Part shown: positions 1 to 38,639 of the stretch, one piece after another
How the letters are laid out: every line of letters starts with the position of its first letter
Numbering within the stretch: position 1 is the stretch's first letter
From: a virus
Lineage: Duplodnaviria; Heunggongvirae; Uroviricota; Caudoviricetes
Virus record (IMG/VR): IMGVR_UViG_2778261594_000006
Coordinates: 1-38,639 of that record
Length of the DNA stretch: 38,639 nt
Direction: 5' to 3' (one strand)
Made by a program: the position numbers and the translations under genes
The notes under the pieces: model-generated
What the model was told of the DNA's origin: nothing
Databases searched by the model: none
The model's input: the letters and a program-made list of their open reading frames with translations, nothing else

Positions 1-1248
1 ATGGCACTGAATATTCCATTCAGAAATGCGTACTATCGTTTTGCATCCAGTTACTCATTTCTCTTTTTTATTTCCTGGTCGCTGTGGTGGTCGTTATACG
101 CTATTTGGCTGAAAGGACATCTAGGGTTGACAGGGACGGAATTAGGTACACTTTATTCGGTCAACCAGTTTACCAGCATTCTATTTATGATGTTCTACGG
201 CATCGTTCAGGATAAACTCGGTCTGAAGAAACCGCTCATCTGGTGTATGAGTTTCATCCTGGTCTTGACCGGACCGTTTATGATTTACGTTTATGAACCG
301 TTACTGCAAAGCAATTTTTCTGTAGGTCTAATTCTGGGGGCGCTATTTTTTGGCTTGGGGTATCTGGCGGGATGCGGTTTGCTTGATAGCTTCACCGAAA
401 AAATGGCGCGAAATTTTCATTTCGAATATGGAACAGCGCGCGCCTGGGGATCTTTTGGCTATGCTATTGGCGCGTTCTTTGCCGGCATATTTTTTAGTAT
501 CAGTCCCCATATCAACTTCTGGTTGGTCTCGCTATTTGGCGCTGTATTTATGATGATCAACATGCGTTTTAAAGATAAGGATCACCAGTGCGTAGCGGCA
601 GATGCGGGAGGGGTAAAAAAAGAGGATTTTATCGCAGTTTTCAAGGATCGAAACTTCTGGGTTTTCGTCATATTTATTGTGGGGACGTGGTCTTTCTATA
701 ACATTTTTGATCAACAACTTTTTCCTGTCTTTTATGCAGGTTTATTCGAATCACACGATGTAGGAACGCGCCTGTATGGTTATCTCAACTCATTCCAGGT
801 GGTACTCGAAGCGCTGTGCATGGCGATTATTCCTTTCTTTGTGAATCGGGTAGGGCCAAAAAATGCATTACTTATCGGAGTTGTGATTATGGCGTTGCGT
901 ATCCTTTCCTGCGCGCTGTTCGTTAACCCCTGGATTATTTCATTAGTGAAGTTGTTACATGCCATTGAGGTTCCACTTTGTGTCATATCCGTCTTCAAAT
1001 ACAGCGTGGCAAACTTTGATAAGCGCCTGTCGTCGACGATCTTTCTGATTGGTTTTCAAATTGCCAGTTCGCTTGGGATTGTGCTGCTTTCAACGCCGAC
1101 TGGGATACTCTTTGACCACGCAGGCTACCAGACAGTTTTCTTCGCAATTTCGGGTATTGTCTGCCTGATGTTGCTATTTGGCATTTTCTTCTTGAGTAAA
1201 AAACGCGAGCAAATAGTTATGGAAACGCCTGTACCTTCAGCAATATAG
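1..1248 (+). CDS. cscB: Sucrose permease, MFS oligosaccharide:H+ symporter (LacY family); chromosomal gene flanking the prophage
   Basis: 415-aa ORF with 12-TM-like hydrophobic pattern and clear LacY-family similarity; sequence matches my recollection of E. coli CscB. The csc locus is known to sit beside argW/dsd. Confidence 0.8.
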   Translation: MALNIPFRNAYYRFASSYSFLFFISWSLWWSLYAIWLKGHLGLTGTELGTLYSVNQFTSILFMMFYGIVQDKLGLKKPLIWCMSFILVLTGPFMIYVYEPLLQSNFSVGLILGALFFGLGYLAGCGLLDSFTEKMARNFHFEYGTARAWGSFGYAIGAFFAGIFFSISPHINFWLVSLFGAVFMMINMRFKDKDHQCVAADAGGVKKEDFIAVFKDRNFWVFVIFIVGTWSFYNIFDQQLFPVFYAGLFESHDVGTRLYGYLNSFQVVLEALCMAIIPFFVNRVGPKNALLIGVVIMALRILSCALFVNPWIISLVKLLHAIEVPLCVISVFKYSVANFDKRLSSTIFLIGFQIASSLGIVLLSTPTGILFDHAGYQTVFFAISGIVCLMLLFGIFFLSKKREQIVMETPVPSAI

Positions 1249-1689
1249 ACGTAAACTTTTTCCGGTTGTTGTCGATAGCTCTATATCCCTCAACCGGAAA
1301 ATAATAATAGTAAAATGCTTAGCCCTGCTAATAATCGCCTAATCCAAACGCCTCATTCATGTTCTGGTACAGTCGCTCAAATGTACTTCAGATGCGCGGT
1401 TCGCTGATTTCCAGGACATTGTCGTCATTCAGTGACCTGTCCCGTGTATCACGGTCCTGCGAATTCATCAAGGAATGCATTGCGGAGTGAAGTATCGAGT
1501 CACGCCATATTTCGCTATCAGGATTCTGTGTGATGGTTACATCGCCCGGCCCAGGGCTGTTTAGTCATCAGCGCTTTCTGACAGTGCTGAGATTTCAACC
1601 TGTTGCAGTAAAAATGAGTAGATATAAGGCAAGTGTGCTGCCAAACCCATCTTTTACGGGGTGAAGGTAGATTTCGTTTGAAGGGTATC

Positions 1690-1704
1690 TGGTGTCCCCT
1701 GCAG
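1690..1704. other. Prophage attachment-site core (attR-type), reverse complement of an Arg-tRNA 3' end (acceptor strand + CCA)
   Basis: tggtgtcccctgcag is the reverse complement of CTGCAGGGGACACCA, the 3' end of argW tRNA as I recall it; sits at the chromosome/phage boundary beside the excisionase. Confidence 0.6.
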
Positions 1705-1777
1705 ACATCTACTTGACGCGGCAGGGGATTGATTGGAATGATGTTTTTTAGATGTGAGAAATATTTTACCCGCTATT

Positions 1778-1978
1778 TTACCCATTGGCGCGGCTTAAGA
1801 GCTTATTTTTGAATTCACAATGGTCACGATATAACCATCTTGCTCGACCGTGGATAACTTTGGCTTTTGGCAGGTCGCCGGACTTAATCCGGTCGTAGAT
1901 GAAGGTTTTACCAAAGCCAGTATCGGCCATGATGAATTTCAAATCAACCAGTGAATCAGGCTGTAGTTCGTGTTGCAT
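1778..1978 (-). CDS. torI: TorI-type excisionase / recombination directionality factor
   Basis: 66-aa ORF MQHELQPDSLVDLKFIMADTGFGKTFIYDRIKSGDLPKAKVIHGRARWLYRDH..., matching my recollection of KplE1 TorI; RBS GGAGAT 7 nt upstream; adjacent to att core. Confidence 0.75.
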   Translation of the reverse strand: MQHELQPDSLVDLKFIMADTGFGKTFIYDRIKSGDLPKAKVIHGRARWLYRDHCEFKNKLLSRANG

Positions 1979-2020
1979 GAGTGCTATCTCCGAATAGGGA
2001 ATCGAACCTGCAAATCAGGC

Positions 2021-2044
2021 AATAAAAAACCGCCATCAGGCGGC
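2021..2044 (-). terminator. Rho-independent terminator (minus strand) upstream of torI
   Basis: Minus-strand RNA GCCGCC-UGAU-GGCGG followed by UUUUUUAUU. Confidence 0.55.
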
Positions 2045-2203
2045 TTGGTGTTCTTTCAGTTCTTCAATTCGAATATTGGTTACGTCTGCATGTGCTATCT
2101 GCGCCCACAGCATCCAGTGGGCATAGCAGTCGTTGATGTCCTCTGCTTCGATAACTCTGTTGAATGGTTCTCCATTCCATTCACCTGTGACTCGGAAGTG
2201 CAT
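2036..2203 (-). CDS. Small hypothetical protein (55 aa) between early-operon terminators and torI
   Basis: ATG at 2203 with GGAG RBS 7 nt upstream; translation MHFRVTGEWNGEPFNRVIEAEDINDCYAHWMLWAQIAHADVTNIRIEELKEHQAA; below the 60-aa track threshold. Confidence 0.3.
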   Translation of the reverse strand: MHFRVTGEWNGEPFNRVIEAEDINDCYAHWMLWAQIAHADVTNIRIEELKEHQAA

Positions 2204-2209
2204 TTATCA

Positions 2210-2271
2210 TCTCCATAAAACAAAACTCGCCGTAGCGAGTTCAGATAAAAGAAATCCCCGCGAATGCGAGG
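2210..2271 (-). terminator. Tandem rho-independent terminators at the end of the leftward early operon
   Basis: Hairpin 2256-2271 (CCUCGCAUUCGCGGGG) and hairpin 2225-2240 (ACUCGC-UACG-GCGAGU), each followed by a U-rich tract on the minus strand. Confidence 0.5.
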
Positions 2272-2275
2272 ATTG

Positions 2276-2560
2276 TTATTCATTGCTGATATTCACCTTT
2301 ATCGCGTATACCTTTACCGGTTTATCGCCGAAGTGGGGATGTGTGATTGTCTTGATTTCATATCCGTCATACGGGACATCAATTCTGCGACTGAAGTCGT
2401 CGCGCTTCGGATATCCCTTTGTGATAATCAGGCGGTCATACTTACGGTTAACGAGGCGCTTTTTCCAGTAGTCATTACACAGGCGATACTCTTCCGTTTT
2501 CTCTCCGCGAATCATGGCATCGAAGTATTCACCTTTAACGGCAAGTTGCAGGTTAGCCAC
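2276..2560 (-). CDS. ASCH/DUF3850-like small protein
   Basis: GTG start at 2560 with GGAGG RBS 6 nt upstream (track ORF starts further upstream but overlaps the preceding gene); motif GEYFDAMIRGEKTEEYR typical of ASCH-fold proteins. Confidence 0.55.
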   Translation of the reverse strand: MANLQLAVKGEYFDAMIRGEKTEEYRLCNDYWKKRLVNRKYDRLIITKGYPKRDDFSRRIDVPYDGYEIKTITHPHFGDKPVKVYAIKVNISNE

Positions 2561-3101
2561 GGTTAACCTCCTGCTTCGGTGCTGCTGGCATTTCACGCCA
2601 GTGCGTAACTGAGTGCGGATCCGGATATTCGGTGCCATCATCCCAGCGATTACCATTCCACATTGCAGACCACATCTCACCGTCTTCATACATGACCATT
2701 ACCGGAATTAACTTATCCGGCATTCGCTCACTACAGCTTATCCAACCATCCGGAATTACCGGAGAGTTGCCATTCACAAGGTCAGCTCGAACATATAGCG
2801 TGTCATCATGGTGCTGATTGTGGCTGCACCACGTTAATTCGCTTAACTCGCCATCTTCTGGCCATACTCCAGCCGTTTGCAGCCAGATATGGGCTGGCGC
2901 ATCTTGGCAAGGTGTATTAACTGGCAACTTGTAAGTTTGGCTTACAGGTTCTGCACTATCAGCTTCGCGCCGCTTCTGTAGCTCTGCTGCCATCGCTCTC
3001 ACGACTTCAACTGGTGCCCTTGCAGCAAACTCTATGTTGGTGATCAGCTCATTAAGATATTGCTCGCTGGGATACTGTTTCTTATCGGTTATAGTGGTCA
3101 T
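2553..3101 (-). CDS. DUF551-domain phage protein
   Basis: 182-aa ORF; C-terminal WISCSERMPD...VTHWREMP pattern typical of DUF551 in lambdoid early-left regions. Confidence 0.6.
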   Translation of the reverse strand: MTTITDKKQYPSEQYLNELITNIEFAARAPVEVVRAMAAELQKRREADSAEPVSQTYKLPVNTPCQDAPAHIWLQTAGVWPEDGELSELTWCSHNQHHDDTLYVRADLVNGNSPVIPDGWISCSERMPDKLIPVMVMYEDGEMWSAMWNGNRWDDGTEYPDPHSVTHWREMPAAPKQEVNRG

Positions 3102-3102
3102 A

Positions 3103-3699
3103 TCACTCTCCTTTGATGCGAATGCCTGCGTCAGACATCATATGCAGATACTCAACTGCATCCTGAACCCATTGACCGCCAATCCCGTAATAGCGATGCG
3201 TAATGATGTCGATAGTTACTAACGGGTCTTGTTCGATTAACTTCCGCAGAAACTCTTCCAGGTCACCAGTGCAGTGCTTGATGACAGGAGTTTTCCCGGG
3301 GTGGCGAACAACAAGAAACTGATTTCCGTCTTCACGGACTTCGTTGCTTTCCAGTTCTGCAATACGCTTACTCCCATCCGAGATTACTCCCTCGTAATAT
3401 TCACGCTGCTCGTTGAGTTTTGATTTTGCCGACTCCAGTTGTTTTGTTAGTTCCGCAATACGGCAAACATCGTTGATACGCGTTTCCTCTAATGCGTTGA
3501 TCTCATCCAGTAGTGCCAGCACGGTTTCTGGTCCGGCCAGAAATTTGAAGGCGTTGAGCGCATCAATATCCACACCGTAATCTTTAAGTTCCTGTTCACT
3601 TAACAAATCATCATCAACTGGCAACATTAACAGGCGTTCCATTGCTGGAATTGCACGTTCCGCCGCCTCACGCAGTGCCTGATAGTCAATTTCGCTCAC
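3103..3699 (-). CDS. ead/Ea22-like family protein
   Basis: GTG start at 3699 with GGAGG RBS; PETVLALLDEINALEE motif and coiled-coil region typical of Ea22-like proteins; start overlaps lar by 14 nt. Confidence 0.6.
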   Translation of the reverse strand: MSEIDYQALREAAERAIPAMERLLMLPVDDDLLSEQELKDYGVDIDALNAFKFLAGPETVLALLDEINALEETRINDVCRIAELTKQLESAKSKLNEQREYYEGVISDGSKRIAELESNEVREDGNQFLVVRHPGKTPVIKHCTGDLEEFLRKLIEQDPLVTIDIITHRYYGIGGQWVQDAVEYLHMMSDAGIRIKGE

Positions 3700-3919
3700 T
3701 GGTTGCCTCCTTTGCTCGCTGATTCCACTCTGCTCTAACCTCTGAATAAAAAATCGCGCAGTCATTTCCAGGCGCTGCATATTTGCTACCAGATTGAGCG
3801 CGACACGTACCGCATCGAACGAAATAGAATCGACCGCCAGAGCCATATTCAGGGTGATCTGCTTCGCTGGCAACGTGCGCTGCGCCGCCACAGAATGGAC
3901 ATGGTAGTAGGTTGCTCAT
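3686..3919 (-). CDS. lar: Lar-family restriction alleviation protein (zinc ribbon)
   Basis: 77-aa [15 protein letters not shown]...CGTC; ATG at 3919 overlaps the upstream stop (ATGA); CPFCG motif of the Lar family. Confidence 0.6.
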   Translation of the reverse strand: MSNLLPCPFCGGAAHVASEADHPEYGSGGRFYFVRCGTCRAQSGSKYAAPGNDCAIFYSEVRAEWNQRAKEATSERN

Positions 3920-4416
3920 GAATGCACTCCCTCGTGAAGCTGTTCCGCACAATGCAGCAGAGCGTCAGTCGCCTCTTTCACCGTAACGCAGTCGCCATCG
4001 TCCAGCCCGGACACCGACGCGTGCTTAACGAACGCCGCGCAAAGGTCATCAAACGCCTTAGCCCGGACTTCAGCCAGGAAAGCATCGGTGGCTGGGGTTT
4101 TGATTTCGTTAAGCGCATCACTGAATCCACCACGCTCCATACCTAGCTCTGCTTCGTAATCGGCATCGAATGCAGCGTCTTTGCAGAACTTCTTCATCCC
4201 CGCACTCTCCGCTACCAGCGCCGCGCACTTGGCCTCAAGGTTATCAATCGTGATTCCAGCAGAACGACACTCCCGCAACGCCGTTTTTAGTTTTGATTCA
4301 AGTTCACCGAACTTACGGACAAGATATTCAGCGTTTGTTTCGTTAACCTTTAAATCTCGTGGGATGCATTCACCTTTCAGAAAACCATCCATCTCAATTA
4401 GTGTCATTTGTTTCAT
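3916..4416 (-). CDS. Hypothetical phage early protein (166 aa)
   Basis: ORF in operon context; first ATG at 4416 with GGAG/GGGAAG RBS, ATGA-coupled to the upstream small ORF. Confidence 0.55.
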
Positions 4417-4577
4417 TTCTTCCCACTCCGCCACATCGCATTCAGATATTTGTTTTGATTTACTGATGGAAAAGAATTTCTCTTAAGCAATTCCTCTCTC
4501 GATGGCATTGGCTTTACGCGTTGGCGAATAATCATTTCTGCCGGAAGAATGCCGGGATTGTATGCAAGTCCTCTCAT
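4413..4577 (-). CDS. Small hypothetical protein (54 aa)
   Basis: ATG at 4577 with GAGGAA RBS 7 nt upstream, immediately after the stop of the 98-aa gene. Confidence 0.35.
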
Positions 4578-4587
4578 GGTAAATTCC

Positions 4588-4884
4588 TCAGTCATTACTG
4601 ATAGCGCCATAGCGTGAGCGGTAATTACGCAGGCGCGGATCGATATATTCAGGGAAGTGGGTATATGTGGCTTTGCGGAATGGTCGGATTGATGTCTGGT
4701 AAATTCGCTCGCGTTCTTCTTTCTCTGCAAGCCATATACAATGGCGAAATTCCTTTTCCTCTTTCGTTTCCTGCGGTAGCGACATTATCAGGTCGTAGTT
4801 TTTTCTGAATTTATCCAGCACCTCCGATACGGAATTGCCGGAACAGCGGCGCGCGTCGTACGCACCATACAGAGGCGCTGGCAT
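4588..4884 (-). CDS. Hypothetical phage protein (98 aa)
   Basis: ATG at 4884 with AGGAG RBS 7 nt upstream; directly downstream of ssb. Confidence 0.5.
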
Positions 4885-4897
4885 GATTTTCTCCTGA

Positions 4898-5413
4898 TTA
4901 AATTGCGTGAATAGCGTGACGAGGGAAGGGGAGAGTTACTGGCGCAAATGGTATATCGTCGTCAAACTCCATAGGTGGTTCGCTGTGATTTCCCTGCTGC
5001 TGAGGTTGCTGTCTTTGTTGCTGACCGTTATTTCGCTGAGGTGAAGACTGTTCATTGCCTCCTTGCTTGCCACCAAGCATTTGCATGGTTCCACCAACGC
5101 CTACGATAACTTCGGTAGTGAACCGATCCTGTCCGCTTTGATCCTGCCATTTTCTTGTCCGCAATTTGCCTTCAAGATAAACCTCAGAGCCTTTTCGCAG
5201 ATACTCGCTGGCAATTTCTGCTAGTTTCCCGCTCATTACCACACGGTGCCACTCCGTCTGCTCCTTTTGCTCTCCAGTTTGCTTATCACGCCATTGTTCT
5301 GACGTAGCAACTGTAAGGTTTGCAAATGCCGTTCCTGATGGTGAATATCTGATTTCTGGATCATGCCCAAGGCGACCAATAATGATCACCTTATTTACGC
5401 CTCTGCTTGCCAT
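4898..5413 (-). CDS. ssb: Single-stranded DNA-binding protein with C-terminal extension
   Basis: OB-fold N-terminus ([18 protein letters not shown]...), Gly/Gln-rich linker, acidic DDDIPF motif followed by 15 extra residues. Confidence 0.9.
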
Positions 5414-6121
5414 TTATGCCGCCTGTTTTAGTTCGTTAACTCTGATGTTCATTACCTGAACGCATTTAGCCTGCGCCTCCTCGTTGCCAGCCATTAATTG
5501 CCAGTCACGCTGATAACGCTCGATGAGTTTTTTCTTGTCAGTTTCTGTTGACGCATAATCGCTGAAGTCTTTCAGGATTTGTTCGCAGTCAACCGATGGA
5601 GATTTCTGGTTGGTATTTTCTGGTGATGGTTTGTTATCTGATGCTGGGATTGCCCATCCCGGCAGCGATGGAGGGAGCCAGTAAAATCCTGTTCCATCCT
5701 TCAGTTTTGCCCTGTGCCACCCCTGCTTTTTATCGAGAGATGTTTGTGCGAAACCTTCCTCAAGGTTATACAGATACCGACCGATTCCCCACTGAACGGC
5801 AGCACGCTTCATTGCACCTGAACGACCACCTTTGACGGCTTCTACCTGCGTGTTTTCAGCAGCATCCCATTTGGTTACCCATTCGGAATCAATCTTGATT
5901 GATATGCCGCATTCAACTCCGCCGTTGTTGGGAATATCGCGGTATTCATTGCGCCATCCTGCTTTGCCGCAAACATCGTCCAGGCGTTTCATGATTGCCC
6001 GATTCGTGACATAAGCCAGCACCATAGCCCACACCTTGCCATCGCGTGTTTTACCGCTTTGCTGTATTCGCCATTCGATATCTTCAGGGCTGAATGGCTC
6101 ATCGAATTTGTTCAAATCCAT
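5414..6121 (-). CDS. Rad52/Rad22-family single-strand annealing protein (phage recombinase)
   Basis: Motifs AYVTNRAIMKRLDDVCGKAGWRNEY and GAMKRAAVQWGIGRYLY typical of the Rad52_Rad22 family; stop abuts ssb start. Confidence 0.75.
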   Translation of the reverse strand: MDLNKFDEPFSPEDIEWRIQQSGKTRDGKVWAMVLAYVTNRAIMKRLDDVCGKAGWRNEYRDIPNNGGVECGISIKIDSEWVTKWDAAENTQVEAVKGGRSGAMKRAAVQWGIGRYLYNLEEGFAQTSLDKKQGWHRAKLKDGTGFYWLPPSLPGWAIPASDNKPSPENTNQKSPSVDCEQILKDFSDYASTETDKKKLIERYQRDWQLMAGNEEAQAKCVQVMNIRVNELKQAA

Positions 6122-6129
6122 AATTCACC

Positions 6130-6300
6130 TCAGAATGGACACGGCCCAAGGAAATAACGCTGATTTAATACTTCGACTCGGGACAAATTAAGGCATACCC
6201 GCATTCCTTCGCGGTCACCATTATGGCGATACCAGAGAGCTTTCTGCGTGTACATGCGTCTCTGTAACTTGCTCTCCTTCACTGTGGTTGCAAGTGACAT
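6130..6300 (-). CDS. Small hypothetical protein (56 aa), candidate Arf-like accessory ORF
   Basis: ATG at 6300 with GGAGAT RBS; ends 9 nt before the recombinase start; overlaps an alternative small ORF. Confidence 0.25.
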   Translation of the reverse strand: MSLATTVKESKLQRRMYTQKALWYRHNGDREGMRVCLNLSRVEVLNQRYFLGPCPF

Positions 6301-6379
6301 GAATATCTCCTTCGTTACCGATTAATTCTTTCATCTGACGAATGAATTCTTCGTCTGACCAGTTATCTGTAAAACTCAT
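6221..6379 (-). CDS. Small acidic hypothetical protein (52 aa), alternative frame coupled to kil
   Basis: ATG at 6379 overlaps the kil stop (ATGA); translation MSFTDNWSDEEFIRQMKELIG...; overlaps ORF 6130-6300 by 80 nt, so at most one is likely real. Confidence 0.25.
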   Translation of the reverse strand: MSFTDNWSDEEFIRQMKELIGNEGDIHVTCNHSEGEQVTETHVHAESSLVSP

Positions 6380-6528
6380 TTCCTGCGATACCACGGAAGG
6401 TTGATAGCTGATTTCATCGCTTTATTTGCTTCAAGCCACATTTTTGAATCACCAATAAATCGGGCTATTACTGCTTTGTTCTGTGCAGCACGAAGCATCT
6501 GGTGATTGATGGCTATTTCATTGCGCAT
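6376..6528 (-). CDS. kil: Kil-like host cell division inhibitor peptide
   Basis: 50-aa ORF MRNEIAINHQMLRAAQNKAVIARFIGDSKMWLEA... resembling lambda Kil (IATFIGDEKMFREA); GGAGG RBS; position between cIII and the recombinase as in lambda. Confidence 0.5.
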   Translation of the reverse strand: MRNEIAINHQMLRAAQNKAVIARFIGDSKMWLEANKAMKSAINLPWYRRK

Positions 6529-6647
6529 AACGCCTCCAGTTGTTTCTTTGCTGCTCTGATTAATTGTTTAACTCGGCGTGTTAATTCAGATTCGTGCGGG
6601 TAGAAAGCGGACATGACGCCGCTACCCGCGAGCTGAAAATGCATCAT
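6513..6647 (-). CDS. cIII: CIII-like protease (FtsH) inhibitor
   Basis: 44-aa ORF MMHFQLAGSGVMSAFYPHESELTRRVKQLIRAAKKQL, comparable to lambda CIII (AIAGWPVAGCPSESLLERITRKLRDGWKRL); AAGGAG RBS 6 nt upstream. Confidence 0.6.
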   Translation of the reverse strand: MMHFQLAGSGVMSAFYPHESELTRRVKQLIRAAKKQLEALCAMK

Positions 6648-6710
6648 GGGTAACTCCTTATATTTGATTGCATAACTAAAATGCCTCTCGTGAAGCATTA
6701 TTGGTATGCA

Positions 6711-6737
6711 TATAAAAAGGCCCTCACATTGGAGGGC
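6711..6737 (-). terminator. Rho-independent terminator in the leftward operon (tL-like)
   Basis: Minus-strand RNA GCCCUCCAAUGUGAGGGC followed by CUUUUUAUA. Confidence 0.55.
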
Positions 6738-6873
6738 AAAGAAGATTTCAAATAATCAGAACAAGTCGACTCCTGTTTAGTTACGAGCGACATTGCTCCG
6801 TGTATTCACTCGTTGGAATGAATACACAGTGCAGTGTTTATTCTGTTGTTTATGCCAAAAATAAAGGCCACCA

Positions 6874-7125
6874 TCAGGCAGCCTTGTTGTAAATGTTGCA
6901 GGTATCAAGTAAGTAATTAGATGGAGCGCCATAAATTATGAATTCATCGTTTGTCGGGTCCATCTCCATCTCTTGGCCTATTGCCATTCTTGCGTCAGTG
7001 TCATCAGAGGCGAAGCATAAAACAGCCCACGCACCCATTGTTTTAAAAAGAACTGCAATTGGCTGTGGTTTTACTGAATTTGCGTTAGCGCGAAAATCAC
7101 AAATCGCACTTTCATGAAATTCCAT
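6874..7125 (-). CDS. Hypothetical early protein (83 aa)
   Basis: ORF with GAGGTGAG RBS upstream of ATG at 7125; lies in the N-to-cIII accessory slot. Confidence 0.5.
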   Translation of the reverse strand: MEFHESAICDFRANANSVKPQPIAVLFKTMGAWAVLCFASDDTDARMAIGQEMEMDPTNDEFIIYGAPSNYLLDTCNIYNKAA

Positions 7126-7258
7126 ATCTCACCTCAAATAAGTGGTTTGCTGCCTAATTTCATTTTCTGGCGACCAACACAAGTCACACCCATTTCACTG
7201 CGTGGCTTGCGGTAGTAAATAGGGTTATTTATGTCATTAAAAACCAGCATGAGCGTGG

Positions 7259-7525
7259 TTATTTTTTCTTTCCAAGAGATGGAAGCCCTCCAGAATAATC
7301 TGGACCACTTGAACGATGCATTTGATACAATATTGCGTTTTTGTTGGCGTTTAGTGGCTTTGTTGCGAAAGAAATTTTTTCTCGTTTTACATCTCTTATC
7401 ATCATCAACTCACGTTCTGATGCTTTTGGATGATAATCATTGATATGCTTCCATGCTGCCTTGGCGCTGAATTTTCTTCCACATAAAGGGCAATAGCATT
7501 TATATGATACTTGTTTGCTAGTCAT
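7259..7525 (-). CDS. Zinc-finger-like hypothetical protein (88 aa)
   Basis: CYCPLCGRKF...HINDYH (C-x2-C...H-x4-H); start 2 nt after the N stop, consistent with translational coupling. Confidence 0.5.
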   Translation of the reverse strand: MTSKQVSYKCYCPLCGRKFSAKAAWKHINDYHPKASERELMMIRDVKREKISFATKPLNANKNAILYQMHRSSGPDYSGGLPSLGKKK

Positions 7526-7527
7526 TT

Positions 7528-7836
7528 CTATCTCGCCGTAATTGATTTCATTGACCTGTAACCAGCAGCATACAGTGCAACTTCAGGCAAACAAACGCTT
7601 CCGCCATTCGCATCTGTATTTGATTTACTGATGATGCCGAGTGATATTGCTTTTTCAGAAAGACTTAAACGCTTTCTCGGTTCTTCCTGAACAGCTTCCT
7701 CACTGTCTGTGCCGAAGATCGAATCGATGATGTTGCAGATGGAATCACGCTCGATAGCCAGCTTTCTGCGCCGCTCATGACGGCGAGTTTTGGCATTTCC
7801 TGCAAATGTTGATTTTCCGTACACGATTACCGTCAT
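7528..7836 (-). CDS. N: Antitermination protein N (P22 gene 24-type)
   Basis: Arg-rich motif GNAKTRRHERRRKLAIERD near the N-terminus matches the P22 N boxB-binding peptide; first ATG at 7836 (track ORF extends upstream without RBS); nutL lies just upstream. Confidence 0.8.
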   Translation of the reverse strand: MTVIVYGKSTFAGNAKTRRHERRRKLAIERDSICNIIDSIFGTDSEEAVQEEPRKRLSLSEKAISLGIISKSNTDANGGSVCLPEVALYAAGYRSMKSITAR

Positions 7837-7955
7837 GATGTTTTCCTCATGTGAAATGGCTTTGGTGGTGATGCGCCAGGTGCTGATCTTCTGGTTGCTG
7901 TCGTTGCAGCTGCAATTCACATCACCGCCAAACCCATCTCGTTTGGTATCTGTTT

Positions 7956-7990
7956 GCGCTTTGTCAGCGCCCCATCGAAGTTAAAGAGCC
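7956..7990 (-). promoter_or_regulatory. nutL site (boxA-like + boxB hairpin)
   Basis: Minus-strand boxA-like GGCTCTTTAA (7981-7990) then boxB GCGCUGACAAAGCGC (7956-7970), between the pL candidate and N. Confidence 0.65.
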
Positions 7991-8035
7991 TGCCAATCTG
8001 TTCCGTTTGGCTTCCAGCTTCCTGCTGATGGCTAA

Positions 8036-8077
8036 ATAGTACGATGTGTACTTTATTGAGTCAATACAAAATGTTCT
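8036..8077 (-). promoter_or_regulatory. pL promoter candidate with OL operator half-site palindromes
   Basis: Minus-strand -35 TTGACT (rc of 8059-8064), 17-nt spacer, -10 TACTAT (rc of 8036-8041); palindrome AGTAC-N5-GTACT at 8038-8052 and a degenerate copy at 8063-8077. Confidence 0.4.
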
Positions 8078-8121
8078 AAATGTGGTTGGTTTTTTATAAC
8101 ACTTTGTATTTTATTGATTTA

Positions 8122-8158
8122 TATTTTGGAAAAAGAAAACCCGACGCTAAGGTCGGGT
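8122..8158 (-). terminator. Rho-independent terminator downstream of cI
   Basis: Hairpin ACCCGAC-GCUAAG-GUCGGGU (8139-8158) followed on the minus strand by a U-rich tract; 32 nt after the cI stop. Confidence 0.55.
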
Positions 8159-8189
8159 TATTGTTGTGTGTTTTAGAGTGGTGAGGCTG

Positions 8190-8849
8190 TTAACTAAATG
8201 TCTCTTCAGGCCACTGGCTGGCGATAACTTTCCCTACTACGGAACAGCTATCATTGCATGGGATCATTGGATATTGCGGGTTTAGTGGTTGTAGGAACAC
8301 CTGACCGCTATCCCTGATCAGTTTCTTGAAGGTAAACTCGTCACCGCCAAGTCTGGCTATGCAGAAATCTCCTGGCTCAACAGCCTGCTCAGGGTCAACG
8401 AGAATTAACATTCCGTCAGGAAAGCTTGGCTTGGATCCTGTTGGTGCGGTCATGGAATTACCTTCAACTTCAAGCCAAAACGCACAATCACTGGCTTTTT
8501 TGGTTGTGCTGACCCATCTCTCCGCATCACCTTTGGTAAAGGTTCTAAGCTCAGGCGAGAACATCCCGGCCTGAACATGAGAAAAAACAGGGTACTCATA
8601 TTGTTTTTTAACGGGGGCAGATGAGTATTCGCCAGCAGGTGAAAATGTACCGTCGTGGTTGAATGAGACGTTATCAATACCAAGGTATTTAAACACCACA
8701 CCAATCTCGTCAAGAGATGGATGACGAGATCCGCGCAACCAGTGACCAATTCCACCCTGCGTCATACCAAGCTCTTCAGCTAACTTCTCTTGAGTTATGC
8801 CGAGCTCTTTCATTCTGGATCTAGCCAGTTCATACCATTTCATTTTCAT
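8190..8849 (-). CDS. cI: CI-type repressor (HTH domain + LexA-like S24 autocleavage domain)
   Basis: N-terminal HTH ([20 protein letters not shown]), C-terminal S24-type region ending ...[26 protein letters not shown] resembling P22 C2/lambda CI; divergent from cro. True start may be the ATG at 8843 (better RBS spacing). Confidence 0.85.
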
Positions 8850-8960
8850 ATCCTTATTATTACGCTATGTACTAAAACCATCCATGCACAAGATGTATTT
8901 TTTGTTTGCATTCCAAAAGTACATATCGTATTATTGTTTCATGGTTACTATGGAGGGCAT
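8850..8960. promoter_or_regulatory. OR / pR / pRM divergent control region
   Basis: pR candidate -35 TTGCAT (8906-8911), 17-nt spacer, -10 TATTAT (8929-8934); operator-like AGTAC-N5-GTAtT at 8918-8932 and AtTAC-N5-GTACT at 8859-8873. Confidence 0.45.
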
Positions 8961-9176
8961 ATGAGCAACCTACGAAAATATCGAGAGTCACTGAATATCT
9001 CTCAAACAACACTTGCTAAGGCGGTTGGATGCACACAGGGAGCTATCGGACATTGGGAATCTGGTCGTCGCTTCCCAGACCTTAAAACATGCCGTGCTCT
9101 TGTTGCGTGCCTAAACAAGTTAGGCGCAAAAGTCAGTCTTGATGACGTGTTCCCGCCGGAACACAAAGCCGCTTAA
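8961..9176 (+). CDS. cro: Cro-like HTH repressor
   Basis: 71-aa ORF from ATG 8961 (GGAGGG RBS); HTH motif ISQTTLAKAVGCTQGAIGHWESG; divergent from cI. Confidence 0.75.
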   Translation: MSNLRKYRESLNISQTTLAKAVGCTQGAIGHWESGRRFPDLKTCRALVACLNKLGAKVSLDDVFPPEHKAA

Positions 9177-9186
9177 TAAGCGGATC

Positions 9187-9221
9187 CGCTCTTTATCAAT
9201 CCGCACCGCCGACAACGCGGT
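9187..9221 (+). promoter_or_regulatory. nutR site (boxA + boxB hairpin)
   Basis: boxA CGCTCTTTA (9187-9195); boxB-like hairpin ACCGCCGACAACGCGGU (9205-9221) with GACAA loop motif, as in nutL. Confidence 0.6.
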
Positions 9222-9285
9222 AACTAATTAAGCACTCATCGAAAGATGGGTATTAGTGATTATTTACCTATGGAAATAGTAAGAA

Positions 9286-9585
9286 ATGGAACAAACAAGT
9301 TACAGCAAACTATCACAGCGCGACGTTGATCGTGCAGAAACAGATTTACTTATCAACCTGTCAACGCTTACCCAGCGCGGTCTGGCAAAGATGATTGGCT
9401 GTCATGAATCGAAGATAAGCAGAACGGACTGGAGATTTATTGCTTCGGTTCTGTGTGCTTTCGGAATGGCATCAGACATCAGTCCGATTAGCAGGGCTTT
9501 TAAGTATGCGCTTGATGGACTCACCAATAAAAAACGCCCGGTGTGCAAGACCGAGCGTTCTGATCAAATACAAATGGAATTTTAA
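9286..9585 (+). CDS. cII: CII transcriptional activator
   Basis: 99-aa ORF; C-terminus LTNKKRPVCKTERSDQIQMEF closely matches lambda CII (ILTNKKRPAATERSEQIQMEF). Confidence 0.85.
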   Translation: MEQTSYSKLSQRDVDRAETDLLINLSTLTQRGLAKMIGCHESKISRTDWRFIASVLCAFGMASDISPISRAFKYALDGLTNKKRPVCKTERSDQIQMEF

Positions 9586-9607
9586 CAACATCCAACGAGG
9601 TAATTAT

Positions 9608-9880
9608 ATGCGAAACAAAGGCTTTAATCCACCTGATACACACAAAGAAGCTAAGCGTTTGCGCTTCCTTCGTTCCATTGATGAAAGAACTCAAATCTCT
9701 TTTGTGAAAGTTGCCAGAACTGAGCTTCTGAAGGCTGAGGCGAGGGCGTTGCTCCCGTCTCTACCAAAAGAGGAGGGATATACGTTCATTCCAAACGCAT
9801 TTCTGGAAAAGCTGCTCAAAGAAGACATATCCGTAAGTCAGTTTAACGATGTTCTTAAGGTCTTTCGTCAAGGCAGGTAG
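9608..9880 (+). CDS. Hypothetical protein (90 aa) between cII and the replication initiator
   Basis: ATG at 9608 with GAGG RBS; the track ORF's upstream part overlaps cII and is rejected. Confidence 0.5.
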   Translation: MRNKGFNPPDTHKEAKRLRFLRSIDERTQISFVKVARTELLKAEARALLPSLPKEEGYTFIPNAFLEKLLKEDISVSQFNDVLKVFRQGR

Positions 9881-9882
9881 TT

Positions 9883-10830
9883 ATGAGCAATACAGCAAAA
9901 ATCTACGATTTCAGCGCCGCACACGAGCGCAGGAGCAACAGGATGGAGAACCAGAAAACTGGTTACATTCCGTTGTACCGGAGCATTCTGAAACAGTCAT
10001 GGGCGAAAGATGTTTATCTTCGCACCCTGTGGGAAAACCTTCTCCTGAATGCCGCCAGAAAGCCATACAAAGCGAATTTCAAAGGTCATGAATGGCATCT
10101 GCAACCCGGTCAACTGGTTGTGACAGCAGCTGATTTAGGTCTTCAGTTATGCGACAGGCATGGCAAGCCAGCAAGCCGTGATCAGGTTGAGCGGATGCTT
10201 CAGGTTTTTGTGAAAGAGGGGATGATCTCCATTGATGGAGAGAAGCAAAAAGGTCGTGTGATAACCATCACAAATTACCATGAATATGCTCAAAAAATGG
10301 ACAATTTACCCGCACATGAAGCCGCACAAACAACCGCACATGATGCCGCACATGACGAAGCCAGTAATGGCGCGGCTTTCAGCGCACATGCCGCACATGA
10401 AAGCGCACATGAAGCCGCACAAACAACCGCACATCATGAACAAGAAGGTATTAACAAGAATATAAATAATACCCCCCTACCCCCCAATGGGGGAGGCGAT
10501 GGGCAGGTTAAACCTGAACGTCGCAAGGCAGAACGAATCGACTACGAATCCTTCCTGAACGCCTACAACACCGAAGTCGGTGACAGACTGCCACACGCTG
10601 TTGCGGTCAACGAGAAACGCAAACGCCGCCTGAAGAAAATTATCCCGCAACTGAAAACGCCAAACGTGGACGGTTTCAGAGCGTATGTCAGGGCGTTTGT
10701 GCATCAGGCCAAGCCGTTTTACTTCGGAGACAACGACACGGGCTGGACGGCTGATTTTGATTACCTGCTGAGGGAAGATTCGTTAACGGGAGTTCGGGAA
10801 GGGAAGTTTGCAGACAGGGGGATTGCATGA
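9883..10830 (+). CDS. Replication initiation protein (lambda O / P22 gene 18-like) containing the origin iterons
   Basis: N-terminus [10 protein letters not shown] resembles lambda O (MTNTAKILNF); internal DNA repeats and an AT-rich tract; followed by an ATGA-coupled helicase gene. Confidence 0.75.
10305..10470. repeat. Putative replication origin: about seven direct repeats of CGCACATGA (iterons) followed by an AT-rich tract, inside the O-like gene
   Basis: Copies at about 10311, 10335, 10346, 10382, 10392, 10403 and 10428, including a 27-bp duplicated block; AT-rich 10441-10470. Confidence 0.6.
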
Positions 10831-12203
10831 GACAGGATATCGAAGCGAGCGTTATCGGTGGCCTGCTGATTGGTGGATTAACTCCAACCGCCAGTGACGT
10901 TCTGGCAACGCTGGAGCCGGAAGCGTTTTCAATTCCGCTCTACCGGAAAGCCTTCGAGGTTATCCGCAAGCAGGCGCGAAACAGAAACCTAATCGATGCG
11001 CTGATGGTTGCCGAGGCGTGCGGAGAGGAGCATTTCACGTCAATCCTGATGACCAGCAAAAACTGCCCGAGTGCCGCAAACCTGAAGGGATATGCCGGAA
11101 TGGTCGCGGATAACTATCACCGCCGTCTGGTGCTGGAAATCATGGATGAAATGCGTGAACCAATTCAGAGCGGAACCATCGACGCATCGAGTCAGGCGAT
11201 GGATGAGCTTGTAAAGCGTCTTTCAGCCATCAGAAAGCCCCGTGACGAGGTTAAACCTGTACGGTTAGGGGAAATCATCACTGACTACACTGACACGCTT
11301 GACAGGCGTCTGAGGAACGGAGAAGAGTCAGATACCCTGAAGACCGGAATCGAAGAACTTGATGTCATCACCGGAGGGATGAACTCGGAAGACCTGGTGA
11401 TTATCGCTGCTCGTCCGGGTATGGGGAAAACCGAGCTGGCGCTGAAGATTGCCGAAGGCGTTGCAAGCCGCGTTATTCCTGGTTCTGACGTCCGGCGCGG
11501 AGTGTTGATTTTCTCGATGGAAATGAGCGCATTGCAGATTGCAGAGCGAAGCATTGCCAACGCCGGGAGGATGTCGGTTAGCGTGCTGCGAAATCCTGCT
11601 TCGATGGATGACGAAGGCTGGGCGCGCGTTGCTAATGGCATGAGTCAGCTTGCAGATTTGGATGTATGGGTAGTCGATGCCTCTCGGTTATCGGTCGAAG
11701 AAATACGCTCAATCGCAGAACGGCACAAACAGGAAAATCCAAACCTGTCACTCATCATGGTGGATTATCTTGGCCTGATTGAGAAGCCGAAAGCAGATCG
11801 CAACGACCTAGCAATTGCTCACATCTCCGGAAGCCTGAAGGCGATGGCGAAAGACCTGAAAACGCCTGTTATCTCCCTAAGTCAGCTTTCGCGAGATGTT
11901 GAGAAGCGACCAAACAAACGCCCGACAAACGCAGATTTGCGTGATTCAGGAAGCATTGAACAGGACGCAGACTCAATCATCATGCTCTATCGGGAAGCGG
12001 TATATGATGAGAACAGTAGCGCCGCGCCATTTGCTGAAATCATCGTGACGAAAAACCGTTTTGGCTCGCTTGGTACGGTTTACCAGCGGTTCTGTAACGG
12101 ACACTTTGTGGCATGTGACCAGGATGAAGCCAGACAGATTTGCACAACATCAAATGCACCTGCTGCGCGTGGCAGAAGATATGCACAAGGGGCTGACGTA
12201 TGA
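10827..12203 (+). CDS. Replicative DNA helicase (DnaB-like; P22 gene 12-type)
   Basis: 458-aa ORF with Walker A GMGKT, RecA-like core and DnaB-type N-terminal domain. Confidence 0.9.
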
Positions 12204-12228
12204 CCATCTACATCACTGAGCTAATAAC

Positions 12229-12260
12229 AGGCCTGCTGGTAATCGCAGGCCTTTTTATTT
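12229..12260 (+). terminator. Rho-independent terminator (tR2-like)
   Basis: AGGCCTGC-tggtaatc-GCAGGCCT followed by TTTTTATTT. Confidence 0.7.
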
Positions 12261-12275
12261 GGGGGAGAGTAAATC

Positions 12276-12482
12276 GTGGTTGAGTTTATGCTCGTCGCAC
12301 TCAAATGCGTTGGCGTTGGATGGATTCTTATGACGTTTTTTATTGTTCTGCATATCTACATTCGTCTTGTGAATGACGGTAAAGAACCATGGTATACGTT
12401 GTGTGGCGCTGCATTTGTCTGGGTGATTATCGGTGTTATGCCTGTCGCTGTAGCAAAAATGGCGTGGCGTTTTGTGAGTTAA
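12276..12482 (+). CDS. Small membrane protein (68 aa), nin-region accessory gene
   Basis: GTG start with GGGGGAGAG RBS; two hydrophobic segments. Confidence 0.45.
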   Translation: MVEFMLVALKCVGVGWILMTFFIVLHIYIRLVNDGKEPWYTLCGAAFVWVIIGVMPVAVAKMAWRFVS

Positions 12483-12494
12483 TCGGAGGTTAAT

Positions 12495-12917
12495 GTGAGC
12501 AAGTGCCAAAAGTGCAATAACACAGGAATGTGTGATAGCGGAGGTTCTACTCCTTGGGGAGAGCCGATTTTTATTGAATGTGACTGCCTTATGAAAGATG
12601 ACGAAAGCAGATGCCAGTTTGAAGAGAGTTGGTTACGACGTGGGGGCGAATCTTCAGACCTTATCCGTTACCCTGAAAATCACCATGAAATTGGCAGTGG
12701 TGATATTGGTGGTCAATACGTGATGGACGATGTTCAAGGCCACTGGCAAACGTGGCAGGCATCGCGATCAGCTATTGAAATAACCGCGCCAAAGTTTATC
12801 GACAGCAGAGAAGCATTAGCCAAAGGGTTTACTGTTGATTATTCCAATGGCTTCGGTGATGCAATGGAGGCTTATGAGGAAAACATCCGCGCTGCTGGAA
12901 TCAAAGTGAAGGAGTGA
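12495..12917 (+). CDS. Cysteine-rich hypothetical protein (140 aa, zinc-ribbon-like N-terminus)
   Basis: GTG start with GGAGG RBS; CQKCNNTGMC...CDC motif. Confidence 0.5.
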   Translation: MSKCQKCNNTGMCDSGGSTPWGEPIFIECDCLMKDDESRCQFEESWLRRGGESSDLIRYPENHHEIGSGDIGGQYVMDDVQGHWQTWQASRSAIEITAPKFIDSREALAKGFTVDYSNGFGDAMEAYEENIRAAGIKVKE

Positions 12918-12919
12918 GC

Positions 12920-13105
12920 ATGAGTCGACGAAGTAGCTTTTTGGGGTTTGTAATATTCCTGTCCTGCACTGGTTACATCGTAATCTGGTCAATTTCGAAC
13001 ATTGACCGTGGCGTGGCATATCTCATTGTAATGTTCTTTCCTTTGTTTCTTGGGTGGTACGCCGCAAGGTTGCTGGAAGAATGGGGTTACAGGCATAAAA
13101 AATAA
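12920..13105 (+). CDS. Small membrane protein (61 aa)
   Basis: ATG at 12920 with AAGGAG RBS 6 nt upstream; two hydrophobic helices. Confidence 0.4.
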   Translation: MSRRSSFLGFVIFLSCTGYIVIWSISNIDRGVAYLIVMFFPLFLGWYAARLLEEWGYRHKK

Positions 13106-13116
13106 AGGAGTATTCA

Positions 13117-13527
13117 GTGAAGCAAACAATCTTCCTCCGAACTAAGCAACAACAGCAAGCTGCAATAAATGCCATCCTCGCAACGCCACTCGATAAAGAC
13201 AAGCCAGTCACCATCCGCATTACTGACTACAAGCGCAACCTTGACCAGAACGCAAAATTTCACGCGATGCTGGCGGATATCGCACGTCAGGTTCAATGGT
13301 GCGATAAATGGTTAAAACCAGAACAATGGAAGGTTTTGTTGATCAGCGGTCATGCAGTGGCTACAAAGCAGGAAGCTGATGTTTTGCCCGGCCTTGAAGG
13401 CGAATACGTCAACATTCGCGAAAGTAGCGCGCAGATGAGTGTGAAGCGTATGGCAAGTCTGATTGAGTACACGACAGCATGGGCTATTGGTCAGGGCGTC
13501 AGATTTACCGACAGGAGGTACGAATGA
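13117..13527 (+). CDS. ninB: NinB (Orf-family recombination mediator)
   Basis: GTG start with AAGGAG RBS; similarity to lambda NinB (...RSLDQN.KF.A.L.D..RQV.W). Confidence 0.85.
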
Positions 13528-13700
13528 GACGACAGCGACGAAGTATCACCGACATAATCTGTGAAAACTGCAAATACCTTCCAACGAAACGCTCCAGAAA
13601 TAAACGCAAGCCAATCCCAAAAGAATCTGACGTAAAAACCTTCAATTACACGGCTCACCTGTGGGATATCCGGTGGCTAAGACATCGTGCGAGGAAATGA
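13524..13700 (+). CDS. ninE: NinE
   Basis: 58-aa [55 protein letters not shown]..., matching lambda NinE as recalled; ATGA-coupled to ninB. Confidence 0.8.
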
Positions 13701-13702
13701 CA

Positions 13703-14086
13703 ATGGATTATTCACAGTTAAGTGATTTTGAAATTAACGTGGCGGTATTCGAAGCCATTCATAACGGATCACCGGATTACAAAGAAGGTGAGAATGGCGC
13801 GATGGTGTTTATCTCATTTGAGGGAGACATTGTAAACGGAGACGCAGTTGAAGTAGAGGTTGAGCGCGGATCCTTTAACCCATGCGCAAACCCAGCAGAC
13901 GCATGGCCGATTATCACTGAAAACAACATCAGCATAATTTTAGACAATCCCTCAATGCCGTGCGCTACAGACAACGCAAGGGACTTGTTTGATGATGCCG
14001 GACCGAATGTTGGTGTCGCATATGACAATCCACTCCGTGCCGCCATGATTGTCTTTCTCATGATGCAGGACGCCAATAATGCTTAG
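13703..14086 (+). CDS. nin-region protein (DUF2591/NinX-like)
   Basis: ATG at 13703 with GAGGAA RBS; motifs FNPCANPADAWPII and NPLRAAMIVFLMMQ. Confidence 0.55.
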   Translation: MDYSQLSDFEINVAVFEAIHNGSPDYKEGENGAMVFISFEGDIVNGDAVEVEVERGSFNPCANPADAWPIITENNISIILDNPSMPCATDNARDLFDDAGPNVGVAYDNPLRAAMIVFLMMQDANNA

Positions 14087-14255
14087 CCCATCCCAATCCC
14101 TTCAATACCAGAAAGAAAGCGTCGAGCGAGCTTTAACGTGCGCTAAATGCGGTCAGAAGCTGCATGTGCTGGAAGTTCACGTGTGCTCAGATTGCTGCGC
14201 AGAACTGATGAGCGATCCGAATAGCTCAATGTACGAGGAAGAAGACGATGAATGA
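14079..14255 (+). CDS. ninF: NinF
   Basis: 58-aa ORF MLSPSQSLQYQKESVERALTCAKCGQKLHVLEVHVCSDCCAELMSDPNSSMYEEEDDE, matching lambda NinF as recalled; below the 60-aa track threshold. Confidence 0.75.
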   Translation: MLSPSQSLQYQKESVERALTCAKCGQKLHVLEVHVCSDCCAELMSDPNSSMYEEEDDE

Positions 14256-14970
14256 GTTAATAAATGGCAATGCCATCAAAATGACAAGCATTGAAATCGC
14301 TGAGTTGGTGGGAAGTCGTCATGACAAGGTGAAACAATCTATTGAACGACTGGCGGCTCGAGGTGTGATCCGAAATCCCCCAATGGTGGTTTTCGAAAAA
14401 ATCAATAACTTAGGATTACTTCGTGGCGTAGAGGCTTACGTTTTTGAGGGCGAACAAGGTAAGCGAGACAGCATCATTGTCGTCGCTCAGTTGTCGCCGG
14501 AATTCACCGCTCGTCTTGTTGACCGTTGGCGAGAGCTTGAAGAAGCTGCGGTTAATATCCCCAAAACGCTACCAGAAGCGTTGCGCCTTGCTGCTGACCT
14601 TGCTGAGCAGAAAATGCAACTGGAAAACCAGCTCGCAATTGCCGCACCTAAAGTTGAGTTTGCCGATCGCGTTGGCGAGGCCAGCGGAATTTTGATTGGA
14701 AACTTTGCAAAGGTTGTTGGAATTGGTCCAAACAAACTGTTTGCGTGGATGCGCGATCACAAAATCCTTATTGCTTCAGGTTCCCGGCGCAATGTGCCAA
14801 TGCAGGAATATATGGATCGCGGCTATTTCACAGTGAAAGAAACAGCGGTCAACACAAATCACGGAATACAGATATCGTTCACCACAAAAATCACCGGGCG
14901 TGGTCAACAGTGGCTGACCAGAAAGCTGCTCGATAACGGAATGCTGAAAGTAACAGGGGAGGCTGCTTAA
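14248..14970 (+). CDS. Rha-domain/KilA-C-domain phage antirepressor-like protein (Roi-like)
   Basis: N-terminal Rha-type region (MTSIEIAELVGSRHDKVKQSIERL), C-terminal KilAC/Ant-type region. Confidence 0.7.
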   Translation: MNELINGNAIKMTSIEIAELVGSRHDKVKQSIERLAARGVIRNPPMVVFEKINNLGLLRGVEAYVFEGEQGKRDSIIVVAQLSPEFTARLVDRWRELEEAAVNIPKTLPEALRLAADLAEQKMQLENQLAIAAPKVEFADRVGEASGILIGNFAKVVGIGPNKLFAWMRDHKILIASGSRRNVPMQEYMDRGYFTVKETAVNTNHGIQISFTTKITGRGQQWLTRKLLDNGMLKVTGEAA

Positions 14971-15260
14971 TGGCTAACCTACGCAAAGAAGCACGCGGCA
15001 GAGAATGCCAGGTACGTATTTACGGCGTATGCAATGGCAATCCTGAAACTACAGTTCTGGCACATTACCGGATGGCTGGAATTTGCGGAACGGGAATGAA
15101 GCCTGACGACCTGATCGGCGCATGGGCTTGTAGCGCGTGTCACGATGAAATCGACCGACGCACCCATAACCTCGACAACAAAGACGCCAGACTTTATCAC
15201 CTCGAAGGCGTGATCAGGACGCAGGCGATCCTGCTGAAGGAGGGGAAGATTAAGCCATGA
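14970..15260 (+). CDS. DUF1364 (YbcO-like) nin-region protein
   Basis: 96-aa ORF with RGRECQVRIYGVCNGNPETTVLAH...CSACHDEIDRRTH, similar to E. coli prophage YbcO. Confidence 0.65.
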   Translation: MANLRKEARGRECQVRIYGVCNGNPETTVLAHYRMAGICGTGMKPDDLIGAWACSACHDEIDRRTHNLDNKDARLYHLEGVIRTQAILLKEGKIKP

Positions 15261-15619
15261 ACGAATATCAGTTTGTGCTTCCTTACCCGCCGTCGGTGAA
15301 CACCTACTGGCGAAGACGGGGAAGCCAATACTACATCAGCGATAAAGGCCAGAAATACCGAAAAGACGTTCAGCAAATCATTCGCCAACTCAAGTTAGAC
15401 ATTTTCACCAAATCACGACTCCGCATCAAAGTCATCGCAGACGTTCCAGACTCCCGCCGCCGCGACCTCGATAACATCCTGAAAGGTTTACTCGACTCCC
15501 TTATCCACGCCGGATTTGCGGAAGATGACGAGCAATTCGATGACATTCGCGTAATTCGTGGCGTGAAAGTACCAGGCGGACGGCTTGGAATAAAAATCAC
15601 CGAACTGGAGAACGCATGA
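15257..15619 (+). CDS. rusA: Holliday junction resolvase RusA
   Basis: 120-aa ORF with RusA signature (LPYPPSVNTYWR...RRRDLDN). Confidence 0.9.
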   Translation: MNEYQFVLPYPPSVNTYWRRRGSQYYISDKGQKYRKDVQQIIRQLKLDIFTKSRLRIKVIADVPDSRRRDLDNILKGLLDSLIHAGFAEDDEQFDDIRVIRGVKVPGGRLGIKITELENA

Positions 15620-15804
15620 ACGCCACAATTCAAACGATACCAGAGCTTCTTATACAGACACGAGGCAATCAGACCGAAGTGGCGAGGATGCTTTCCTGCG
15701 CAAGAGGAACAGTGCTCAAGTACAACCGAGACAGCAAAGGCGAGCGTCACGTAATAGTTAACGGCGTCCTGATGGTCAAACAGGGCAAGAGGGGAAGACG
15801 ATGA
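15616..15804 (+). CDS. ninH: NinH
   Basis: 62-aa ORF ...GNQTEVARMLSCARGTVLKY...HVIVNGVLMV, similar to lambda NinH. Confidence 0.8.
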   Translation: MNATIQTIPELLIQTRGNQTEVARMLSCARGTVLKYNRDSKGERHVIVNGVLMVKQGKRGRR

Positions 15805-16289
15805 GCATAAGAGAACTAAACCTCACCAAAGAACAGCACGAGTGGCTGAATGGCTGGCTTGAACTGTGGGGCGCATGGGTTTATTCAGGTCGTCTGGAAA
15901 AGCGCATGAGCAGCGTAATAGCGAAGTTCATGGAGAGCGTAGAGCCGGGAAGAGTTATGACAAGGCCAATGTGTAATGATGATGATGGAATGTTGATTTC
16001 TCAGGTCGTCGATTCCGTCATGTACATTGACAAGAAAGCCTTTGGCATCCTCCTCAGCTACTACGCTCACGGTTCTTCCAAGCACGCCATTGCATCTTAC
16101 TATCATCGCGTCGCAAGACCTCGCAAGATGTTATGCCGGGGCGGCGGGCGCATTCAAAAACCATCGCTCGCAACCTGTCGTCGGGAAGTTGACGAAATCC
16201 TCAATGCCTCGTTGTTTATGATTTACCCGGTTCTGGATAGTGCGTTTAAAAACCGGAAACGTGTAGAGAAAATTAAACATGTAGCATAG
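15801..16289 (+). CDS. Q: Late-gene antiterminator Q
   Basis: 162-aa ORF at the end of the nin region, immediately upstream of the late promoter/terminator region and lysis cassette; Cys/His-containing C-terminal half. Confidence 0.7.
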   Translation: MSIRELNLTKEQHEWLNGWLELWGAWVYSGRLEKRMSSVIAKFMESVEPGRVMTRPMCNDDDGMLISQVVDSVMYIDKKAFGILLSYYAHGSSKHAIASYYHRVARPRKMLCRGGGRIQKPSLATCRREVDEILNASLFMIYPVLDSAFKNRKRVEKIKHVA

Positions 16290-16295
16290 AACGTG

Positions 16296-16377
16296 TTGAC
16301 ATCATTGAGCAAATGAGCAACACTATTCTCATAAGCTGCCGTTAGTGACTCTTAAGTTGCAACGGTGGCTTTTTTTG
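16296..16377 (+). promoter_or_regulatory. Late promoter region (pR'-like) with a tR'-like terminator
   Basis: TTGACA at 16296-16301; imperfect hairpin then T7 run at 16370-16377. Confidence 0.4.
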
Positions 16378-16661
16378 TTTGCACAACAGGTAAGAGCATT
16401 GAACCCGCAGACCTCGCGGAATTGGTGAAAGGTGCCGCGCAGTGCTCTTATCGTTGTGGTGAATGCACAGGCTGATGTGTAAGGGCAAGAATCTTTCGCT
16501 GGATTCGGTATGGCCACGTAGCCAGCTGTAGGCAGTTGCAGCAAACCGGAGATCAGCACCGGTCGCCACAATCCAAACTGAGCCGTAGCCACTGGATGTC
16601 CTGAATTAATCAGTGATAGTTATGCTGCGGCCTTCTACACATGATCTTCGTGAAAGCGGGC

Positions 16662-16697
16662 GGCATGAGGTTGCGCTAACAACCTCATGCCGTTTTG
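16662..16697 (+). terminator. Strong hairpin (12-bp stem) with short U-tract in the Q-S intergenic leader
   Basis: GGCATGAGGTTG-cgctaa-CAACCTCATGCC followed by GTTTTG. Confidence 0.4.
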
Positions 16698-16816
16698 CCC
16701 GTGCATATCGGTCACGAACAAATCTGATTACTAAACACAGTAGCCTGGATTTGTTCTATCAGTAATCGACCTTATTCCTAATTAAATAGAGCAAATCCCC
16801 TTACTGGGGGTAAGAC

Positions 16817-17140
16817 ATGAAGATGCCAGAAAAACATGACCTGTTAGCCGCCATTCTCGCGGCAAAGGAACAAGGCATCGGGGCAATCCTTGCGTTTGCA
16901 ATGGCGTACCTTCGCGGCAGATATAATGGCGGTGCGTTTACAAAAACAGTAATCGACGCAACGATGTGCGCCATTATCGCCTGGTTCATTCGTGACCTTC
17001 TCGACTTCGCCGGACTAAGTAGCAATCTCGCTTATATAACAAGCGTGTTTATCGGCTACATCGGCACTGACTCGATTGGTTCGCTTATCAAACGCTTCGC
17101 TGCTAAAAAAGCCGGAGTAGAAGATGGTGGAAATCAATAA
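16817..17140 (+). CDS. S: Holin, lambda S family (dual-start M-K-M)
   Basis: 107-aa ORF near-identical to my recollection of lambda S; upstream stem-loop CCCCTTACTGGGGG overlaps the RBS. Confidence 0.95.
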
Positions 17141-17600
17141 TCAACGTAAGGCGTTCCTCGATATGCTGGCGTGGTCAGAGGGAACTGATAACGGACGTCA
17201 GAAAACCAGAAATCATGGTTATGACGTCATTGTTGGCGGAGGGCTATTCACTGATTACTCCGATCACCCTCGCAAACTTGTCACGCTAAACCCCAAACTC
17301 AAATCAACAGCCGCCGGACGTTACCAGCTTCTTTCCCGTTGGTGGGATGCCTATCGTAAGCAGCTTGGCCTGAAAGACTTCTCTCCGAAAAGCCAGGACG
17401 CCGTTGCGCTGCAGCAGATTAAGGAGCGTGGCGCTTTACCGATGATTGATCGCGGTGATATTCGTCAGGCTATCGACCGTTGCAGCAATATCTGGGCTTC
17501 ACTGCCGGGCGCTGGTTATGGTCAGTTCGAGCATAAGGCTGACAGCCTGATTGCAAAATTCAAAGAAGCAGGCGGAATGGTCAGAGAGATTGAGGTATGA
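17124..17600 (+). CDS. R: Endolysin, lambda R-type lytic transglycosylase
   Basis: 158-aa [38 protein letters not shown]..., near-identical to lambda R as recalled. Confidence 0.95.
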
Positions 17601-18034
17601 GCAGAGTCACCGCGATTATCTCCGCTCTGGTTATCTGCATCATCGTCTGCCTGTCGTGGGCGGTCAATCATTACCGTGATAACGCCATCGCCTATAAAGA
17701 GCAGCGCGATAAGGCCACATCCACAATCGCTGACATGCAGAAGCGTCAACGTGATGTAGCAGAACTTGACGCCAGATACACAAAGGAGCTTGCTGATGCT
17801 AACGCGACTATCGAAAGTCTCCGTGCTGATGTTTCTGCTGGTCGTAAGCGCCTGCAAGTCGCCGCCACCTGTGCAAAGTCAACGACCGGAGCCAGCGGCA
17901 TGGGCAATGGAGAAAGCCCAAGACTTACAGCAGATGCTGAACTCAATTATTACCGTCTCCGAAGTGGAATCGACAGGATAACCGCGCAGGTTAACTACCT
18001 GCAGGAATACATCAGGACGCAATGCCTTCGATGA
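17597..18034 (+). CDS. Rz: Rz i-spanin
   Basis: 145-aa ORF with N-terminal TM and coiled-coil; N-terminal region near-identical to lambda Rz, C-terminal part diverged. Confidence 0.9.
17796..17981 (+). CDS. Rz1: Rz1 o-spanin (outer-membrane lipoprotein) embedded in the +1 frame of Rz
   Basis: ATG at 17796 with AAAGGAG RBS; signal peptide [20 protein letters not shown] with lipobox Cys; Pro-rich mature part. Confidence 0.7.
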
Positions 18035-18210
18035 TAGCGATAATTTTACTCATCATCCTTCACATCTGGCTCTGTCGGCAGGGTGGTGATCACTTCTGGA
18101 GTGAATCCAGATTAAACATCTCATTGCTGATGCTTGAAGTTAAGCATATGGCGCGCGGTAAGGGGCTGCGTGGAGATAAGAGCCAGATCATTACAAATAC
18201 CAGGATTTAG
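18022..18210 (+). CDS. Questionable small ORF (62 aa) after Rz
   Basis: Track ORF only; weak RBS; ends at the terminator hairpin. Confidence 0.2.
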
Positions 18211-18234
18211 CCTCGCATTCGCGGGGCTTTTTTA
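18210..18234 (+). terminator. Rho-independent terminator after the lysis cassette
   Basis: GCCUCGC-AUUC-GCGGGGC followed by TTTTTTA. Confidence 0.7.
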
Positions 18235-18377
18235 TATCTGAATTTCACAGCGCATCTCACGCGCATATTAACGAGAGCCTTTCAGTAAGCGAGCCTGAGA
18301 AATGCCGTTATAGGTGGCGACCTCTCTCGGGCGGCTTTTCTGTGAGACAGGTTCACTTTCTAAAAGGTAAAGACGCT

Positions 18378-18896
18378 ATGAATCATCAATTGGCTAATCT
18401 CGATTTCCGGGACATGGTGGTTGTTTCTGGTGATCGCGTGATCACAACCTCCCGCAAGGTAGCAGCTTACTTCGACAAGCAGCATCACCACATCATTCAG
18501 AAAATCGAAAAGCTAGACTGTTCGGATGAATTTCTAACCAGCAACTTTTCGCGGGTTACCTATGAACACAAGGGTAATCAGTATGTTGAATATGAAATTT
18601 CCAAAGACGGTGCGATGTACATCATCATGTCGTTTACCGGCAAAAAAGCTGCCGCCATCAAAGAGGCGTTTATCAAAGCATTTAATTGGATGCGTGACAG
18701 GCTGATGGAGATGGCTCACTCATACCAAAGAGAGCACAACGAGTTAATGCTGGAGGTCATGAAGGAAAAGGATGTTGCCAGTATGTCAGGACGCTTGCTG
18801 AACCGCTGGGGCAGGATCAAAAAACCGCAACTCATAGCAAGAATCGAAAGGCTTGAGCAGCAGGCGCAAATATCGATCCCCGGACTGCCAAAGTGA
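18378..18896 (+). CDS. rha: Rha-family phage regulatory protein
   Basis: ATG at 18378 with AAGG RBS; Rha-type N-terminal region (VVVSGDRVITTSRKVAAYFDKQHHHIIQKIEKL). Confidence 0.8.
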   Translation: MNHQLANLDFRDMVVVSGDRVITTSRKVAAYFDKQHHHIIQKIEKLDCSDEFLTSNFSRVTYEHKGNQYVEYEISKDGAMYIIMSFTGKKAAAIKEAFIKAFNWMRDRLMEMAHSYQREHNELMLEVMKEKDVASMSGRLLNRWGRIKKPQLIARIERLEQQAQISIPGLPK

Positions 18897-19354
18897 CCAT
18901 TCCAAAGCCCATCTACGGGTGGGCTTGATAATGAAACCGTGATTTACATCCCCACAATCCGGGTATGTAAAAGATAGTTCAGGCGAGAACAGATTTAACT
19001 AAATCTGTGCACCACCAGTTACGGCAGTACAGCGAAACAACCCAAGCCAGTAAGCGGGGAAATAACACTGGCAGCCACTGAAAGATGAACCTCCTGCCTT
19101 ATGGCAAAAAAGATTCTTTGTGGTGGCGGACTGATGGAAAGACATCCTAATTTCAGCCAAACATTGAAGGAGTTGTTATGTCAGCAGAAGGTTTCAATAA
19201 CCCATCAAAATTCCGGGATGAGTGGGATAGCAGCGTAAAGAGTAAGTGATGCCATCACAAAAGCCATTCCCTACAGAGTGGCTTTGATAATGGCTTATAC
19301 CCTACACGGGATAACTTAACTGATATCCCTTTTAACGGATAAACGGAGCCAACA

Positions 19355-19597
19355 ATGGCAGAGATTATTCCCATGACTGAAGAACAGAAATTCCAGTTAG
19401 AGATTTACAAACTGGTCATGAACCAGAACGCAGCCGCAGAAGAAGCATTTCAATTCATTGGCACTGACGAGCTGAAGCTTGAGCTATTCAAAATTCACTT
19501 CCAGTCAGGCGGCGCTAATTCGGATATCACGACCCGCACGATCGAAGCGGTGCGTAAATCGAAGGAAGCGTTAGACCTGTTCACCACCGGAGCATAA
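19355..19597 (+). CDS. Hypothetical small protein upstream of terminase
   Basis: 80-aa ORF directly preceding terS in the same orientation. Confidence 0.5.
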   Translation: MAEIIPMTEEQKFQLEIYKLVMNQNAAAEEAFQFIGTDELKLELFKIHFQSGGANSDITTRTIEAVRKSKEALDLFTTGA

Positions 19598-19599
19598 AC

Positions 19600-20040
19600 A
19601 TGGCGCGCCCAACAAAGTATCAAGAGGCGTATGCCGAACAGGCACGCAAACTGTGCTTGCTGGGCTACACCGATGCAGAACTTGCTGATTTCTTTGAAGT
19701 CAGTGAGTCAACTATTAACAAGTGGAAGCTTGATTATCCTAAGTTTTCGGAGTCCATAAAAAAGGGTAAGGCCGTCGCTGATGCAGAAGTTAGTGACCGT
19801 CTTTATCAACGCGCTATGGGCTTCGTGGCTCCAGACATCGATATTCGTGTTATTGAAAACAGAATTGTCGAAACTCCGCTTGAGAAGTATTACCCGCCTG
19901 ATACAACCGCTGCCATCTTCTGGCTTAAGAATCGACAGAAGGATAAATGGCGCGACAAGGTTGATCACGAGCTAACAGGCAAAGACGGCGGCGCAATCCA
20001 GATTGAAACATCACCGATGAGCACTCTATTCGGAAAATGA
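19600..20040 (+). CDS. Terminase small subunit (Sf6 gp1-like)
   Basis: 146-aa ORF; C-terminus ELTGKDGGAIQIETSPMSTLFGK matches the Sf6 TerS C-terminus as recalled; ATGA-coupled to terL. Confidence 0.8.
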   Translation: MARPTKYQEAYAEQARKLCLLGYTDAELADFFEVSESTINKWKLDYPKFSESIKKGKAVADAEVSDRLYQRAMGFVAPDIDIRVIENRIVETPLEKYYPPDTTAAIFWLKNRQKDKWRDKVDHELTGKDGGAIQIETSPMSTLFGK

Positions 20041-21452
20041 CCTCGATTAATCCTATCTTTGAACCGTTCATTGAGGCGCATCGCTACAAAGTCGCCAAAG
20101 GCGGTCGAGGTAGCGGTAAATCATGGGCAATTGCGAGGCTGCTTGTTGAAGCGGCGCGTCGGCAGCCTGTGCGTATTCTCTGCGCTCGTGAACTGCAAAA
20201 CAGTATCAGCGATTCGGTAATCCGGTTGCTTGAAGACACCATCGAGCGGGAAGGGTATTCGGCTGAGTTTGAAATTCAGCGTTCAATGATTCGTCATCTC
20301 GGAACGAATGCTGAATTCATGTTCTACGGAATCAAAAACAACCCGACGAAGATTAAATCGCTCGAAGGTATTGATATCTGCTGGGTGGAAGAAGCGGAAG
20401 CGGTAACGAAGGAATCATGGGATATCCTGATACCAACCATCCGCAAGCCGTTTTCCGAAATATGGGTGAGCTTTAACCCGAAGAACATCCTTGACGATAC
20501 CTATCAGCGATTCGTCGTAAATCCTCCAGATGATATTTGCCTGCTGACGGTGAACTACACCGACAACCCGCACTTTCCTGAAGTTCTCCGTCTGGAGATG
20601 GAAGAGTGTAAACGCAGAAACCCGACACTGTATCGTCACATCTGGCTTGGTGAGCCAGTAAGCGCAAGTGATATGGCAATCATCAAACGTGAATGGCTTG
20701 AAGCCGCAACCGATGCGCACAAGAAACTCGGATGGAAAGCGAAAGGCGCTGTTGTCTCTGCGCATGACCCGTCAGATACAGGGCCGGATGCTAAAGGTTA
20801 TGCATCGCGTCACGGTTCGGTAGTTAAGCGCATTGCCGAAGGTCTGCTGATGGATATCAACGAGGGTGCTGACTGGGCTACTTCGCTGGCAATTGAAGAC
20901 GGCGCTGACCATTACCTGTGGGATGGTGATGGTGTTGGTGCGGGGCTACGCAGACAGACAACGGAAGCGTTCTCCGGCAAGAAAATCACCGCCACGATGT
21001 TCAAGGGCAGCGAATCGCCATTCAATGAAGATGCACCGTATCAAGCCGGAGCATGGGCTGATGAAGTCGTACAGGGTGACAACGTTCGCACTATTGGCGA
21101 TGTATTCCGCAATAAGCGAGCGCAATTCTATTACGCGCTGGCTGACAGGCTGTATCTGACATATCGGGCGGTTGTTCACGGTGAGTATGCAGACCCCGAC
21201 GACATGCTGAGTTTCGACAAAGAAGCGATAGGCGAGAAGATGCTGGAGAAGCTGTTTGCAGAACTGACGCAGATTCAGCGCAAATTCAATAACAACGGGA
21301 AGCTGGAGCTTATGACTAAGGTCGAAATGAAGCAGAAGCTCGGTATTCCATCTCCTAACCTGGCTGATGCGCTGATGATGTGTATGCATTGCCCGGAGTC
21401 GGCTGCGCAACCCGACTATTCCAGTTACTCAATTCCTTGTGGTGTAGGTTGA
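20037..21452 (+). CDS. Terminase large subunit
   Basis: 471-aa ORF with Walker A GGRGSGKS and nuclease-domain acidic residues. Confidence 0.9.
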   Translation: MTSINPIFEPFIEAHRYKVAKGGRGSGKSWAIARLLVEAARRQPVRILCARELQNSISDSVIRLLEDTIEREGYSAEFEIQRSMIRHLGTNAEFMFYGIKNNPTKIKSLEGIDICWVEEAEAVTKESWDILIPTIRKPFSEIWVSFNPKNILDDTYQRFVVNPPDDICLLTVNYTDNPHFPEVLRLEMEECKRRNPTLYRHIWLGEPVSASDMAIIKREWLEAATDAHKKLGWKAKGAVVSAHDPSDTGPDAKGYASRHGSVVKRIAEGLLMDINEGADWATSLAIEDGADHYLWDGDGVGAGLRRQTTEAFSGKKITATMFKGSESPFNEDAPYQAGAWADEVVQGDNVRTIGDVFRNKRAQFYYALADRLYLTYRAVVHGEYADPDDMLSFDKEAIGEKMLEKLFAELTQIQRKFNNNGKLELMTKVEMKQKLGIPSPNLADALMMCMHCPESAAQPDYSSYSIPCGVG

Positions 21453-21453
21453 T

Positions 21454-23652
21454 ATGGCAGAAAAAAAGATGACTGACTGGCATCGCAAGGTGCTGTGCAA
21501 CTTTGATAATGCCTGGTCAGCAACGCAGGATATGCGTGAGCAGATTATTGAGGCTCAACGTTTCGTCCGGGTGTCCGGCGCACAGTGGGAAGGCAGCACA
21601 AACGCTGGTTACTCATTTGATGAAGGCAGGTTTGAGCATTACCCGCGCTTTGAACTGAATAAGATTGCCCGTGAATGTGATCGCATCATTGGCGAGTATC
21701 GGCAGAATCGCATCAGCGTTAAATTCAGGCCGAAGGACGATAAGGCATCGGAAGCGTTAGCCGAAAAGATGAACGGCAAATTCCGCGCTGACTATCAGGA
21801 AACATCCGGTGGCGAAGCGTGTGATAACGCATTTGATGATGCTGTAACGGGCGGATTCGGTTGTTTCCGCATGTGTGCCGATTACGAAGATGAAATGGAC
21901 CCAAGTAACGAGCAGCGACGCATCAGCCTTCTTCCTGTTTACGACCCGGCTACATGCGTCTTCTTCGATCAGGACAGCAAGCAATATGACCGCTCTGATG
22001 CTATGTGGGCTATGGAAATGTTCTCCATGACGCCCAAAGCATTCGAGGCTGAATACCCTGATTCCATCGCGGCAAGCCTTTCTCGTGATGACACTGGCAC
22101 TCAATATGACTGGTCAACGCCTGATGCCATCTATGTTGGACGCTACTACGAAGTTCGCATAGAGAAGGTGAAGCTCACAGCATGGCGTAACCCTGTTAGC
22201 GGAGAAACGGCAATCTATGATGAAGAGCAAATCAAAGATATTGTTGACGAGCTGACCGATGGCGCATTCGAACTGATTGGCGAGCGGACAGTGAAGAAAC
22301 GCCGCGTTTATTGCGGCCTTCTGTCTGGCGCTGAATGGCTGGAAGAACCGAAGCGTATTCCGGGCGAACATATTCCTCTCATCCCGGTATATGGGCGTCG
22401 CTCATTTGTTGATAATCAGGAGCGAATCGAAGGCCACGCTGCAAAAGCGATGGATGCACAGCGTCTTGAGAACCTGATGGTTTCCATGATTGCAGATAAC
22501 GCTACTCAGGCTGGCGGTGATGGCATTCCTATCGTGGATGTTGATTTCATTCCCGGTCCATTAATGAATCACTGGGCAGAGAGGAATAAGAAAAGACCAG
22601 CAGTTCTTCCCATGACCAGCAAGAAGGACAAAAACGGAACGGTCATTTCAGAGGCTCAGGTTGCTGGCTGGACGCCTCCGACACAAATGCCGCCAGCTCT
22701 TGCCGGGCTATTGCAGTACACCGGAACGGCTATTCAGCAAATTACAGGTGCGTCGCAGCTTGAGAACATGCCGAGCAACGTCGCCACCGATACCGTTGAT
22801 AGCATTTTTAACCGGATGGATACGCAGTCCTATATCTACATGGACAACATGGCTAAATCCATGCGTCGCGCTGGCGTCGTGTGGCTTTCTATGGCACGTG
22901 AGGTCTATGGCAGTGATACGCCGATGCGTATCGTTAATGAGGACGGCAGCGATGACGTGGCGCTGATGACTGGTGAAGTGGTTGACCGTCAGACAGGGCA
23001 GGTTATCGCGCTTAATGACCTTTCGCAGGGCAACTATGAAGTGACTGTCGATGTCGGTCAGTCGTTCGCTACTCGCCGTGATGCAACGGTTAAGTCGTTA
23101 CTTTCCATGCTGGCACTTATCCCACCAGGAACGCCGAAGCACGACCTTGTATCGTCGATGATTCTCGACAATATGGACGGAGAAGGGATGGACGATCTGA
23201 AAGAATACAACCGCAATCAGTTGCTTCTGTCTGGCGTTATCAAGCCGAGAACGCCTGAAGAACAGCAGATGGTTGAACAGGCGAAACAACAACAGGCCAG
23301 TCAGCCAGATCCGGCTATGGTTGCAGCGCAAGGTCAGCTTCTTGCTGGTCAGGCTGAATTGCAGAAAGCGCAGAACGAACAGGCAGCCATTCAGGTTAAA
23401 GCATTCCAGGCACAGACTGATGCTCAGGTTGCAGCGGCAAACGTTGTGAAAATCCTCGCATCTGCCGATAGCCAGCAGAAATCTGATATCCGCGAGGCTC
23501 TGAAACTGCTCGGACAGTTCCAGCAACAGCAAGGAGACAATGCCCGTGCTGATGCAGAGCTTGTCCTGAAAAGTCAGGCACAGGGCCATGCGCAGCGCAT
23601 GGACATCAGCAGCATCCTGCAAAAATCAACCCGGCAACAACCACAGCAGTAA
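21454..23652 (+). CDS. Portal protein (P22 gp1-type, Gln-rich C-terminal helix)
   Basis: 732-aa ORF after the terminase; long C-terminal Q/A-rich helical tail typical of P22-like portals. Confidence 0.9.
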   Translation: MAEKKMTDWHRKVLCNFDNAWSATQDMREQIIEAQRFVRVSGAQWEGSTNAGYSFDEGRFEHYPRFELNKIARECDRIIGEYRQNRISVKFRPKDDKASEALAEKMNGKFRADYQETSGGEACDNAFDDAVTGGFGCFRMCADYEDEMDPSNEQRRISLLPVYDPATCVFFDQDSKQYDRSDAMWAMEMFSMTPKAFEAEYPDSIAASLSRDDTGTQYDWSTPDAIYVGRYYEVRIEKVKLTAWRNPVSGETAIYDEEQIKDIVDELTDGAFELIGERTVKKRRVYCGLLSGAEWLEEPKRIPGEHIPLIPVYGRRSFVDNQERIEGHAAKAMDAQRLENLMVSMIADNATQAGGDGIPIVDVDFIPGPLMNHWAERNKKRPAVLPMTSKKDKNGTVISEAQVAGWTPPTQMPPALAGLLQYTGTAIQQITGASQLENMPSNVATDTVDSIFNRMDTQSYIYMDNMAKSMRRAGVVWLSMAREVYGSDTPMRIVNEDGSDDVALMTGEVVDRQTGQVIALNDLSQGNYEVTVDVGQSFATRRDATVKSLLSMLALIPPGTPKHDLVSSMILDNMDGEGMDDLKEYNRNQLLLSGVIKPRTPEEQQMVEQAKQQQASQPDPAMVAAQGQLLAGQAELQKAQNEQAAIQVKAFQAQTDAQVAAANVVKILASADSQQKSDIREALKLLGQFQQQQGDNARADAELVLKSQAQGHAQRMDISSILQKSTRQQPQQ

Positions 23653-23742
23653 TTAACCCATAACGTGCAATGGCTGTCTTTATGAGGCCTGGCACCCTAT
23701 TGCCTTCCGATGGGCTGAACATCGAGTAAACAGGGGTAACAA

Positions 23743-24636
23743 ATGGACCAGATGGCAGAAAACACACCAGAAGTTGAAATCGAAACCGACGCGTCAGAGC
23801 AGATTCCTGATGATGTCGAACTGGCTGAAGAAGTCGAAACAGAAGATGGCAGTGAGTCCTCCGGCAATGATGCAGAGGAAGCTACTGAAACTGATGACGA
23901 CGAATCAGAACAGGAATTCTACTTTGGTGATGAAAAGCTGGATTCGCCAACCAGCGAAGATAGCGCAGAGCATGGACTGGTAAAACACCTGCGCAAGACG
24001 ATTAAAGAGAAAGACCGCGAGCTGAAAGAGCTGATGCGTCAGTCTCAGAAACCCGTCGAGCAGCAGCCGGTAATCACTCAACCACCGCGAATGCCAAAAC
24101 TGGATGATGAGGACATCGGTTTCGATGAAGAAATCTATCAGCAACGCATGGCTAAGTGGGCAGAGGATAACGGCAAGTACCAGCAACAGGAGATGGCTCG
24201 CAAGCAGAAGGAGCAGGAGCTTCAGGCTGCTTATCAAGAGCGATTATCCAAATATCAGCAACGTGTTAAGGCTCTTAAGGTTCCTGGCTATCAGGAAGCA
24301 GAACAGGCCGTACTCGAGGAAATCCCCATCGAGACACAAAACGCGATCCTGTTTGAGTCAGAGAAGCCGGAAATTGTTGTTCTGGCGCTTGGTCGCAACG
24401 CTGAACTGCGCAAGCAACTGGCAGAAGCTACCAACCCCGTAGCAATTGGTCGTCTGCTGGAACGTATCGAATCTAAGGCCAGAATCATGCCAAAAGCAAA
24501 AACCACGGCAGCCACAACCCCGACAGTTAAGGGGAGCAACGGCGCAGTAATCAATAACCTCGACAAACTGAAAGCCAAGGCGCTGGAAACTGGTGACTGG
24601 ACGCCGTATTTCGCCGCTAAAAAGGCAAAAAAATAA
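23743..24636 (+). CDS. Scaffolding protein
   Basis: 297-aa acidic, highly helical ORF between portal and coat genes. Confidence 0.75.
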   Translation: MDQMAENTPEVEIETDASEQIPDDVELAEEVETEDGSESSGNDAEEATETDDDESEQEFYFGDEKLDSPTSEDSAEHGLVKHLRKTIKEKDRELKELMRQSQKPVEQQPVITQPPRMPKLDDEDIGFDEEIYQQRMAKWAEDNGKYQQQEMARKQKEQELQAAYQERLSKYQQRVKALKVPGYQEAEQAVLEEIPIETQNAILFESEKPEIVVLALGRNAELRKQLAEATNPVAIGRLLERIESKARIMPKAKTTAATTPTVKGSNGAVINNLDKLKAKALETGDWTPYFAAKKAKK

Positions 24637-24654
24637 CCTATCGGAGCATTAAGC

Positions 24655-25908
24655 ATGGCTAACCAATTAGCAAAAGACCTTGAAATCATGTTCGAAAACT
24701 ACGTTGAAGGCTTTGAGGCCGCCTGCGTAGTTTCCCGTAACGCTAAAAAATTCCGTCCCGGTGATACAGCAATGCAGCGAGCAGGTGATGTTCTGTATCG
24801 TCCGCAGCATTACCACATGAACATTGAGGAAGGCCTAGACCTCAGCGGCAAAACGCCAACAGCACTGGTTCAGCGCCTTGTTCCTTCTGTGTTCAAGGAG
24901 CCGAAAAACATTCTGTACACTCTGGATGCGCGTGAAATGCGTGACCCGGAACATAAAACTGAAGCTGGTCGCGCCGCAGGTATGCGCCTTGCTGCACAGA
25001 TTGACTCTGACCTGATTTCCATGGTTACGCAGCGTGCTACTAACGTGATCACGATGGCTGACTCAACCACAGGTTCACAGGGCCGTGATTTGTGGAACTG
25101 TGCGGCAGGTATTGATGCCACCATGACGGCGATTGGTGTACCTCAGGGTATCAACCGTCGCTCTTTCTGGAACCCCTTCAACTACAAAGACCTTGCTGGC
25201 GAGCTTGGTCACCGTGCCTATGCTCAGGGCGCAACCCTGACAGCATACGAAAAAGCGCAAATCCCTCCGGTTGCGTCCTTCGATAGCTACAAGACCGATA
25301 TTTCTGGTCGTGTTCCGAAGGGTACAGCAACTTCCATTACGCTGGCAGCAGCACCTGCGCACAAGGTTGAAGCGAAAGATGCTAACGATATGCCAGTGGA
25401 TAACCGGCAGGGGACCATTACGGTATCTGCTGAAGGTTTGCAGGTTGGCGATGCGTTTACCATCGCAGGGGTGAATTCTGTACACCAGATCACCAAAGAT
25501 ACCACCGGGCAGCCGCAGGTATTCCGCGTTCTGGCAGTAAGCGGAACGACAGTAACTATCTCCCCGAAAATTCTGCCGCCTGACAACGCGGATGCCGCCA
25601 GCCGACCATATGCAAACGTTGATGCTAATGCGGCAAGTAGCGCAGCAATCACCATTCTCAACAAAAATGCCGCACCGGCTAACCTGTTCTGGGCTGATGG
25701 TTCTGTTGAACTGATGTACGGCAAACTGGCATTTCCTACTGGTCAGGGGCCACAGGTAATGACAGCAACCACCGAGCAGGGCGCTACGCTGATCATGTCT
25801 TACGCCTTCGACCACATCAAAGGCGTAACCACTGCTCGTTTCACCACTCTGTACGGTTGCTCTGTACTTGTTCCTGAATATACGGGCATCGTTATTGCCG
25901 GGCAGTAA
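24655..25908 (+). CDS. Major capsid (coat) protein, P22 gp5-type
   Basis: 417-aa ORF at the coat position with strong RBS, followed by a canonical terminator. Confidence 0.85.
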   Translation: MANQLAKDLEIMFENYVEGFEAACVVSRNAKKFRPGDTAMQRAGDVLYRPQHYHMNIEEGLDLSGKTPTALVQRLVPSVFKEPKNILYTLDAREMRDPEHKTEAGRAAGMRLAAQIDSDLISMVTQRATNVITMADSTTGSQGRDLWNCAAGIDATMTAIGVPQGINRRSFWNPFNYKDLAGELGHRAYAQGATLTAYEKAQIPPVASFDSYKTDISGRVPKGTATSITLAAAPAHKVEAKDANDMPVDNRQGTITVSAEGLQVGDAFTIAGVNSVHQITKDTTGQPQVFRVLAVSGTTVTISPKILPPDNADAASRPYANVDANAASSAAITILNKNAAPANLFWADGSVELMYGKLAFPTGQGPQVMTATTEQGATLIMSYAFDHIKGVTTARFTTLYGCSVLVPEYTGIVIAGQ

Positions 25909-25914
25909 TTTTGG

Positions 25915-25938
25915 TGGGGCTTCGGCCCCATTTTTATT
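25915..25938 (+). terminator. Rho-independent terminator after the coat gene
   Basis: GGGGC-UUCG-GCCCC followed by TTTTTATT. Confidence 0.8.
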
Positions 25939-25949
25939 GGGAGAAGACA

Positions 25950-26138
25950 ATGGCACGAACAATGCTCTATAAGCCTGGCAACATGATCACCTGTGGTCAG
26001 TTTGCTGTCGATTACGTCATTGTTGATGACGAAGAAGTTAAATCTCACCTGAAAAAAGGCTGGGTAAAAACTCCTGAAGAAACCGCAACGAAGCAAAAAG
26101 TGGCTAAGGCGGAAGAAGATGGCGAAAACGAAGGGTGA
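25950..26138 (+). CDS. Small hypothetical protein (62 aa) between coat and gp4-like genes
   Basis: ATG at 25950 after a GGGAGAAG RBS; the TTG-initiated upstream part of the track ORF overlaps the terminator and is rejected. Confidence 0.4.
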   Translation: MARTMLYKPGNMITCGQFAVDYVIVDDEEVKSHLKKGWVKTPEETATKQKVAKAEEDGENEG

Positions 26139-26580
26139 TCTCGTTCTTAAGGCTTTACGAAAAGCCGGGCTGTATTCCAATGCCACGTTGACAGATGCCG
26201 ACCCTCAGGCAATAGAAGATGCCATTAATGACCTCGAAGACATGATGGCAGCATGGCAGGCGAAAGGTATCGAGCTTGGATATCAGTTTGCTGATACAGA
26301 AAACGGCATCATGCCGTTACCTGACGATGATTCAGGTATCCCTGCATGGGCAAATGATGGCATCGCTTTGAAACTCGCTGTGCAAGTGTGCATAGATAAC
26401 GTCATTCAGCCGTCAGATGCTCTCCTTACCGCTGCTGACAGCGCATATCAGACAATCTGCATCGCTTTAACCAAAATACCACCACTTGAGCGGCGAAATG
26501 ACATGCCTCGCGGTAGTGGTAACAAAAGCGCGTTTACGTGGAATCGGTTTTACATCGAGAAAGATGATCCGAGTACGTGA
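26119..26580 (+). CDS. Head-to-tail adaptor / head completion protein (P22 gp4-like)
   Basis: 153-aa ORF MAKTKGDLVLKALRKAGLYSNATLTDADPQAIEDAINDLEDMMAAW... resembling P22 gp4. Confidence 0.8.
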   Translation: MAKTKGDLVLKALRKAGLYSNATLTDADPQAIEDAINDLEDMMAAWQAKGIELGYQFADTENGIMPLPDDDSGIPAWANDGIALKLAVQVCIDNVIQPSDALLTAADSAYQTICIALTKIPPLERRNDMPRGSGNKSAFTWNRFYIEKDDPST

Positions 26581-26589
26581 GGTGAATAA

Positions 26590-26694
26590 ATGCCGATTCA
26601 GCAACTTCCGCTTATGAAAGGTGTCGGCAAAGACTTTAGAAACGCCGACTATATCGACTATCTGCCAGTGAATATGCTGGCAATTTTGATATAA
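26590..26694 (+). pseudogene. Remnant 5' fragment of gene 10 (tail hub gp10 N-terminus, 34 codons) displaced by the homing endonuclease insertion
   Basis: Translation [31 protein letters not shown] + ILI-stop; first 31 residues parallel the N-terminus of the full gp10 ORF at 27263 ([31 protein letters not shown]). Confidence 0.6.
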
Positions 26695-26730
26695 TAAGCA
26701 CATGAAAAATCGAAACTTTAAGGAGTAGAT

Positions 26731-27315
26731 ATGCTTTCTGAGAATGCTAAAGATATACCTGGATTTGAAGGTGTTTATGCCGTAACAGAAGATGGCAGGG
26801 TATATTCTCACTCACGTGTTGTTAAGGCTGCGCATGGCAGCACGCAACTCAGAAAGGGGCGCTGGTTAAAGCCTAAAATCAATCAGGGAAGGGTGCTTTA
26901 TAATATCGGAGCAAAATGGACTTTTGCCCATCGAATCGTTGCAATGACATTCCTGCCAAATCCTGAAAACAAGCCTCAGGTAAATCATATTGATGGCAAT
27001 CCACTCAATAATAACGTCAATAATCTTGAGTGGTGCACTCAAAGCGAAAACATCAAACATGCATACGCCACCGGATTAAAGAAACCAATCAAGTTTTTCG
27101 GAACCAAGCACCCAAAACACAAGTTGAGTGATGACGATGTTCTTGCAATCAAGTCATCAAAAGAAAGCTTGTCAGTAATTGCGGCTAAGTACGGGATATC
27201 TAAGACCTGGGCAAGTAGGCTAAAGCGTGATGCTAACTGGGTTCATATAAAGGTTGATTCCAATGGCAATACAACAACTACCACTAATGAAGGGATTGGG
27301 GAAAAGTGCGGTTAA
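26731..27315 (+). CDS. HNH homing endonuclease (NUMOD4 + HNH_3 type)
   Basis: 194-aa ORF with NUMOD4-like IPGFEGVYAVTEDGRVYS and HNH motif VNHIDGNPLNNNVNNLEWCTQSEN; AAGGAG RBS; AT-rich relative to neighbours. Confidence 0.85.
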   Translation: MLSENAKDIPGFEGVYAVTEDGRVYSHSRVVKAAHGSTQLRKGRWLKPKINQGRVLYNIGAKWTFAHRIVAMTFLPNPENKPQVNHIDGNPLNNNVNNLEWCTQSENIKHAYATGLKKPIKFFGTKHPKHKLSDDDVLAIKSSKESLSVIAAKYGISKTWASRLKRDANWVHIKVDSNGNTTTTTNEGIGEKCG

Positions 27316-28681
27316 TGCTGATTATATAGACCAACTTCCAGTCAATCTTTTAGCTACGCCCAAGGAGGTGTTGAATTCATCGGGATATCTTCGCTCATTC
27401 CCGGGCATTGCCAAACGTTCTGATGTGAATGGTGTATCGCGCGGTGTCGAGTACAACATGGCGCAGAATGCTGTTTATCGCGTTTGCGGTGGCAAGTTGT
27501 ATAAGGGTGAAAGCGAAGTCGGTGACGTCGCCGGAAGTGGTCGCGTATCAATGGCGCATGGTCGAACATCTCAGGCGGTAGGCGTTAATGGTCAACTGGT
27601 CGAGTATCGTTATGATGGCACGGTTAAAACCGTCTCAAACTGGCCTACAGACAGCGGATTCACGCAGTATGAGTTAGGCTCAGTCCGCGACATTACGCGC
27701 TTACGTGGGCGTTATGCGTGGTCAAAAGACGGAACTGATTCATGGTTTATCACTGACCTTGAAGACGAATCGCATCCTGACCGTTACAGCGCACAATATC
27801 GCGCAGAATCGCAGCCGGACGGCATCATCGGCATCGGAAGATGGCGAGACTTCATCGTCTGCTTTGGCTCATCGACGATTGAATATTTCTCCCTGACGGG
27901 TGCAACCACCGTTGGTGCCGCTTTGTATGTCGCACAGCCATCGCTGATGGTGCAGAAAGGCATTGCCGGGACTTACTGCAAAACGCCATTCGCTGATTCT
28001 TATGCGTTCATCAGCAATCCGGCAACAGGTGCGCCGTCTGTATATATCATCGGCTCCGGTCAGGTATCACCAATCGCCAGCGCGAGCATTGAGAAAATAC
28101 TACGCTCCTACACTGCTGATGAACTGGCTGATGGCGTGATGGAATCGTTGCGGTTTGATGCTCATGAGTTGCTGATTATTCACCTGCCGCGCCATGTTCT
28201 TGTTTACGACGCATCTTCAAGCGCCAATGGTCCGCAATGGTGTGTGTTGAAAACAGGCCTGTATGACGATGTGTACCGCGCTATTGACTTCATTTACGAA
28301 GGCAATCAGATAACGTGCGGCGATAAGCTGGAATCGGTGACCGGGAAATTGCAGTTCGATATCAGCAGCCAGTACGACAAGCAACAGGAACACCTTCTGT
28401 TTACTCCGTTGTTCAAAGCGGATAACGCCAGATGCTTCGATCTGGAGGTGGAATCATCCACTGGCGTAGCTCAGTACGCCGACCGCCTGTTCCTCTCTGC
28501 AACCACTGACGGCATCAATTACGGGCGTGAGCAGATGATTGAGCAGAATGAACCGTTCGTTTACGACAAACGCGTTTTGTGGAAGAAAGTAGGGCGCATC
28601 AGGAAAAACATTGGCTTCAAATTGCGCGTTATCACGAAGTCACCTGTCACTCTGTCTGGCGCTCAGATAAGGATTGAGTAA
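27263..28681 (+). CDS. Tail hub protein (P22 gp10-like)
   Basis: 472 aa from ATG 27263, the same length I recall for P22 gp10; start overlaps the HNH gene 3' end. Confidence 0.85.
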
Positions 28682-29529
28682 TGGCGGATTCGAATCTCAA
28701 TGTGCCGGTAATCATTCAGGCTACACGGCTCGACACATCAGTCCTTCCACGCAATATCTTCTCGCAGTCGTATCTGCTTTACGTTATCGCACAGGGTACT
28801 GATGTTGGTAACGTGGCTAACAAGGCCAACGAGGCCGGACAGGGCGCTTATGATGCACAAGTCAGGAACGATGAGCAGGATGTGATTCTCGCTGACCATG
28901 AGCAGCGAATTTCTGCTGCGGAAGCAACGCTTGTTAATCATGAGGAGCGAATCAGCCAGGCAGAATCAACTCTTCAGGAACATGAAACGCGAATCGCTCA
29001 GAATGAAAGCGATATTGCGTCGCTTGATACCAGAGTTCAGTCGCTGGAGTCGCAGGTTTCAGACCATGAAACGCGCATTGATGCTCTGGAGTATGCAACC
29101 ACACGCAAGAAGTCAGAGGTTGTTTACTCTGGTGTATCTGTAACCATCCCGACAGCGCCGACCAACCTTGTTAGCCTGCTGAAAACGCTCACGCCGTCAT
29201 CCGGGACGTTGGCACCATTCTTCGACACCGTTAACAACAAGATGGTTGTGTTCAACGAGAACAAAACCTTGTTCTTCAAGCTGTCGATTGTCGGGACGTG
29301 GCCCAGCGGAACCGCCAACAGATCAATGCAACTAACCTTTTCCGGCTCTGTTCCTGACACACTTGTGAGCAGTCGTAATGCGGCGACAACAACCGATAAC
29401 ATCCTGTTAGCTACGTTCTTCAGCGTGGATAAAGACGGCTTTCTTGCCACAAATGGCAGCACGTTAACCATTCAGTCAAATGGTGCGGCGTTTACTGCCA
29501 CAACCATCAAGATAATCGCGGAGCAGTGA
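28681..29529 (+). CDS. Tail needle (P22 gp26-like) with C-terminal knob domain
   Basis: N-terminus [43 protein letters not shown] resembling P22 gp26; heptad-rich trimeric coiled coil; extra C-terminal domain as in Sf6/HK620. Confidence 0.8.
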
Positions 29530-29984
29530 TGATTCAGTTCAAACCAACGCGAAACATCGACCTGATCGAAGCAGTCGGAAATCACCCTGACATTATCGCT
29601 GGTAGCAACAACGGTGATGGATACGACTACAAACCTGAATGCCGTTACTTTGAGGTGAACGTGCACGGGCAGTTTGGCGGCATTGTTTACTATCAGGAGA
29701 TTCAGCCGCTGACCTTCGATTGCCACGCCATGTACCTGCCAGAGGTTCGTGGATTCAGCAAGGAAATCGGGCTGGCGTTCTGGCGATACATTCTGACTAA
29801 CACCACCGTTCAGTGCGTCACATCGTTCGCTGCACGCAAATTCCGCCACGGTCAGATGTACTGCGCAATGATTGGCCTTAATCGTGTAGGAACCATCAAG
29901 AAATACTTCAAAGGCGTGGATGACGTGACGTTTTACAGCGCAACACGCGAAGAACTAATCGACTTCCTGAATCACGGGAGATAG
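29526..29984 (+). CDS. gp14-like protein of the ejection-protein cluster (function uncertain)
   Basis: 152-aa ORF between the needle and gp7-like genes, position equivalent to P22 gene 14. Confidence 0.55.
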
Positions 29985-29986
29985 CC

Positions 29987-30679
29987 ATGTTATATGCATT
30001 TAAGCTGGGCAGAAAACTGCGCGGCGAGGAACCTTATTGCCCTGAAAAAGGCGGGAAAGGTGGCAGCTCTGATAAAAGCGCAAAGTATGCAGCAGAAGCT
30101 CAGAAGTATGCCGCAGACCTGCAAAATCAGCAGTGGCAGACGATCATGAAAAACCTTGCTCCGTTCACGCCTCTTGCGGAGCAGTATGTTAACCAGCTTC
30201 AGAACCTTTCCAGTCTAGAAGGTCAGGGGCAGGCACTTAATCAGTATTACAACTCTCAGCAGTATAAAGACCTTGCAGGTCAGGCTCGTTACCAGAGTCT
30301 TGCTGCTGCGGAGGCGACGGGTGGACTTGGTTCGACAGCCACAAGCAATCAACTGGCTACGATCGCGCCGACACTCGGTCAGTCTTGGTTATCAAACCAG
30401 ATGAGCAATTACAACAATCTGGCAAACGTTGGGCTTGGTGCGCTGCAAGGTCAGGCAAACGCCGGGCAGACGTACGCCAACAACATGAGCAGCATTGCAC
30501 AGCAAAGCGCAGCACTTGCCGCTGCTAATGCCAATAAACCATCAAGTCTTCAGACTGCAATTAGCGGTGGCACGTCTGGTGCGATTGCCGGTGCAGGTCT
30601 TGCCAGCCTTTTGGGAACATCAACGCCTTGGGGCGCTGGCATTGGTGCTGGTATCGGATTGCTTGGCTCGTTGTTTTAA
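29987..30679 (+). CDS. Ejection (internal head) protein, P22 gp7-like
   Basis: 230-aa ORF MLYAFKLGRKLRGEEPYCPEKGGKGG...; Gly/Ala-rich C-terminus. Confidence 0.75.
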   Translation: MLYAFKLGRKLRGEEPYCPEKGGKGGSSDKSAKYAAEAQKYAADLQNQQWQTIMKNLAPFTPLAEQYVNQLQNLSSLEGQGQALNQYYNSQQYKDLAGQARYQSLAAAEATGGLGSTATSNQLATIAPTLGQSWLSNQMSNYNNLANVGLGALQGQANAGQTYANNMSSIAQQSAALAAANANKPSSLQTAISGGTSGAIAGAGLASLLGTSTPWGAGIGAGIGLLGSLF

Positions 30680-30688
30680 GGGGTAATC

Positions 30689-32095
30689 ATGGCTACTTGG
30701 CAAGGAACAAACGGCGGATTGTTGGCTGGTATCGGCGGCGTCAACTCAAACGCTCCGAGCGTAAATGACATCGGCAATACGCTTCAGCTTATCAGGCAGA
30801 ACAATGATATTGAGCGTTCAGGCGCTAACAATGTTGGGCTGACTGCTTTGCAAGGCCTTTCAGGTATTGCGGGGGTGTTTCAGCAGGAAAAGCAGGCTCA
30901 GCGGCAGAAAGAATTTCAGCAGGCATACGCTAATGCTTATGCGTCTGGTGATCGCGGTGCTTTGCGTCAGTTGGCTACTCAATATCCAGACCAGATTGAA
31001 TCCGTTCGTAAAGGCATGGGATTCATTGATGAAGAGCAGCGTAATTCTATCGGTACCTTAGCGGCTGGCGCACGCCTTGCGTCATCGTCTCCAGAAGCAA
31101 TGCAATCATGGCTGCAAAACAACGCCAAGGAGCTGGCGCGCGTCGGTGTTGATCCTAACAACGTTGCTCAGATGTATCAGCAGAACCCTTCAGGATTTGG
31201 TGAGTTTGTTGATCACCTTGGAATGGCTGCTCTTGGTCCGATTGATTACTTCAATGTTCAGGACAAGATGGCTGGTCGTGAGATTGACCGAGGCAGGCTG
31301 GCAGAGACAATCCGCAGCAATCAGGCTGGTGAAGCACTTCAGGCGAGAGGGCAAAACCTTTCCTATCAGTCAGCAATGACTGGGCACAATATCGCAGCAC
31401 AACGCTTGGCTCTGGATCAGCAAGAGTTCGGGTTTAAGATGCAGCAAGCGCAGGAAAAGGCTCAGCAGTTGATTAGCGAAGCACCTAAGCTGTCAGTAAA
31501 CATGGAAAAAGGCATCGAGACGGCTGTAAACAATGCCACAGCATCATCAAACTCAGCCAATTCCATGAGTGCGCTTGCTCAACAGTTTAGAGCAGAAAAA
31601 CCAACGACCGGCTTGTTCGGTAACGCACAGAACATGTTCGCAAAACTTACCGGAAGCGATACGACATTGCGTGATTTGCGCATTCGCCAAAATGCCCTTG
31701 TTAACAGTCAGGTTCTTAAATTCCTACCTCCCGGCCCAGCAACGGATAAAGACGTTGAGATCGTTCGACAGGGTGCGCCAACTGACATGGATAACCCTGA
31801 GACGGTCGCAAGATGGCTTGATGCAATGGCAAACCTTGAGCGACGAAACGCGCAGTTTAATGAGTTTAAAGCCGAGTGGATGAGCGCGAATGGCAATCCA
31901 GGACAATCGCGTAATGGCGGTCAGATATTGGGGTTGGATGTTAAAAAAGGTGAATCATTGGGGAGTGCCGTCAAGCGGTATATGTCAATGAATACTGACG
32001 CAGCGCCAGCACAAGATTCGACACCTTCAGGAGAACCACGGAATCAGGTTGGATCATATACCTCAAAATCAGGCATTCAATTTACGGTGGAATGA
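30689..32095 (+). CDS. Ejection protein, P22 gp20-like
   Basis: 468-aa ORF at the gene-20 position with similar size (about 470 aa). Confidence 0.7.
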   Translation: MATWQGTNGGLLAGIGGVNSNAPSVNDIGNTLQLIRQNNDIERSGANNVGLTALQGLSGIAGVFQQEKQAQRQKEFQQAYANAYASGDRGALRQLATQYPDQIESVRKGMGFIDEEQRNSIGTLAAGARLASSSPEAMQSWLQNNAKELARVGVDPNNVAQMYQQNPSGFGEFVDHLGMAALGPIDYFNVQDKMAGREIDRGRLAETIRSNQAGEALQARGQNLSYQSAMTGHNIAAQRLALDQQEFGFKMQQAQEKAQQLISEAPKLSVNMEKGIETAVNNATASSNSANSMSALAQQFRAEKPTTGLFGNAQNMFAKLTGSDTTLRDLRIRQNALVNSQVLKFLPPGPATDKDVEIVRQGAPTDMDNPETVARWLDAMANLERRNAQFNEFKAEWMSANGNPGQSRNGGQILGLDVKKGESLGSAVKRYMSMNTDAAPAQDSTPSGEPRNQVGSYTSKSGIQFTVE

Positions 32096-34098
32096 TGAAA
32101 GTAACTGCAAACGGTAAGACATTTACCTTTCCTGATGGTACTAGCACCGAAGATATTGGCACCGCCATTGATGAGTATTTTGCTGGTCAGTCAGCACCAA
32201 CACAACAAGGTGTTCAGCAATCTCCAGCAGACAACTCACTTGCATCAGGATATGCACAGCTTGCCACTCAGCAGAAGGAAGGACTAGATCGCTCTGCTGA
32301 GCAAGGGGCTGTTTTAGGTGCTGCAATGCGCGATGCCGTTACCGGTGAAAGCCGAATGACACCAGAAATGGAGAGACTGCAAAATGTTGGGTCTGCTCCA
32401 GAGCTTAATAGCTTAAGCACTGATGCGCTGCGTGCTGGACTGGGGCAGCTATTTGGTTCCGACGCTTCACAGGAGAAAATACTGCAAAGTATTGGCGGGA
32501 AAATCCGGAAGGATGAGAAGGGAAATTCCATAGTCACCCTTCCTTCAGGGGAATATGCACTTAACAAGCCTGGTTTGTCACCGCAGGATATAACGTCATT
32601 CTTGGCAAATGCTCTTGCATTCACTCCAGCAGGTAGAGCTGCGTCTGTTGTAGGTGCAACACTAAAATCAGGCGCTACTGATTTAGCTTTACAGGGTGCC
32701 ACTAAGATCGCTGGCGGTGAGAATGTTAATCCAGTTCAAACTGCAATTTCTGCTGGTCTTGGTGGGGTACTGAAGGGTGTAGAAAACACCGCAAGCGCAG
32801 TGTCTCGTTCTGCTATGGGTAAGATTGCTCCTGAAAAACAAGCTCAGATTGACTTTGCCAAGCAGAACAACTTGCCACTGATGACAACAGATCTTGTGGA
32901 ACCGGGAACAAATATTGGTAAGCAAGCACGAGCTATGGCTGAACGAATCCCAATAGCCGGAACGGGTGGGATAAGAAATGCACAGCAAAAGGCCAGGGAA
33001 GATTTAGTTAGAACATTTAGCGATAATGTTGGTGGAATATCTGACGCACAACTTTACCAATCAGCTACTCGTGGTCAGCAGCAATTTATTCAGGCTGCTG
33101 GCAAGCGGTACGACAGGATCATCAGTTTGATGGGGGATACTCCTGTTGACATCACTGGAACAGTGAAAGCAATTGATGAGCAGATTTCCAAGTTAACTCG
33201 CCCAGGAGTATCGCAAGACCGCTCAGCTGTTTCTGTCCTTCAACAGTTTAGAAATGACATCACCAGCGGTCCAAATAACCTGCAATTAGCTAGAGAAAAC
33301 CGTACAAACTTACGTAAGCGCTTTATGGCAGCACCTGACGAGGTCGATAGAGATACGCTGGAGAAAGCTGCGCAGTCTGTTTATAACGCATACACAACAG
33401 ACATGAAAAAAGCGGTTGGCGCAAAACTAGGTGCGAAGGAAGCGCAAAACATGTCGCGTGTTGATCGTTCTTGGGCAAAGTTCAACGACATGATGAGCAA
33501 TACACGTGTCCAAAAAGCTATTCAGAGTGGTAAAACAACGCCAGAAGATGTCACTAAACTAGTATTCAGCCAAAGCCCAGCGGAAAGGGCGCAACTTTAT
33601 CGATTGCTTGATGATAGTGGGCGTCAAAATGCTAGAGCAGCACTTGTTCAGCGTGCAATGGATAAGGCGACAAGCGATTCAGGAAAGCTTAGCGTTGAGA
33701 AGTTTATTAATGAAATGAAAAGGAATCGGAAGCAGGCTGAGACGTTCTTCAGAGGAGAGCATGGGAAACAGCTTGATGGGATAATGAAATATCTTGATTC
33801 CACTAGACAGGCAGCTACTGCTGCCGCAAGCCCACTAACAGGGCAAATGGTAGCTGGTCCAGCAGCGCTGATAACAGCTCTTGCGTCTGTTACAAATCCA
33901 ATGTTTGCAAAAGTTGCGGCAGTTGGAGCTGGTATCGGTATGGCTGGCAGGGGCTATGAGTCACGCGCGATGAGGAACGCATTACTAAAGTTAGCAAACA
34001 CGCCAAAAGGAAGTACTGCTTATGATAGAGCGATCAGACGGGTATCTGAAACTCTTACACCTCTAATTCAGGCTTCAAGTGAGAAAGCCCAGCAGTAA
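32092..34098 (+). CDS. Ejection protein, P22 gp16-like
   Basis: 668-aa ORF at the gene-16 position, ATGA-coupled to the gp20-like gene. Confidence 0.7.
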   Translation: MMKVTANGKTFTFPDGTSTEDIGTAIDEYFAGQSAPTQQGVQQSPADNSLASGYAQLATQQKEGLDRSAEQGAVLGAAMRDAVTGESRMTPEMERLQNVGSAPELNSLSTDALRAGLGQLFGSDASQEKILQSIGGKIRKDEKGNSIVTLPSGEYALNKPGLSPQDITSFLANALAFTPAGRAASVVGATLKSGATDLALQGATKIAGGENVNPVQTAISAGLGGVLKGVENTASAVSRSAMGKIAPEKQAQIDFAKQNNLPLMTTDLVEPGTNIGKQARAMAERIPIAGTGGIRNAQQKAREDLVRTFSDNVGGISDAQLYQSATRGQQQFIQAAGKRYDRIISLMGDTPVDITGTVKAIDEQISKLTRPGVSQDRSAVSVLQQFRNDITSGPNNLQLARENRTNLRKRFMAAPDEVDRDTLEKAAQSVYNAYTTDMKKAVGAKLGAKEAQNMSRVDRSWAKFNDMMSNTRVQKAIQSGKTTPEDVTKLVFSQSPAERAQLYRLLDDSGRQNARAALVQRAMDKATSDSGKLSVEKFINEMKRNRKQAETFFRGEHGKQLDGIMKYLDSTRQAATAAASPLTGQMVAGPAALITALASVTNPMFAKVAAVGAGIGMAGRGYESRAMRNALLKLANTPKGSTAYDRAIRRVSETLTPLIQASSEKAQQ

Positions 34099-34106
34099 AA
34101 AGTTGG

Positions 34107-34499
34107 TTAGCGGTTGATGGTTGCTTTTTTCGGGTCATACCATCTCGGCCATTCTTTCAGGAATGGGAATGAGTCGGGTGCGTGGTTCTTTTTGTACGAT
34201 TTAAGCAGCCTTAACCGCTCAATTGCACACTCATAAACCTCTTGTTGCCCTGTAGTCATCTCGGTCCATGAAAGGTGATCCATTGATAAGACAACGTTTT
34301 CAGCTTCTTTTATGAGGGCGTTTTTATTTCTCACCGCAGCAGCATGGCTGACAGAGCAATCCTGCCATATTCTTAAAAGCCAAATAGCTAAGCAGATGAA
34401 AAAAATGGTAGATAGCGATATATACACACCAACCTCTTTAGTTTTTCTAGTTACTTTGTCACGATAGGATATGCGAAATGATAAAACTAAATTGCGCAC
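34107..34499 (-). CDS. Single-TM membrane protein (130 aa), candidate superinfection-exclusion moron (sieA position)
   Basis: TM segment VYISLSTIFFICLAIWLLRIW; AT-rich; GTG start with weak RBS, so the start is uncertain. Confidence 0.45.
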   Translation of the reverse strand: MRNLVLSFRISYRDKVTRKTKEVGVYISLSTIFFICLAIWLLRIWQDCSVSHAAAVRNKNALIKEAENVVLSMDHLSWTEMTTGQQEVYECAIERLRLLKSYKKNHAPDSFPFLKEWPRWYDPKKATINR

Positions 34500-34687
34500 A
34501 TGATAACTCAGTAATAATTGTTAATGAAAACATGATCACCTATATTGCACAAGGCGAAACAGGAAGCATAATCTGGTTTCATGAGAGTGATCACGCTTGG
34601 GTAAATCAAAGTCAAGAGGAAATACTTGAAATTATCAAAAATAACTATCTAAACGTTGCACACGACTCATCTATCCATTTTTCATAA
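34478..34687 (+). CDS. Questionable small ORF (69 aa) on the opposite strand within the AT-rich cassette
   Basis: ATG with AGGA RBS; overlaps both flanking minus-strand genes. Confidence 0.2.
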   Translation: MIKLNCAHDNSVIIVNENMITYIAQGETGSIIWFHESDHAWVNQSQEEILEIIKNNYLNVAHDSSIHFS

Positions 34688-35226
34688 AATTGTATACCGA
34701 GATAGGCAAGAACAGATGGATGTATATCAACAAGCTTTTCGCCAAGATGTTCTGTTGGAGGTGGATAATCTTTGCCTTGGTTTCTTACGGTTATAGGCAT
34801 AGTTGTTGCTGGATGAAACTCAACTATCATAGGGTCGCCTTCGTATTTTGCTATTTTCCCTGTTGAATCAATGATTAACTCTTTAATATAATGGCTTCTT
34901 GCTCCCGGAAATGCCCCAAGAGTAGTATAAGGAGGTTCAAGTTTTGAGATTTCCATAGTGGAATGATGATCAGCATTTCTTGCTTGGTGAAGGTAAGCAA
35001 GTGTTTTGTCTGTTTTTCTAAGCATGAACTTTTGGTTGAAGTGGCTGCTAAATTTTCCACTAACCGGCTTTGTTGCACAGAGCAACTTACTGAAAGACTT
35101 TTCTATATGCCCAAGACATTCTCGCCAGTGCATTTCAAAATCATCATGGTTTGTAGATGATTTCATCTGCTCTAGGCACTTTTTAGCTGCGATTATTTCT
35201 TTTTTTGCTGGGTTGTAATCGATCAT
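34645..35226 (-). CDS. Hypothetical protein (193 aa) translationally coupled to mnt; candidate lysogen-expressed exclusion/defense protein
   Basis: ATG overlaps the mnt stop (ATGA); AT-rich; no recognizable domain by eye. Confidence 0.55.
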   Translation of the reverse strand: MIDYNPAKKEIIAAKKCLEQMKSSTNHDDFEMHWRECLGHIEKSFSKLLCATKPVSGKFSSHFNQKFMLRKTDKTLAYLHQARNADHHSTMEISKLEPPYTTLGAFPGARSHYIKELIIDSTGKIAKYEGDPMIVEFHPATTMPITVRNQGKDYPPPTEHLGEKLVDIHPSVLAYLGIQFYEKWIDESCATFR

Positions 35227-35480
35227 TTTGCATCCTTGCCATACATGGTTTTCAGCGTCTCAACATCGTGTTCAAGATCTATCAATCGTGATGCTATAGT
35301 TGCAAGGTCTAGTGCTTGAATGTGTTTATTTTTTTCTGTCCACGCCTCAAGTGCCGCGACCATCTCAGCATTTAATGAACGAGAATTAGCCTCAGCCAGT
35401 TCAATAAGACGTTCCTTTATCTCTACAGGAAGCCTCAGATTCACTTGAGGGTTTTTGTACTTACGATCAGACATCGGCAC
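35223..35480 (-). CDS. mnt: Mnt-like ribbon-helix-helix repressor (immI)
   Basis: 85-aa ORF; VNLRLPVEIKERLIELAEANSRSLNAEMVAAL parallels P22 Mnt (FNFRMPMEVREKLKFRAEANGRSMNSELLQIV); divergent from arc-ant. Confidence 0.75.
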   Translation of the reverse strand: MPMSDRKYKNPQVNLRLPVEIKERLIELAEANSRSLNAEMVAALEAWTEKNKHIQALDLATIASRLIDLEHDVETLKTMYGKDAK

Positions 35481-35577
35481 ATCCTGAATAATTTTTTACC
35501 ACAGGATATGTAGGTATCTATTGACTATCAATGCGTACCTAAATACTATGTATGCGTACCACATACAAAGGAGCAAA
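35481..35577. promoter_or_regulatory. immI divergent promoter/operator region (Pmnt / Pant)
   Basis: Inverted repeat ATTGA-cta-TCAAT (about 35518-35530) and two direct ATGCGTACC repeats (35530-35538, 35552-35560). Confidence 0.4.
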
Positions 35578-35724
35578 AATGAAAGTTAAGACATTAAGGA
35601 TGCCAGAATGGCTGGAAAAGGCTTTGGAGCAGTCCGCGAAAAAGGATGATCGGTCGTTCAGTAATGAAGTATTGAGGAGACTAAAGGAGTCAGTAGCTAA
35701 GGATGGAATTGTTTGTCCAGAATG
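35578..35724 (+). CDS. arc: Arc-like ribbon-helix-helix repressor
   Basis: 48-aa ORF MKVKTLRMPEWLEKALEQSAKKDDRSFSNEVLRRLKESVAKDG with AAGGAG RBS; below the track threshold; immediately upstream of ant. Confidence 0.6.
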
Positions 35725-35791
35725 AGTAAAGCCCAAGCTATTGCGAGTAGCTCGGGCTTAAATCGCCAGTAAATTTTGAGGAAAAACTGAC

Positions 35792-36721
35792 ATGAAAAGT
35801 ATAGCAACAGCAGTATCTACTATCAACGTGCCATTCCACGGCGCAGAGCTTTATGTCGTCAATCACAACGGTGAGCCGTACACCCCAATGAAACCTATCG
35901 TTGAAGGTATGGGTATGGATTGGGCTTCACAGTTTACGAAAATAAAGCAACGGTTTAAAACCTCCATTGTGAAAATCACAATGCAGCTTCCTGGTGATGA
36001 ACAGTGCCGTGAGATTATTTGTTTGGCACTTCGCAAACTTGCTGGCTGGCTGCAAACCATCAGCCCTAACAAAGTCCGCCCTGAAATCCGCGACAAGGTA
36101 ATCCAGTATCAGGAAGAGTGTGACGATGTGCTCTACGAGTACTGGACTAAAGGCCATGTAGTTAACCCACGCAAAGCTAAAAGGGCGTTGCCGGGTAAAA
36201 TCACCACTGAACAGCAGGAAGCCATTAAACAACTCGTCATGAGTCGCGGTCAGTCTCTGCCAAAAGAAAAACAGGCTAAGGCGATGATCACCATGTGGTC
36301 GTCACTGAAATCCCATTTTGGATGTTCGTACAAAGAAATCAGTGAGGAGCAGTTTACCGAAGCACTGTCACTTGCAGCTCGAGTTCCACTTGAAGGTGAG
36401 TTCATTGGCAAACAAGAGAAGAAAACCAACGAGCTTTCTGCAAAAGAAGCAAACAGCCTTGTATGGTTATGGGATTATGCTAACCGTTCACAGGCATTAT
36501 TCCGCGAACTGTATCCGGCATTAAAACAAATTCAATCGAACTATTCCGGCAGATGCTACGACTACGGTCATGAATTCTCGTATGTTATCGGAATGGCGAG
36601 AGACGTTTTAATCAATCACACACGAGATGTTGATATCAATGAGCCAGACGGACCAACGAATCTTTCCGCATGGATGAGACTTAAGAATAAAGAATTACCT
36701 CCTTCAGTACATAACTACTGA
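35792..36721 (+). CDS. ant: Antirepressor Ant
   Basis: 309-aa ORF downstream of arc in the immI arrangement; followed by a terminator. Confidence 0.7.
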
Positions 36722-36740
36722 CAGATAACCAACGCAACGA

Positions 36741-36763
36741 CCCAGCTTCGGCTGGGTTTTTTT
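36741..36763 (+). terminator. Rho-independent terminator after ant
   Basis: CCCAGC-UUCG-GCUGGG followed by TTTTTTT. Confidence 0.8.
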
Positions 36764-36821
36764 ATGCCCAAAATTCACCGTAGCCATGCTGCGGCGATTC
36801 CTTGTATCTGGAGCAAATTAA

Positions 36822-38639
36822 ATGTCAAATATCACCGCCAATGTTGTGGTAAGCATGCCTTCGCAACTCTTCACTATGGCTCGTTCTTTTAAAGCCGTAG
36901 CCAATGGCAAAATTTATATCGGTAAAATTGACACGGATCCGGTAAATCCTGAAAACCAGATTCAGGTTTATGTGGAGAACGAAGACGGCTCTCACGTTCC
37001 TGTTTCTCAACCAATCATCATTAACGCTGCTGGTTATCCGGTATATAACGGACAGATTGCCAAGTTCGTTACAGTGCAAGGCCATTCTATGGCTGTATAT
37101 GATGCATATGGCACTCAGCAGTTTTATTTTCCAAATGTATTAAAATACGATCCAGATCAGTTAAGGCAACAGCTTGAGAGTAGTTCTGGTGCTGACATAG
37201 TCATGACTGGATCAGCTCCATTCATTGTTAGAAGTGTTGGCGACATTCTAAAAGACATTCCTACCAATAAATATTTTGGTGCCAAATGTGATGGTGTAAC
37301 TGATGATACAGTAGCAAATCAAACTGCTCTTGACTGGTCTGCTGATAACAAAAGAGATATTATTTTTGTAGGTAAAAGTTGTATAACTGAAAGACTTATT
37401 CATAAATCAGGTTCACGAGTCACGCATCTCGGAGAAATAAAACCCCGTGACTTTTCAGATGATGTTGTTATTGAGGTAAAAGACGACGCGTGGAGGGATC
37501 CTTACAATGATGGAATAACGGCAATAGATACAGGTGATAGAGTTCATATTGATGGTCTATATATTGCCCCTGACTCTGTAATAGATGCTGTTGGTATTCT
37601 TGGTACTGATGGAGTGGATCCGATCATATCAAGATTAAGAACATTCAACATGAGAAGGGGAGGAATTAAGATTGTTAAGGGGTATGGATGGAACATATCA
37701 AACATTTCAATCATTGCACCTTTTGATCAAAATAACTCTCATGATTATGCAGGAATTAGACATGAAACGTCAGATTCATTTTATTCTAACGTTATAGTTT
37801 CAGGATATACTACTGGACTTGATATGCCTGGAAATGCTAATCAAGTATCAAAGGCCCACTGCTGGGGAATGTCATCACCAGATAGAACCACTCGTAATAT
37901 GTTATTCGGCCTTAAAATGAGCGGTAGTGGTAATAACGTAGTGCAATTCTATTCTGACTCACCGAAAAAAATAAACAAAACACAAGCAGCCAGTATTACA
38001 AATGGAGGGATTGGTTATGTAATTTCTGGTTTTAACAACACATTTTTATCACCTAGGAACCTATCTCATCAGGATTGTGGCTTGAAATATGGTAAGGTTT
38101 TTCTGATATCTGGTTCTGAGAATACCTTTATTAGCCCCTTAATAGGTGATTATGCATACATTGAAGATGATGGATTTTTCACATTTACAGATTCGGCAAG
38201 CCCGCTAAACAACTATGTTTATGGTGGAAATATGCAATCTACATATTTGTATCCAATCGCAAGCGGTAGCTACAAGCCAACAGTAAATATACCGTGTACA
38301 TATACAAATCAGTCATATACGCATAATATTTTACAAAAAAACGTAATTGGACGTGTAGTTATAACATGCAATATAACTAATAATTCTTCAGGAGATACAT
38401 TTTACATTCAACTACCTCCTTACCTATCAACAATAGCAGGTAGTGCTGTTGGCTCAATAACAAATAATCTTACAACCTCAATAAGATCAGATACCAATCT
38501 TTTTGCCGTAGAGCCTTATGTGGCAGATGGAAGGATATATTTCAGGAGAATATTTAGAGCTGGAGCATCAGACGATATAAAACAAAACATGTTTAATACA
38601 GGAAACGCATTCTTTGATATATCAATAAACGCAAGATAA
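36822..38639 (+). CDS. Tailspike protein: P22 gp9-type N-terminal head-binding domain fused to a divergent beta-helix receptor-binding domain
   Basis: First about 110 aa ([46 protein letters not shown]...VLKYDPDQ) match the P22 tailspike head-binding domain; the remainder is AT-rich and unrelated to the P22 endorhamnosidase domain; stop at the window end. Confidence 0.9.

What the first reader, a model, noticed from the sequence alone, without database searches (positions are those of the whole stretch)
1690..2044. Excisionase gene torI sits between two tRNA-derived segments: the att core and a separate T-arm-like fragment
The 15-nt att core (1690-1704) is the reverse complement of an Arg-tRNA 3' end. 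About 290 bp further in, at 1997-2013, is GGGAATCGAACCTGCAA, the reverse complement of a tRNA T-arm (TTGCAGGTTCGATTCCC). That is exactly the tRNA segment that normally lies immediately 5' of the core, in the same relative order and orientation. The torI ORF (1778-1978) fills nearly all of the intervening sequence, as if the excisionase cassette lies inside a split tRNA 3'-half homolog. No integrase is in the window, so int and xis appear to be at opposite prophage ends, as described for KplE1-type elements.
Basis: partly seen in the sequence, partly recalled or inferred. Interest (0 to 1): 0.5.

Follow-up and report, generated by a model that had tools for sequence, protein, structure and literature searches.

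The report
tRNA T-loop copy before prophage excisionase
This is the well-known right end (attR plus the excisionase gene torI) of a P22-like prophage sitting in the E. coli argW tRNA gene, and the extra "tRNA T-arm" piece in front of torI is real but is not half of a split tRNA: it is a short conserved leader element, identical to the tRNA sequence next to the integration crossover, whose function has not been tested.

Summary
Both sequence observations are confirmed. Window 1690-1704 is the last 15 nt of argW, and host homology starts exactly there. Window 1998-2013 is an exact 16-nt copy of the argW segment just 5' of that core. torI (1778-1978) is 100% identical to K-12 TorI. No integrase is in the window. 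This is the characterised KplE1/HK620/Sf6 recombination module in a P22-like prophage next to cscB, so the module is already known.

The "split tRNA half" reading is not supported. The phage keeps its own diverged T-loop-like site directly beside the core (consensus ATTnGATGTC|TGCAGG). No contiguous T-arm+core copy was found upstream of any xis.

Only CAGGTTCGATTCCC (2010-1997) is conserved. Its 11-nt centre is identical in 16 of 17 diverged contexts (Escherichia, Salmonella, Erwinia phages; Xis identity down to 36%), while the flanks are scrambled. It ends 15-18 nt before the xis ATG. It is tandemly duplicated in one lineage and absent from about 40% of family members. It varies with neither Xis-site type nor Int arm-site type.

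My best inference is a selected cis element in the xis leader that mimics the attB "B" half-site and may be bound by integrase. This is unproven. The published excision substrate (135-bp attR) does not include it. The same 16-mer was annotated as the att core in the CUS-3 GenBank record, almost certainly wrongly.

The parts
1..1248 (+). cscB-type sucrose/oligosaccharide permease, the host gene flanking the prophage
   Evidence: Pfam LacY_symp, E 1e-193. Annotated as an oligosaccharide MFS transporter next to argW in empty-site strain C5.
1249..1689 (.). Host DNA downstream of argW (the B' side of attR)
   Evidence: Aligned at up to 100% identity (93.8-100% over the listed genomes) with DNA 3' of argW in empty-site genomes (one search hits H7-H21).
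1690..1704 (-). att core: CTGCAGGGGACACCA, the last 15 nt of argW, which contains the crossover
   Evidence: The published KplE1 core is CTGCAGGGGACACCAT (PMC2951348). The same core lies 74 nt after the torI stop codon in the E. coli-type torI loci that extend that far; a few carry a point variant of the core.
1705..1777 (-). Phage P arm of attR, including the C-type site AAGTAGATGT next to the core
   Evidence: C-site consensus ATTnGATGTC|TGCAGG over 41 distinct sequences. The 135-bp attR that works in vitro starts at the torI 3' end (PMC3509656).
1763..1783 (-). Two direct GGGTAAAAT repeats (1775-1783 and 1763-1771), probably IntS arm-type sites P1/P2; the first overlaps the torI stop codon
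   Evidence: Read from the sequence. PMC2951348 reports a TAAA motif in all IntS P' arm-type sites. Binding here is inferred, not shown.
1778..1978 (-). torI, the excisionase (recombination directionality factor)
   Evidence: 66/66 identical to K-12 TorI. Matches PDB 1Z4H, E 7e-43. 100% identical to HK620 HkaC and Sf6 gp18.
1988..1991 (-). Shine-Dalgarno GGAG of torI
   Evidence: Read from the sequence. Conserved as GGAG in 17 contexts.
1997..2010 (-). Conserved leader element CAGGTTCGATTCCC. Its first 13 nt equal argW T-arm positions 50-62, i.e. the attB sequence directly left of the crossover.
   Evidence: The 11-nt centre GTTCGATTCCC is identical in 16 of 17 diverged upstream contexts (one has a single C-to-T change), while flanking columns are mostly 40-60% identical. 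It is present in Erwinia and Salmonella phages whose Xis is 36-88% identical.
1998..2013 (-).
2011..2023 (-). TTGCCTGATTTGC: TTGC-N5-TTGC, annotated in HK620 as a cII binding site of a 'phage integration' promoter
   Evidence: HK620 annotation. Lambda-type prophages have TTGCGTGTAATTGC (N6) at the same place after the same terminator. About a quarter of E. coli-type loci have TTAC in the first box.
2021..2046 (-). Intrinsic terminator (stem 2046-2027, then a T run) ending the upstream orf55 module; a mosaic joint shared with lambda, HK022, 434 and Stx phages
   Evidence: Annotated as terminator tL4 in HK022. Homology with lambdoid phages stops at 2016-2024.
2036..2203 (-). orf55-like small ORF of the early-left operon, upstream of the terminator

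Best explanation
Anatomy (shown). Window 1249-2046 is the attR end of a P22-like prophage with the KplE1/HK620/Sf6 recombination module, integrated in argW next to cscB. In tRNA orientation (window - strand) the order is:
- terminator of the early-left operon
- leader element CAGGTTCGATTCCC
- GGAG
- torI
- two arm-type repeats
- C-type site
- 15-nt core
- host DNA.

The T-arm-like piece (shown). It is not the other half of a split tRNA. It is a second, perfect copy of the sequence that flanks the crossover on the bacterial side (the attB 'B' half-site). It sits in the leader of the excisionase gene and has been kept by selection in many diverged phages that all use argW.

Mechanism (inferred, not shown). 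Three features are constant in every module that carries the element: the argW core, the integrase type that goes with it, and enterobacterial hosts. The phage's own site beside the core keeps the same TTnGAT letters. I therefore think the element is most likely bound by the core-binding/catalytic part of the integrase. That would tie integrase occupancy either to expression of xis (blocking or modulating read-through or initiation just before its ribosome-binding site) or to assembly of the integrative complex. It is not part of the 135-bp attR that suffices for excision in vitro.
For: Anatomy; PMC2951348 and PMC3509656.

Conservation:
- The 13-mer is exact in Erwinia phages Midgardsormr38 (two tandem copies) and phiEt88, and has one change in Salmonella phage Emek. 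Flanks are unrelated.
- 25 of 34 viral-contig hits to the pattern 13-mer + non-T base + 2-8 nt + GGAG precede TorI-family genes of many types.
- 19 of 33 distinct upstream contexts carry it. Among contexts not selected on the motif the figure is 13 of 27.
- In 17 diverged contexts the 11-nt centre is identical in 16, with a single C-to-T change in the other; flanking columns are mostly 40-60% identical.

Not an Xis operator and not an arm-type site:
- Xis types GKTF[IM]Y and T[AS]KYFY go with different P'-arm repeats (GTTC[GT] against [GA]T[AT]ACC).
- Arm-type repeats are either GGGTAAAA or GGGCATA.
- All of these combinations carry the same element.

Link to core recognition: the phage C site has consensus ATTnGATGTC|TGCAGG, against argW GTTCGATTCC|TGCAGG.

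Not required for excision: the 135-bp attR substrate starts at the torI 3' end.
Against: - No binding or expression data exist for this element, so the integrase link rests on elimination.
- About 40% of family members lack the element yet have the same core (Chronis, EhrS_49, L445/L450 and others). It is dispensable.
- Within the E. coli clade it is no less polymorphic than the rest of the leader: 0.93 against 1.13 minor alleles per site.
- A lone half-site is a weak target for a tyrosine recombinase.
- Its position just upstream of the Shine-Dalgarno sequence would fit an RNA-level role equally well.
- Every family member targets argW, so the decisive covariation test (a different tRNA giving a different element) could not be done.
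Confidence: 0.4

Rival explanations
1. RNA-level leader element. In the read-through transcript from the early-left operon, the C-rich, G-poor segment UUCGAUUCCC(AAACC) just 5' of the Shine-Dalgarno sequence controls torI translation or transcript fate. It could do this by weakly pairing with the SD (GGUU..UUCC with GGAG..AACC), or as part of a Rho loading site that keeps the excisionase silent in the lysogen.
For: The element ends 3-7 nt (usually 5) before GGAG and 15-18 nt before the ATG in all lineages. Single-sequence folds repeatedly pair GGUU/AACC and UUCC/GGAG. From memory, not retrievable here: Menouni et al. 2013 PNAS reported that Rho-dependent termination limits torI expression and KplE1 excision. 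PMC11551753 confirms increased copy number of the KplE1 (CPS-53) region under bicyclomycin.
Against: Consensus fold energy is only -1.6 kcal/mol with no compensatory changes. Single folds are no better than shuffles, z from +0.9 to -1.0. Neither a Rho loading site nor a 4-bp anti-SD pairing needs 11-14 invariant bases, or identity to the target tRNA. Rfam has no family here.
Confidence: 0.2
2. Part of a lambda pI-like promoter activated by the phage cII/C1 protein, as annotated for HK620 and Sf6. The TTGC..TTGC boxes flank the -35 region and the 13-mer fills the spacer to a weak -10 (TATTCG). The transcript would then start after the torI SD and give integrase without excisionase during lysogenisation.
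For: HK620 carries the annotations 'promoter, phage integration' and 'cII protein' binding site exactly here, and Sf6 carries 'pI'. Lambda-type prophages with the same upstream orf55 and terminator have the true pI box TTGCGTGTAATTGC at the same position before xis. In the window the second TTGC is followed by 13 nt and then TATTCG, the same spacing I recall for lambda pI (memory).
Against: Box spacing is N5, not N6. About a quarter of E. coli-type loci have TTAC in the first box. Other lineages keep the 13-mer but have no TTGC boxes and no conserved -10. A promoter spacer is not expected to be the most conserved block. The sigma-70 scan finds nothing on this strand.
Confidence: 0.15
3. Neutral relic. 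An ancestral attP carried a longer copy of the argW 3' half (T-arm through CCA), and torI was later inserted into or joined to it, leaving the T-arm piece stranded upstream.
For: In E. coli phages the two pieces tile the last 30 nt of argW with a 1-nt overlap, in the same order and orientation. Element-less relatives look like a clean 25-nt indel at the same spot.
Against: The centre is identical in 16 of 17 lineages whose flanks, and even Xis proteins (36-52% identity), have diverged. The 13th-14th base CC-C (not CC-T) is shared by nearly all of them. attP has its own diverged T-loop copy next to the core. There is no significant similarity beyond the 13-mer. No unsplit form was found. One lineage has a tandem duplication.
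Confidence: 0.1
4. TorI operator: the excisionase binds GTTCG in the element and autoregulates its own gene.
For: The element contains (C)AGGTTCG or CAGTTCG, like the repeated CAGTTCGC/TGGTTCGC motifs in the P' arm where TorI is reported to bind.
Against: Phages whose Xis has a different recognition helix and whose P' arms carry [GA]T[AT]ACC repeats instead of GTTCG (phiEt88, L436, L443) keep the same element.
Confidence: 0.07
5. It is the true att core, i.e. the crossover site, as annotated in the CUS-3 GenBank record. The prophage would then end before torI.
For: The 16-mer is a direct repeat at both ends of the prophage, and CP000711 labels it 'attL core' and 'attR core'.
Against: Host homology in empty-site genomes begins at 1704, not at 1997. 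The CUS-3 integrase is 380/385 identical to the HK620 integrase, whose core is CTGCAGGGGACACCAT (PMC2951348). The CUS-3 record contains no RDF. In UTI89, whose sequence is 100% identical to the last 809 nt of the CUS-3 record, torI follows 20 nt later and then dsdC.
Confidence: 0.02

Closest known systems
KplE1 (CPS-53) / HK620 / Sf6 recombination module (Panis, Mejean & Ansaldi 2007; PMC2951348; PMC3509656)
   Same: It has the same core (CTGCAGGGGACACCA), the same TorI protein (100%) and the same torI-to-core distance. The GGGTAAAAT repeats, the xis-attP-int order and the leader with the T-arm-like 16-mer are also shared (K-12 L002 2517-2532).
   Different: The host flank is cscB rather than dsdC, so the 16th core base (T) is not duplicated here. 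The prophage appears full-length and P22-like rather than a 10-kb remnant. The leader element is not mentioned in the two open papers of that group that I could read.
Phage CUS-3 of E. coli K1 (GenBank CP000711)
   Same: Window 2300-1998 is 96.7% identical to the CUS-3 right end. The integrase type is the same. The same 16-mer is present.
   Different: The record stops at the 16-mer and calls it the att core. The window, and UTI89, show that torI and the real core follow.
Lambda pI / xis region
   Same: The upstream orf55 and terminator module is shared. xis directly follows a TTGC..TTGC box and GGAGA.
   Different: Lambda has xis-int-attP, no tRNA target and no T-loop element. Here 18 nt (AGGTTCGATTCCCTATTC) lie between the second TTGC and GGAGA.
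Extended tRNA identity blocks in attP of tRNA-integrating elements (e.g. P22 at thrW; sublocation classes of Williams 2002) - from memory
   Same: A phage-borne copy of tRNA 3' sequence that includes the T-loop.
   Different: In those elements the tRNA copy is contiguous and contains the crossover. Here the perfect T-loop copy is 290 bp from the crossover, separated from it by the xis gene.

Membership tests
KplE1/HK620/Sf6-type site-specific recombination module | Integration in argW with a duplicated core CTGCAGGGGACACCA(T) | tested here: met
   The core is at 1690-1704. It is the 3' end of argW and the start of host homology. The second copy lies outside the window.
KplE1/HK620/Sf6-type site-specific recombination module | TorI-type RDF gene as the last prophage gene, reading towards attR | tested here: met
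   66/66 identity to K-12 TorI and a match to PDB 1Z4H. The core lies 74 nt after the stop codon.
KplE1/HK620/Sf6-type site-specific recombination module | IntS-type integrase at the opposite end, next to attL | not testable with these tools
   No integrase is in the window, and the window ends at the tailspike gene. In HK620, Sf6, Midgardsormr38, Emek and phiEt88 the integrase follows the core.
KplE1/HK620/Sf6-type site-specific recombination module | IntS arm-type sites (TAAA motif) and an IHF site in attR; excision depends on IntS + TorI | tested here: inconclusive
   Two GGGTAAAAT repeats are present at 1763-1783. Binding and excision cannot be tested in silico.
tRNA gene or tRNA pseudogene | Cloverleaf, or at least a T-arm helix (5-bp stem around the loop) | tested here: not met
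   ARAGORN finds none. After TTCGATT the stem is broken (CCCTA where argW has CCTGC), and only 2 bp can form (read from the sequence).
att core (crossover) site, as in the CUS-3 annotation | Boundary between prophage and host DNA lies within the repeat | tested here: not met
   Empty-site genomes align only from 1704 downwards. Positions 1705-2013, including torI, are prophage DNA.
cII/C1-dependent promoter of the lambda pI type | TTGC-N6-TTGC flanking a poor -35, with a -10 about 13 nt after the second box | tested here: inconclusive
   The spacing is N5. The first box is TTAC in about 24% of loci. The boxes are absent from other lineages that keep the 13-mer. No transcript data are available.
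P22-like (Lederbergvirus) prophage | P22-type tailspike head-binding domain and P22 antirepressor; synteny with HK620/Sf6 | tested here: met
   Pfam Head_binding, E 7e-67; P22_AR_N and P22_AR_C. Best phage matches are P22-like phages.
Structured RNA family (Rfam) | Match above the gathering score, or a conserved fold with covariation | tested here: not met
   No hit at or above the gathering score. The alifold consensus is -1.6 kcal/mol with 0 compensatory pairs.

The most novel reading that the evidence does not exclude
The conserved CAGGTTCGATTCCC in front of TorI-family excisionase genes is a working copy of the bacterial attB half-site. The integrase's catalytic/core-binding domains bind it. 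This gives argW-integrating phages with the xis-attP-int gene order an integrase-dependent control of excisionase expression, or an extra contact needed only for integration. That would be a directionality control not described for tyrosine-recombinase modules.
Probability: 0.22. Interest if true: 0.55.

Novelty: new member of a known kind. Interest (0 to 1): 0.33.

Why it matters
The locus itself is ordinary: one more copy of a recombination module that has been dissected biochemically. Two things have practical value.

First, the T-arm-like repeat is a trap for annotating prophage boundaries. It equals the tRNA just as well as the true core does. It has apparently already caused one reference phage record (CUS-3) to be cut short of its excisionase gene and real attR.

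Second, the repeat is not debris. A 13-14-nt block identical to the attB half-site is kept in front of xis in phages of at least three host genera whose Xis proteins, Xis sites and Int arm sites have all changed. That points to an untested control point for excisionase expression or intasome assembly in a model system where the proteins, substrates and assays already exist, so it could be tested quickly.

Tried and rejected
1. Pseudo-core idea: the whole torI leader is a decayed copy of the T-arm, acceptor stem and CCA. The similarity after the 13-mer is not significant (best 9/17, shuffle p >= 0.055). Rejected.
2. Search for an unsplit ancestor (GGTTCGATTCCTGCAGGGGAC in viral contigs). All 120 hits are complete argW genes at attL or attB.
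3. Covariation test with other target tRNAs. Every TorI-family locus found uses an argW-type core. Integrase relatives fall from 61% to below 38% identity, and the five distant relatives inspected have other gene orders. The test is not possible with these data.
4. Conserved RNA structure or a known RNA family. None found.
5. Sigma-70 promoter on the torI strand. None found.
6. Upstream ORF or N-terminal extension encoding the element. The window has an in-frame TGA and no start codon between it and the ATG, and there is no conserved uORF (read from the sequences).
7. Scan for the 17-mer in 185,579 species genomes. Apart from E. coli torI loci, many hits are true tRNAs (by their flanking sequence, mostly Thr or Arg) of unrelated phyla, and the rest are unrelated sequence. 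Uninformative about origin.
8. Literature. No paper in the library contains the 16-mer or 13-mer as a string, except as tRNA-Arg probes. Panis 2007 (JBC), King 2007 (J Bacteriol) and Menouni 2013 (PNAS) are not held.
9. Population-level constraint within E. coli. The element is no more conserved than the rest of the leader, although the whole leader is about 3-fold less polymorphic than torI third-codon positions.
Full report
**1. What is in the sequence**

On the - strand, which is the orientation of the tRNA, window 2046-1600 reads in this order:
- an intrinsic terminator (stem 2046-2027, then a T run)
- ATTGCCTGAT
- TTGCAGGTTCGATTCCC (2013-1997)
- TATTC
- GGAG (1991-1988)
- ATAGCACTC
- ATG, the start of torI (1978-1778)
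- GGGTAAAAT twice (1783-1763)
- about 58 nt of P arm ending AAGTAGATGT
- CTGCAGGGGACACCA (1704-1690)
- GATACCCTTCAAACG....

ARAGORN finds no tRNA gene anywhere in the window. Each tRNA-like piece is unique in the window even when 2-3 mismatches are allowed.

**2. Check against the real argW**

4,196 of 5,426 complete E. coli genomes match part of window 1250-2300. Genomes with an empty site align only with window 1704-1250, at up to 100% identity, and the match is annotated tRNA-Arg.

In strain C5 the gene reads gtcctcttagttaaatggatataacgagcccctcctaagggctaaTTGCAGGTTCGATTCCTGCAGGGGACACCAgatacccttc.... This gives three results:
- 1690-1704 is the last 15 nt of argW and is the host/prophage joint.
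- 2013-1998 is an exact copy of the 16 nt that precede it in the tRNA. The two copies share one C.
- Everything between them, including torI, is prophage DNA.

K-12 (KplE1), HK620, Sf6, Kapi1 and many other P22-like phages have the same arrangement at 97-99% identity. TorI is 66/66 identical to the K-12 protein whose NMR structure is 1Z4H.

The rest of the window is a P22-like prophage, with a tailspike head-binding domain and a P22 antirepressor. No integrase is present. The host gene on the left is a cscB-type permease.

All of this matches the published KplE1 recombination module. In that module torI-attR and attL-intS lie at opposite prophage ends and the core is CTGCAGGGGACACCAT (PMC2951348; PMC3509656; PMC8787464).

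**3. Is torI inside a split tRNA half?**

I looked at relatives whose sequences have drifted. tblastn with TorI finds excisionases of 81-88% identity in Erwinia and Klebsiella phages. It finds 51-53% identity in Salmonella phages (Emek, g341c) and 39% in Erwinia phage phiEt88. All have the order xis, then about 250 bp, then int.

Their leaders, written from the element to the ATG:

| Phage | Leader sequence | Note |
|---|---|---|
| Midgardsormr38 | CCACAGGTTCGATTCCCGTCAGGTTCGATTCCCACCGGAGATACACTTATG | two tandem copies |
| Emek | TCCAAGTTCGATTCCCAAACCGGAGATAAAACCTATG | one change |
| phiEt88 | GGCTAGGTTCGATTCCCAGCAAAGGAGTACAACCCATG | exact |
| Chronis, EhrS_49 | no element | xis abuts the upstream gene |

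A pattern scan of IMG/VR for AGGTTCGATTCCC, a non-T base, 2-8 nt and then GGAG gave 34 hits. 25 of them sit in front of TorI-family genes of many different sequences.

Sampling the family through the protein instead gave 172 loci with 33 clearly different upstream contexts:
- 19 carry GTTCGATT[C/T]CC. Among the 27 contexts not selected on the motif, 13 carry it.
- One has a partly deleted copy.
- 13 lack it.

I aligned 17 diverged contexts on the element. The 11 central positions are identical in 16 of them; the other has one C-to-T change. The three positions before the centre are 70-90% CAG. Flanking columns are mostly 40-60% identical, until GGAG. The element ends 18 nt before the ATG in most lineages and 15-17 nt in a few.

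The conserved unit is therefore CAGGTTCGATTCCC. Its first 13 nt equal argW positions 50-62. The last C, where argW has T, is shared by nearly all lineages. The TTGC that extends the match to 16 nt occurs only in the E. coli clade.

**4. Why this contradicts a simple split**

- The phage side of the core is not unrelated sequence. Over 41 distinct sequences the 10 nt left of TGCAGG have the consensus ATTnGATGTC, and several lineages read ATTCGATGT. argW has GTTCGATTCC. attP thus has its own diverged T-loop counterpart contiguous with the core, and the leader element is a second and better copy.
- After the 13-mer the leader is not significantly similar to TGCAGGGGACACCATTT (p >= 0.055 in every lineage).
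- All 120 viral-contig hits to the contiguous sequence GGTTCGATTCCTGCAGGGGAC are complete argW genes, none in front of xis.
- Relatives without the element look like a clean indel: TTTTTTATTGCCTG|GAGATAATGATATG, against the window's GCCTG[ATTTGCAGGTTCGATTCCCTATTCG]GAGATAG. They still carry an argW-type core.
- In the E. coli clade the TTGC lines up with the second box of a lambda pI-like TTGC..TTGC motif. Lambda-type prophages share the upstream orf55 and terminator and then read TTTTTTCTTGCGTGTAATTGCGGAGACTTTGCGATG(xis). Removing the 18 nt AGGTTCGATTCCCTATTC from the window gives a very similar string. Part of the 16-nt match therefore probably has a different origin.

**5. What keeps the element?**

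A relic would have decayed along with its flanks, so selection is the simplest reading. I tested the obvious candidates against the comparative data.

*Xis operator.* The element contains GTTCG, the repeated motif of the P' arm where TorI is reported to bind. However, Xis proteins with the helix T[AS]KYFY go with P' arms carrying four [GA]T[AT]ACC repeats and no GTTCG. Those with GKTF[IM]Y go with three to five GTTC[GT] repeats. Both classes keep the same element. This is evidence against an Xis operator.

*Int arm-type site.* Arm repeats are GGGTAAAA in some lineages and GGGCATA in others, and both kinds carry the same element. Evidence against.

*cII/C1 promoter, as annotated in HK620 and Sf6.* The spacing is N5, not N6. 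The first box is TTAC in about a quarter of loci. The boxes are missing from other lineages that keep the element. A spacer is not expected to be the most conserved part. This remains possible for the E. coli clade, but it does not explain the element.

*RNA element.* The position just 5' of the SD fits. Single folds recurrently pair GGUU/AACC and UUCC/GGAG. But the energies equal those of shuffles, there is no covariation, and there is no Rfam family.

*uORF.* Excluded by an in-frame stop codon and the absence of a start codon.

Three features are invariant wherever the element occurs: the argW core, the integrase type that goes with it, and enterobacterial hosts. The element equals the bacterial B half-site, and the phage C site keeps the same TTnGAT letters. 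The most economical inference is that the integrase's core-binding/catalytic domains recognise it. This is inference by elimination, not demonstration.

The published in vitro excision assay uses a 135-bp attR. Its left primer lies at the 3' end of torI (PMC3509656). The element is therefore not needed for excision in vitro. Its role in integration or in torI expression has not, to my knowledge, been tested.

From memory only, since the paper is not held: Menouni et al. 2013 showed that Rho-dependent termination limits torI expression in K-12. That makes the leader a known control region in general terms. PMC11551753 confirms increased copy number of the KplE1 (CPS-53) region under bicyclomycin.

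**6. Limits**

- Within the E. coli clade (80 loci) the element has 0.93 minor alleles per site against 1.13 for the rest of the leader. torI third-codon positions have 3.46. The whole leader is constrained, and the element does not stand out at this shallow depth.
- About 40% of lineages do without it.
- No family member uses another tRNA. The next integrase relatives are below 38% identical, and the five I inspected have other architectures. The covariation test that would decide between an attB mimic and other roles could not be run.

**7. A practical consequence**

The CUS-3 reference record (CP000711) labels TTGCAGGTTCGATTCC at its two ends 'attL core' and 'attR core', and it stops there. 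Four points argue that this is a mis-annotation:
- Its integrase is 380/385 identical to that of HK620.
- Its P' arm supplies TGCAGGGGACACCA directly after the 'core'.
- The record has no excisionase.
- In UTI89, which is 100% identical to the last 809 nt of the CUS-3 record, torI starts 20 nt after the point where the record ends and is followed by dsdC.

The record therefore most probably lacks torI and the true attR. The cause would be that the T-arm-like repeat is as long as the true core repeat.

**8. Verdict**

The locus is a new copy of an already characterised system. The int/xis and att-core parts of the interpretation are right but already known. The split-tRNA reading is not supported. 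The one non-trivial result is that the T-arm-like piece is a conserved 13-14-nt leader element identical to the attB half-site. I found no description of it in the literature available to me, and its function is open.

Noticed in passing
CUS-3 record CP000711 (L003 1693-1708, L004 1-16); UTI89 L576 2309-2529: The CUS-3 GenBank record annotates the T-arm-like 16-mer as attL and attR core and ends there, so it lacks torI and the true attR. In UTI89, which is identical to the last 809 nt of the record, torI begins 20 nt after the record's end. The CUS-3 integrase is 380/385 identical to the HK620 integrase.
   Followed up: yes
L250, L253, L254, L415, L436, L443, L008 (P' arms after the core): The Xis recognition-helix type covaries with the repeats in the P' arm. 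GKTF[IM]Y goes with three to five GTTC[GT] repeats, and T[AS]KYFY goes with four [GA]T[AT]ACC repeats. Integrase arm-type repeats also come in two kinds, GGGTAAAA and GGGCATA.
   Followed up: partly
L250 2156-2200; L354; L362: The leader element is tandemly duplicated with a 16-nt period (CAGGTTCGATTCCCGT x2) in Erwinia phage Midgardsormr38 and two related viral contigs.
   Followed up: partly
L445, L448, L450, L452-L455 (upstream of xis): These TorI-family loci lack the element and read TTTTTTATTGCCTG|GAGATAATGATATG. That looks like a clean ~25-nt indel relative to the window. Their core is the variant CTGCAGGGGACGCCA.
   Followed up: partly
window 2016-2300: The orf55 plus terminator segment is 93-97% identical to lambda-type prophages, HK022 (terminator tL4), 434 and many Stx phages. 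The homology stops at the T run or the GCCTG just before the element. This is a mosaic joint exactly where each phage's own xis/int module begins.
   Followed up: partly
window 1713-1742 (+ strand): There is a promoter-like site, TTGACG-18-AATGAT with a TG, inside the P arm. It points antisense into torI. The count of such sites in the region is no higher than in shuffles.
   Followed up: no
window 1928-2055 (+ strand): A weak sub-threshold Rfam match to the sRNA STnc130 (25 bits against a gathering score of 55, E 0.24). It lies antisense to the torI 5' end, the element and the terminator.
   Followed up: no
L012-L129 (genome-contig hits to the 17-mer): The exact 17-mer TTGCAGGTTCGATTCCC occurs in what look, from their flanking sequence, like true tRNA genes (mostly Thr or Arg) of Clostridia, Pelagibacterales, Verrucomicrobia and others. 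In these the T stem would carry an A51-C63 mismatch.
   Followed up: no
window 1-1704: The prophage lies in the argW-csc (sucrose utilisation) version of the variable argW-dsdCXA locus. Because the flank after CCA starts with G rather than T, only 15 of the 16 published core bases are duplicated in this strain.
   Followed up: partly

Follow-up and report, generated by a model that had tools for sequence, protein, structure and literature searches.

[quoted passage not shown] Found widely and joined to several unrelated SSB bodies, the tail is conserved, like the tip, as a peptide. As an overall explanation we favour, with confidence somewhat better than even, a selected and inherited C-terminal module of SSB that would block canonical docking and offer its own core as a second docking peptide, with an HNH endonuclease gene toggling between capped and uncapped alleles.

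The capped tip and its conservation

An extension of 15 residues past DDDIPF, as originally predicted from the window, was borne out as the end of the minus-strand open reading frame of ssb (Table 1); the predicted coordinates and the position of the abc2 ribosome-binding site and start (4884) directly after ssb were also correct. The abc2 ATG occupies positions 4884-4882, and 13 nt separate the ssb stop from the abc2 start. The protein was identified as an SSB by Pfam PF00436 (residues 6-105, E=2e-38) and by TIGR00621, against which it scored 184 bits (cutoff 54). Full-length SSB profiles of NCBIfam aligning to their own end (PRK09010, TIGR00621, PRK06341, PRK08763 and PRK06642) all ended at residue 156, and residues 157-171 therefore lie outside all of the SSB family models.

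In the AF2 model, the window SSB displayed an OB-type beta barrel (pLDDT 70-80), a low-complexity linker over residues 114-143 (pLDDT <50) and, in the tail, a weak, low-confidence beta-hairpin formed by residues 159-163 and 166-170 (pLDDT about 55-62). Among the features of the SSB family, the OB fold, the disordered linker and the D-D-D-I-P-F motif were thus all found, while the terminal Phe carboxylate was not, as 15 residues follow Phe156. The window tail fits the consensus [IV]PF-[AS]P[VI]TLPFPRH[AT][IV][HY][AV][IL]-stop, derived from 116 cluster representatives of capped-tip SSBs, and the gene sits, like those of other capped-tip SSBs, in a module of annealing protein, SSB, an optional exonuclease (exo) and Abc2. 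The whole window matches P22-like E. coli phages, e.g. CUS-3 and Kapi1. The empty 3' end of ssb, i.e. the allele lacking an HNH cassette, reads GACGACGATATACCNTTTGCNCCAGTAAC.

Table 1 Features of the ssb region of the window, and HNH genes adjacent to ssb in other loci (locus handle before each pair of coordinates)
Feature	Position	Strand	Basis
ssb, capped-tip SSB, 171 aa	4898..5413	-	ORF list, Pfam PF00436, NCBIfam profiles
OB-fold ssDNA-binding and tetramerisation domain, residues 6-105	5099..5398	-	Pfam PF00436, AF2, pairwise identity
Gln/Pro-rich disordered linker, ~residues 114-143	4985..5074	-	AF2 pLDDT <50, identity 0.46
Acidic tip, internal here, residues 145-156	4946..4981	-	Translation, identity 0.88, site counts
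15-codon post-tip tail, residues 157-171	4901..4945	-	Sequence, relatives, consensus, site counts
Phe156 codon	4946-4948	-	Sequence
ssb TAA stop	4898..4900	-	Sequence
Phe156/Ala157 junction, site of the Sf6-type HNH cassette in relatives, empty in the window	4945..4946	-	
Shine-Dalgarno-like AGGAGA of abc2	4890..4895	-	Sequence
abc2 (anti-RecBCD protein 2), next gene of the recombination module	4588..4884	-	Pfam PF11043, E=6e-61
Single-strand annealing protein (Rad52/Rad22-type N-domain, Erf-type C-terminal region), upstream of ssb	5414..6121	-	Pfam PF04098, E=5e-26
HNH genes adjacent to ssb	L002 1371-1850 (Sf6 gene 26); L007 871-1350; L226, L228, L229/L230 2501-~2990; L231/L232 2001-2435; L233 2001-2438; L234 1218-1655		

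The same reading-frame end as in the window was found in phage ECP1, phage HK75 and one E. coli prophage, and in the case of HK75 the ssb region shared only 82% nucleotide identity with the window, yet the tail was present. A 51-nt query covering the tail matched 26 phage records (including mEpX2, mEp235, epsilon34, g341c, CP-1639 and HZ41) as well as 409 of 5,426 complete E. coli genomes, with ~ 70% of an evenly spaced sample of the E. coli matches falling within an annotated ssb. Scanning one genome per species located the tail in Escherichia, Enterobacter, Kluyvera, Pseudescherichia, Buttiauxella and Citrobacter, in a result that also included chance matches at approximately the expected number. 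The tail was present in 116 of the best 120 SSB clusters, at 74-97% identity (Klebsiella species, Citrobacter, Salmonella and Enterobacter). By comparison, only five of 72,556 plasmid records contained it, all of them non-mobilizable E. coli replicons of 30-48 kb, sizes that we take to fit circular phage genomes. A protein query consisting of the tripled tail returned five candidates. An internal match to the degenerate tail pattern in a further locus (L121) was rejected as a chance match, its context being unrelated.

At least four distinct SSB bodies bear the tail. Besides those of the window and HK75, there is a host-like one whose linker is long and a highly divergent one beginning MAINTI, and all four end in EPPM[DN]FDD[DE]IPF followed by the tail. 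Alignment with related phage SSBs commonly showed the same extension, which is accordingly not a peculiarity of the window SSB.

Mean pairwise identity among 43 tail-bearing SSBs was 0.46 in the linker, as against 0.86 in the OB domain, 0.88 in the tip and 0.85 in the tail, whose core, PVTLPFPRH, reached 0.96. Distant copies of the tail differed at up to 10 of 45 nt with the peptide kept. When site counts for tail codons 5-15 were confined to sequence sets not selected on these codons, 11 variable sites were synonymous and four non-synonymous (expected non-synonymous fraction 0.73; P=2.7e-4), and the non-synonymous changes were conservative and restricted to the last five residues. The internal tip of capped alleles gave 15 synonymous versus eight non-synonymous variable sites (P=2e-6). 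The tail is under purifying selection at the amino-acid level, and so, in spite of its internal position, is the tip of capped alleles. In view of this selection, the extension is not translated filler in what would otherwise be intergenic sequence.

The HNH cassette and uncapped alleles

Phage Sf6 differs from the window in that its SSB ends ...PPMNFDDSDIPF-stop, with the tip DDSDIPF, and is followed after 9 nt by gene 26, encoding an HNH-type endonuclease whose last 14 residues are specified by the same DNA as the window tail. The same arrangement was seen in CurroJimenez, IME10, N7 and Huey. The position of the HNH cassette is exactly between the Phe codon and the tail; it brings its own variant tip and stop, and the HNH reading frame reads on into the tail. 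Alignment of the window and Sf6 ssb genes revealed eight differences in nt 1-444 and 12 in nt 445-468 (the last 24 nt), a clustering from which it follows that the cassette supplies its own last eight codons and stop.

The frequency of each allele was estimated in 80 viral loci picked by OB-domain similarity only. The SSB with its tail, followed by exo or abc2, accounted for 39-40 loci, and a canonical tip with a tail-bearing HNH for 31; one locus contained an unrelated ES18-type HNH and about six more distant ones had a free tip with a ~80-nt spacer. A free tip directly followed by the tail was found in none of the 80. As judged from these alleles, the capped tail is the default state wherever no HNH endonuclease gene has been inserted. 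In canonical-ended relatives, the stop codon is contributed by the inserted HNH cassette, which takes over the tail, a circumstance that the original prediction had missed.

An HNH-type gene was located 8-11 nt downstream of ssb in all nine contexts examined (Table 1), across at least five unrelated SSB bodies and several annealing-protein families, and the SSB tip upstream of it was always variant (DDSDIPF, DDQDIPF, DDDQDIPF or DDEIPF). Presence or absence of the HNH gene is polymorphic at one fixed site, and the target sequence is altered in carriers. The Sf6 gp26-type HNH is probably a homing endonuclease aimed at the conserved tip-coding DNA. The T4 mob genes are free-standing HNH homing endonuclease genes of phages. 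As with such genes, the cassette is present or absent between genomes that are otherwise 97-98% identical, its position is fixed next to a highly conserved coding target, and the flanks are altered in the carrier allele.

Other endonuclease genes were encountered in the same module. A second, unrelated and AT-rich HNH cassette lies at the ssb/abc2 junction of ES18 (gp47; L145 997-1518) and of another locus (L008 1027-1419), where it replaces the tail and the first abc2 codons; Salmonella phage 103203_sal5, in the context of this AT-rich cassette, has an interrupted abc2 reading frame. Between the annealing-protein gene and ssb, a third HNH gene was found (Pfam HNH_3; L131 7042-7509 and L232 1077-1544), and the N-terminus of the SSB beside it reads MSSRGINK in place of MASRGVNK. 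Every junction of the recombination module seems to have been colonised by endonuclease genes.

Degraded and fused forms of the cassette were also observed. In Klebsiella phage phiKp_30 (L009 1350-1553), only the first ~ 10 and last ~ 20 codons of the HNH gene remain, with a GC-rich inverted repeat (CCCCCTCC...GGTGGGGGAGG) between the two ends and a tail diverged to ...PRHAAYAI. In-frame fusions joined SSB to the HNH C-terminus (P0011 and P0014) or the HNH N-terminus to a DnaQ-like exo (P0053, P0060 and P0063), and P0024 was also listed among the fusions; these fusions show that deletions across the ssb-HNH-exo cluster are frequent in natural genomes. The Sf6-type HNH gene that separates ssb from abc2 or exo is left unannotated in many RefSeq E. 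coli genomes, where it appears as a featureless gap of ~ 500 nt (L010 758-1259; L012 757-1253), and automated annotation thereby often hides the insertion.

Proposed role and origin of the tail

More than a dozen genome-maintenance proteins are recruited by SSB through what is regarded as a universal handle, the free Phe at the end of its tip. In DnaG, the carboxylate of this Phe is inferred to form a salt bridge with a conserved Arg, a feature that the pockets for SSB-Ct in ExoI, RecO, chi and PriA are said to have in common (PMC5872125). Attachment of GFP directly to the SSB C-terminus abolished ExoI binding and was dominant-negative (PMC7293020), and lethality or impaired protein interactions are reported when all SSB copies carry C-terminal fusions (PMC9565051). 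Based on the published role of the free carboxylate and the effects of C-terminal fusions, the cap should prevent canonical docking. Phe156, not being C-terminal, would not enter the SSB-Ct pockets of ExoI, chi, PriA, RecO and DnaG in the canonical manner, and the phage SSB would coat ssDNA without the usual plugging into the host SSB interactome. The concern voiced in the original prediction, that an internal tip could alter partner docking, is plausible on the same published grounds and fits the literature.

According to the reading favoured here, this SSB lineage sits in SAP-SSB-(HNH)-(DnaQ-like exo)-Abc2 modules of P22-like and lambdoid prophages of Enterobacteriaceae. Conservation of the tail core matches that of the OB fold, which makes an independent binding function of the tail most likely. 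The invariant core PVTLPFPRH may serve as a second short docking peptide, with the cognate annealing protein, Abc2/RecBCD or a host factor as candidate partners; a phage SSB C-terminus of this kind of use is represented by HK620, where the last six residues recruit the cognate annealing protein Sak4 (PMC5928155). Co-variation with the annealing-protein C-terminus was considered as a pointer to the partner and rejected, since the C-terminal 45 residues of the annealing protein are common to capped and uncapped loci. Insertion of the Sf6-gp26-type HNH cassette between Phe156 and Ala157 leaves a free variant tip on the SSB and moves the tail to the HNH, with the consequence that capped and uncapped alleles coexist in natural populations. 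A free-tip phage (Sf6) and capped-tip phages (HK75, ECP1, mEpX2 and epsilon34) are all viable, and the cap is therefore not essential.

Simple masking does not explain the continued conservation of the tip under the cap. It is possible that the tip is kept as part of a composite tip-plus-tail motif, through an intramolecular role of the acidic tip, or by post-translational removal of the cap. A further reading, which we entertain tentatively and with distinctly less confidence, sees in the tail a new short linear docking motif. It would turn off contacts of the free-Phe tip with the host interactome (e.g. with ExoI and other nucleases or helicases that would destroy recombination intermediates) and recruit a specific partner, either one encoded in the phage module or one of the host, e.g. 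the sliding clamp, with the tip-targeting HNH toggling between capped and uncapped SSB in natural populations. We take PVTLPF to be loosely like the Hda clamp motif QLSLPL.

Alternatively, the tail may belong to the HNH, the SSB extension being a functionless scar of an HNH reading-frame deletion that appears conserved only because it is young and has been spread by recombination. This we judge unlikely, in spite of the identical final 14-15 residues shared by the HNH proteins of Sf6 and CurroJimenez with capped SSBs, the in-frame deletion fusions common in this region (SSB::HNH and HNH::exo, see above) and one protein (P0194) in which the HNH-type tip DDSDIPF is joined directly to the tail. 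The first half of the tail DNA also modestly resembled a CT-rich tract after the HNH stop in two loci (L233/L234; p about 0.005-0.07 in four comparisons). However, the HNH PHROG profile ends at residue 143, before the tail, AF2 placed a confident fold (pLDDT 94) ahead of an unstructured tail (pLDDT 56-75) in the HNH protein, and HNH homologs in other phages end in unrelated short sequences, which together argue that the tail is not native to the HNH. While nearly all of the best 120 SSB clusters carry the tail, this is the case for only ~ 7 of 77 HNH clusters, and the divergence among capped SSBs (up to 10 of 45 nt, almost all changes synonymous) is unexpected of a young neutral scar. The fact that tail-bearing SSBs are far more numerous and diverse favours SSB, rather than HNH, as the primary carrier, as far as sequences can tell.

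An older origin of the tail by stop loss was approached through the loci in which a canonical-tip ssb is followed by a ~80-nt spacer (L219-L225). No significant similarity between the tail DNA and this spacer was detected (p 0.02-0.6 in 12 comparisons), and ancient stop loss is for this reason only a possible origin. In these loci, which have a canonical tip and no HNH, the ~ 80 nt after the ssb stop contain a hairpin (GGAGGCGGCATAACTTCGCCTCC) and are followed by a divergent abc2-like gene. In another locus (L231 2436-2505), the HNH sits between the Phe codon and TAACCACC of this spacer, and the TAA of the spacer serves as the HNH stop. SSBs ending in ...DDIPFAA-stop, a possible source of the ...AA ends of HNH homologs, were searched for among the viral contigs, and none were present.

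Conservation of the 45 nt could also reflect a signal in DNA or RNA. The CU-rich tract might serve translational coupling or mask the abc2 ribosome-binding site, or the segment might act as a linker for recombination at a mosaic joint or as the recognition site of the endonuclease. Consistent with such a signal, the 45 tail nt are nearly identical in E. coli and Salmonella phages with the rest of ssb at only 82%, the minimum-free-energy fold allows CUCUCC to pair with the abc2 GGAGA, and the neighbours of the tail, which lies at a mosaic junction, vary on either side. We nevertheless regard this explanation as improbable. Distant copies vary at many third-codon positions with the peptide kept, and an RNA-structure explanation in particular is unsupported, because the fold of the tail/abc2 junction was no more stable than that of shuffled sequence (z=+1.4) and the gene after the tail may be either abc2 or that of a DnaQ-like exonuclease, whose ribosome-binding sites differ.

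Equally improbable, in our estimation, is a C-terminal stability or degradation signal (e.g. a ClpX-type tag) limiting a potentially toxic SSB or endonuclease. All tail variants end in a small and an aliphatic residue (AI, VI, AL, SI or SL) after a basic His or Arg, which we take to resemble ClpX C-motifs such as the ...RRKKAI of MuA, and ...AA is a frequent ending of HNH homologs and of early proteins encoded nearby. Yet it is the upstream core PVTLPFPRH that is invariant and the last five residues that are most variable, and 15 conserved residues are more than a degron needs. With regard to the ...AA ends themselves, proteins of the early-left module often terminate in this way (KQAA, LKAA, GEAA, TKAA, SMAA, LSAA), recalling ssrA-like C-termini, perhaps by coincidence; examples include the window annealing protein (...ELKQAA, 5414-5440), eight HNH homologs (P0005, P0006, P0013, P0019, P0033, P0037, P0047 and P0056) and the downstream genes in L229 and L233.

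Finally, an error of sequencing or assembly, or a loss of the stop codon peculiar to the window genome, raised by the original prediction and suggested by the unusual tip position alone, can be dismissed with near certainty, because homologous phage SSBs commonly have the same extension and the identical reading-frame end recurs in hundreds of independent genomes and isolated phages.

Significance and relation to known systems

The SSB family itself is known; what is new is that some phage SSBs form a conserved subgroup with a capped tip, linked to an HNH cassette associated with ssb. A large, natural and selected family of phage SSBs that keeps the tip yet buries it under a cap contradicts a textbook feature of SSB. 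Capped SSBs constitute a natural experiment on the role of a non-terminal tip and may bring to light a docking peptide, together with its partner, that is new to phage recombination, a point of relevance to recombineering systems that depend on compatibility between annealing protein and SSB. Current annotation labels capped and uncapped SSBs identically, and the canonical-looking alleles in the capped-tip group are those with a selfish endonuclease insertion.

Full-text literature searches for the motif and for C-terminal extensions of prophage SSBs found no description of this form, and the GenBank annotation of Sf6 states that gene 26 shares 14 contiguous residues with 'E. coli SSB', and nothing further. 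In a 2025 survey of lambdoid recombination modules, the protein type is named SSB-1 and described as not having been studied experimentally (PMC12315714); the portion of the survey covered here contained no mention of a post-tip extension that we could find.

Compared with E. coli-type SSB (PF00436, TIGR00621/PRK09010), the window protein has the same OB fold, Gln/Pro-rich disordered linker and tip (...PPM[DE]FDDDIPF), but the tip is not C-terminal and 15 conserved residues come after Phe156. Within SSB-1, the Sf6, ES18 and HK75 module types belong to the same family and the same module of annealing protein, SSB, optional nuclease and Abc2 (PMC12315714). The alleles differ in that HK75 is capped, while insertion of an HNH cassette gives Sf6 and ES18 a free tip.

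The SSB of HK620 (PMC5928155) is likewise a phage SSB at the same genomic position, and its C-terminal peptide, which mediates a phage-specific partnership, provides a model for docking of the tail. Unlike the window SSB, it has an unrelated body and a free NDYPPF end with no extension, and its function has been shown experimentally. In C-terminal SSB-GFP fusions (PMC7293020), the tip is made internal by added residues, as in the window; the fusion is artificial and adds a large folded domain, whereas the cap described here is natural and 15 residues long.

What the first reader, a model, noticed from the sequence alone, without database searches (positions are those of the whole stretch)
6740..7525. 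Accessory slot between N and cIII: zinc-finger ORF coupled to N, an 83-aa ORF and a perfect 10-bp-stem hairpin
The 88-aa C-x2-C...H-x4-H protein starts 2 nt after the N stop. An 83-aa ORF follows. In the untranslated stretch before the tL-like terminator there is a perfect inverted repeat CGTGTATTCA-n8-TGAATACACG (6799-6828). In lambdoid phages this slot typically holds host-takeover or exclusion functions (ral and sieB-type), so the contents here are candidates for uncharacterized early functions.
Basis: partly seen in the sequence, partly recalled or inferred. Interest (0 to 1): 0.4.

Follow-up and report, generated by a model that had tools for sequence, protein, structure and literature searches.

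The report
Phage accessory slot holding PreS sRNA
Between the N and cIII genes of this P22/lambda-like phage lie two small genes of unknown function and a copy of the recently described lambda small RNA PreS; the reported hairpin is a stem-loop, kept by compensating mutations, that ends exactly where PreS begins.

Summary
N (7528-7836, minus strand) is followed 2 nt later by an 88-aa C2H2 zinc-finger ORF, then by an 83-aa ORF. The hairpin is misdescribed: the perfect DNA stem is 9 bp with a 10-nt loop. On the leftward (pL) transcript it folds into a 14-bp core with two G.U pairs, about 20 bp in all.

The "untranslated stretch" is a known gene. Bases 6798-6711 are 82/88 identical to lambda PreS/LPR1, an Hfq-dependent small RNA that ends at terminator tL2a and activates dnaN. 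The hairpin's last base pair is the first base of PreS as cloned by its discoverers, who do not discuss the hairpin in their preprint.

Five unrelated stem sequences occupy this position in relatives, and 30 pairs are G.U against 1 A.C. It is therefore a selected RNA structure. It most likely marks where PreS is cut from the long transcript; the nuclease is not known.

Both proteins are real and uncharacterised. The zinc-finger family is rare and nearly always lies directly after N. In Proteus, Pantoea and a metagenome-assembled genome it lies in N's own place. Some of those members carry an N-like C-terminal tail, a weak lead towards a role in transcription.

Overall this is a new member of known kinds, with two modest new leads.

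The parts
7528..7836 (-). N antitermination gene (102 aa, P22/phage-21 type). It forms the upstream boundary of the slot.
   Evidence: Pfam PF25694 N_peptide 7.2e-37. Same length as phiKp_30 N. Stop TAG at 7530-7528.
7259..7525 (-). 88-aa single C2H2 zinc-finger protein. Its start is 2 nt after the N stop. It has C12/C15/H27/H32, a helix carrying the motif ASExELxxIRDxKR, a basic linker and the C-terminal motif SGGLPSLGKKK.
   Evidence: phrog_20899, 2e-64, unknown function. Homologues at 38-100% identity keep the motifs. A family profile hits classical C2H2 fingers in the PDB, Aart 2.1e-6. AlphaFold2 gives beta-beta-alpha plus a helix but mean pLDDT is only 49.
6874..7125 (-). 83-aa protein of unknown function. 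It is the homologue of VT2-Sakai H0090 and HK106_042.
   Evidence: phrog_2471, 2.9e-61, unknown function. 16 clusters at 70-99% identity in E. coli and Enterobacter. No Pfam, NCBIfam, PADLOC or PDB match. AlphaFold2 mean pLDDT 51 and no fold match.
6854..6885 (-). Terminator-like hairpin, AAGGCUGCC-UGAU-GGUGGCCUU followed by UAUUUUU. It spans the last three codons and the stop codon of the 83-aa ORF. Lambda ral ends in the same shared sequence (NKAA, stop).
   Evidence: 9 pairs, 5 G-C. Alignment with lambda, HK106 and VT2-Sakai. Ral in L129 ends ...KNKAA.
6790..6837 (-). Structure-conserved RNA stem-loop on the pL transcript. The core is 14 bp, 6829-6816 with 6811-6798, with loop 6815-6812.
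   Evidence: Covariation across four stem sequences: score 0.454 against 0.150 in shuffles, reached by 0 of 500. A fifth stem type in L147. 30 G.U against 1 A.C cells.
6711..6798 (-). Homologue of lambda sRNA PreS (LPR1), 88 nt. It comprises a small 5' hairpin (6798-6785), a seed region (about 6768-6737) and a terminator.
   Evidence: 82/88 identical, without gaps, to the LPR1 sequence defined by the authors' cloning primers. The predicted seed duplex with the E. coli dnaA-3'/dnaN leader is -30.7 kcal/mol, the same as for lambda.
6711..6737 (-). Rho-independent terminator, the equivalent of lambda tL2a. Stem 6737-6720, then CUUUUUAUA. It forms the 3' end and the Hfq-binding module of PreS.
   Evidence: Annotated as a terminator in HK97 and HK106. 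Assigned to tL2a in the preprint.
6513..6647 (-). cIII gene. It forms the downstream boundary of the slot.
   Evidence: Pfam cIII 1.8e-29. Coordinates transferred from the HK106/HK97 annotation.

Best explanation
The region is the mosaic accessory slot of the leftward early (pL) operon of a CUS-3/P22-like lambdoid phage. It is built from three modules that recombine independently.

(1) N with a coupled zinc-finger gene. The 88-aa single C2H2 finger protein starts 2 nt after the N stop. It would be made from the immediate-early transcript together with N.

(2) A swappable cargo gene. Here it is the 83-aa H0090-type ORF. Lambda carries ral in the same place.

(3) A conserved RNA module: stem-loop, then PreS sRNA, then the tL2a terminator.

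Shown:
- Module 3 is the homologue of lambda PreS/LPR1.
- The stem-loop is a selected RNA structure on the pL strand.
- The stem-loop abuts the 5' end of PreS as cloned by its discoverers.

Taken from the preprint on lambda: PreS is an Hfq-dependent sRNA made in the lytic cycle. It pairs with the end of dnaA and the dnaN leader and raises DnaN synthesis.

Inferred:
- PreS has no promoter of its own and is cut out of the long pL transcript.
- The stem-loop, stacked on the small 5' hairpin of PreS, fixes the cleavage point at its 3' base.
- After cleavage it stays as a protective 3' cap on whatever cargo mRNA lies upstream.
- RNase III is the favoured nuclease for the 20-bp version found here, but that is unproven.

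The two proteins are real early genes without assigned function. For the zinc-finger protein the best guess is a nucleic-acid-binding or RNA-polymerase-directed factor linked to N.
For: PreS identity.
- 6798-6711 matches the authors' LPR1 (GAGCAATGTCGCTCGTAACT ... GAGGGCGATTTTTTA, Table S5) at 82 of 88 positions without gaps.
- It has the same position, between the cargo gene and the terminator, as in lambda between ral and ea10.
- Terminator and U-run are present. The seed duplex with dnaN is unchanged.
- The segment is found in 334 phage records and in 2246 of 5426 complete E. coli genomes.

The hairpin is a selected RNA structure.
- Among loci carrying the PreS 5' anchor, the same position and register hold four unrelated stems (GUGUAUUCAUUC, UAUAGCAGAUU, AAUGCGGA, AAUGACCAUU).
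- A fifth stem occurs in a diverged PreS relative.
- Eight consecutive pairs show double changes. Covariation is 0.454 against 0.150, reached by 0 of 500 shuffles. Slid controls give at most 0.118.
- G.U against A.C is 30 to 1 on the pL strand.

The hairpin belongs with PreS.
- At least eight different upstream sequences join just 5' of the stem.
- Hairpin types are shuffled between the two kinds of PreS body, with the joint at the conserved GAGCAAT(G/A)TCGCTCGTAAC.
- The PreS 5' G is the closing pair of the core stem.
- The authors' full lpr1 deletion leaves the stem intact.

No own promoter.
- No promoter-like site lies upstream of PreS.
- The upstream sequence is not conserved.
- PreS is expressed only in the lytic cycle.

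The proteins are real.
- Motifs are conserved at 38-100% identity for the zinc-finger protein and 70-99% for the 83-aa protein.
- The zinc-finger gene lies next to an N-family ORF in 26 of 27 assessable loci.
Against: - No RNA ends were measured here. The PreS 5' end is the one the authors chose for cloning and fits an ~88-nt northern band. It could be off by a few nucleotides.
- The preprint says nothing about how PreS is made.
- Many variants have only 13-16 bp of stem, short for a classical RNase III substrate.
- The covariation rests on about four or five independent stem replacements. These may be recombination events rather than many point substitutions.
- A hairpin that only stabilises the upstream mRNA would explain the same data without defining the sRNA end.
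- The protein functions rest on context only. Both AlphaFold2 models have low confidence.
Confidence: 0.7

Rival explanations
1. The stem-loop only protects mRNA. It acts as a 3' barrier to exonucleases for the upstream cargo gene, or as a 5' cap of a longer PreS precursor. It does not determine where PreS is cut. The PreS 5' ends are made elsewhere by RNase E.
For: - The hairpin sits 4-25 nt after the cargo ORF stop codon in every context.
- Stems of 13-16 bp in many variants are typical of stabilisers.
- The abundant 68-nt form starts about 20 nt further down, in an A/U-rich single-stranded stretch.
Against: - The hairpin travels with PreS, not with the cargo genes.
- The 88-nt form begins at its 3' base.
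- There are 0-1 unpaired nucleotides between it and the PreS 5' hairpin, which leaves little room for RNase E.
Confidence: 0.3
2. The inverted repeat works in DNA. It would be a binding site for a dimeric protein, or a cruciform or recombination hotspot that marks the mosaic joint.
For: - It lies exactly at a recombination boundary between modules.
- The plus-strand version also folds, -24.4 kcal/mol.
Against: - Five unrelated sequences keep the pairing, so no protein recognition sequence is conserved.
- G.U pairs occur only on the transcript strand, 30 against 1.
- In 11 of 15 variants the pL strand folds better than its complement.
Confidence: 0.04
3. The stretch 6698-6793 encodes a 31-aa peptide and the hairpin regulates its translation.
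For: An ATG-initiated ORF exists at 6698-6793 on the minus strand.
Against: - The ATG becomes ATA in many relatives (AGCAATATCG).
- There is no ribosome-binding site.
- The reading frame ends differently in lambda.
- The RNA is documented as an Hfq-bound base-pairing sRNA.
Confidence: 0.02
4. The zinc-finger and 83-aa proteins are anti-defence or exclusion cargo, ral/sieB-like. The zinc-finger gene's adjacency to N only reflects the first insertion point after N.
For: - The slot holds ral or sieB in relatives.
- The same N allele exists without the zinc-finger gene.
- The family is rare and patchy: 1 of 50,697 phage records, plus one partial match in a second record, and none in species-representative genomes.
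Against: - No match passing a threshold to any defence or anti-defence model.
- Adjacency to N holds across 38-100% identity and several N subtypes.
- Relatives occupy N's own position and carry an N-like tail.
Confidence: 0.35

Closest known systems
Lambda PreS (LPR1) sRNA, bioRxiv 10.1101/2024.10.31.621285
   Same: - Same genomic place and strand.
- 93% identity over 88 nt.
- Same tL2a-type terminator with a U-tail.
- Same seed, with equal predicted pairing to the dnaA-3'/dnaN leader.
   Different: - Six substitutions. One is G49U in the seed, which matches the E. coli TCA codon rather than the TCC of Klebsiella and Citrobacter.
- Here cIII follows directly, with no ea10.
- Expression and Hfq binding were not tested here.
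Phage RNase III processing stem-loops (T7 R1.1-type signals, the lambda N leader, sib); from established knowledge
   Same: - An irregular hairpin of about 20 bp inside a polycistronic early transcript.
- The downstream RNA begins at its 3' base.
- The hairpin would remain on the upstream RNA.
   Different: - Cleavage has not been shown.
- Many variants are only 13-16 bp.
- The product is a trans-acting sRNA, not an mRNA.
sRNAs derived from 3' UTRs or from within operons and released by processing (CpxQ, SroC, SdhX type); from established knowledge
   Same: - No own promoter.
- Shares the terminator of a longer transcript.
- Hfq-dependent.
   Different: - Those are generally released by RNase E at single-stranded sites and have no conserved flanking hairpin.
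- Here a covarying stem-loop abuts the 5' end.
Classical C2H2 (beta-beta-alpha) zinc fingers; single-finger binders with basic flanks such as GAGA factor
   Same: - C-x2-C ... H-x4-H with a conserved Phe.
- The family profile hits the designed finger proteins Aart and 'consensus zinc finger'.
- The nearest folds are all C2H2 fingers.
- Basic flanking segments.
   Different: - The spacer is 11 residues, not 12.
- Below all Pfam cut-offs.
- Bacterial-virus origin.
- A conserved C-terminal SGGLPSLGKKR motif with no known counterpart.
Lambda-family N and HK022 Nun
   Same: - The zinc-finger gene is coupled to N, or replaces it as the first pL gene in Proteus, Pantoea and a MAG.
- Short family members end in LPxxxLY...VTAR, like N.
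- Others end in a basic stretch plus Trp, like Nun.
   Different: - The window's own protein has no detectable similarity to N.
- It has no arginine-rich motif of the N type.
- The tail similarities are below the family threshold.
Lambda ral/sieB accessory region
   Same: - Same slot.
- The 83-aa ORF and ral even share their last four codons and the following terminator-like hairpin.
   Different: No sequence or family similarity of either ORF to Ral or SieB.

Membership tests
PreS/LPR1 sRNA | At least 92% identity with no more than 3 gaps to lambda LPR1 (the preprint's own conservation criterion) | tested here: met
   82/88 = 93%, no gaps. The criterion is quoted.
PreS/LPR1 sRNA | Lies on the pL strand downstream of the accessory gene and ends at a tL2a-type intrinsic terminator with a U-tail | tested here: met
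PreS/LPR1 sRNA | Seed complementary to the dnaA-3'/dnaN leader | tested here: met
   Duplex of -30.7 kcal/mol for both the window and lambda, against the target reconstructed from the authors' primers.
PreS/LPR1 sRNA | Lytic-cycle expression, Hfq binding and up-regulation of DnaN | not testable with these tools
   Known only for lambda.
RNase III processing site | About two helical turns (about 20 bp) of largely continuous double-stranded RNA | tested here: inconclusive
   The window and lambda have 14+3+3 bp with two 1-nt internal loops. Other variants have 13-16 bp. Stacking on the PreS 5' hairpin could extend the helix.
RNase III processing site | rnc-dependent cleavage leaving 2-nt 3' overhangs | not testable with these tools
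   No 5'-end data. The preprint does not mention RNases.
Intrinsic terminator (for the hairpin itself) | G+C-rich stem followed directly by a U-run | tested here: not met
   The stem is A/U-rich and is followed by GAGCAAUGUCGC.
Pfam zf-C2H2 (PF00096) and related finger families | Score above the curated gathering threshold | tested here: not met
   14.1 bits against 25.2. The best is zf-Di19, 19.6 against 27.5.
Classical C2H2 finger (fold level) | C-x2-4-C-x12-H-x3-5-H ligands on a beta-beta-alpha unit | tested here: inconclusive
   - The ligands are invariant or nearly so in the family.
- The spacer is 11 residues.
- Beta-beta-alpha is predicted, but mean pLDDT is 49.
- The PDB profile hit to Aart is 2.1e-6.
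- Foldseek hits are all fingers, but with E above 1.
N antiterminator family (PF25694), for the zinc-finger protein | N-terminal arginine-rich motif and the C-terminal CLPxxxxYxxxYR...TAR motif | tested here: not met
   - The window's zinc-finger protein against its own N: no alignment.
- Family profile against the N profile: probability 0.2%.
- Only the short Proteus/Arsenophonus-type relatives show the C-terminal motif, below threshold.
Ral / SieB | Sequence membership | tested here: not met
   No Pfam or PHROG hit to either family for either ORF.

The most novel reading that the evidence does not exclude
The small C2H2 zinc-finger proteins form an unrecognised family of phage early factors that act on the transcribing RNA polymerase. 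They would be analogues or partners of N and Nun in which a zinc finger plus an Arg-rich helix replaces the arginine-rich RNA-binding motif.

In Proteus, Pantoea and a MAG they occupy the N/nun position, behind a conserved structured leader. Some carry N-like (LPxxxLY...VTAR) or Nun-like (basic plus Trp) tails.

The window's copy, coupled to N and bearing a different conserved tail (SGGLPSLGKKK), would modulate antitermination or exclude other phages.

A second part of the reading is independent of the first. The covarying stem-loop would be a dedicated release signal that lets lambdoid phages excise the PreS sRNA from an antiterminated polycistronic transcript.
Probability: 0.2. Interest if true: 0.65.

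Novelty: new member of a known kind. Interest (0 to 1): 0.42.

Why it matters
**PreS reaches beyond lambda.** PreS is one of the few phage sRNAs with a demonstrated host target. This window shows the same module in a P22/CUS-3-type podophage. It also shows that the module carries a structure-conserved stem-loop exactly at its 5' boundary. That gives a concrete, testable model for how a trans-acting sRNA is released from an antiterminated operon.

**The slot has a modular anatomy.** N with or without the zinc-finger gene, then cargo, then stem-loop, PreS and tL2a. This explains why a 136-bp segment is 95-99% identical in hundreds of otherwise mosaic phages and is present in about 40% of complete E. 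coli genomes.

**A new candidate for transcription control.** The zinc-finger family is linked to N by position and, in some members, by an N-like tail. It is a cheap candidate for a new player in early phage transcription control.

Tried and rejected
- **Rfam.** A scan of 5500-9500 at E up to 1 gave only a chance mir-15 hit, so PreS is not in Rfam 15.
- **Own promoter for PreS.** None was found.
- **Coding potential of the PreS stretch.** Rejected, because the ATG is lost in relatives.
- **Structure in the spacer between the zinc-finger ORF and the 83-aa ORF (7126-7270).** Not significant, z = -0.4.
- **Protein family searches.** Pfam, NCBIfam, PADLOC and PDB sequence searches gave nothing for the 83-aa ORF. 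For the zinc-finger protein they gave only sub-threshold finger hits.
- **AlphaFold2.** Both proteins gave mean pLDDT of about 50. Fold searches were therefore uninformative.
- **Zinc-finger relatives in GTDB species-representative genomes.** None found.
- **Literature.** Searches for the old lambda pL processing papers, for the C-terminal motif and for an EHEC name of this sRNA found nothing usable. I could not check whether 1980s mapping of lambda pL processing sites already placed an RNase III site here.
- **A different host target for the Salmonella-type PreS seed.** The 80 dnaA loci returned contained no Salmonella. The seed pairs poorly with the dnaA ends of 18 other Enterobacterales, so this is unresolved.
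- **Leaders upstream of the N-position zinc-finger genes compared with HK022 putL.** Shared blocks exist but there is no Rfam model and no clean alignment, so this is unresolved.
Full report
**Context**

The window is a lambdoid phage with P22/CUS-3-type late genes. The best match over 25 kb is CUS-3, 61% covered at 96% identity.

Around the finding, the genes run leftward on the minus strand:
- a cI-type repressor at 8190-8849;
- a terminator at 8159-8138;
- a pL-like promoter at 8064-8036;
- N at 7528-7836 (Pfam N_peptide 7.2e-37);
- the two ORFs of the finding;
- cIII at 6513-6647 (1.8e-29) and kil at 6376-6528 (1.7e-20).

No phage record covers 80% or more of 6400-8000. The region is a mosaic of pieces that are each 95-99% identical to different phages.

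**Checking the observation**

The 88-aa ORF (7259-7525) starts 2 nt after the N stop codon, reading TAG AA ATG. It carries C12-x2-C15-x11-H27-x4-H32. The 83-aa ORF (6874-7125) has a strong ribosome-binding site.

The hairpin was misread:
- 6819-6828 is TGAATACACA, so the perfect DNA stem is 9 bp.
- The loop is 10 nt.
- The repeat finder extends it to 22-nt arms, 6790-6811 and 6816-6837, 82% complementary.

On the minus-strand RNA the two C.A mismatches become G.U pairs. This gives a 14-bp core plus two 3-bp extensions. The folding energy is -24.9 kcal/mol with z = -6.4, and 0 of 200 shuffles fold as well.

Two terminator-like sites flank the hairpin on the same strand. One at 6885-6864 spans the 83-aa ORF stop codon. 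The other is at 6737-6720.

**What the "untranslated stretch" is**

Bases 6740-6875 match 334 phage records, and 329 of them are 95-99% identical. They include lambda, HK97, HK106 and the Stx phages. The 201-bp neighbourhood occurs in 2246 of 5426 complete E. coli genomes. In lambda the segment is the ral-ea10 intergenic region.

A full-text search for the terminator name tL2a led to bioRxiv 10.1101/2024.10.31.621285. That preprint describes LPR1, renamed PreS. According to it:
- PreS lies between ea10 and ral and ends at tL2a.
- It gives northern bands of about 88 and 68 nt.
- It is Hfq-bound and made only in the lytic cycle.
- It activates dnaN translation and represses alaS.
- Deleting it lowers phage yield 2- to 4-fold.

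The authors' cloning and in-vitro-transcription primers define LPR1 as GAGCAATGTCGCTCGTAACT ... GAGGGCGATTTTTTA. Window bases 6798-6711 match this at 82 of 88 positions without gaps.

The differences are C30U, G49U, G70A, G80C, A81U and U86A. The predicted seed duplex with the dnaA-3'/dnaN leader, reconstructed from the authors' primers, is -30.7 kcal/mol for both versions.

The stretch is therefore a PreS gene, and the "tL-like terminator" is its 3' end.

**What the hairpin is**

The first base of LPR1 (window 6798) is the closing base pair of the 14-bp core stem. The next eight bases overlap the lower stem. The authors' full lpr1 deletion primer ends exactly at ...GAGTGAATACACG and so leaves the stem in place. 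The preprint text and supplements contain no mention of a hairpin, RNase III or RNase E.

I anchored a scan of IMG/VR on the conserved PreS 5' sequence. Every locus has a hairpin at the same place, but with four unrelated stem sequences, all in the same register.

On a 15-sequence alignment:
- eight consecutive pairs show double (compensatory) changes;
- 87% of cells are paired, against 70% in shuffles;
- the covariation score is 0.454 against 0.150, reached by 0 of 500 shuffles;
- slid controls give at most 0.118.

A fifth stem, GAUAGCCGAUUC, precedes a more diverged PreS relative in L147. There the small PreS 5' hairpin also changes compensatorily, from GAGC...GCUC to GAUGC...GCAUC.

Across variants there are 30 G.U cells against 1 A.C cell on the pL strand. 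This argues for function as RNA on that strand.

The sequence upstream of the stem differs among at least eight contexts, and it joins at (C)GAATAAGCAC or AATAAACACTGCAC. Hairpin types are also shuffled between two kinds of PreS body. The stem-loop therefore belongs to the PreS module and marks the left edge of the variable slot.

**How it most likely works**

The following is inferred, not shown. No promoter-like site or conserved sequence lies upstream of PreS, and PreS is made only in the lytic cycle. PreS must therefore be cut from the pL transcript.

The 88-nt form begins at the 3' base of the stem-loop. Only 0-1 unpaired nucleotides separate the stem-loop from the PreS 5' hairpin.

The simplest model has three steps:
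- The two helices define an endonucleolytic cut at their junction.
- The stem-loop then caps the upstream cargo mRNA.
- The shorter 68-nt form arises by a second cut in the A/U-rich linker.

RNase III is plausible for the 20-bp version here. E. coli RNase III is known to cut irregular phage hairpins and stacked helices. However, stems of 13-16 bp in other variants weaken this. A pure stabiliser role is the main rival. No end-mapping data were available.

**The 83-aa ORF**

It is the homologue of VT2-Sakai H0090 and HK106_042. It forms 16 clusters, in E. coli and Enterobacter, with a conserved core, KPQPIAVLFKTMG.W.VLCFA.

Nothing was found in Pfam, PHROGs (function unknown), NCBIfam, PADLOC or the PDB. 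AlphaFold2 gave mean pLDDT 51 and there was no fold match.

Its last four codons (NKAA, stop) and the terminator-like hairpin are shared with lambda ral. The mosaic joint therefore lies inside the 3' end of the ORF. It is interchangeable cargo. Its function is unknown.

**The zinc-finger ORF**

The family is rare:
- 7 clusters by word-index search;
- 25 representatives among 1.84 billion;
- one full-length match (phiKp_30) among 50,697 phage records, plus a partial match in a second record;
- none in species-representative genomes.

Homologues at 38-100% identity keep CPxCG..F, HI...H, ASDxELxxIRDARR and, in one subgroup, a C-terminal SGGLPSLGKKR. A family profile hits classical C2H2 fingers in the PDB, with Aart at 2.1e-6. 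The low-confidence model is beta-beta-alpha plus a helix, and its nearest folds are all C2H2 fingers.

In IMG/VR, 26 of 27 assessable loci have an N-family ORF ending just upstream of the zinc-finger gene. The gap is 2-33 nt to the start codon in the loci examined. The exception, L152, has a lambda-type N, then a Nun-like ORF, then the zinc-finger gene. The distance from the zinc-finger gene to PreS varies from about 380 to 1790 bp among loci whose zinc-finger protein is 96-100% identical to the window's. The zinc-finger gene therefore travels with N, not with the cargo.

A profile search added members from Proteus, Pantoea and Arsenophonus. In Proteus, in Pantoea and in a metagenome-assembled genome, the gene is the first ORF after the repressor gene, and no N ORF fits in the 270-350-nt gap. 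These short members lack the GGLPSLGKKR tail. Instead they end in an N-like motif. The evidence for this is weak but consistent:
- P0044 LPSMSLYATTHKKNGRVKDVTAR against N LPEVALYAAGYRSMKSITAR, BLASTP E = 0.002;
- P0051 hits the C-terminal end of Pfam N_peptide at E = 0.008, below the cut-off;
- profile against profile, E = 0.0023 over 20 columns, probability 12%;
- two members end in a basic stretch plus Trp, as HK022 Nun does.

The window's own protein shows no similarity to N. This is a lead towards a transcription-elongation role. It is not a demonstration.

**Comparison and novelty**

The RNA module is a new member of a known sRNA family. The slot architecture is classical lambdoid mosaicism.

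Two things appear to be new, as far as the accessible literature shows:
- the covarying stem-loop that abuts PreS;
- the N-linked zinc-finger family, with members in the N position.

I could not check the older lambda RNA-processing literature or the journal version of the preprint.

**Verdict**

The core of the finding is explained by known biology. It leaves two modest, testable new leads.

Noticed in passing
window 6746-6763 (PreS seed; G49U at 6750): The window's PreS has U where lambda has G in the seed (UUAUUUGAAA against UUAUUGGAAA). The U matches the E. coli dnaA TCA (Ser) codon. Lambda's G matches the TCC codon of Klebsiella, Citrobacter and Enterobacter. Predicted duplex energies are equal in E. 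coli and weaker for the window variant in the other genera.
   Followed up: partly
L006, L011, L038, L054 (IMG/VR and Salmonella phage UPF_BP1): A second, longer kind of PreS body occurs mainly in Salmonella-type phages. Its seed is CGUUCUGGUUAAUCGAAAAAUCAUC and it has an extra small hairpin. The seed pairs poorly with the dnaA 3' ends of 18 Enterobacterales, so it may have another target. No Salmonella dnaA sequence was in the set.
   Followed up: partly
L236 2330-2460, L238 2355-2450, L240 2350-2460: The zinc-finger genes that sit in the N position are preceded by a conserved leader of about 100 nt. It has the blocks TGAACGGCRCA, GTCGGGCGG and CCGAAGTGGCAA, with a covarying small hairpin between the last two. 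There is no Rfam hit. It loosely resembles the region upstream of HK022 nun, where putL lies.
   Followed up: partly
L152 2682-2975: An ORF lies between a lambda-type N and the zinc-finger gene. It ends ...NHKVNHAHQRRPGKKW, very like the zinc-binding, Trp-bearing C-terminus of HK022 Nun (...VNHAHQRNPNKKWS).
   Followed up: no
L153 3302-3475 and L155 3302-3475: A second, shorter paralogue (57 aa) of the zinc-finger protein lies directly downstream of the first. It lacks the C-terminal tail.
   Followed up: no
window 6854-6885: The 83-aa ORF and lambda ral share their last four codons (NKAA, stop) and a terminator-like hairpin that holds the stop codon in its loop. The stem is stronger here (9 bp) than in lambda, which by my reading of the alignment has two mismatches.
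   Followed up: partly
window 6669-6710: An imperfect inverted repeat (19-nt arms, 79% complementary) and a terminator-like hairpin at 6699-6680 lie between tL2a and the cIII start (6647). This may be a structure in the cIII leader.
   Followed up: no
window 7134-7250 (minus strand): A 38-aa ORF lies in the spacer between the zinc-finger ORF and the 83-aa ORF. One database protein (P0004) is a frameshift fusion of the zinc-finger protein to this frame. Another (P0003) has a frameshifted N-terminus that lacks the cysteines. This suggests decay of the gene in some prophages.
   Followed up: no
L127 2667-2909 (E. coli 1916D6): In this prophage a DUF7446 gene is inserted between the 83-aa ORF and the PreS module. 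It is another example of cargo exchange at the same joint.
   Followed up: no
window 7956-7970 (minus strand): GCGCUGACAAAGCGC lies in the N leader. From memory it matches the P22-type boxB of nutL, which would fit the P22/21-type N. It was not tested with a tool.
   Followed up: no
window 6711-6798 (minus strand): In the predicted fold of the 88-nt PreS, the 5' GAGCAA pairs with UUGUUC at the start of the seed. The L147 covariation instead supports a local 5' hairpin, GAGC...GCUC. Either way the 68-nt form would have a freer seed, which hints that the second cut activates the sRNA.
   Followed up: no

Follow-up and report, generated by a model that had tools for sequence, protein, structure and literature searches.

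A putative lambda-type replication origin with two phased arrays of short iterons inside the initiator gene of a P22-like coliphage

The replication initiator gene of a P22-like coliphage contains two co-oriented arrays of short direct repeats followed by an AT-rich tract, and it is highly probable, judging from comparative sequence analysis, that these repeats are initiator-bound iterons of a lambda-type origin located inside the phage's own initiator gene. The arrangement is of a well-known kind, and what is found here is an undescribed allele with an unusual repeat layout. The DNA analyzed (hereafter the window) is a stretch of 38,639 nucleotides, and its initiator gene is approximately 99% identical to those of phages HF4s and CUS-3. 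The features on which the argument draws, with positions counted from the first letter of the window, are as follows.

8190-8849, minus strand: cI-type repressor gene, 5' of the initiator gene.
9286-9585, in the gene order cI/cro/cII: cII gene, 5' of the initiator gene.
9883-10830, plus strand: O-like replication initiator gene, an open reading frame of 315 aa with Pfam domain PF04492 (Phage_rep_O).
9940-10293, plus strand: N-terminal winged-helix domain (N-domain), the presumed iteron reader (aa 20-137), with specificity-linked residues A82 and D100.
10310-10357, plus strand: putative iteron array A, four 12-bp units, with cores CCGCACAT at 10310, CCGCACAA at 10322, CCGCACAT at 10334 and CCGCACAT at 10346.
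10358-10390, plus strand: inter-array spacer, 33 bp, AAGCCAGTAATGGCGCGGCTTTCAGCGCACATG.
10391-10438, plus strand: putative iteron array B, four 12-bp units, with cores CCGCACAT at 10391, GCGCACAT at 10403, CCGCACAA at 10415 and CCGCACAT at 10427.
10439-10471, unstranded: AT-rich tract, the presumed DNA-unwinding element, 18% GC.
10472-10496, unstranded: G/C-rich inverted repeat, CCCCCCTACCCCCCAATGGGGGAGG.
10531-10812, plus strand: C-terminal domain (C-domain) of the initiator, presumed to contact the phage helicase (aa 217-310).
10827-12203, plus strand: DnaB-type replicative helicase gene (P22 gene 12 type), the partner of the initiator.

An earlier note on this DNA had called the initiator gene O-like, and both its domain content and its position agree. 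Phage_rep_O matches aa 20-132 of the protein (E 3e-15; 56.9 bits versus a cut-off of 28.7) and is the sole Pfam result, with no Rep_3-type match. The gene is positioned as in an early-right operon, after cI/cro/cII and directly before the DnaB-type helicase gene, the start of which overlaps the initiator stop codon and the product of which matches DnaB_C (E 1.5e-78) and the DnaB N-terminal domain (E 4.6e-13). Gene order around the initiator is identical in CUS-3. In addition, the annotated "replication protein O" genes of HF4s, CUS-3, Gally and JEP4 are 98-99% identical to the initiator gene, and many Stx2a-converting phages carry the same 98-99% identical replication protein O gene.

The repeats reported within this gene are real, and their layout is corrected here to four plus four phased units of 12 bp around a 33-bp spacer, so that the whole region reads, in register, as four units, spacer, four units, AT tract and G/C inverted repeat. 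The units of both arrays are co-oriented, phased at 12 bp and built on an asymmetric 8-bp core, CCGCACAT/A. The count of about seven direct repeats given earlier corresponds to five exact copies of CGCACATGA and two with one mismatch in 10311-10436, and a single further exact copy occurs elsewhere in the 38.6-kb window, at 34495. The broader core CCGCACAW is present eight times in the window, seven of them within 10310-10434, a total of eight that was reached in 0 of 100 shuffles, and Tandem Repeats Finder delimited two period-12 arrays (10310-10355 and 10391-10434) together with just two other tandem repeats across the window. A duplicated block had also been described correctly except for its length, which is 31 bp rather than 27 bp; its two exact copies, CGCACATGAAGCCGCACAAACAACCGCACAT, start at 10311 and 10404 and thus lie 93 bp apart. 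The arrays occupy codons 143-185, just 3' of the part encoding the N-domain, and the translation given for the repeats is correct and in frame in the 315-aa open reading frame 9883-10830. With respect to dyad symmetry in the units, no inverted repeats were found in 10200-10600.

The spacer between the arrays is 33 bp long in every allele examined, phage L included. Its consensus, CCAGTAATGGCGCGGCT, carries 1.4-1.7 bits at codon third positions, and its 5' part of approximately 20 bp is conserved across subfamilies, codon third positions included, while the encoded residues vary; despite this cross-subfamily conservation, no other stretch of the E. coli allele is as polymorphic as the spacer (pi 0.063). 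Inspection by eye found no DnaA box, IHF consensus or GATC in it. An off-phase copy of the core, GCGCACATG at 10382, lies inside the spacer and was considered as a fifth unit of array B. It was rejected as not being a conserved unit, since it belongs to the family-wide 33-bp spacer and most near-identical alleles have GCGTACATG there.

Following the arrays, the AT-rich tract that had been noticed earlier is confirmed at 10439-10471, where the GC content is 18% versus 47% for the window, which places it in the lowest 0.09% of 33-nt windows. AACAAGAA occurs twice in this tract, 14 bp apart; GAACArGAA / AACAAGAA is common to subfamilies with unrelated iterons, and the GAACAAGAA element is conserved across subfamilies with unrelated cores. 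The arms of the adjacent G/C repeat pair in a DNA fold of unexceptional energy, and no hairpin is claimed on energetic grounds, the single-stranded fold of AT tract plus G/C repeat being no better than that of shuffles (z -1.0). The same G/C element is found 3' of the AT tract in HK97, P22, L004, L007, L033 and L041. In the lambda origin a palindrome lies to the right of the AT tract, and by analogy we infer a comparable role for the G/C inverted repeat. One terminator-like match was obtained in 10150-10650, equal to chance expectation.

At the sequence level, the window shows the lambda-type arrangement that had been claimed for it, in that the repeats and the AT tract follow directly on the N-domain part of the initiator gene, as in lambda, while the units themselves are short, asymmetric and 12-bp phased rather than lambda-like iterons of 18-19 bp with dyad symmetry. 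In both cases the origin (putative here) lies inside the initiator gene just after the part encoding the N-terminal DNA-binding domain, an AT-rich tract and a palindrome come next after the repeated sites, cII precedes the gene in the early-right operon and the N-domain belongs to Phage_rep_O. The N-terminus of the initiator is also similar to lambda's MTNTAKILNF, and the division of labor known from lambda, in which the N-domain determines origin specificity and the C-domain is the part that meets the helicase-delivery partner, may extend to the initiator of the window. The N-domain of lambda O binds its iterons, each of which is bound by an O dimer, and the number of iterons varies, with four in lambda and six in Stx phages (PMC7466680). 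Lambda differs from the window in having four 18-bp dyad-symmetric iterons 20-24 bp apart, at approximately codons 116-144 of O, where the window has eight asymmetric 8-bp cores in two arrays at codons 143-185, and in having P as the partner instead of a DnaB-type helicase; the overall protein similarity is marginal (E 0.005, N-terminus only).

Both the P22 and the lambda records annotate ori within the homologous gene position, in P22 as a rep_origin inside gene 18. With P22 and HK97, the window shares the C-domain (97% identity to HK97 and 60% to P22), the junction from AT tract to G/C repeat, TPLPPNGGG, and the downstream DnaB-type helicase gene. Unlike the C-domains, the N-domains show no tblastn similarity, and the iterons of P22 and HK97 are four dyad-symmetric elements of 18-20 bp spaced 20, 24 and 23 bp. 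Dyad-symmetric iterons of about 18-19 bp, roughly two helical turns apart, are thus shared by lambda, P22 and HK97 and are not what the window contains. As its units are without dyad symmetry, the lambda binding mode, with one dimer per iteron, is not simply transferable.

There is one annotated precedent for the short-repeat layout, a distant allele in gene 18 of phage L (ST64T-type), for which "six imprecise 11-bp repeats" were reported as a putative rep_origin and likely ori (PMC8022706; annotated in MW013503). The six imprecise repeats are noted in that paper, and the layout of two arrays and a spacer and the covariation are not described in it. Like the window, phage L has two arrays of short co-oriented direct repeats, three in each, a 33-bp spacer and an AT-rich tract, and its origin region lies inside the initiator gene and before a DnaB-like helicase gene (MW013503). 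The two 33-bp spacers share the core CCAGTAATGnCGCGGCT, which reads GCCAGTAATGGCGCGGCT in the window and ACCAGTAATGACGCGGCT in phage L, and a BLASTP alignment spanning the full length (22% identity, E 7e-10) marks the initiators as distant homologues. The differences concern the units, which are 3+3 of 11 bp in phage L, TGTCCAACGGA, with another core sequence, and 4+4 of 12 bp in the window.

A more remote parallel is offered by plasmid iteron origins (RepA/RepE/pi), which combine co-oriented asymmetric repeats, a winged-helix initiator and an adjacent AT-rich unwinding element. Plasmid iterons co-evolve in sequence with their initiator, are approximately 19-22 bp long at a spacing of approximately 22 bp and are bound by Rep monomers with two winged helices. 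The window resembles them in its asymmetric co-oriented repeats beside an AT-rich element and in its predicted winged-helix initiator, and differs in its 12-bp spacing and single Phage_rep_O domain.

The comparison covered approximately 170 related loci; the samples included 36 prophage loci drawn from different species as well as 80 near-identical viral contigs. In tblastn searches of phage records, the similarity of the initiator splits at the linker. Over residues 190-315 the identity is 97% to the O proteins of HK97, Nil2 and SPN9CC and 60% to P22 gp18, and the N-domains of these proteins are unrelated to that of the window; residues 3-143, on the other side of the linker, are 74-81% identical to Klebsiella and Yersinia phage initiators, which have another C-domain and a lambda-P-type gene next downstream. 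Because the Klebsiella and Yersinia genes retain the CCGCACAT units, the spacer and the AT tract, and the iterons of HK97 and P22 differ, the repeats are seen to travel with the N-domain, with the joint in the AT tract. Two natural chimeras bear this out, P0074 with a P22-type C-domain and P0079 with a phage-L-type C-domain. The C-domain in turn goes with the partner gene: the window-type C-domain co-occurs with a DnaB-type partner and lambda-like C-domains with a lambda-P gene, and a Phage_lambda_P gene is present in relatives that have the same N-domain and origin but a lambda-like C-domain.

By the criterion of the earlier note, repeat spacing and number should both be conserved in related initiator genes, and this is only half the case. 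Spacing is strictly kept, the array-to-array distance being 33+12n bp in 132 of 133 distinct loci (45, 57, 69, 81, 93, 105 and 117 bp, with a mode of 69 bp), whereas alleles differ in how many units (3+3 or 4+4) and how many arrays (one to four) they have. Alleles in the protein database differ by exactly 31 aa: proteins of 284 aa have one array, those of 315 aa, by far the largest clusters, have two, and those of 346 aa have three, while four arrays are found in P0011, listed as 357 aa from an internal start and 377 aa long when counted from the start codon used in the window. At the DNA level, the short form is a clean deletion between 31-bp repeats that leaves three cores of array B beside the AT tract, and the long form is a 93-bp duplication; both occur in intact early regions, the short form in three immunity contexts. 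An invariant linker length (144 nt in 78 viral contigs) had also been entertained and fails beyond that sample, the protein database showing the variants of the 93-bp module. As array number ranges from one to four in natural alleles, the second array is not obviously essential.

One alternative is that the initiator binds the arrays mainly for regulation, by titration, handcuffing or autoregulation, with array A and the spacer serving copy control and array B and the AT tract forming the minimal origin. Such a division would suit the single-array alleles, which keep exactly three cores by the AT tract in intact early regions of three immunity contexts, the maintenance of arrays of equal size (3+3 or 4+4) and the statement, as cited in PMC7466680, that lambda in vitro needs just the two iterons nearest the AT tract. 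Against it, two arrays are present in 78 of 78 sampled viral contigs, and 64 of 64 matching phage records match at least 80% of the two-array query at a single place, which leaves no apparent single-array form among them. The sequence itself draws no distinction between a control and an assembly role, and on balance we consider a mainly regulatory function unlikely.

AlphaFold2, supplied with a 20-sequence alignment, gave a model whose overall confidence is low (mean pLDDT 60). In this model the N-domain (aa 30-137) reaches pLDDT 70-89 and shows helices 82-88 and 99-111 and a beta hairpin (115-129); the linker (138-216) is at pLDDT 25-38, and the C-domain is helical at moderate pLDDT. No PDB entry matched the initiator sequence at E values up to 1, and a Foldseek search of the model against the PDB returned weak generic winged-helix matches (CodY, ArsR/MarR, eS10/eS25), none at E <= 1e-3. 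As these matches are weak and generic, no specific structural relative can be named, and with the sequence search empty the fold assignment rests mainly on Pfam.

Sequence comparison revealed that the repeats are specific to, and covary with, the initiator N-domain. The AH-type family has two core variants, CCGCACAT (A-type) or CCGCGCAT (G-type), each uniform within a phage, and among the 136 N-domain columns only residues 82 (A/P versus S) and 100 (D versus H) separate A-type from G-type. These two residues, which are placed at the N-termini of the predicted helix-turn-helix (HTH) helices spanning 82-88 and 99-111, track the one-base core change from CCGCACAT to CCGCGCAT in 31 + 66 loci without exception, although such counts overstate independence because the homologues are related by descent. 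The 66 distinct AH-type loci come from a separate later test, for which 160 further viral loci were fetched, and in this later set D100 occurred with A-type cores in 49 of 49 loci and H100 with G-type cores in 17 of 17. The split between A-type and G-type does not look like one simple clade, for L021 matches the A-type L003 at 98% over residues 17-78, yet has a G-type HTH half and G-type iterons, and L023 has a second half that most resembles A-type proteins. In more distant subfamilies (43-54% identity) the cores are again phased at 12 bp, with a separate one for each subfamily, CCGAT, AGGTAAC, GTCGAA or CGATACACC, and recognition-helix signatures pair with cores accordingly: SRD with CCGCACAT, SRH with CCGCGCAT, SPQAVT with CCGAT, SAKQVR with AGGTAAC and SxKAVE with GTCGAA.

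Alternatively, the repeats could be functional DNA sites read by a host factor or another phage regulator, for example in the control of transcription or replication timing. A common, possibly host, factor would suit the 5' part of the spacer and the GAACAAGAA element, both of which are kept across subfamilies with unrelated cores. The cores, however, change with the N-domain subfamily, down to a one-base variant that follows two HTH residues with no exception, whereas a host factor would predict one shared core across subfamilies; moreover, a promoter scan of 10150-10650 found no promoter-like site. We therefore regard another reader as very unlikely, and recognition by the initiator as the preferred reading.

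Codon usage points to selection on the DNA of the repeats themselves, as the earlier note had supposed when it attributed the unusual linker to DNA-level constraints. In 33 diverged homologues (65-87% N-domain identity), the linker has the form P-(AHxx)x3-4, an 11-aa spacer and (AHxx)x3-4 ending AHHEQE in 33 of 33. Alanine codons in the units are GCA 151, GCG 41, GCT 4 and GCC 0, compared with GCT 236, GCC 217, GCA 187 and GCG 136 elsewhere in the same genes, so that GCR makes up 98% versus 42% (Fisher p 8e-56), and histidine codons are CAT 176 and CAC 5 in the units versus 83 and 65 elsewhere, which gives 97% versus 56% CAT (Fisher p 3e-21). These p values, approximately 1e-21 to 1e-56 overall, overstate independence in the same way as the covariation counts, the homologues being related by descent, and the contrast is still large. 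The constraint extends beyond the codons for Ala and His, as GCA is directly preceded by C in 207 of 214 units, and the position one further upstream holds C in 172 of 214, while the residue encoded just before GCA may be A, P, S, T or G. Fourfold-degenerate third positions at residues that are conserved in the N-domain are just 46% identical to the window, near synonymous saturation, and within one phage all units share one synonymous variant, GCA or GCG.

Polymorphism within E. coli follows the same pattern. Among 64 haplotypes, pi amounts to 0.009 within cores, 0.050 at inter-core positions and 0.063 for the spacer, whereas the AT tract with the G/C repeat (10439-10500) is near invariant (0.004); the linker is the most polymorphic part of the gene (0.038 versus 0.007 for the N-domain), and its variation avoids the cores. 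The odd His/Ala-rich stretch is thus very probably a by-product of DNA-level selection. The least credible alternative, that the repeats are a mere low-complexity, slippage-prone linker (His/Ala-rich, perhaps metal-binding or flexible) whose DNA is functionless, with the origin elsewhere or otherwise defined, could appeal to the predicted disorder, to the high polymorphism and to natural alleles that differ by whole 31-aa blocks, but it appears to be largely refuted already by the synonymous-site data, with synonymous positions fixed and nucleotides kept where the encoded residue varies, by the uniform choice of GCA or GCG and by phage L, which has the same layout without any protein-level repeat because its unit is 11 bp, and we give it hardly any weight.

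If the repeats are initiator-bound iterons of an origin inside the initiator gene, the N-terminal winged-helix domain would read one core per domain, with the N-termini of the two HTH helices (residues 82 and 100) touching the fifth core position. Given asymmetric, co-oriented cores at a spacing of just 12 bp, the N-domains would probably be arranged head to tail on each array and not as dimers on palindromes. The nucleoprotein complex formed on the arrays would destabilize the adjacent AT tract, and the C-terminal domain would recruit the DnaB-type helicase that the phage itself encodes in the next gene. The His/Ala-rich peptide (aa 143-186) would simply be what the frame GCA-CAT reads from the cores, and, as it is predicted to be disordered and tolerates amino-acid change, it may act as a flexible linker with a DNA-dictated sequence. 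The N-domain, the repeats and the AT tract constitute one recombination cassette, joined within the AT tract to interchangeable C-domains that are matched to the helicase or loader gene.

A broader proposal, in which our confidence falls slightly short of even, is that this is a distinct, widespread and uncharacterized origin architecture in enterobacterial lambdoid phages. It would consist of two equal co-oriented arrays of asymmetric 8-bp sites, phased at 11-12 bp, around a universally conserved 33-bp spacer, with winged-helix domains bound head to tail and a recognition code in which Asp at residue 100 corresponds to A, and His to G, at core position 5. The spacer, in turn, would be a binding site for either a shared factor or some conserved portion of the initiator.

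In the literature searched, no experiment on the window allele turned up, and no description was found of that allele, the 4+4 form, the conservation of the spacer or the covariation of residue and base. Likewise, the literature on CUS-3 and P22-like origins and on the early regions of Stx2a phages yielded no description of the window's origin, a full-text search for the motif CCGCACATGA returned unrelated papers only, and no origin annotation was present in matching records among the matches listed. The module itself is shared by 64 phage records, 48 of which are Stx2a-converting phages of O157:H7. In Stx2a phages of O157:H7, there is a correlation between toxin production and the type of early region, o and p genes included (PMC4645166, PMC9997748).

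The results provide a sequence-defined putative origin for a common replication module of E. coli P22-like phages, and a clean example of an overlapping code, in which a putative array of DNA-binding sites dictates the sequence of a disordered protein linker. They also offer a testable rule of protein-DNA recognition, with D100/A82 going with CCGCACAT and H100/S82 with CCGCGCAT. As the PDB search found no solved structure for any sequence relative of the initiator, such comparative handles are useful, and the natural variants with one, two, three and four arrays may be used for asking what role the distal array plays.

Natural alleles of the O-like initiator gene differ in the number of iteron array modules that they carry, with 1, 2, 3 or 4 modules per allele among the relatives of window 10310-10438 (P0045/L286-L288, P0001/L289 and P0011, where P-numbers are initiator alleles from a protein database and L-numbers related DNA loci), and the size step between these alleles is exactly 93 bp (31 aa). 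The array-number alleles arise via recombination between 31-bp exact repeats, which lie 93 bp apart in the window. Alleles with a single array are found in three different immunity contexts, where their early regions are intact, and the same one-or-two-block variation was observed in the subfamily typified by locus L004 (283 vs 306 aa). The features considered here are as follows.

Features in and around the initiator gene and other tandem repeats (window coordinates unless stated)
9608-9880: 90-codon ORF directly upstream of the initiator gene
9883-9915: initiator N-terminus, residues 1-11, marked by likeness to lambda O
10280-10465, plus strand: alternative-frame ORF over the repeat array
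10306-10443, minus strand: alternative-frame ORF over the repeat array
10358-10390: 33-bp inter-array spacer (1684-1716 in related locus L124), from comparison of spacers across relatives
30076-30117: tandem repeat, two units of 21 bp
36369-36403: tandem repeat, two units of 18 bp

The last two are the only tandem repeats in the window besides the iteron arrays. Comparison of the spacers revealed that the core, CCAGTAATGGCGCGGCT, is kept among initiator subfamilies whose iterons are unrelated, that of phage L included. In this core, codon third positions carry as much information as first and second positions, while the encoded residues vary. Despite the conservation of its core across subfamilies, the 33-bp spacer is the most polymorphic stretch of the E. 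coli allele.

The two overlapping alternative-frame ORFs (61 and 45 aa) encode repetitive PHM/KPH and MCG/FMC peptides, and are most likely repeat artefacts rather than genes. At the position of the upstream ORF, a 90-aa gene has been called in L286-L289, for which a Pfam search gave no match, and the equivalent ORF in CUS-3 is without annotation.

Among the relatives, L004 (OR850084.1, “Staphylococcus phage SA 1298 Kay”, 2692 bp, flagged UNVERIFIED_ORG) is labelled as a Staphylococcus phage but carries genes for a DnaB-type helicase and for an O-like initiator of the enterobacterial lambdoid kind, which is 62% identical and has the same HK97-type C-domain. The contig has probably been mislabelled or is a contaminant. 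Two other loci are degraded copies. The initiator ORF of L010 (Xenorhabdus ehlersii) stops early, at 174 aa, where the second array sits in relatives, and L041 (Symbiopectobacterium MAG) retains one three-unit array with an incomplete N-domain match. Both are probably decaying prophages.

The N-terminus of the window initiator resembles the MTNTAKILNF segment of lambda O, which is the ClpX recognition signal of that protein. Because of this resemblance, the initiator is read as a candidate ClpXP substrate, and the analogy suggests that it may likewise be unstable.

Follow-up and report, generated by a model that had tools for sequence, protein, structure and literature searches.

The closest described counterparts of the locus analysed here are the nin regions of lambdoid phages, whose non-essential genes form a pool of 30-50 (PMC5630979; PMC8022706) and comprise, among others, ninB-ninH of lambda, ninA-ninZ of P22, gp56-gp60 of HK022 and gp45-gp49 of Sf6. 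In lambda nothing lies between tR2 and ninB, as a first-pass annotation of the present DNA had stated: the last base of ren is 40570 and the first of NinB 40644. The window, that is, the whole 38,639-nucleotide stretch of Caudoviricetes DNA that was analysed (IMG/VR record IMGVR_UViG_2778261594_000006), carries in the same interval three head-to-tail, tightly packed cistrons, each with its own Shine-Dalgarno sequence, which are referred to below as ORF1, ORF2 and ORF3 (Table 1). With a probability of roughly 0.7, positions 12276-13105 form an accessory cassette of three genes located in the hypervariable tR2-ninB slot of the nin region, within the pR operon of a P22-like (Lederbergvirus) Escherichia coli phage. 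The locus is ordinary nin-region mosaicism, its three ORFs being members of the non-essential nin gene pool, which is known to be freely shuffled.

Table 1. Features of the tR2-ninB slot and its borders (positions in the window).
Feature	Position	Strand	Basis
DnaB-type replicative helicase, final replication gene in the rightward early operon	10827..12203	+	Pfam DnaB_C 1.5e-78, DnaB 4.6e-13
ninA-like 27-codon hydrophobic ORF, putatively coding	12200..12283	+	translation
Intrinsic terminator tR2: 8-bp GC-rich stem, 8-nt loop, T-run (hairpin 12229-12252)	12229..12262	+	terminator scan
Shine-Dalgarno GGGGGAGAG after tR2, 6 nt 5' of ORF1	12261..12269	+	alignment with lambda and Sf6
ORF1, 68 aa, GTG start, predicted two-pass inner-membrane protein	12276..12482	+	PHROG 1165; hydrophobicity
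ORF2, 140 aa, GTG start, Shine-Dalgarno GGAGG 5 nt upstream	12495..12917	+	sequence
ORF2 N-terminal module, portable 31-residue Cys4 knuckle	12495..12599	+	alignment of six sequences
ORF2 C-terminal part, Phage_phiTE_015 domain (PF26207, PHROG 343), acidic, soluble, mosaic tail	12600..12917	+	phrog_343
ORF3 Shine-Dalgarno AAGGAG, 5 nt upstream, encoded by the final K-V-K-E codons of ORF2	12909..12914	+	sequence
ORF3, 61 aa from ATG, predicted two-pass inner-membrane hairpin	12920..13105	+	hydrophobicity
ninB (Orf-family recombination mediator), bordering the slot downstream	13117..13527	+	Pfam NinB 4.2e-54

The gene order around the slot runs from cI, cII, O and the helicase gene upstream to Q and the lysis genes downstream, and no RNA genes turned up when the window was scanned in full for tRNAs and Rfam families. 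The terminator is base-for-base that of lambda and is the same in HK620, HK022 and Sf6, whose records label it tR2; with an identical terminator and an empty slot in lambda, the first-pass description of ORF1-3 as extra genes stands, and all three were found between tR2 and ninB exactly where it had placed them. The Shine-Dalgarno block GGGGGAGAG is common to several phages and serves whichever gene comes first, namely ORF1 here, ninB in lambda and gp46 in Sf6. Together with the GGAGG of ORF2, it accounts for the two GTG starts with good ribosome-binding sites that had been noted earlier. The ninA-like frame is a fourth ORF, left out by the first-pass annotation; its first codon shares bases with the helicase stop (ATGA), and it spans tR2 and ends inside the start region of ORF1. 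Counterparts are annotated as ninA in HK620 and P22 and as gene 45 in Sf6, and also in SPN9CC, but this conservation is equally well explained by tR2 itself.

Conservation in related phages, on which the earlier proposal had been made to depend, extends to all three ORFs: ORF1 is matched in 107 phage records (each with at least 97% coverage), ORF2-family genes occur in 95, and ORF3 is present in 4 phage records and in 195 of 5426 complete E. coli genomes (~3.6%). ORF1 aligns end to end with phrog_1165, the HK022 gp58 family (3.8e-36, residues 1-68 on positions 1-68 of 68), and is the first gene 3' of tR2 in more than 100 lambdoid phages. Its homologs fall into 56 protein clusters, almost all 68 aa long, in which the C-terminal half is invariant; the conserved tail reads AKMAWRFVS, and the N-terminus of the present allele is of the HK620 type, which shares ~50% identity with the HK022/Stx type. 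The authors of the HK620 record left ORF1 uncalled.

Membrane prediction by Kyte-Doolittle hydropathy (19-residue windows, threshold 1.6, positions given as window starts) yields two hydrophobic segments in ORF1 (1-15 and 39-46), two in ORF3 (4-10 and 31-34) and none in ORF2, in agreement with the two membrane proteins that had been anticipated. The pattern persists down to 47% identity among ORF1 homologs and is likewise kept in those of ORF3, and both products are predicted to be integral membrane hairpins, in which a short polar loop connects two segments of transmembrane length. For ORF1, charge distribution leaves the topology ambiguous (3 K/R in the termini vs 2 in the loop); for ORF3 (6 vs 1), the positive-inside rule predicts an N-in/C-in orientation. 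As a comparison of ORF1 with ORF3 detected no similarity, the two are not paralogs.

ORF2, previously described as a Cys-rich, zinc-ribbon-like protein, deserves that description only for its first ~31 residues, since just C4, C7, C29 and C31 of its 6 cysteines are conserved (unchanged across six aligned sequences representing four phage groups); most of the remainder is a Phage_phiTE_015 domain. The N-terminal module follows the pattern C-x2-C-x3-G-x2-DSGG-x2-PWG-x-PI-x3-C-x-C and also heads unrelated proteins of Pseudomonas PAK_P3-like, Seurat-like and Aeromonas phages. An AF2 model places a beta-hairpin at residues 12-28 (strands 12-18 and 24-28; pLDDT ~75), giving the arrangement of a Cys4 zinc knuckle, with four conserved cysteines in two knuckles and a beta-hairpin between them, and the module is probably zinc-binding; the model as a whole returned no fold match. 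Residues 27-140 match phrog_343 (2.5e-29), and residues 36-140 hold the family core SRxQFE...WxxWQASRxAIEI...IRAAGxKVK, ending in invariant or nearly invariant G135, K137, V138 and K139. Membership in PF26207 is indirect, being assigned through the precomputed annotation of homologs (119 of 120, RefSeq name 'phiTE_015 family protein'), and the Pfam profile scan itself gave no match for ORF2 or its homologs, perhaps because the copy searched does not include PF26207. ORF2 agrees with the phiv205-1 type over residues 1-91 and with the P0018 type in its tail. On its sequence, ORF2 is best described as a predicted soluble, acidic protein that arose by recombination of a Cys4 knuckle with a phiTE_015 domain.

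ORF3 is found almost only in E. coli prophages. Among 5.8 billion proteins it forms only 4 clusters, and in the E. coli genomes it is unannotated in all 25 of the matches listed; the RefSeq pipeline leaves it uncalled. An alternative GTG at 12914 would extend the protein to 63 aa, but sits within the Shine-Dalgarno sequence. The conserved tail is RLLEEWGYRHKK. In a scan of species-representative genomes, ORF3 appeared only in one metagenome-assembled genome labelled Bacillota, at 97% identity; this copy probably belongs to an E. coli phage contig that was binned wrongly. Two matches among 1.84 billion representative proteins (E=3e-6 and 7e-5) were dismissed as relatives: the better one is a soluble fn3-domain repeat protein with 47-residue repeats whose likeness to ORF3 is a coincidence, and for the weaker one the Pfam scan alone was consulted and gave no related domain.

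The variability of the slot was surveyed in 80 IMG/VR contigs that share the same ORF1 allele. ORF1 is followed directly by ninB in 11 of them, by a phiTE_015 gene and ninB in 27, and by a phiTE_015 gene, ORF3 and ninB in 15, and the remaining orders include several with further small membrane ORFs. The slots of HK022, Sf6, SPN9CC, Stx2-86 and Gally each differ in content, and the Cys4 knuckle is fused to phiTE_015 in 5 of 81 census loci, most PF26207 members being without it. The nearest slot, that of phiv205-1 (91% DNA identity), has a different ORF2 tail, and the exact combination of a Cys-phiTE protein with the present tail and ORF3 is absent from the 80 related contigs. The three ORFs are thus largely independent modules in a hypervariable slot, and the hint of something unusual in the earlier word 'inserted' is not supported, the hypervariability of this section of the nin pool being known from the literature (PMC5630979, PMC8022706) and evident in the census. 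In the reading given here, the modules are exchanged by recombination at conserved joints: the block of tR2 and Shine-Dalgarno, the WQASRxAIEI motif, and the KVKE-stop/Shine-Dalgarno joint. As the first and the last of these coincide with translation signals, cassettes can be swapped with expression intact.

One regularity departs from this free shuffling, in that ORF3 lies directly 3' of the phiTE_015 gene in 21 of 21 census cases and in all four phage records with ORF3, an order that could reflect functional coupling instead of full independence. Carried further, and given that the genes are adjacent and translationally close-packed, it would make the three products one unit, with ORF1 and ORF3 forming a membrane complex and ORF2 acting as its cytoplasmic partner. 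Such a unit is unlikely: ORF1 stands alone in 11 of the 80 contigs and occurs without ORF3 in more than 40, a 74%-identical ORF3 homolog directly follows the helicase gene with neither ORF1 nor a phiTE gene, and the Gally record has the phiTE gene and ORF3 with no ORF1-like gene annotated upstream, where annotation alone leaves a ~290-nt gap. The linkage itself is explainable by the conserved KVKE-stop/Shine-Dalgarno recombination joint.

The reading of ORF1-3 as accessory genes of the pR operon also bears on when they would be expressed. A scan of 11800-13600 for the sigma-70 consensus, which could miss a weak or non-canonical promoter, found its sole promoter-like site inside ninB and none before ORF1-3, and a terminator scan of the same interval found tR2 alone, with no terminator 3' of the three ORFs. 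Lacking a promoter and terminator of their own, ORF1-3 should be delayed-early lytic genes and not lysogen-expressed morons. Their products would be made only when an N-type antiterminator lets RNA polymerase through tR2, in lytic growth or after induction, and not in the lysogen.

Exclusion proteins are often small inner-membrane proteins. The size of ORF1 and ORF3 and their accessory, variable locus accordingly recall morons of the classical type that prophages express for superinfection exclusion or lysogenic conversion, HK97 gp15 and P22 SieA being examples. Against that identity stand the absence of a preceding promoter-like site and of a following terminator, the position downstream of tR2 inside a repressed operon, and PADLOC and Pfam searches that gave no exclusion or defence family; in the P22-like prophage BTP1, moreover, the named lysogen-expressed accessory and regulatory genes are bstA, pid, gtrA and gtrC, with no nin gene among them (PMC7067206). 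The missing promoter in particular argues against the classical prophage-expressed model, which we consider improbable.

That the ORFs are genes at all follows from purifying selection. In Fisher tests, dN/dS was 0.34-0.36 for ORF1 (p<1e-3), 0.36 for ORF2 against HK022 gp59 (p=3e-4) and 0.17 for ORF3 against its 74%-identical homolog (p=2e-6), with dS near or above 1 between divergent alleles; close alleles gave ratios of ~1, but from very few changes. Homologs keep length and frame, with exactly conserved starts and stops. Two antisense ORFs were rejected as candidates since their frames do not stay open in homologs: in Stx2-86 a stop lies within the one at 12255-12509, and in the L007 homolog stops break up the one at 12816-13019. 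It is conceivable that ORF1-3 are spurious, or mere translated filler that keeps Rho off the tR2-ninB transcript; two of them escaped calling (ORF3 by the RefSeq pipeline, ORF1 by the HK620 authors), ORF3 has almost no homologs, and the close-allele ratios would suit it. This is very unlikely in view of the low ratios across divergent alleles, the exactly conserved boundaries, the hydrophobic pattern that survives at 47% identity, and the stops that break the antisense frames in homologs.

As to function, the exclusion or host-modulating role put forward in the first-pass annotation gained no support from PADLOC, Pfam or NCBIfam, whose scans of ORF1-3 produced sub-threshold noise only (T4SS_pilin, E=0.32; an antiporter subunit, E=0.038), with no defence or exclusion family for any of the three in PADLOC-DB at E<=1. 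Searches of solved-structure sequences with the ORF1- and ORF2-family profiles and with ORF3 gave nothing better than E=1, and the literature holds general nin-region background, with no functional study of the ORF1-3 families and none on phiTE_015. A tentative proposal is a membrane-directed accessory mechanism, in which the ORF1 and ORF3 hairpins would insert in the cytoplasmic membrane, their conserved tails may, in the course of lytic development, bind some membrane component of host or phage, and ORF2 may serve as a cytoplasmic binding protein. The resulting fitness role would be non-essential, either blocking secondary DNA entry or competing phages in the manner of T4 Imm, or tuning envelope and lysis physiology. 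It is more doubtful that ORF1 and/or ORF3 are undescribed lytic-phase membrane effectors, for example delayed-early superinfection-exclusion proteins or inhibitors of abortive-infection systems that act on the membrane, with ORF3 perhaps working alongside the phiTE_015 protein. A lysis-timing factor (an early class II holin, a pinholin or an antiholin-like two-TM protein) is hardly credible for ORF1 or ORF3, even though size and layout resemble the pinholin of phage 21, a two-TM protein that at 68 aa equals ORF1 in length, given that the Pfam scan found no holin family for ORF1-3, that a separate and complete lysis cassette follows Q (holin 16817-17140, lysozyme 17124-17600, Rz 17597-18034; overall 16817-18034), and that ORF1-3 lie in the early and not the late operon.

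Altogether, the discovery value of the locus is small, as its mosaicism is of the textbook kind and homologs of ORF1-3 are already deposited as hypothetical proteins (HK022 gp58 and gp59, phiv205-1, vB_EcoP-611R6). What it adds is a gene under clear purifying selection, ORF3, that the RefSeq pipeline has missed despite its presence in 195 complete E. coli genomes, and a well-conserved, predicted small membrane protein, ORF1, which functional studies could easily target given its fixed position immediately after tR2. Should lytic-phase exclusion or counter-defence membrane proteins indeed be encoded here, they would constitute a new class for lambdoid biology.

Among known systems, T4 Imm and Sp are small membrane proteins, expressed early, by which superinfecting phage is excluded in lytic growth; their likeness to ORF1-3 is one of functional analogy only, with no sequence or profile similarity. 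The HK97 gp15 moron is likewise a small membrane protein in a lambdoid accessory position (moron concept, PMC5630979), but morons possess their own promoter and terminator and are prophage-expressed, and neither element was found for ORF1-3, the only terminator, tR2, lying upstream of them. Nearer at hand, ORF1 shares both its length and its place as first gene after tR2 with HK022 gp58 and with orf70 of Stx2-converting phage 86 (PHROG 1165), while differing from the HK022/Stx-type gp58 by carrying the HK620-type N-terminal allele, to which the former is ~50% identical. ORF2 shares the family core of HK022 gp59 and Sf6 gp48 (PHROG 343/PF26207) and adds the N-terminal Cys4 knuckle. The fullest correspondence is with the lambdoid nin pool as a whole, which occupies the same place, downstream of the replication genes and tR2 and upstream of ninB, has an identical tR2 and Shine-Dalgarno block, and is likewise tightly packed, non-essential and exchanged as a mosaic, lambda differing in that its tR2-ninB interval contains no genes.

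The window is a mosaic genome of a P22-like podovirus (Lederbergvirus) of E. coli, whose closest relatives over its first 25 kb (CUS-3, Kapi1, vB_EcoP-720R6, phiv205-1 and Gally) share ~96% identity across 37-61% of the query. Within its rightward early operon, three small genes (ORF1, ORF2 and ORF3) lie between the lambda-type terminator tR2 and ninB, with gaps of 2-12 nt between cistrons; further nin genes, a Q-type antiterminator and a lysis cassette follow ninB. The first-pass annotation placed the three ORFs exactly, and hydropathy analysis bore out its two-TM assignment: ORF1 and ORF3 each have a pair of hydrophobic segments of membrane length, and ORF2 has no such segment. Rfam and tRNA scans returned no matches.

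Features of the early operon and flanking regions (window coordinates)
Feature	Position	Strand	Placement	Length and start	Evidence or translation signal
cI-type repressor	8190-8849	minus	upstream of ORF1		
cII-like gene	9286-9585		upstream of ORF1		
O-like initiator	9883-10830		upstream of ORF1		
DnaB-type helicase	10827-12203		upstream of ORF1		Pfam DnaB_C 1.5e-78
ninA-like ORF	12200-12283			27 codons	
Terminator	12229-12252				terminator scan; T-run follows
ORF1	12276-12482			68 aa, GTG	Shine-Dalgarno GGGGGAGAG, 6 nt upstream
ORF2	12495-12917			140 aa, GTG	Shine-Dalgarno GGAGG, 5 nt upstream
Cys4 module of ORF2	12495-12599			residues 1-31	
ORF3	12920-13105			61 aa, ATG	Shine-Dalgarno AAGGAG, 5 nt upstream
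ninB	13117-13527		downstream of ORF3		Pfam NinB 4.2e-54
Q-type antiterminator	15801-16289		downstream		
Complete lysis cassette	16817-18034		downstream		

On comparative sequence evidence, all three ORFs are genes. Homologs of ORF1 occur in 107 phage records, always over at least 97% of the protein and at identities down to 50%, and its 56 clusters in a 5.8-billion-protein collection are nearly all exactly 68 aa; the start position is conserved, the codon there being GTG in phages of E. coli and ATG in those of Salmonella. Against the divergent alleles HK022 gp58 and Stx2-86 orf70, omega is 0.34-0.36 (dS ~1.1, dN ~0.4; Fisher p<1e-3), while ORF2 compared with HK022 gp59 gives omega 0.36 (p=3e-4). 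ORF3 was compared with a 74%-identical homolog in a metagenomic assembly whose length, start and stop are the same; omega is 0.17 (dS 1.03, dN 0.18; p=2e-6). The antisense ORFs that overlap ORF1 and ORF3 were rejected, both being interrupted by stop codons in homologs.

ORF1 is a full-length match to PHROG 1165 (3.8e-36), and searches of Pfam, NCBIfam, PADLOC and solved structures gave no further family match. Its alignment resolves two N-terminal allele classes, ~50% identity apart with hydrophobicity kept, and a nearly invariant loop (LV..GKD) and C-terminal half (W-VIIGVMPVAVAKMAWRFVS). In all phages examined it is the first gene 3' of tR2, regardless of whether the upstream replication module carries a DnaB-type helicase, a DnaC-like ATPase or lambda-type P with ren (H-19B). 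The HK620 record (AF335538) leaves unannotated a 68-aa, 91%-identical homolog with a GTG start (2577-2783 of the compared locus), which fills the 207-nt 'gap' from tR2 to ninB.

ORF2 is a composite protein. Its first 31 residues make up a Cys4 module, C-x2-C-x3-G-x2-DSGG-x2-PWG-x-PI-x3-C-x-C, whose copies keep C4, C7, C29, C31 and the G/DSGG/PWG motif without variation; C13 and C40 of ORF2 are unconserved, and the AF2 model places a beta-hairpin in the module. The same module heads otherwise unrelated proteins of Pseudomonas phage PAK_P3 (403 aa) and Seurat-like coliphages (179 aa), and tblastn detects it in an Aeromonas phage; the 31-residue knuckle is a portable N-terminal module. Copies lie at 1471-1570 of the PAK_P3 locus and 1495-1590 of the Seurat locus; amino-acid identity to those of PAK_P3-like (virulent Pseudomonas), Seurat-like and Aeromonas phages is 53-66%, and synonymous sites are saturated relative to Seurat. 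Residues 36-140 match PHROG 343 (2.5e-29), labelled PF26207 Phage_phiTE_015 in the protein collection and 'phiTE_015 family protein' in RefSeq, with no match in the local Pfam copy. In this family, which includes HK022 gp59 and Sf6 gp48, a conserved core (SRxQFE...WxxWQASRxAIEI) is followed by a tail that varies greatly and then by the end ...AG(I/L)KVK(E/K), which is invariant. The window's ORF2 is itself recombinant: residues 1-91 equal the phiv205-1 type, the tail is ~95% identical to a 106-aa E. coli type, and one type gives way to the other at the conserved WQASRxAIEI motif.

Relatives of ORF3 are few (four clusters in the protein collection and four phage records). PHROG, Pfam, NCBIfam and PADLOC gave no matches, and HMMER, run exhaustively against 1.84 billion representative proteins, gave two weak ones, the better being a chance likeness to repeats of a soluble fn3-domain protein. 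Of 5426 complete RefSeq E. coli genomes, 195 carry ORF3 at 95% identity or more, and in 25 of the 25 matches listed it has no annotated feature (e.g. NZ_CP149815.1 1520790-1520988); annotation thus systematically passes over this small membrane protein, despite its dN/dS of 0.17 and strong ribosome-binding site. Species-representative genomes yielded a single MAG, labelled 'Bacillota bacterium' (JAEZIN010000021.1; 97% identity), probably a mis-binned E. coli prophage contig. Read straight off the sequence, the charges at both ends (MSRRSS... and ...RLLEEWGYRHKK) and in the loop (NIDRG) strongly favour a predicted N-in/C-in hairpin.

The upstream joint was resolved by aligning the window with lambda, HK620, HK022 and Sf6. 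An invariant block runs in all five from the stem of the terminator (AGGCCTGC...) to the Shine-Dalgarno site, so the terminator is tR2 itself and not merely tR2-like; the ATGACCATCTACAT... stretch further upstream is mostly common to lambda and absent from HK022. In lambda, tR2 alone separates the ren end (40570) from the NinB start (40644), as the first-pass annotation had stated. The gene that uses the post-terminator Shine-Dalgarno differs: it is ninB in lambda, gp46 in Sf6 and ORF1 in HK620, HK022 and the window, which puts the mosaic joint directly at the start codon. A hydrophobic ORF, which the P22, HK620 and Sf6 records name 'ninA', overlaps the helicase stop at its own start (ATGA), crosses the hairpin of tR2 and ends 8 nt into ORF1. 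Translation of this ORF, if it occurs, would carry ribosomes across the tR2 stem and could modulate termination; the ORF's conservation is explained equally well by tR2 itself.

The content of the tR2-ninB slot was classified in 80 IMG/VR contigs carrying window-type ORF1, which are phylogenetically non-independent, so that counts are descriptive only. In related prophages this slot holds other small membrane ORFs, among them one for a 60-aa two-TM protein (MVNAFICSLFLVAIFHGFLLMM...) between two phiTE_015 genes (IMG/VR loci L046 4287-4469 and L068 4236-4418) and one for a 108-aa protein that resembles Sf6 gp46 and has a single TM at its N-terminus (L021 2436-2762).

Slot content in the census (phiTE, Phage_phiTE_015 family gene; Cys-phiTE, the same with an N-terminal Cys4 knuckle, as in ORF2)
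Gene order	Contigs
ORF1 > phiTE > ninB	27
ORF1 > phiTE > ORF3 > ninB	15
ORF1 > ninB	11
ORF1 > phiTE > unclassified non-membrane ORF (some HK022 gp60-like) > ninB	8
ORF1 > Sf6 gp46-like (one TM) > gp47-like > phiTE (> ORF3 in one) > ninB	6
Another 60-aa two-TM ORF between two phiTE genes (ORF3 in three)	6
ORF1 > Cys-phiTE > ninB	4
ORF1 > phiTE > ORF3 > unclassified ORF > ninB	1
ninB absent within fetched locus	2

Slot genes largely assort independently, small membrane proteins seem to be recurrent cargo, and the window's exact order occurs in the window only (0/80). ORF3 directly follows a phiTE gene in 21 of 21 occurrences, a linkage that may be recombinational rather than functional, because the sequence encoding the invariant KVKE-stop end of phiTE genes, AAAGTGAAGGAGTGA, carries the Shine-Dalgarno site of whichever gene comes next, and because the 74%-identical ORF3 homolog lies directly 3' of a helicase gene. 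Likewise, C-terminal conservation in the phiTE_015 family may partly reflect a DNA-level expression and recombination joint. The joint sites lie at 12903-12922 in the window, 1790-1800 in the HK022 locus and 1800-1810 in the Sf6 locus; ORF3 follows in the window, and HK022 gp60 and Sf6 gp49 start 4-5 nt past the stop.

A scan of 11800-13600 found no sigma-70-like promoter 5' of the three ORFs and no terminator 3'. Following established lambda and P22 biology, an N-type antiterminator would let pR transcripts past tR2, and only then would the three genes be transcribed, which would make their products delayed-early lytic-cycle proteins, silent in the lysogen; such silence would argue against a classical moron or prophage-exclusion model. 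ORF1 and ORF3 would insert into the inner membrane, their conserved tails binding a host or phage membrane component, in a non-essential role such as keeping out a secondary infection in lytic growth, or tuning the envelope or lysis; ORF2 would be a cytoplasmic binding protein with its Cys4 knuckle as the interaction module. Confidence in these roles for the three proteins is low, at roughly one chance in four.

Altogether, the three-gene locus is ordinary biology. What the first-pass annotation observed is confirmed, and its interpretation as a whole is supported in part. What is new is minor: this particular mosaic combination, evidence that ORF3, missed by annotation pipelines, is a real gene, and recombination joints that coincide with translation signals. 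ORF1 and ORF2 belong to catalogued, uncharacterised families, with near-identical genes deposited as hypothetical proteins (HK022, phiv205-1, vB_EcoP-611R6). Compared with known systems, the locus does not group with morons, holins or known defence or exclusion proteins, and T4 Imm offers an analogy for the exclusion of secondary infection that ORF1 and ORF3 might exert in lytic growth. The nin genes are non-essential and tightly packed, with a pool of 30-50 and about ten per phage (PMC5630979; PMC8022706), and the locus is a member of this known accessory gene pool.

What the first reader, a model, noticed from the sequence alone, without database searches (positions are those of the whole stretch)
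18897..19354. About 460-bp region between the Rha moron and the packaging genes with no ORF of 60 aa or more and paired sequence motifs
The region contains a perfect palindrome CAGATTTA-ac-TAAATCTG (18991-19008) and two copies of a GCTTGATAATG-like motif (about 18921-18933 and 19280-19292), each next to a GCCCA/TGGGC or AGCCA/TGGCT hairpin. Only short ORFs are present, for example a 23-codon ORF at 19178-19249 with a GAAGGAG RBS. It could hold a small RNA, a regulatory site, or a small-peptide gene.
Basis: seen in the sequence. Interest (0 to 1): 0.4.

Follow-up and report, generated by a model that had tools for sequence, protein, structure and literature searches.

The report
Cassette-end RNA hairpins plus a micro-gene
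The "empty" 460 bp between the Rha gene and the packaging genes of this P22-like phage holds two copies of a widespread, apparently undescribed RNA hairpin that sits right after the stop codon of accessory genes, plus a real but unannotated 23-codon gene.

Summary

**Layout.** The region is the variable accessory-gene slot of the late operon, between the lysis and packaging genes. P22 carries its pid moron in the same slot. It is a mosaic of five segments.

**The two "GATAATG + hairpin" motifs** (18893-18938 and 19248-19297)
- They are two copies of one structured element: a lower stem, a 2x2 internal loop (5'-CA / 5'-GA) present in every copy seen, a 9-10 bp upper stem and a variable loop.
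- Each copy abuts the stop codon of an upstream gene.
- A pattern search that left the 7+7 stem positions free found at least 120 phage contigs. All 63 stem variants pair at 6-7 of 7 positions.
- G·U outnumbers A·C 67:1, so the element folds on the sense strand, most simply as late mRNA.
- No Rfam family matches it.
- Upstream genes include DUF2560, Sf6 gp66/N4 gp49, Acb2/Tad1, Tad2 and Rha.

**The 23-codon ORF** (19178-19249) is a real conserved gene. It has 21 DNA versions across eight genera. pN/pS is 0.39 in frame against about 0.95 out of frame.

**Other parts.** Segment C (19021-19146) is conserved non-coding DNA of unknown role. The palindrome belongs to one optional linker variant.

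**Function.** The hairpin's function is inferred, not shown. The most likely role is RNA processing or stability.

The parts
18342..18896 (+). Rha-family accessory gene (cassette 1). Its TGA stop (18894-18896) abuts hairpin copy 1.
   Evidence: ORF list. Pfam Phage_pRha 1e-23 and ORF11CD3 1e-22.
18893..18938 (+). Hairpin copy 1 ('type 1'). Lower stem CAUU (18898-18901) pairs with AAUG (18930-18933). The consensus internal-loop bases are CA (18903-18904) and GA (18927-18928). Upper stem AAGCCCAUC (18905-13) pairs with GGGUGGGCUU (18918-26). Apical loop UACG.
   Evidence: Covariance model R1, 59.3 bits, E 7e-12. Fold -18.4 kcal/mol, z -4.1. The same element follows at least 10 unrelated upstream sequences in other phages.
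18939..19020 (+). Linker 'B', one of at least 5 alternative sequences found between hairpin 1 and segment C. It contains the palindrome ACAGATTTA-ac-TAAATCTGT (18989-19008).
   Evidence: Absent or replaced in HK544, Emek, Huey, P22, HK97 and many IMG/VR loci. Among B-bearing loci the palindrome is perfect in 13 and has one G.U-type mismatch in 5.
19021..19146 (.). Segment 'C': conserved non-coding DNA with sharp mosaic borders on both sides. Function unknown.
   Evidence: 165 phage records carry it at 80-99% identity. There are 37 variable columns in 75 distinct sequences with no codon periodicity (11/14/12), plus 1-nt indels. No compensatory changes. No diverged coding homologue.
19166..19172 (+). 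Shine-Dalgarno sequence GAAGGAG of the micro-gene.
   Evidence: Sequence read directly. Homologues in other contexts also carry GGAG/GAGG 5-8 nt before the ATG.
19178..19249 (+). 23-codon gene MSAEGFNNPSKFRDEWDSSVKSK (cassette 2). Its TGA stop (19247-19249) abuts hairpin copy 2.
   Evidence: Same-length homologues occur in E. coli, Salmonella, Enterobacter, Atlantibacter, Trabulsiella, Cronobacter, Proteus and Providencia (pro)phages. pN/pS is 0.39 in frame (0.25 in the core) against 0.94 and 0.99 in the other frames.
19248..19297 (+). Hairpin copy 2 ('type 2'). Lower stem GCCAUCA (19251-57) pairs with UAAUGGC (19288-94). Internal loop CA (19258-59) / GA (19286-87). Upper stem AAAGCCAUUC (19260-69) pairs with GAGUGGCUUU (19276-85). 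Apical loop CCUACA.
   Evidence: Covariance model R1, 57.3 bits, E 2e-11. Fold -21.1 kcal/mol, z -5.1.
19298..19354 (+). Conserved leader of orf80/DUF2560. It contains a second small hairpin GGGAUA (19308-13) / UAUCCC (19324-29) followed by UUUU, and the SD GGAG (19346-49).
   Evidence: Identical or nearly identical in almost all related loci. Appears in the centroid fold.
19355..19597 (+). orf80 (DUF2560), the first conserved gene before the small terminase. It is the commonest neighbour of the hairpin in other phages.
   Evidence: Pfam DUF2560 1e-43. Neighbour counts. The AF2 model is a four-helix protein with no informative structural match.

Best explanation
The 460 bp are the accessory-gene slot of the late operon, between the lysis cassette and the packaging genes. 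They are built from small modules.

In this phage the slot reads, in order:
- Rha gene, then hairpin 1;
- optional linker B;
- conserved non-coding segment C;
- a 23-codon gene, then hairpin 2;
- the orf80 leader.

**Shown**
- The two hairpins are copies of one conserved structured element. It has a lower stem, a 2x2 internal loop (5'-CA / 5'-GA) present in every copy seen, and a 9-10 bp upper stem that usually ends in U.G, U-A, C-G.
- The element folds on the sense strand and sits directly after the stop codon of an upstream gene, some 20-40 nt before the next gene.
- The 23-codon ORF is conserved as a coding sequence under purifying selection.

**Inferred**
- The 23-codon ORF is a translated gene of the late operon.
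- The hairpins act in cis on the long late mRNA as intercistronic processing or stability signals. Their geometry is that of a T7-type RNase III site, or of a hairpin that protects a 3' or 5' end. This would let each accessory cassette be expressed and degraded independently of its neighbours.
- Because the same roughly 45-nt element ends many different cassettes, it also provides the shared sequence at which homologous recombination swaps cassettes. That would explain why mosaic joints fall exactly at its 5' edge.
For: **Mosaic structure and slot**
- Segment borders are sharp across related phages.
- The minimal architecture is Rz terminator, hairpin, orf80 (L036, L076, L065).
- P22 carries the pid moron at the same site (PMC3573128).

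**Hairpin is a conserved structure**
- Three E. coli/Salmonella sequence types differ by compensatory changes in both stems.
- In alignment A1, 93% of cells pair against 31-50% in slid controls. Eight pairs change on both sides. The covariation score is 0.383 against 0.236, with 0 of 500 shuffles as high.
- Diverged copies in Proteus, Providencia, Enterobacter and Trabulsiella keep the same architecture with different stem sequences.
- The search ATTACA-N7-TTC-N3-6-GAG-N7-GATAAT left the stems unconstrained. It gave at least 120 contigs and 63 stem combinations, of which 56 pair at 7/7 and 7 at 6/7.
- In alignment A5 (93 distinct sequences), 96.3% of cells pair and 13 of 17 pairs change on both sides. 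All five measures score 0/500.

**Strand**
- G.U against A.C is 64:8 in A1 and 67:1 in the unconstrained stems.

**Position**
- In 98 of 126 instances an upstream ORF of at least 40 codons ends 1-14 nt before ATTACA, most often 1-5 nt. The next ORF usually starts 20-40 nt downstream.
- Arrays of 2-3 hairpins about 300 nt apart occur.
- Flanking gene families are listed.

**Micro-gene**
-.
Against: - No experiment or transcript data bear on processing here. RNase III cleavage, end protection and translation of the peptide are all untested.
- The many copies are related by descent, so the number of independent compensatory events is smaller than the cell counts suggest.
- A5 was aligned to the model and therefore leans towards its structure.
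- In the pattern-derived set, the apparent invariance of ATTACA, TTC, GAG and GATAAT is imposed by the pattern. The model-found copies are also biased towards CA/GA.
- G.T pairs are tolerated in folded single-stranded DNA too, so sense-strand DNA folding is not excluded.
- Segment C and linker B remain unexplained by this model.
Confidence: 0.55

Rival explanations
1. The hairpins are primarily DNA-level 'boundary' sequences. They would be short shared repeats, kept because recombination between them shuffles accessory cassettes as with T4 PeSLs, and would have no RNA function of their own.
For: - The mosaic joints to at least 10 unrelated upstream modules fall exactly at the 5' edge of the hairpin.
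- Chimeric hairpins exist whose 3' lower-stem strand comes from another type: L068, L043, L011, L064, L087 and P22.
- Arrays of gene-hairpin units occur.
- The PeSL precedent is documented (PMC2839356).
Against: - Recombination needs sequence identity, not pairing. Yet across genera the stems change sequence while keeping complementarity.
- The 67:1 excess of G.U over A.C points to a folded single strand of one polarity.
- The CA/GA loop and a conserved U.G pair (85 of 93 sequences) are not explained by recombination.
Confidence: 0.15
2. The hairpins tune translation rather than RNA ends. A stable stem abutting the stop codon would slow termination or ribosome release and lower output of the upstream cassette, as reported for REP elements within about 15 nt of a stop codon. 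Alternatively it would control ribosome access to the next gene.
For: - The stop codon lies 1-5 nt before ATTACA in most instances, so it is at or inside the lower stem.
- The next start codon lies mostly 20-40 nt after the hairpin.
- The REP precedent (Liang, Rudd and Deutscher 2015) is cited from my own knowledge and was not checked here.
Against: - A generic stable stem would be enough for this. It would not explain the constant internal loop, the conserved U.G pair or the fixed 9-10 bp upper stem.
- Some copies follow non-coding DNA, such as type 3 after segment C.
Confidence: 0.15
3. The region encodes a trans-acting small RNA. This would be either segment C released from the late transcript by cleavage at its flanking hairpins, or a minus-strand transcript ending at the terminator-like hairpin at 19111-19090.
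For: - C is non-coding, retained in 165 phage records, and usually bracketed by two hairpins.
- The scan and the phage L annotators both predict a minus-strand terminator-like site.
- ORF-less inter-hairpin segments also exist in Klebsiella phages.
Against: - No promoter-like site on either strand and no Rfam hit.
- Folding z-scores are only -1.2 on the plus strand and -2.1 on the minus strand. No covariation.
- C is confined to E. coli, Salmonella and Shigella phages plus one Klebsiella record, a narrower range than the hairpin or the micro-gene.
- The BTP1 prophage transcriptome paper does not report an sRNA here, as far as I read it (PMC7067206).
Confidence: 0.1
4. Apart from ordinary operon punctuation the region is decaying filler: remnants of former morons with chance hairpins and a chance short ORF.
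For: - Linker B and the palindrome are dispensable in relatives.
- C has no detectable signal of function beyond being retained.
Against: - The hairpin and the micro-ORF are each conserved across genera with selection signatures.
- Phage genomes are under strong size constraint.
Confidence: 0.05

Closest known systems
T7-type RNase III processing signals (e.g. R1.1) and lambda sib retroregulation. Cited from my own knowledge of the literature.
   Same: - Intercistronic hairpins in a long polycistronic phage mRNA.
- About two helical turns of stem, split by an internal loop into an upper stem of roughly 10 bp and a lower stem.
- The hairpin sits immediately 3' of a gene, where a cut would leave a protective 3' hairpin (T7) or expose the upstream gene to decay (sib).
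   Different: - The internal loop here is a small symmetric 2x2 loop (CA/GA), constant in sequence. T7 loops are larger and asymmetric.
- Cleavage has not been tested.
- The copies are confined to the lysis-packaging slot rather than spread along the operon; only 2 occur in 38.6 kb.
T4-type PeSL regulatory cassettes (promoter-early stem-loops), Arbiol et al. 2010, PMC2839356
   Same: Repeated short stem-loop motifs flank small non-essential genes in hyperplastic regions. Recombination between them explains insertion, deletion and replacement of genes.
   Different: - PeSLs combine a strong sigma-70 promoter with a terminator. No promoter-like or terminator-like site is found at the hairpins here.
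- The structure here, not just the sequence, is conserved across genera.
REP/BIME extragenic palindromes. Cited from my own knowledge.
   Same: Imperfect palindromes lie just 3' of genes, often after the stop codon, sometimes preceded by GTAG. They are known to stabilise upstream mRNA and, when close to a stop codon, to lower translation.
   Different: - REPs are dispersed in hundreds of copies over the host chromosome and are linked to RAYT transposases. This element has 1-3 copies per phage in one slot.
- It has a different consensus and a fixed internal loop.
Integron attC sites
   Same: A structured, sequence-variable hairpin ends each small gene cassette. Cassettes occur in arrays at one genomic slot and carry adaptive accessory genes.
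   Different: - No GTTRRRY/RYYYAAC core sites.
- No IntI/attI next to the arrays. The neighbours are lysis and terminase genes.
- Folding signals are on the sense strand, whereas attC recombines as the folded bottom strand.
P22 pid moron locus (Cenens et al. 2013, PMC3573128; Wolput et al. 2022, PMC8835761)
   Same: It occupies the same genomic slot, between 'orf25' and orf80. The slot was already recognised as a site where related phages carry no insert or different inserts.
   Different: - pid is a minus-strand gene with its own promoter and terminator, inserted just after the hairpin.
- Neither paper, as far as I read them, describes the hairpin or the 23-codon gene.
- P22 'orf25' is an ORF call lying over the hairpin itself.

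Membership tests
Any Rfam 15 family | Covariance-model score at or above the family's gathering threshold | tested here: not met
   - Nothing in the window reaches a gathering threshold.
- In 18300-19900 the only matches with E up to 10 are far below threshold and look like chance (mir-458, mir-723, Proteo-phage-1 at 16.8 against 42 bits).
- No family matches the hairpins in 24 other loci that carry them.
Intrinsic (Rho-independent) terminator | G+C-rich stem-loop followed directly by a U tract | tested here: not met
   The terminator scan finds none at either hairpin. The stems are followed by GAUAAUGAAACC and GGCUUAUACC.
T7-type RNase III processing signal | About 20 bp of helix interrupted by an internal loop, lying between cistrons of a phage polycistronic mRNA | tested here: met
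   - Lower stem of 5-9 bp, a 2x2 loop and an upper stem of 9-10 bp.
- Located between a stop codon and the next gene.
T7-type RNase III processing signal | Specific cleavage by RNase III in vivo or in vitro | not testable with these tools
   Needs end mapping in rnc+ and rnc- hosts, or an in vitro cleavage assay.
REP/BIME elements | High-copy dispersal through intergenic regions of the genome, with RAYT association | tested here: not met
   Only two copies in the 38.6-kb window, both in one slot, and 1-3 per related locus. Host chromosomes outside prophages could not be scanned.
Integron attC / gene cassette | A structured site at the 3' end of each cassette, with cassettes in arrays | tested here: met
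   Stop-codon adjacency in 98 of 126 instances. Arrays of 2-3 units about 300 nt apart.
Integron attC / gene cassette | R/L core sites (GTTRRRY) and an adjacent IntI integrase with attI | tested here: not met
   The conserved bases are ATTACA ... GATAAT. Flanking families are lysis, DUF2560, HNH and terminase genes; one integrase appears among 96 downstream ORFs.
T4 PeSL | A sigma-70 early promoter joined to a terminator stem-loop | tested here: not met
   - No promoter-like site in 18000-20000, and no terminator-like site at the hairpins.
- GATAAT resembles a -10 hexamer. However, the Providencia (GAUAGAG) and type 3 (GACAAU) variants lose that resemblance while keeping pairing.
Pfam DUF2740 (for the 23-aa product) | Score at or above the gathering cut-off of 27 bits | tested here: not met
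   Four family members score 12.9-13.5 bits (E 0.06-0.09), aligned to profile positions 19-32 of 43. This is a lead only. There are no PHROG or NCBIfam hits.
Protein-coding gene (for ORF 19178-19249) | Conserved reading frame, length, start context and purifying selection in that frame only | tested here: met
   - 21 DNA versions, nearly all of exactly 23 codons or with short N-terminal extensions.
- A ribosome-binding site is present in unrelated contexts.
- pN/pS is 0.39 against 0.94 and 0.99 in the other frames.

The most novel reading that the evidence does not exclude
The hairpin is the defining signal of a phage gene-cassette system, a functional counterpart of integron attC sites. A folded sense-strand element at the end of each small accessory gene would be recognised by a still unidentified phage or host factor. 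That factor would capture, excise or reshuffle cassettes in the slot upstream of the packaging genes. The cassettes include anti-defence genes such as the Acb2/Tad1, Tad2 and gp49/gp66 families, and micro-genes. On this reading the element would be a direct genomic marker for discovering new anti-defence genes.
Probability: 0.1. Interest if true: 0.85.

Novelty: new variant of a known kind. Interest (0 to 1): 0.6.

Why it matters
- **A new conserved RNA structure.** If the hairpin is a functional RNA signal, it is found in temperate phages and prophages of at least eleven enterobacterial genera. It would be a rare example of post-transcriptional punctuation inside a lambdoid late operon, where gene expression is usually explained by Q antitermination alone.
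- **A search handle for accessory genes.** The hairpin marks the 3' end of accessory cassettes in a slot that holds Acb2/Tad1-like, Tad2-like and Sf6 gp66/N4 gp49-like genes. It therefore gives a sequence-and-structure query for finding accessory and anti-defence genes, and very small genes that gene callers miss.
- **An unannotated small gene.** The 23-codon gene was not annotated in any record I examined. Its alternative position, between DUF2560 and terS, occurs in 212 of 5426 complete E. coli genomes.
- **Doubtful ORF calls in reference genomes.** Three published calls probably lie over non-coding elements: P22 orf25, the N-terminus of ST64T/L orf118, and Emek orf53.

Tried and rejected
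**Searches and tests that gave nothing useful**
- **tRNA or tmRNA genes:** none in the window.
- **Rfam families:** none at the hairpins.
- **Promoter or plus-strand terminator in the region:** none.
- **Segment C as a protein gene, including the 53-aa minus-strand ORF that spans it exactly:** rejected. There is no codon periodicity, and 1-nt indels occur, including A6/A7 length variation inside the ST64T orf118 start region.
- **Segment C as a decayed gene:** six-frame tblastn against all 237 loci found only C itself.
- **Segment C as a structured RNA:** RNAalifold on 54 distinct sequences shows no compensatory change on either strand.
- **DUF2560 as an obligatory protein partner of the hairpin:** rejected. 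It is present in only 30 of 120 hairpin loci.
- **DUF2560 structure:** the AF2 model (pLDDT 82, four helices) has no PDB fold match with E at or below 0.001.
- **GATAAT as a -10 promoter element:** rejected as the main constraint. See the PeSL row in the membership test.
- **AAUG in the 3' lower stem as a sequestered start codon:** rejected. Proteus, Providencia and several other variants have no ATG there.

**Literature**
- Searches for a description of the hairpin, the peptide, DUF2740 or DUF2560 found nothing relevant.
- The library does not hold the HK620 (Clark 2001) or Sf6 (Casjens 2004) genome papers that define 'boundary sequences'. Overlap with those papers therefore could not be excluded.
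Full report
**Setting.** The window is a P22-like podophage (Lederbergvirus; Sf6, HK620 and Gally relatives). The local gene order is:
- holin 16817-17140
- lysozyme 17124-17600
- Rz 17597-18034
- an intrinsic terminator at 18209-18228
- a Rha-family gene 18342-18896
- the 458-bp region in question
- orf80/DUF2560 19355-19597
- small terminase 19600-20040
- large terminase 20037-21452
- portal from 21454

This rests. All of these genes are on the plus strand and belong to the late operon.

**Observation check.**
- The palindrome is at 18990-19007, one base off, and extends to 9-nt arms at 18989-19008.
- The two GATAATG-like motifs are at 18919-18933 and 19278-19292 and are 13/15 identical.
- Each motif is the 3' half of a hairpin that folds far better than shuffled sequence, with z -4.1 and -5.1.
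- The 23-codon ORF is at 19178-19249. GAAGGAG lies 5 nt upstream of its ATG.
- No ORF reaches 60 aa.
- A perfect 9-nt-arm palindrome arises in about 0.8% of shuffles of the region. The whole window has two of them, so it is only mildly unusual.

**The region is a mosaic.**
- Parts of it occur in 206 phage records and in 2570 of 5426 complete E. coli genomes. Only 4 phage records and 73 genomes carry at least 80% of it in one piece.
- Local BLAST against 88 related loci resolves five segments with sharp borders:
  - A, 18897 to about 18946: hairpin 1.
  - B, up to 19003-19023: a linker holding the palindrome. It is replaced by at least four other sequences, or absent, in relatives.
  - C, 19021-19146: present almost everywhere.
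  - D, 19147/52 to 19253/75: holds the 23-codon ORF here. Sf6, IME10 and Huey carry gene 66 instead. HK620 and P22 carry only about 24 bp.
  - E, to 19354: hairpin 2 plus the orf80 leader.
- Some phages have the minimal arrangement Rz terminator, hairpin, leader, orf80, with no accessory gene at all (L036, L076, L065).
- P22 has Rha, then C, then a hairpin, then the minus-strand pid moron, then orf80.
- This site was already noted as one where related phages have no insert or different inserts (PMC3573128; PMC8835761).

**The two motifs are copies of one structured element.**
- In E. coli and Salmonella phages the hairpin comes in three sequence types:
  - type 1: CAUUA-CA-AAGCCCAUC...GGGUGGGCUU-GA-UAAUG
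  - type 2: GCCAUUA-CA-AAAGCCAUUC...GAGUGGCUUU-GA-UAAUGGC
  - type 3: GUUAUUG-CA-GAGACCAUUC...GAGUGGUCUC-GA-CAAUGGC
- The types share one architecture but differ by compensatory changes in both stems.
- In two loci (L034, L068) a single element matches both window copies.
- On a MAFFT alignment of 38 distinct sequences:
  - 93% of cells pair, against 31-50% when partners are slid.
  - Eight pairs change on both sides.
  - The covariation score exceeds all 500 shuffles.
- A covariance model built from that alignment finds only the two copies in the whole window, both on the plus strand.
- The same model finds diverged copies in Proteus, Providencia, Enterobacter and Trabulsiella (pro)phages. 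These have different stem sequences but the same lower stem, CA/GA loop and upper stem plan.

**An unbiased test of the structure.**
- I searched IMG/VR for ATTACA-N7-TTC-N3-6-GAG-N7-GATAAT, which puts no constraint on the 7+7 stem positions.
- Among 63 distinct stem combinations, 56 pair at all seven positions and seven pair at six.
- Columns whose composition would give about 50% pairing by chance pair in 98-99% of sequences.
- On 93 distinct model hits, 96.3% of cells pair and 13 of 17 pairs change on both sides. All five measures beat every shuffle. This alignment was fitted to the model, so it leans towards the structure.
- G.U pairs outnumber A.C 67:1 in the unconstrained stems and 64:8 in the first alignment. 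One U.G pair near the loop is kept in 85 of 93 sequences.
- The element therefore folds on the sense strand. The simplest reading is that it folds as late mRNA.
- It is not in Rfam 15.
- I found no paper describing it. The HK620 and Sf6 genome papers that define 'boundary sequences' are not in the searchable library.

**Position and neighbours.**
- In the window, Rha's TGA (18894-18896) and the micro-ORF's TGA (19247-19249) lie 1-2 nt before the two lower stems.
- In 13 diverged copies, an upstream ORF of 52-212 codons ends within -4 to +2 nt of the model start.
- Among the 126 pattern hits, 98 have an ORF of at least 40 codons ending 1-14 nt before ATTACA, most often 1-5 nt. The next ORF usually starts 20-40 nt after the hairpin.
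- Several contigs carry two or three hairpins about 300 nt apart.
- Upstream genes, of 89 scanned: DUF2560 (15), Sf6 gp66/N4 gp49 family (9), Acb2/Tad1 (6), Rha (4), DUF826 (4), Tad2-like (1) and spanin genes.
- Downstream genes, of 96 scanned: DUF2560, small terminases, HNH endonucleases and ParB-like proteins.
- The element therefore ends accessory cassettes in the slot between the lysis and packaging genes. Several of those cassettes belong to known anti-defence families.
- BLAST of two of these loci matched phages of Klebsiella, Serratia, Pectobacterium and Pantoea, among other hosts. A hairpin copy was confirmed by the model only in the Klebsiella phage.

**What the hairpin does is inferred.**
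- It is not a terminator, because no U tract follows it.
- It is not a promoter. Variants lose the -10 resemblance but keep pairing.
- Its geometry is about two helical turns split by a small internal loop, between cistrons of a long phage mRNA. That is the geometry of T7-type RNase III sites (my knowledge of that literature). An RNA processing or end-protection role is therefore my leading hypothesis.
- A stop-codon-proximal translational role is a live rival, as reported for REP elements.
- Recombination between copies very probably contributes to cassette exchange, as with T4 PeSLs (PMC2839356). The evidence is:
  - Joints to at least 10 different upstream modules fall exactly at its 5' edge.
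  - Chimeric hairpins exist.
- Recombination alone does not explain the covariation, the strand asymmetry or the constant loop.

**The 23-codon ORF is a gene.**
- A same-length homologue, MATQGFDNPSKFRDEWDKQAEGK, lies between orf80 and the small terminase in many relatives. Its ATG is 3 nt after the orf80 stop.
- In the conserved core the two versions differ by three synonymous changes and one N/D change.
- Homologues are present in Proteus, Providencia, Cronobacter, Enterobacter, Atlantibacter and Trabulsiella (pro)phages. Most have exactly 23 codons, and each has its own Shine-Dalgarno sequence in unrelated flanking DNA.
- The Trabulsiella copy, like the window's, is followed at once by a hairpin.
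- Across 19 distinct 72-nt versions, pN/pS is 0.39 (0.25 in the core) in this frame. In the other two frames it is 0.94 and 0.99.
- The gene is unannotated in every record I examined. ORF calls in other frames overlie it in Emek, Pm34 and PSTNGR2lys.
- The only family signal is a sub-threshold match to Pfam DUF2740 at 13 bits against a cut-off of 27.
- Its function is unknown. Its constant place at the head of the packaging module is the only clue.

**What remains unexplained.**
- **Segment C** is non-coding. It has no periodicity and carries 1-nt indels. It shows no covariation and no diverged coding relative. It is limited to E. coli, Salmonella and Shigella phages plus one Klebsiella record. 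It may be a cis element, a processed RNA or a retained remnant.
- **Linker B and its palindrome** are optional.
- **DUF2560** is a frequent but not obligatory neighbour, present in 30 of 120 loci. Its predicted four-helix fold matches nothing informative.

**Verdict.**
- The finding is real and more interesting than a spacer.
- It contains a new, widespread, well-supported structured element that ends accessory cassettes. Its function is unproven.
- It also contains a genuine unannotated micro-gene.
- Both are set in a moron slot that was already known.

Noticed in passing
P22 (L093 1650-1727), ST64T/L (L094 and L096 1590-1946), Emek (L004 2633-2794): Three annotated ORFs lie over non-coding elements and are probably spurious or mis-started. 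P22 'orf25' starts inside the type 3 hairpin. The first ~30 codons of ST64T/L 'orf118' span the end of segment C and the hairpin. Emek 'orf53' spans the C/D border out of frame with the 23-codon gene.
   Followed up: partly
IMG/VR loci L117-L236 (upstream ORFs, alignment A3): Genes that end at the hairpin include Acb2/Tad1-hairpin-domain (6), Tad2-like (1) and Sf6 gp66/N4 gp49 (9) families. The slot between lysis and packaging genes therefore looks like an anti-defence and accessory hot spot, and the hairpin could serve as a marker for it.
   Followed up: partly
L189 6681-6966; L224 between its two hairpins: Some inter-hairpin segments of about 260-290 nt in other phages (L189 matches mainly Klebsiella phages) contain no ORF of 35 aa or more. 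This resembles the B-C stretch in the window. They show no sequence similarity to segment C.
   Followed up: partly
window 19308-19333: The conserved orf80 leader has a second small hairpin, GGGAUA-N10-UAUCCC, followed by UUUU, about 12 nt before the SD. It looks like a weak terminator or attenuator and is nearly invariant in relatives.
   Followed up: no
window 16665-16688: This is the only other perfect 9-nt-arm palindrome in the window: ATGAGGTTG-cgctaa-CAACCTCAT. It lies about 130 nt upstream of the holin gene, in the late leader region.
   Followed up: no
window 19090-19111 (minus strand): A terminator-like hairpin with many G.U pairs lies on the minus strand inside segment C. The phage L record annotates a minus-strand terminator at the homologous place (L096 1567-1611). 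Nothing obvious is transcribed towards it in this phage.
   Followed up: partly
L097 (Cellvibrionaceae MAG) and L098 (Candidatus Nanosynbacter MAG): Contigs binned into these MAGs carry the window-type 23-codon gene, identical at the peptide level, with near-identical flanking DNA and hairpin 2. They are most likely mis-binned enterobacterial phage DNA.
   Followed up: no
L131 1019-1083: An Rfam int-alpA RNA match (44.9 bits, gathering 35.8) begins at the last bases of a hairpin copy (974-1020). It was seen once among 24 loci scanned.
   Followed up: partly
Proteins P0001-P0008 and others: Many database entries for DUF2560 are 102-129 aa instead of 80. Gene callers apparently started them upstream, probably in the leader or hairpin. 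These are probably wrong starts.
   Followed up: no
E. coli complete genomes: The alternative-position copy of the micro-gene (orf80, micro-gene, next gene) is present in 212 of 5426 complete genomes. It precedes different packaging genes: terS-like, gp4-family, DNA-packaging protein and PBSX TerL. It therefore seems to travel with DUF2560 rather than with a particular terminase.
   Followed up: partly
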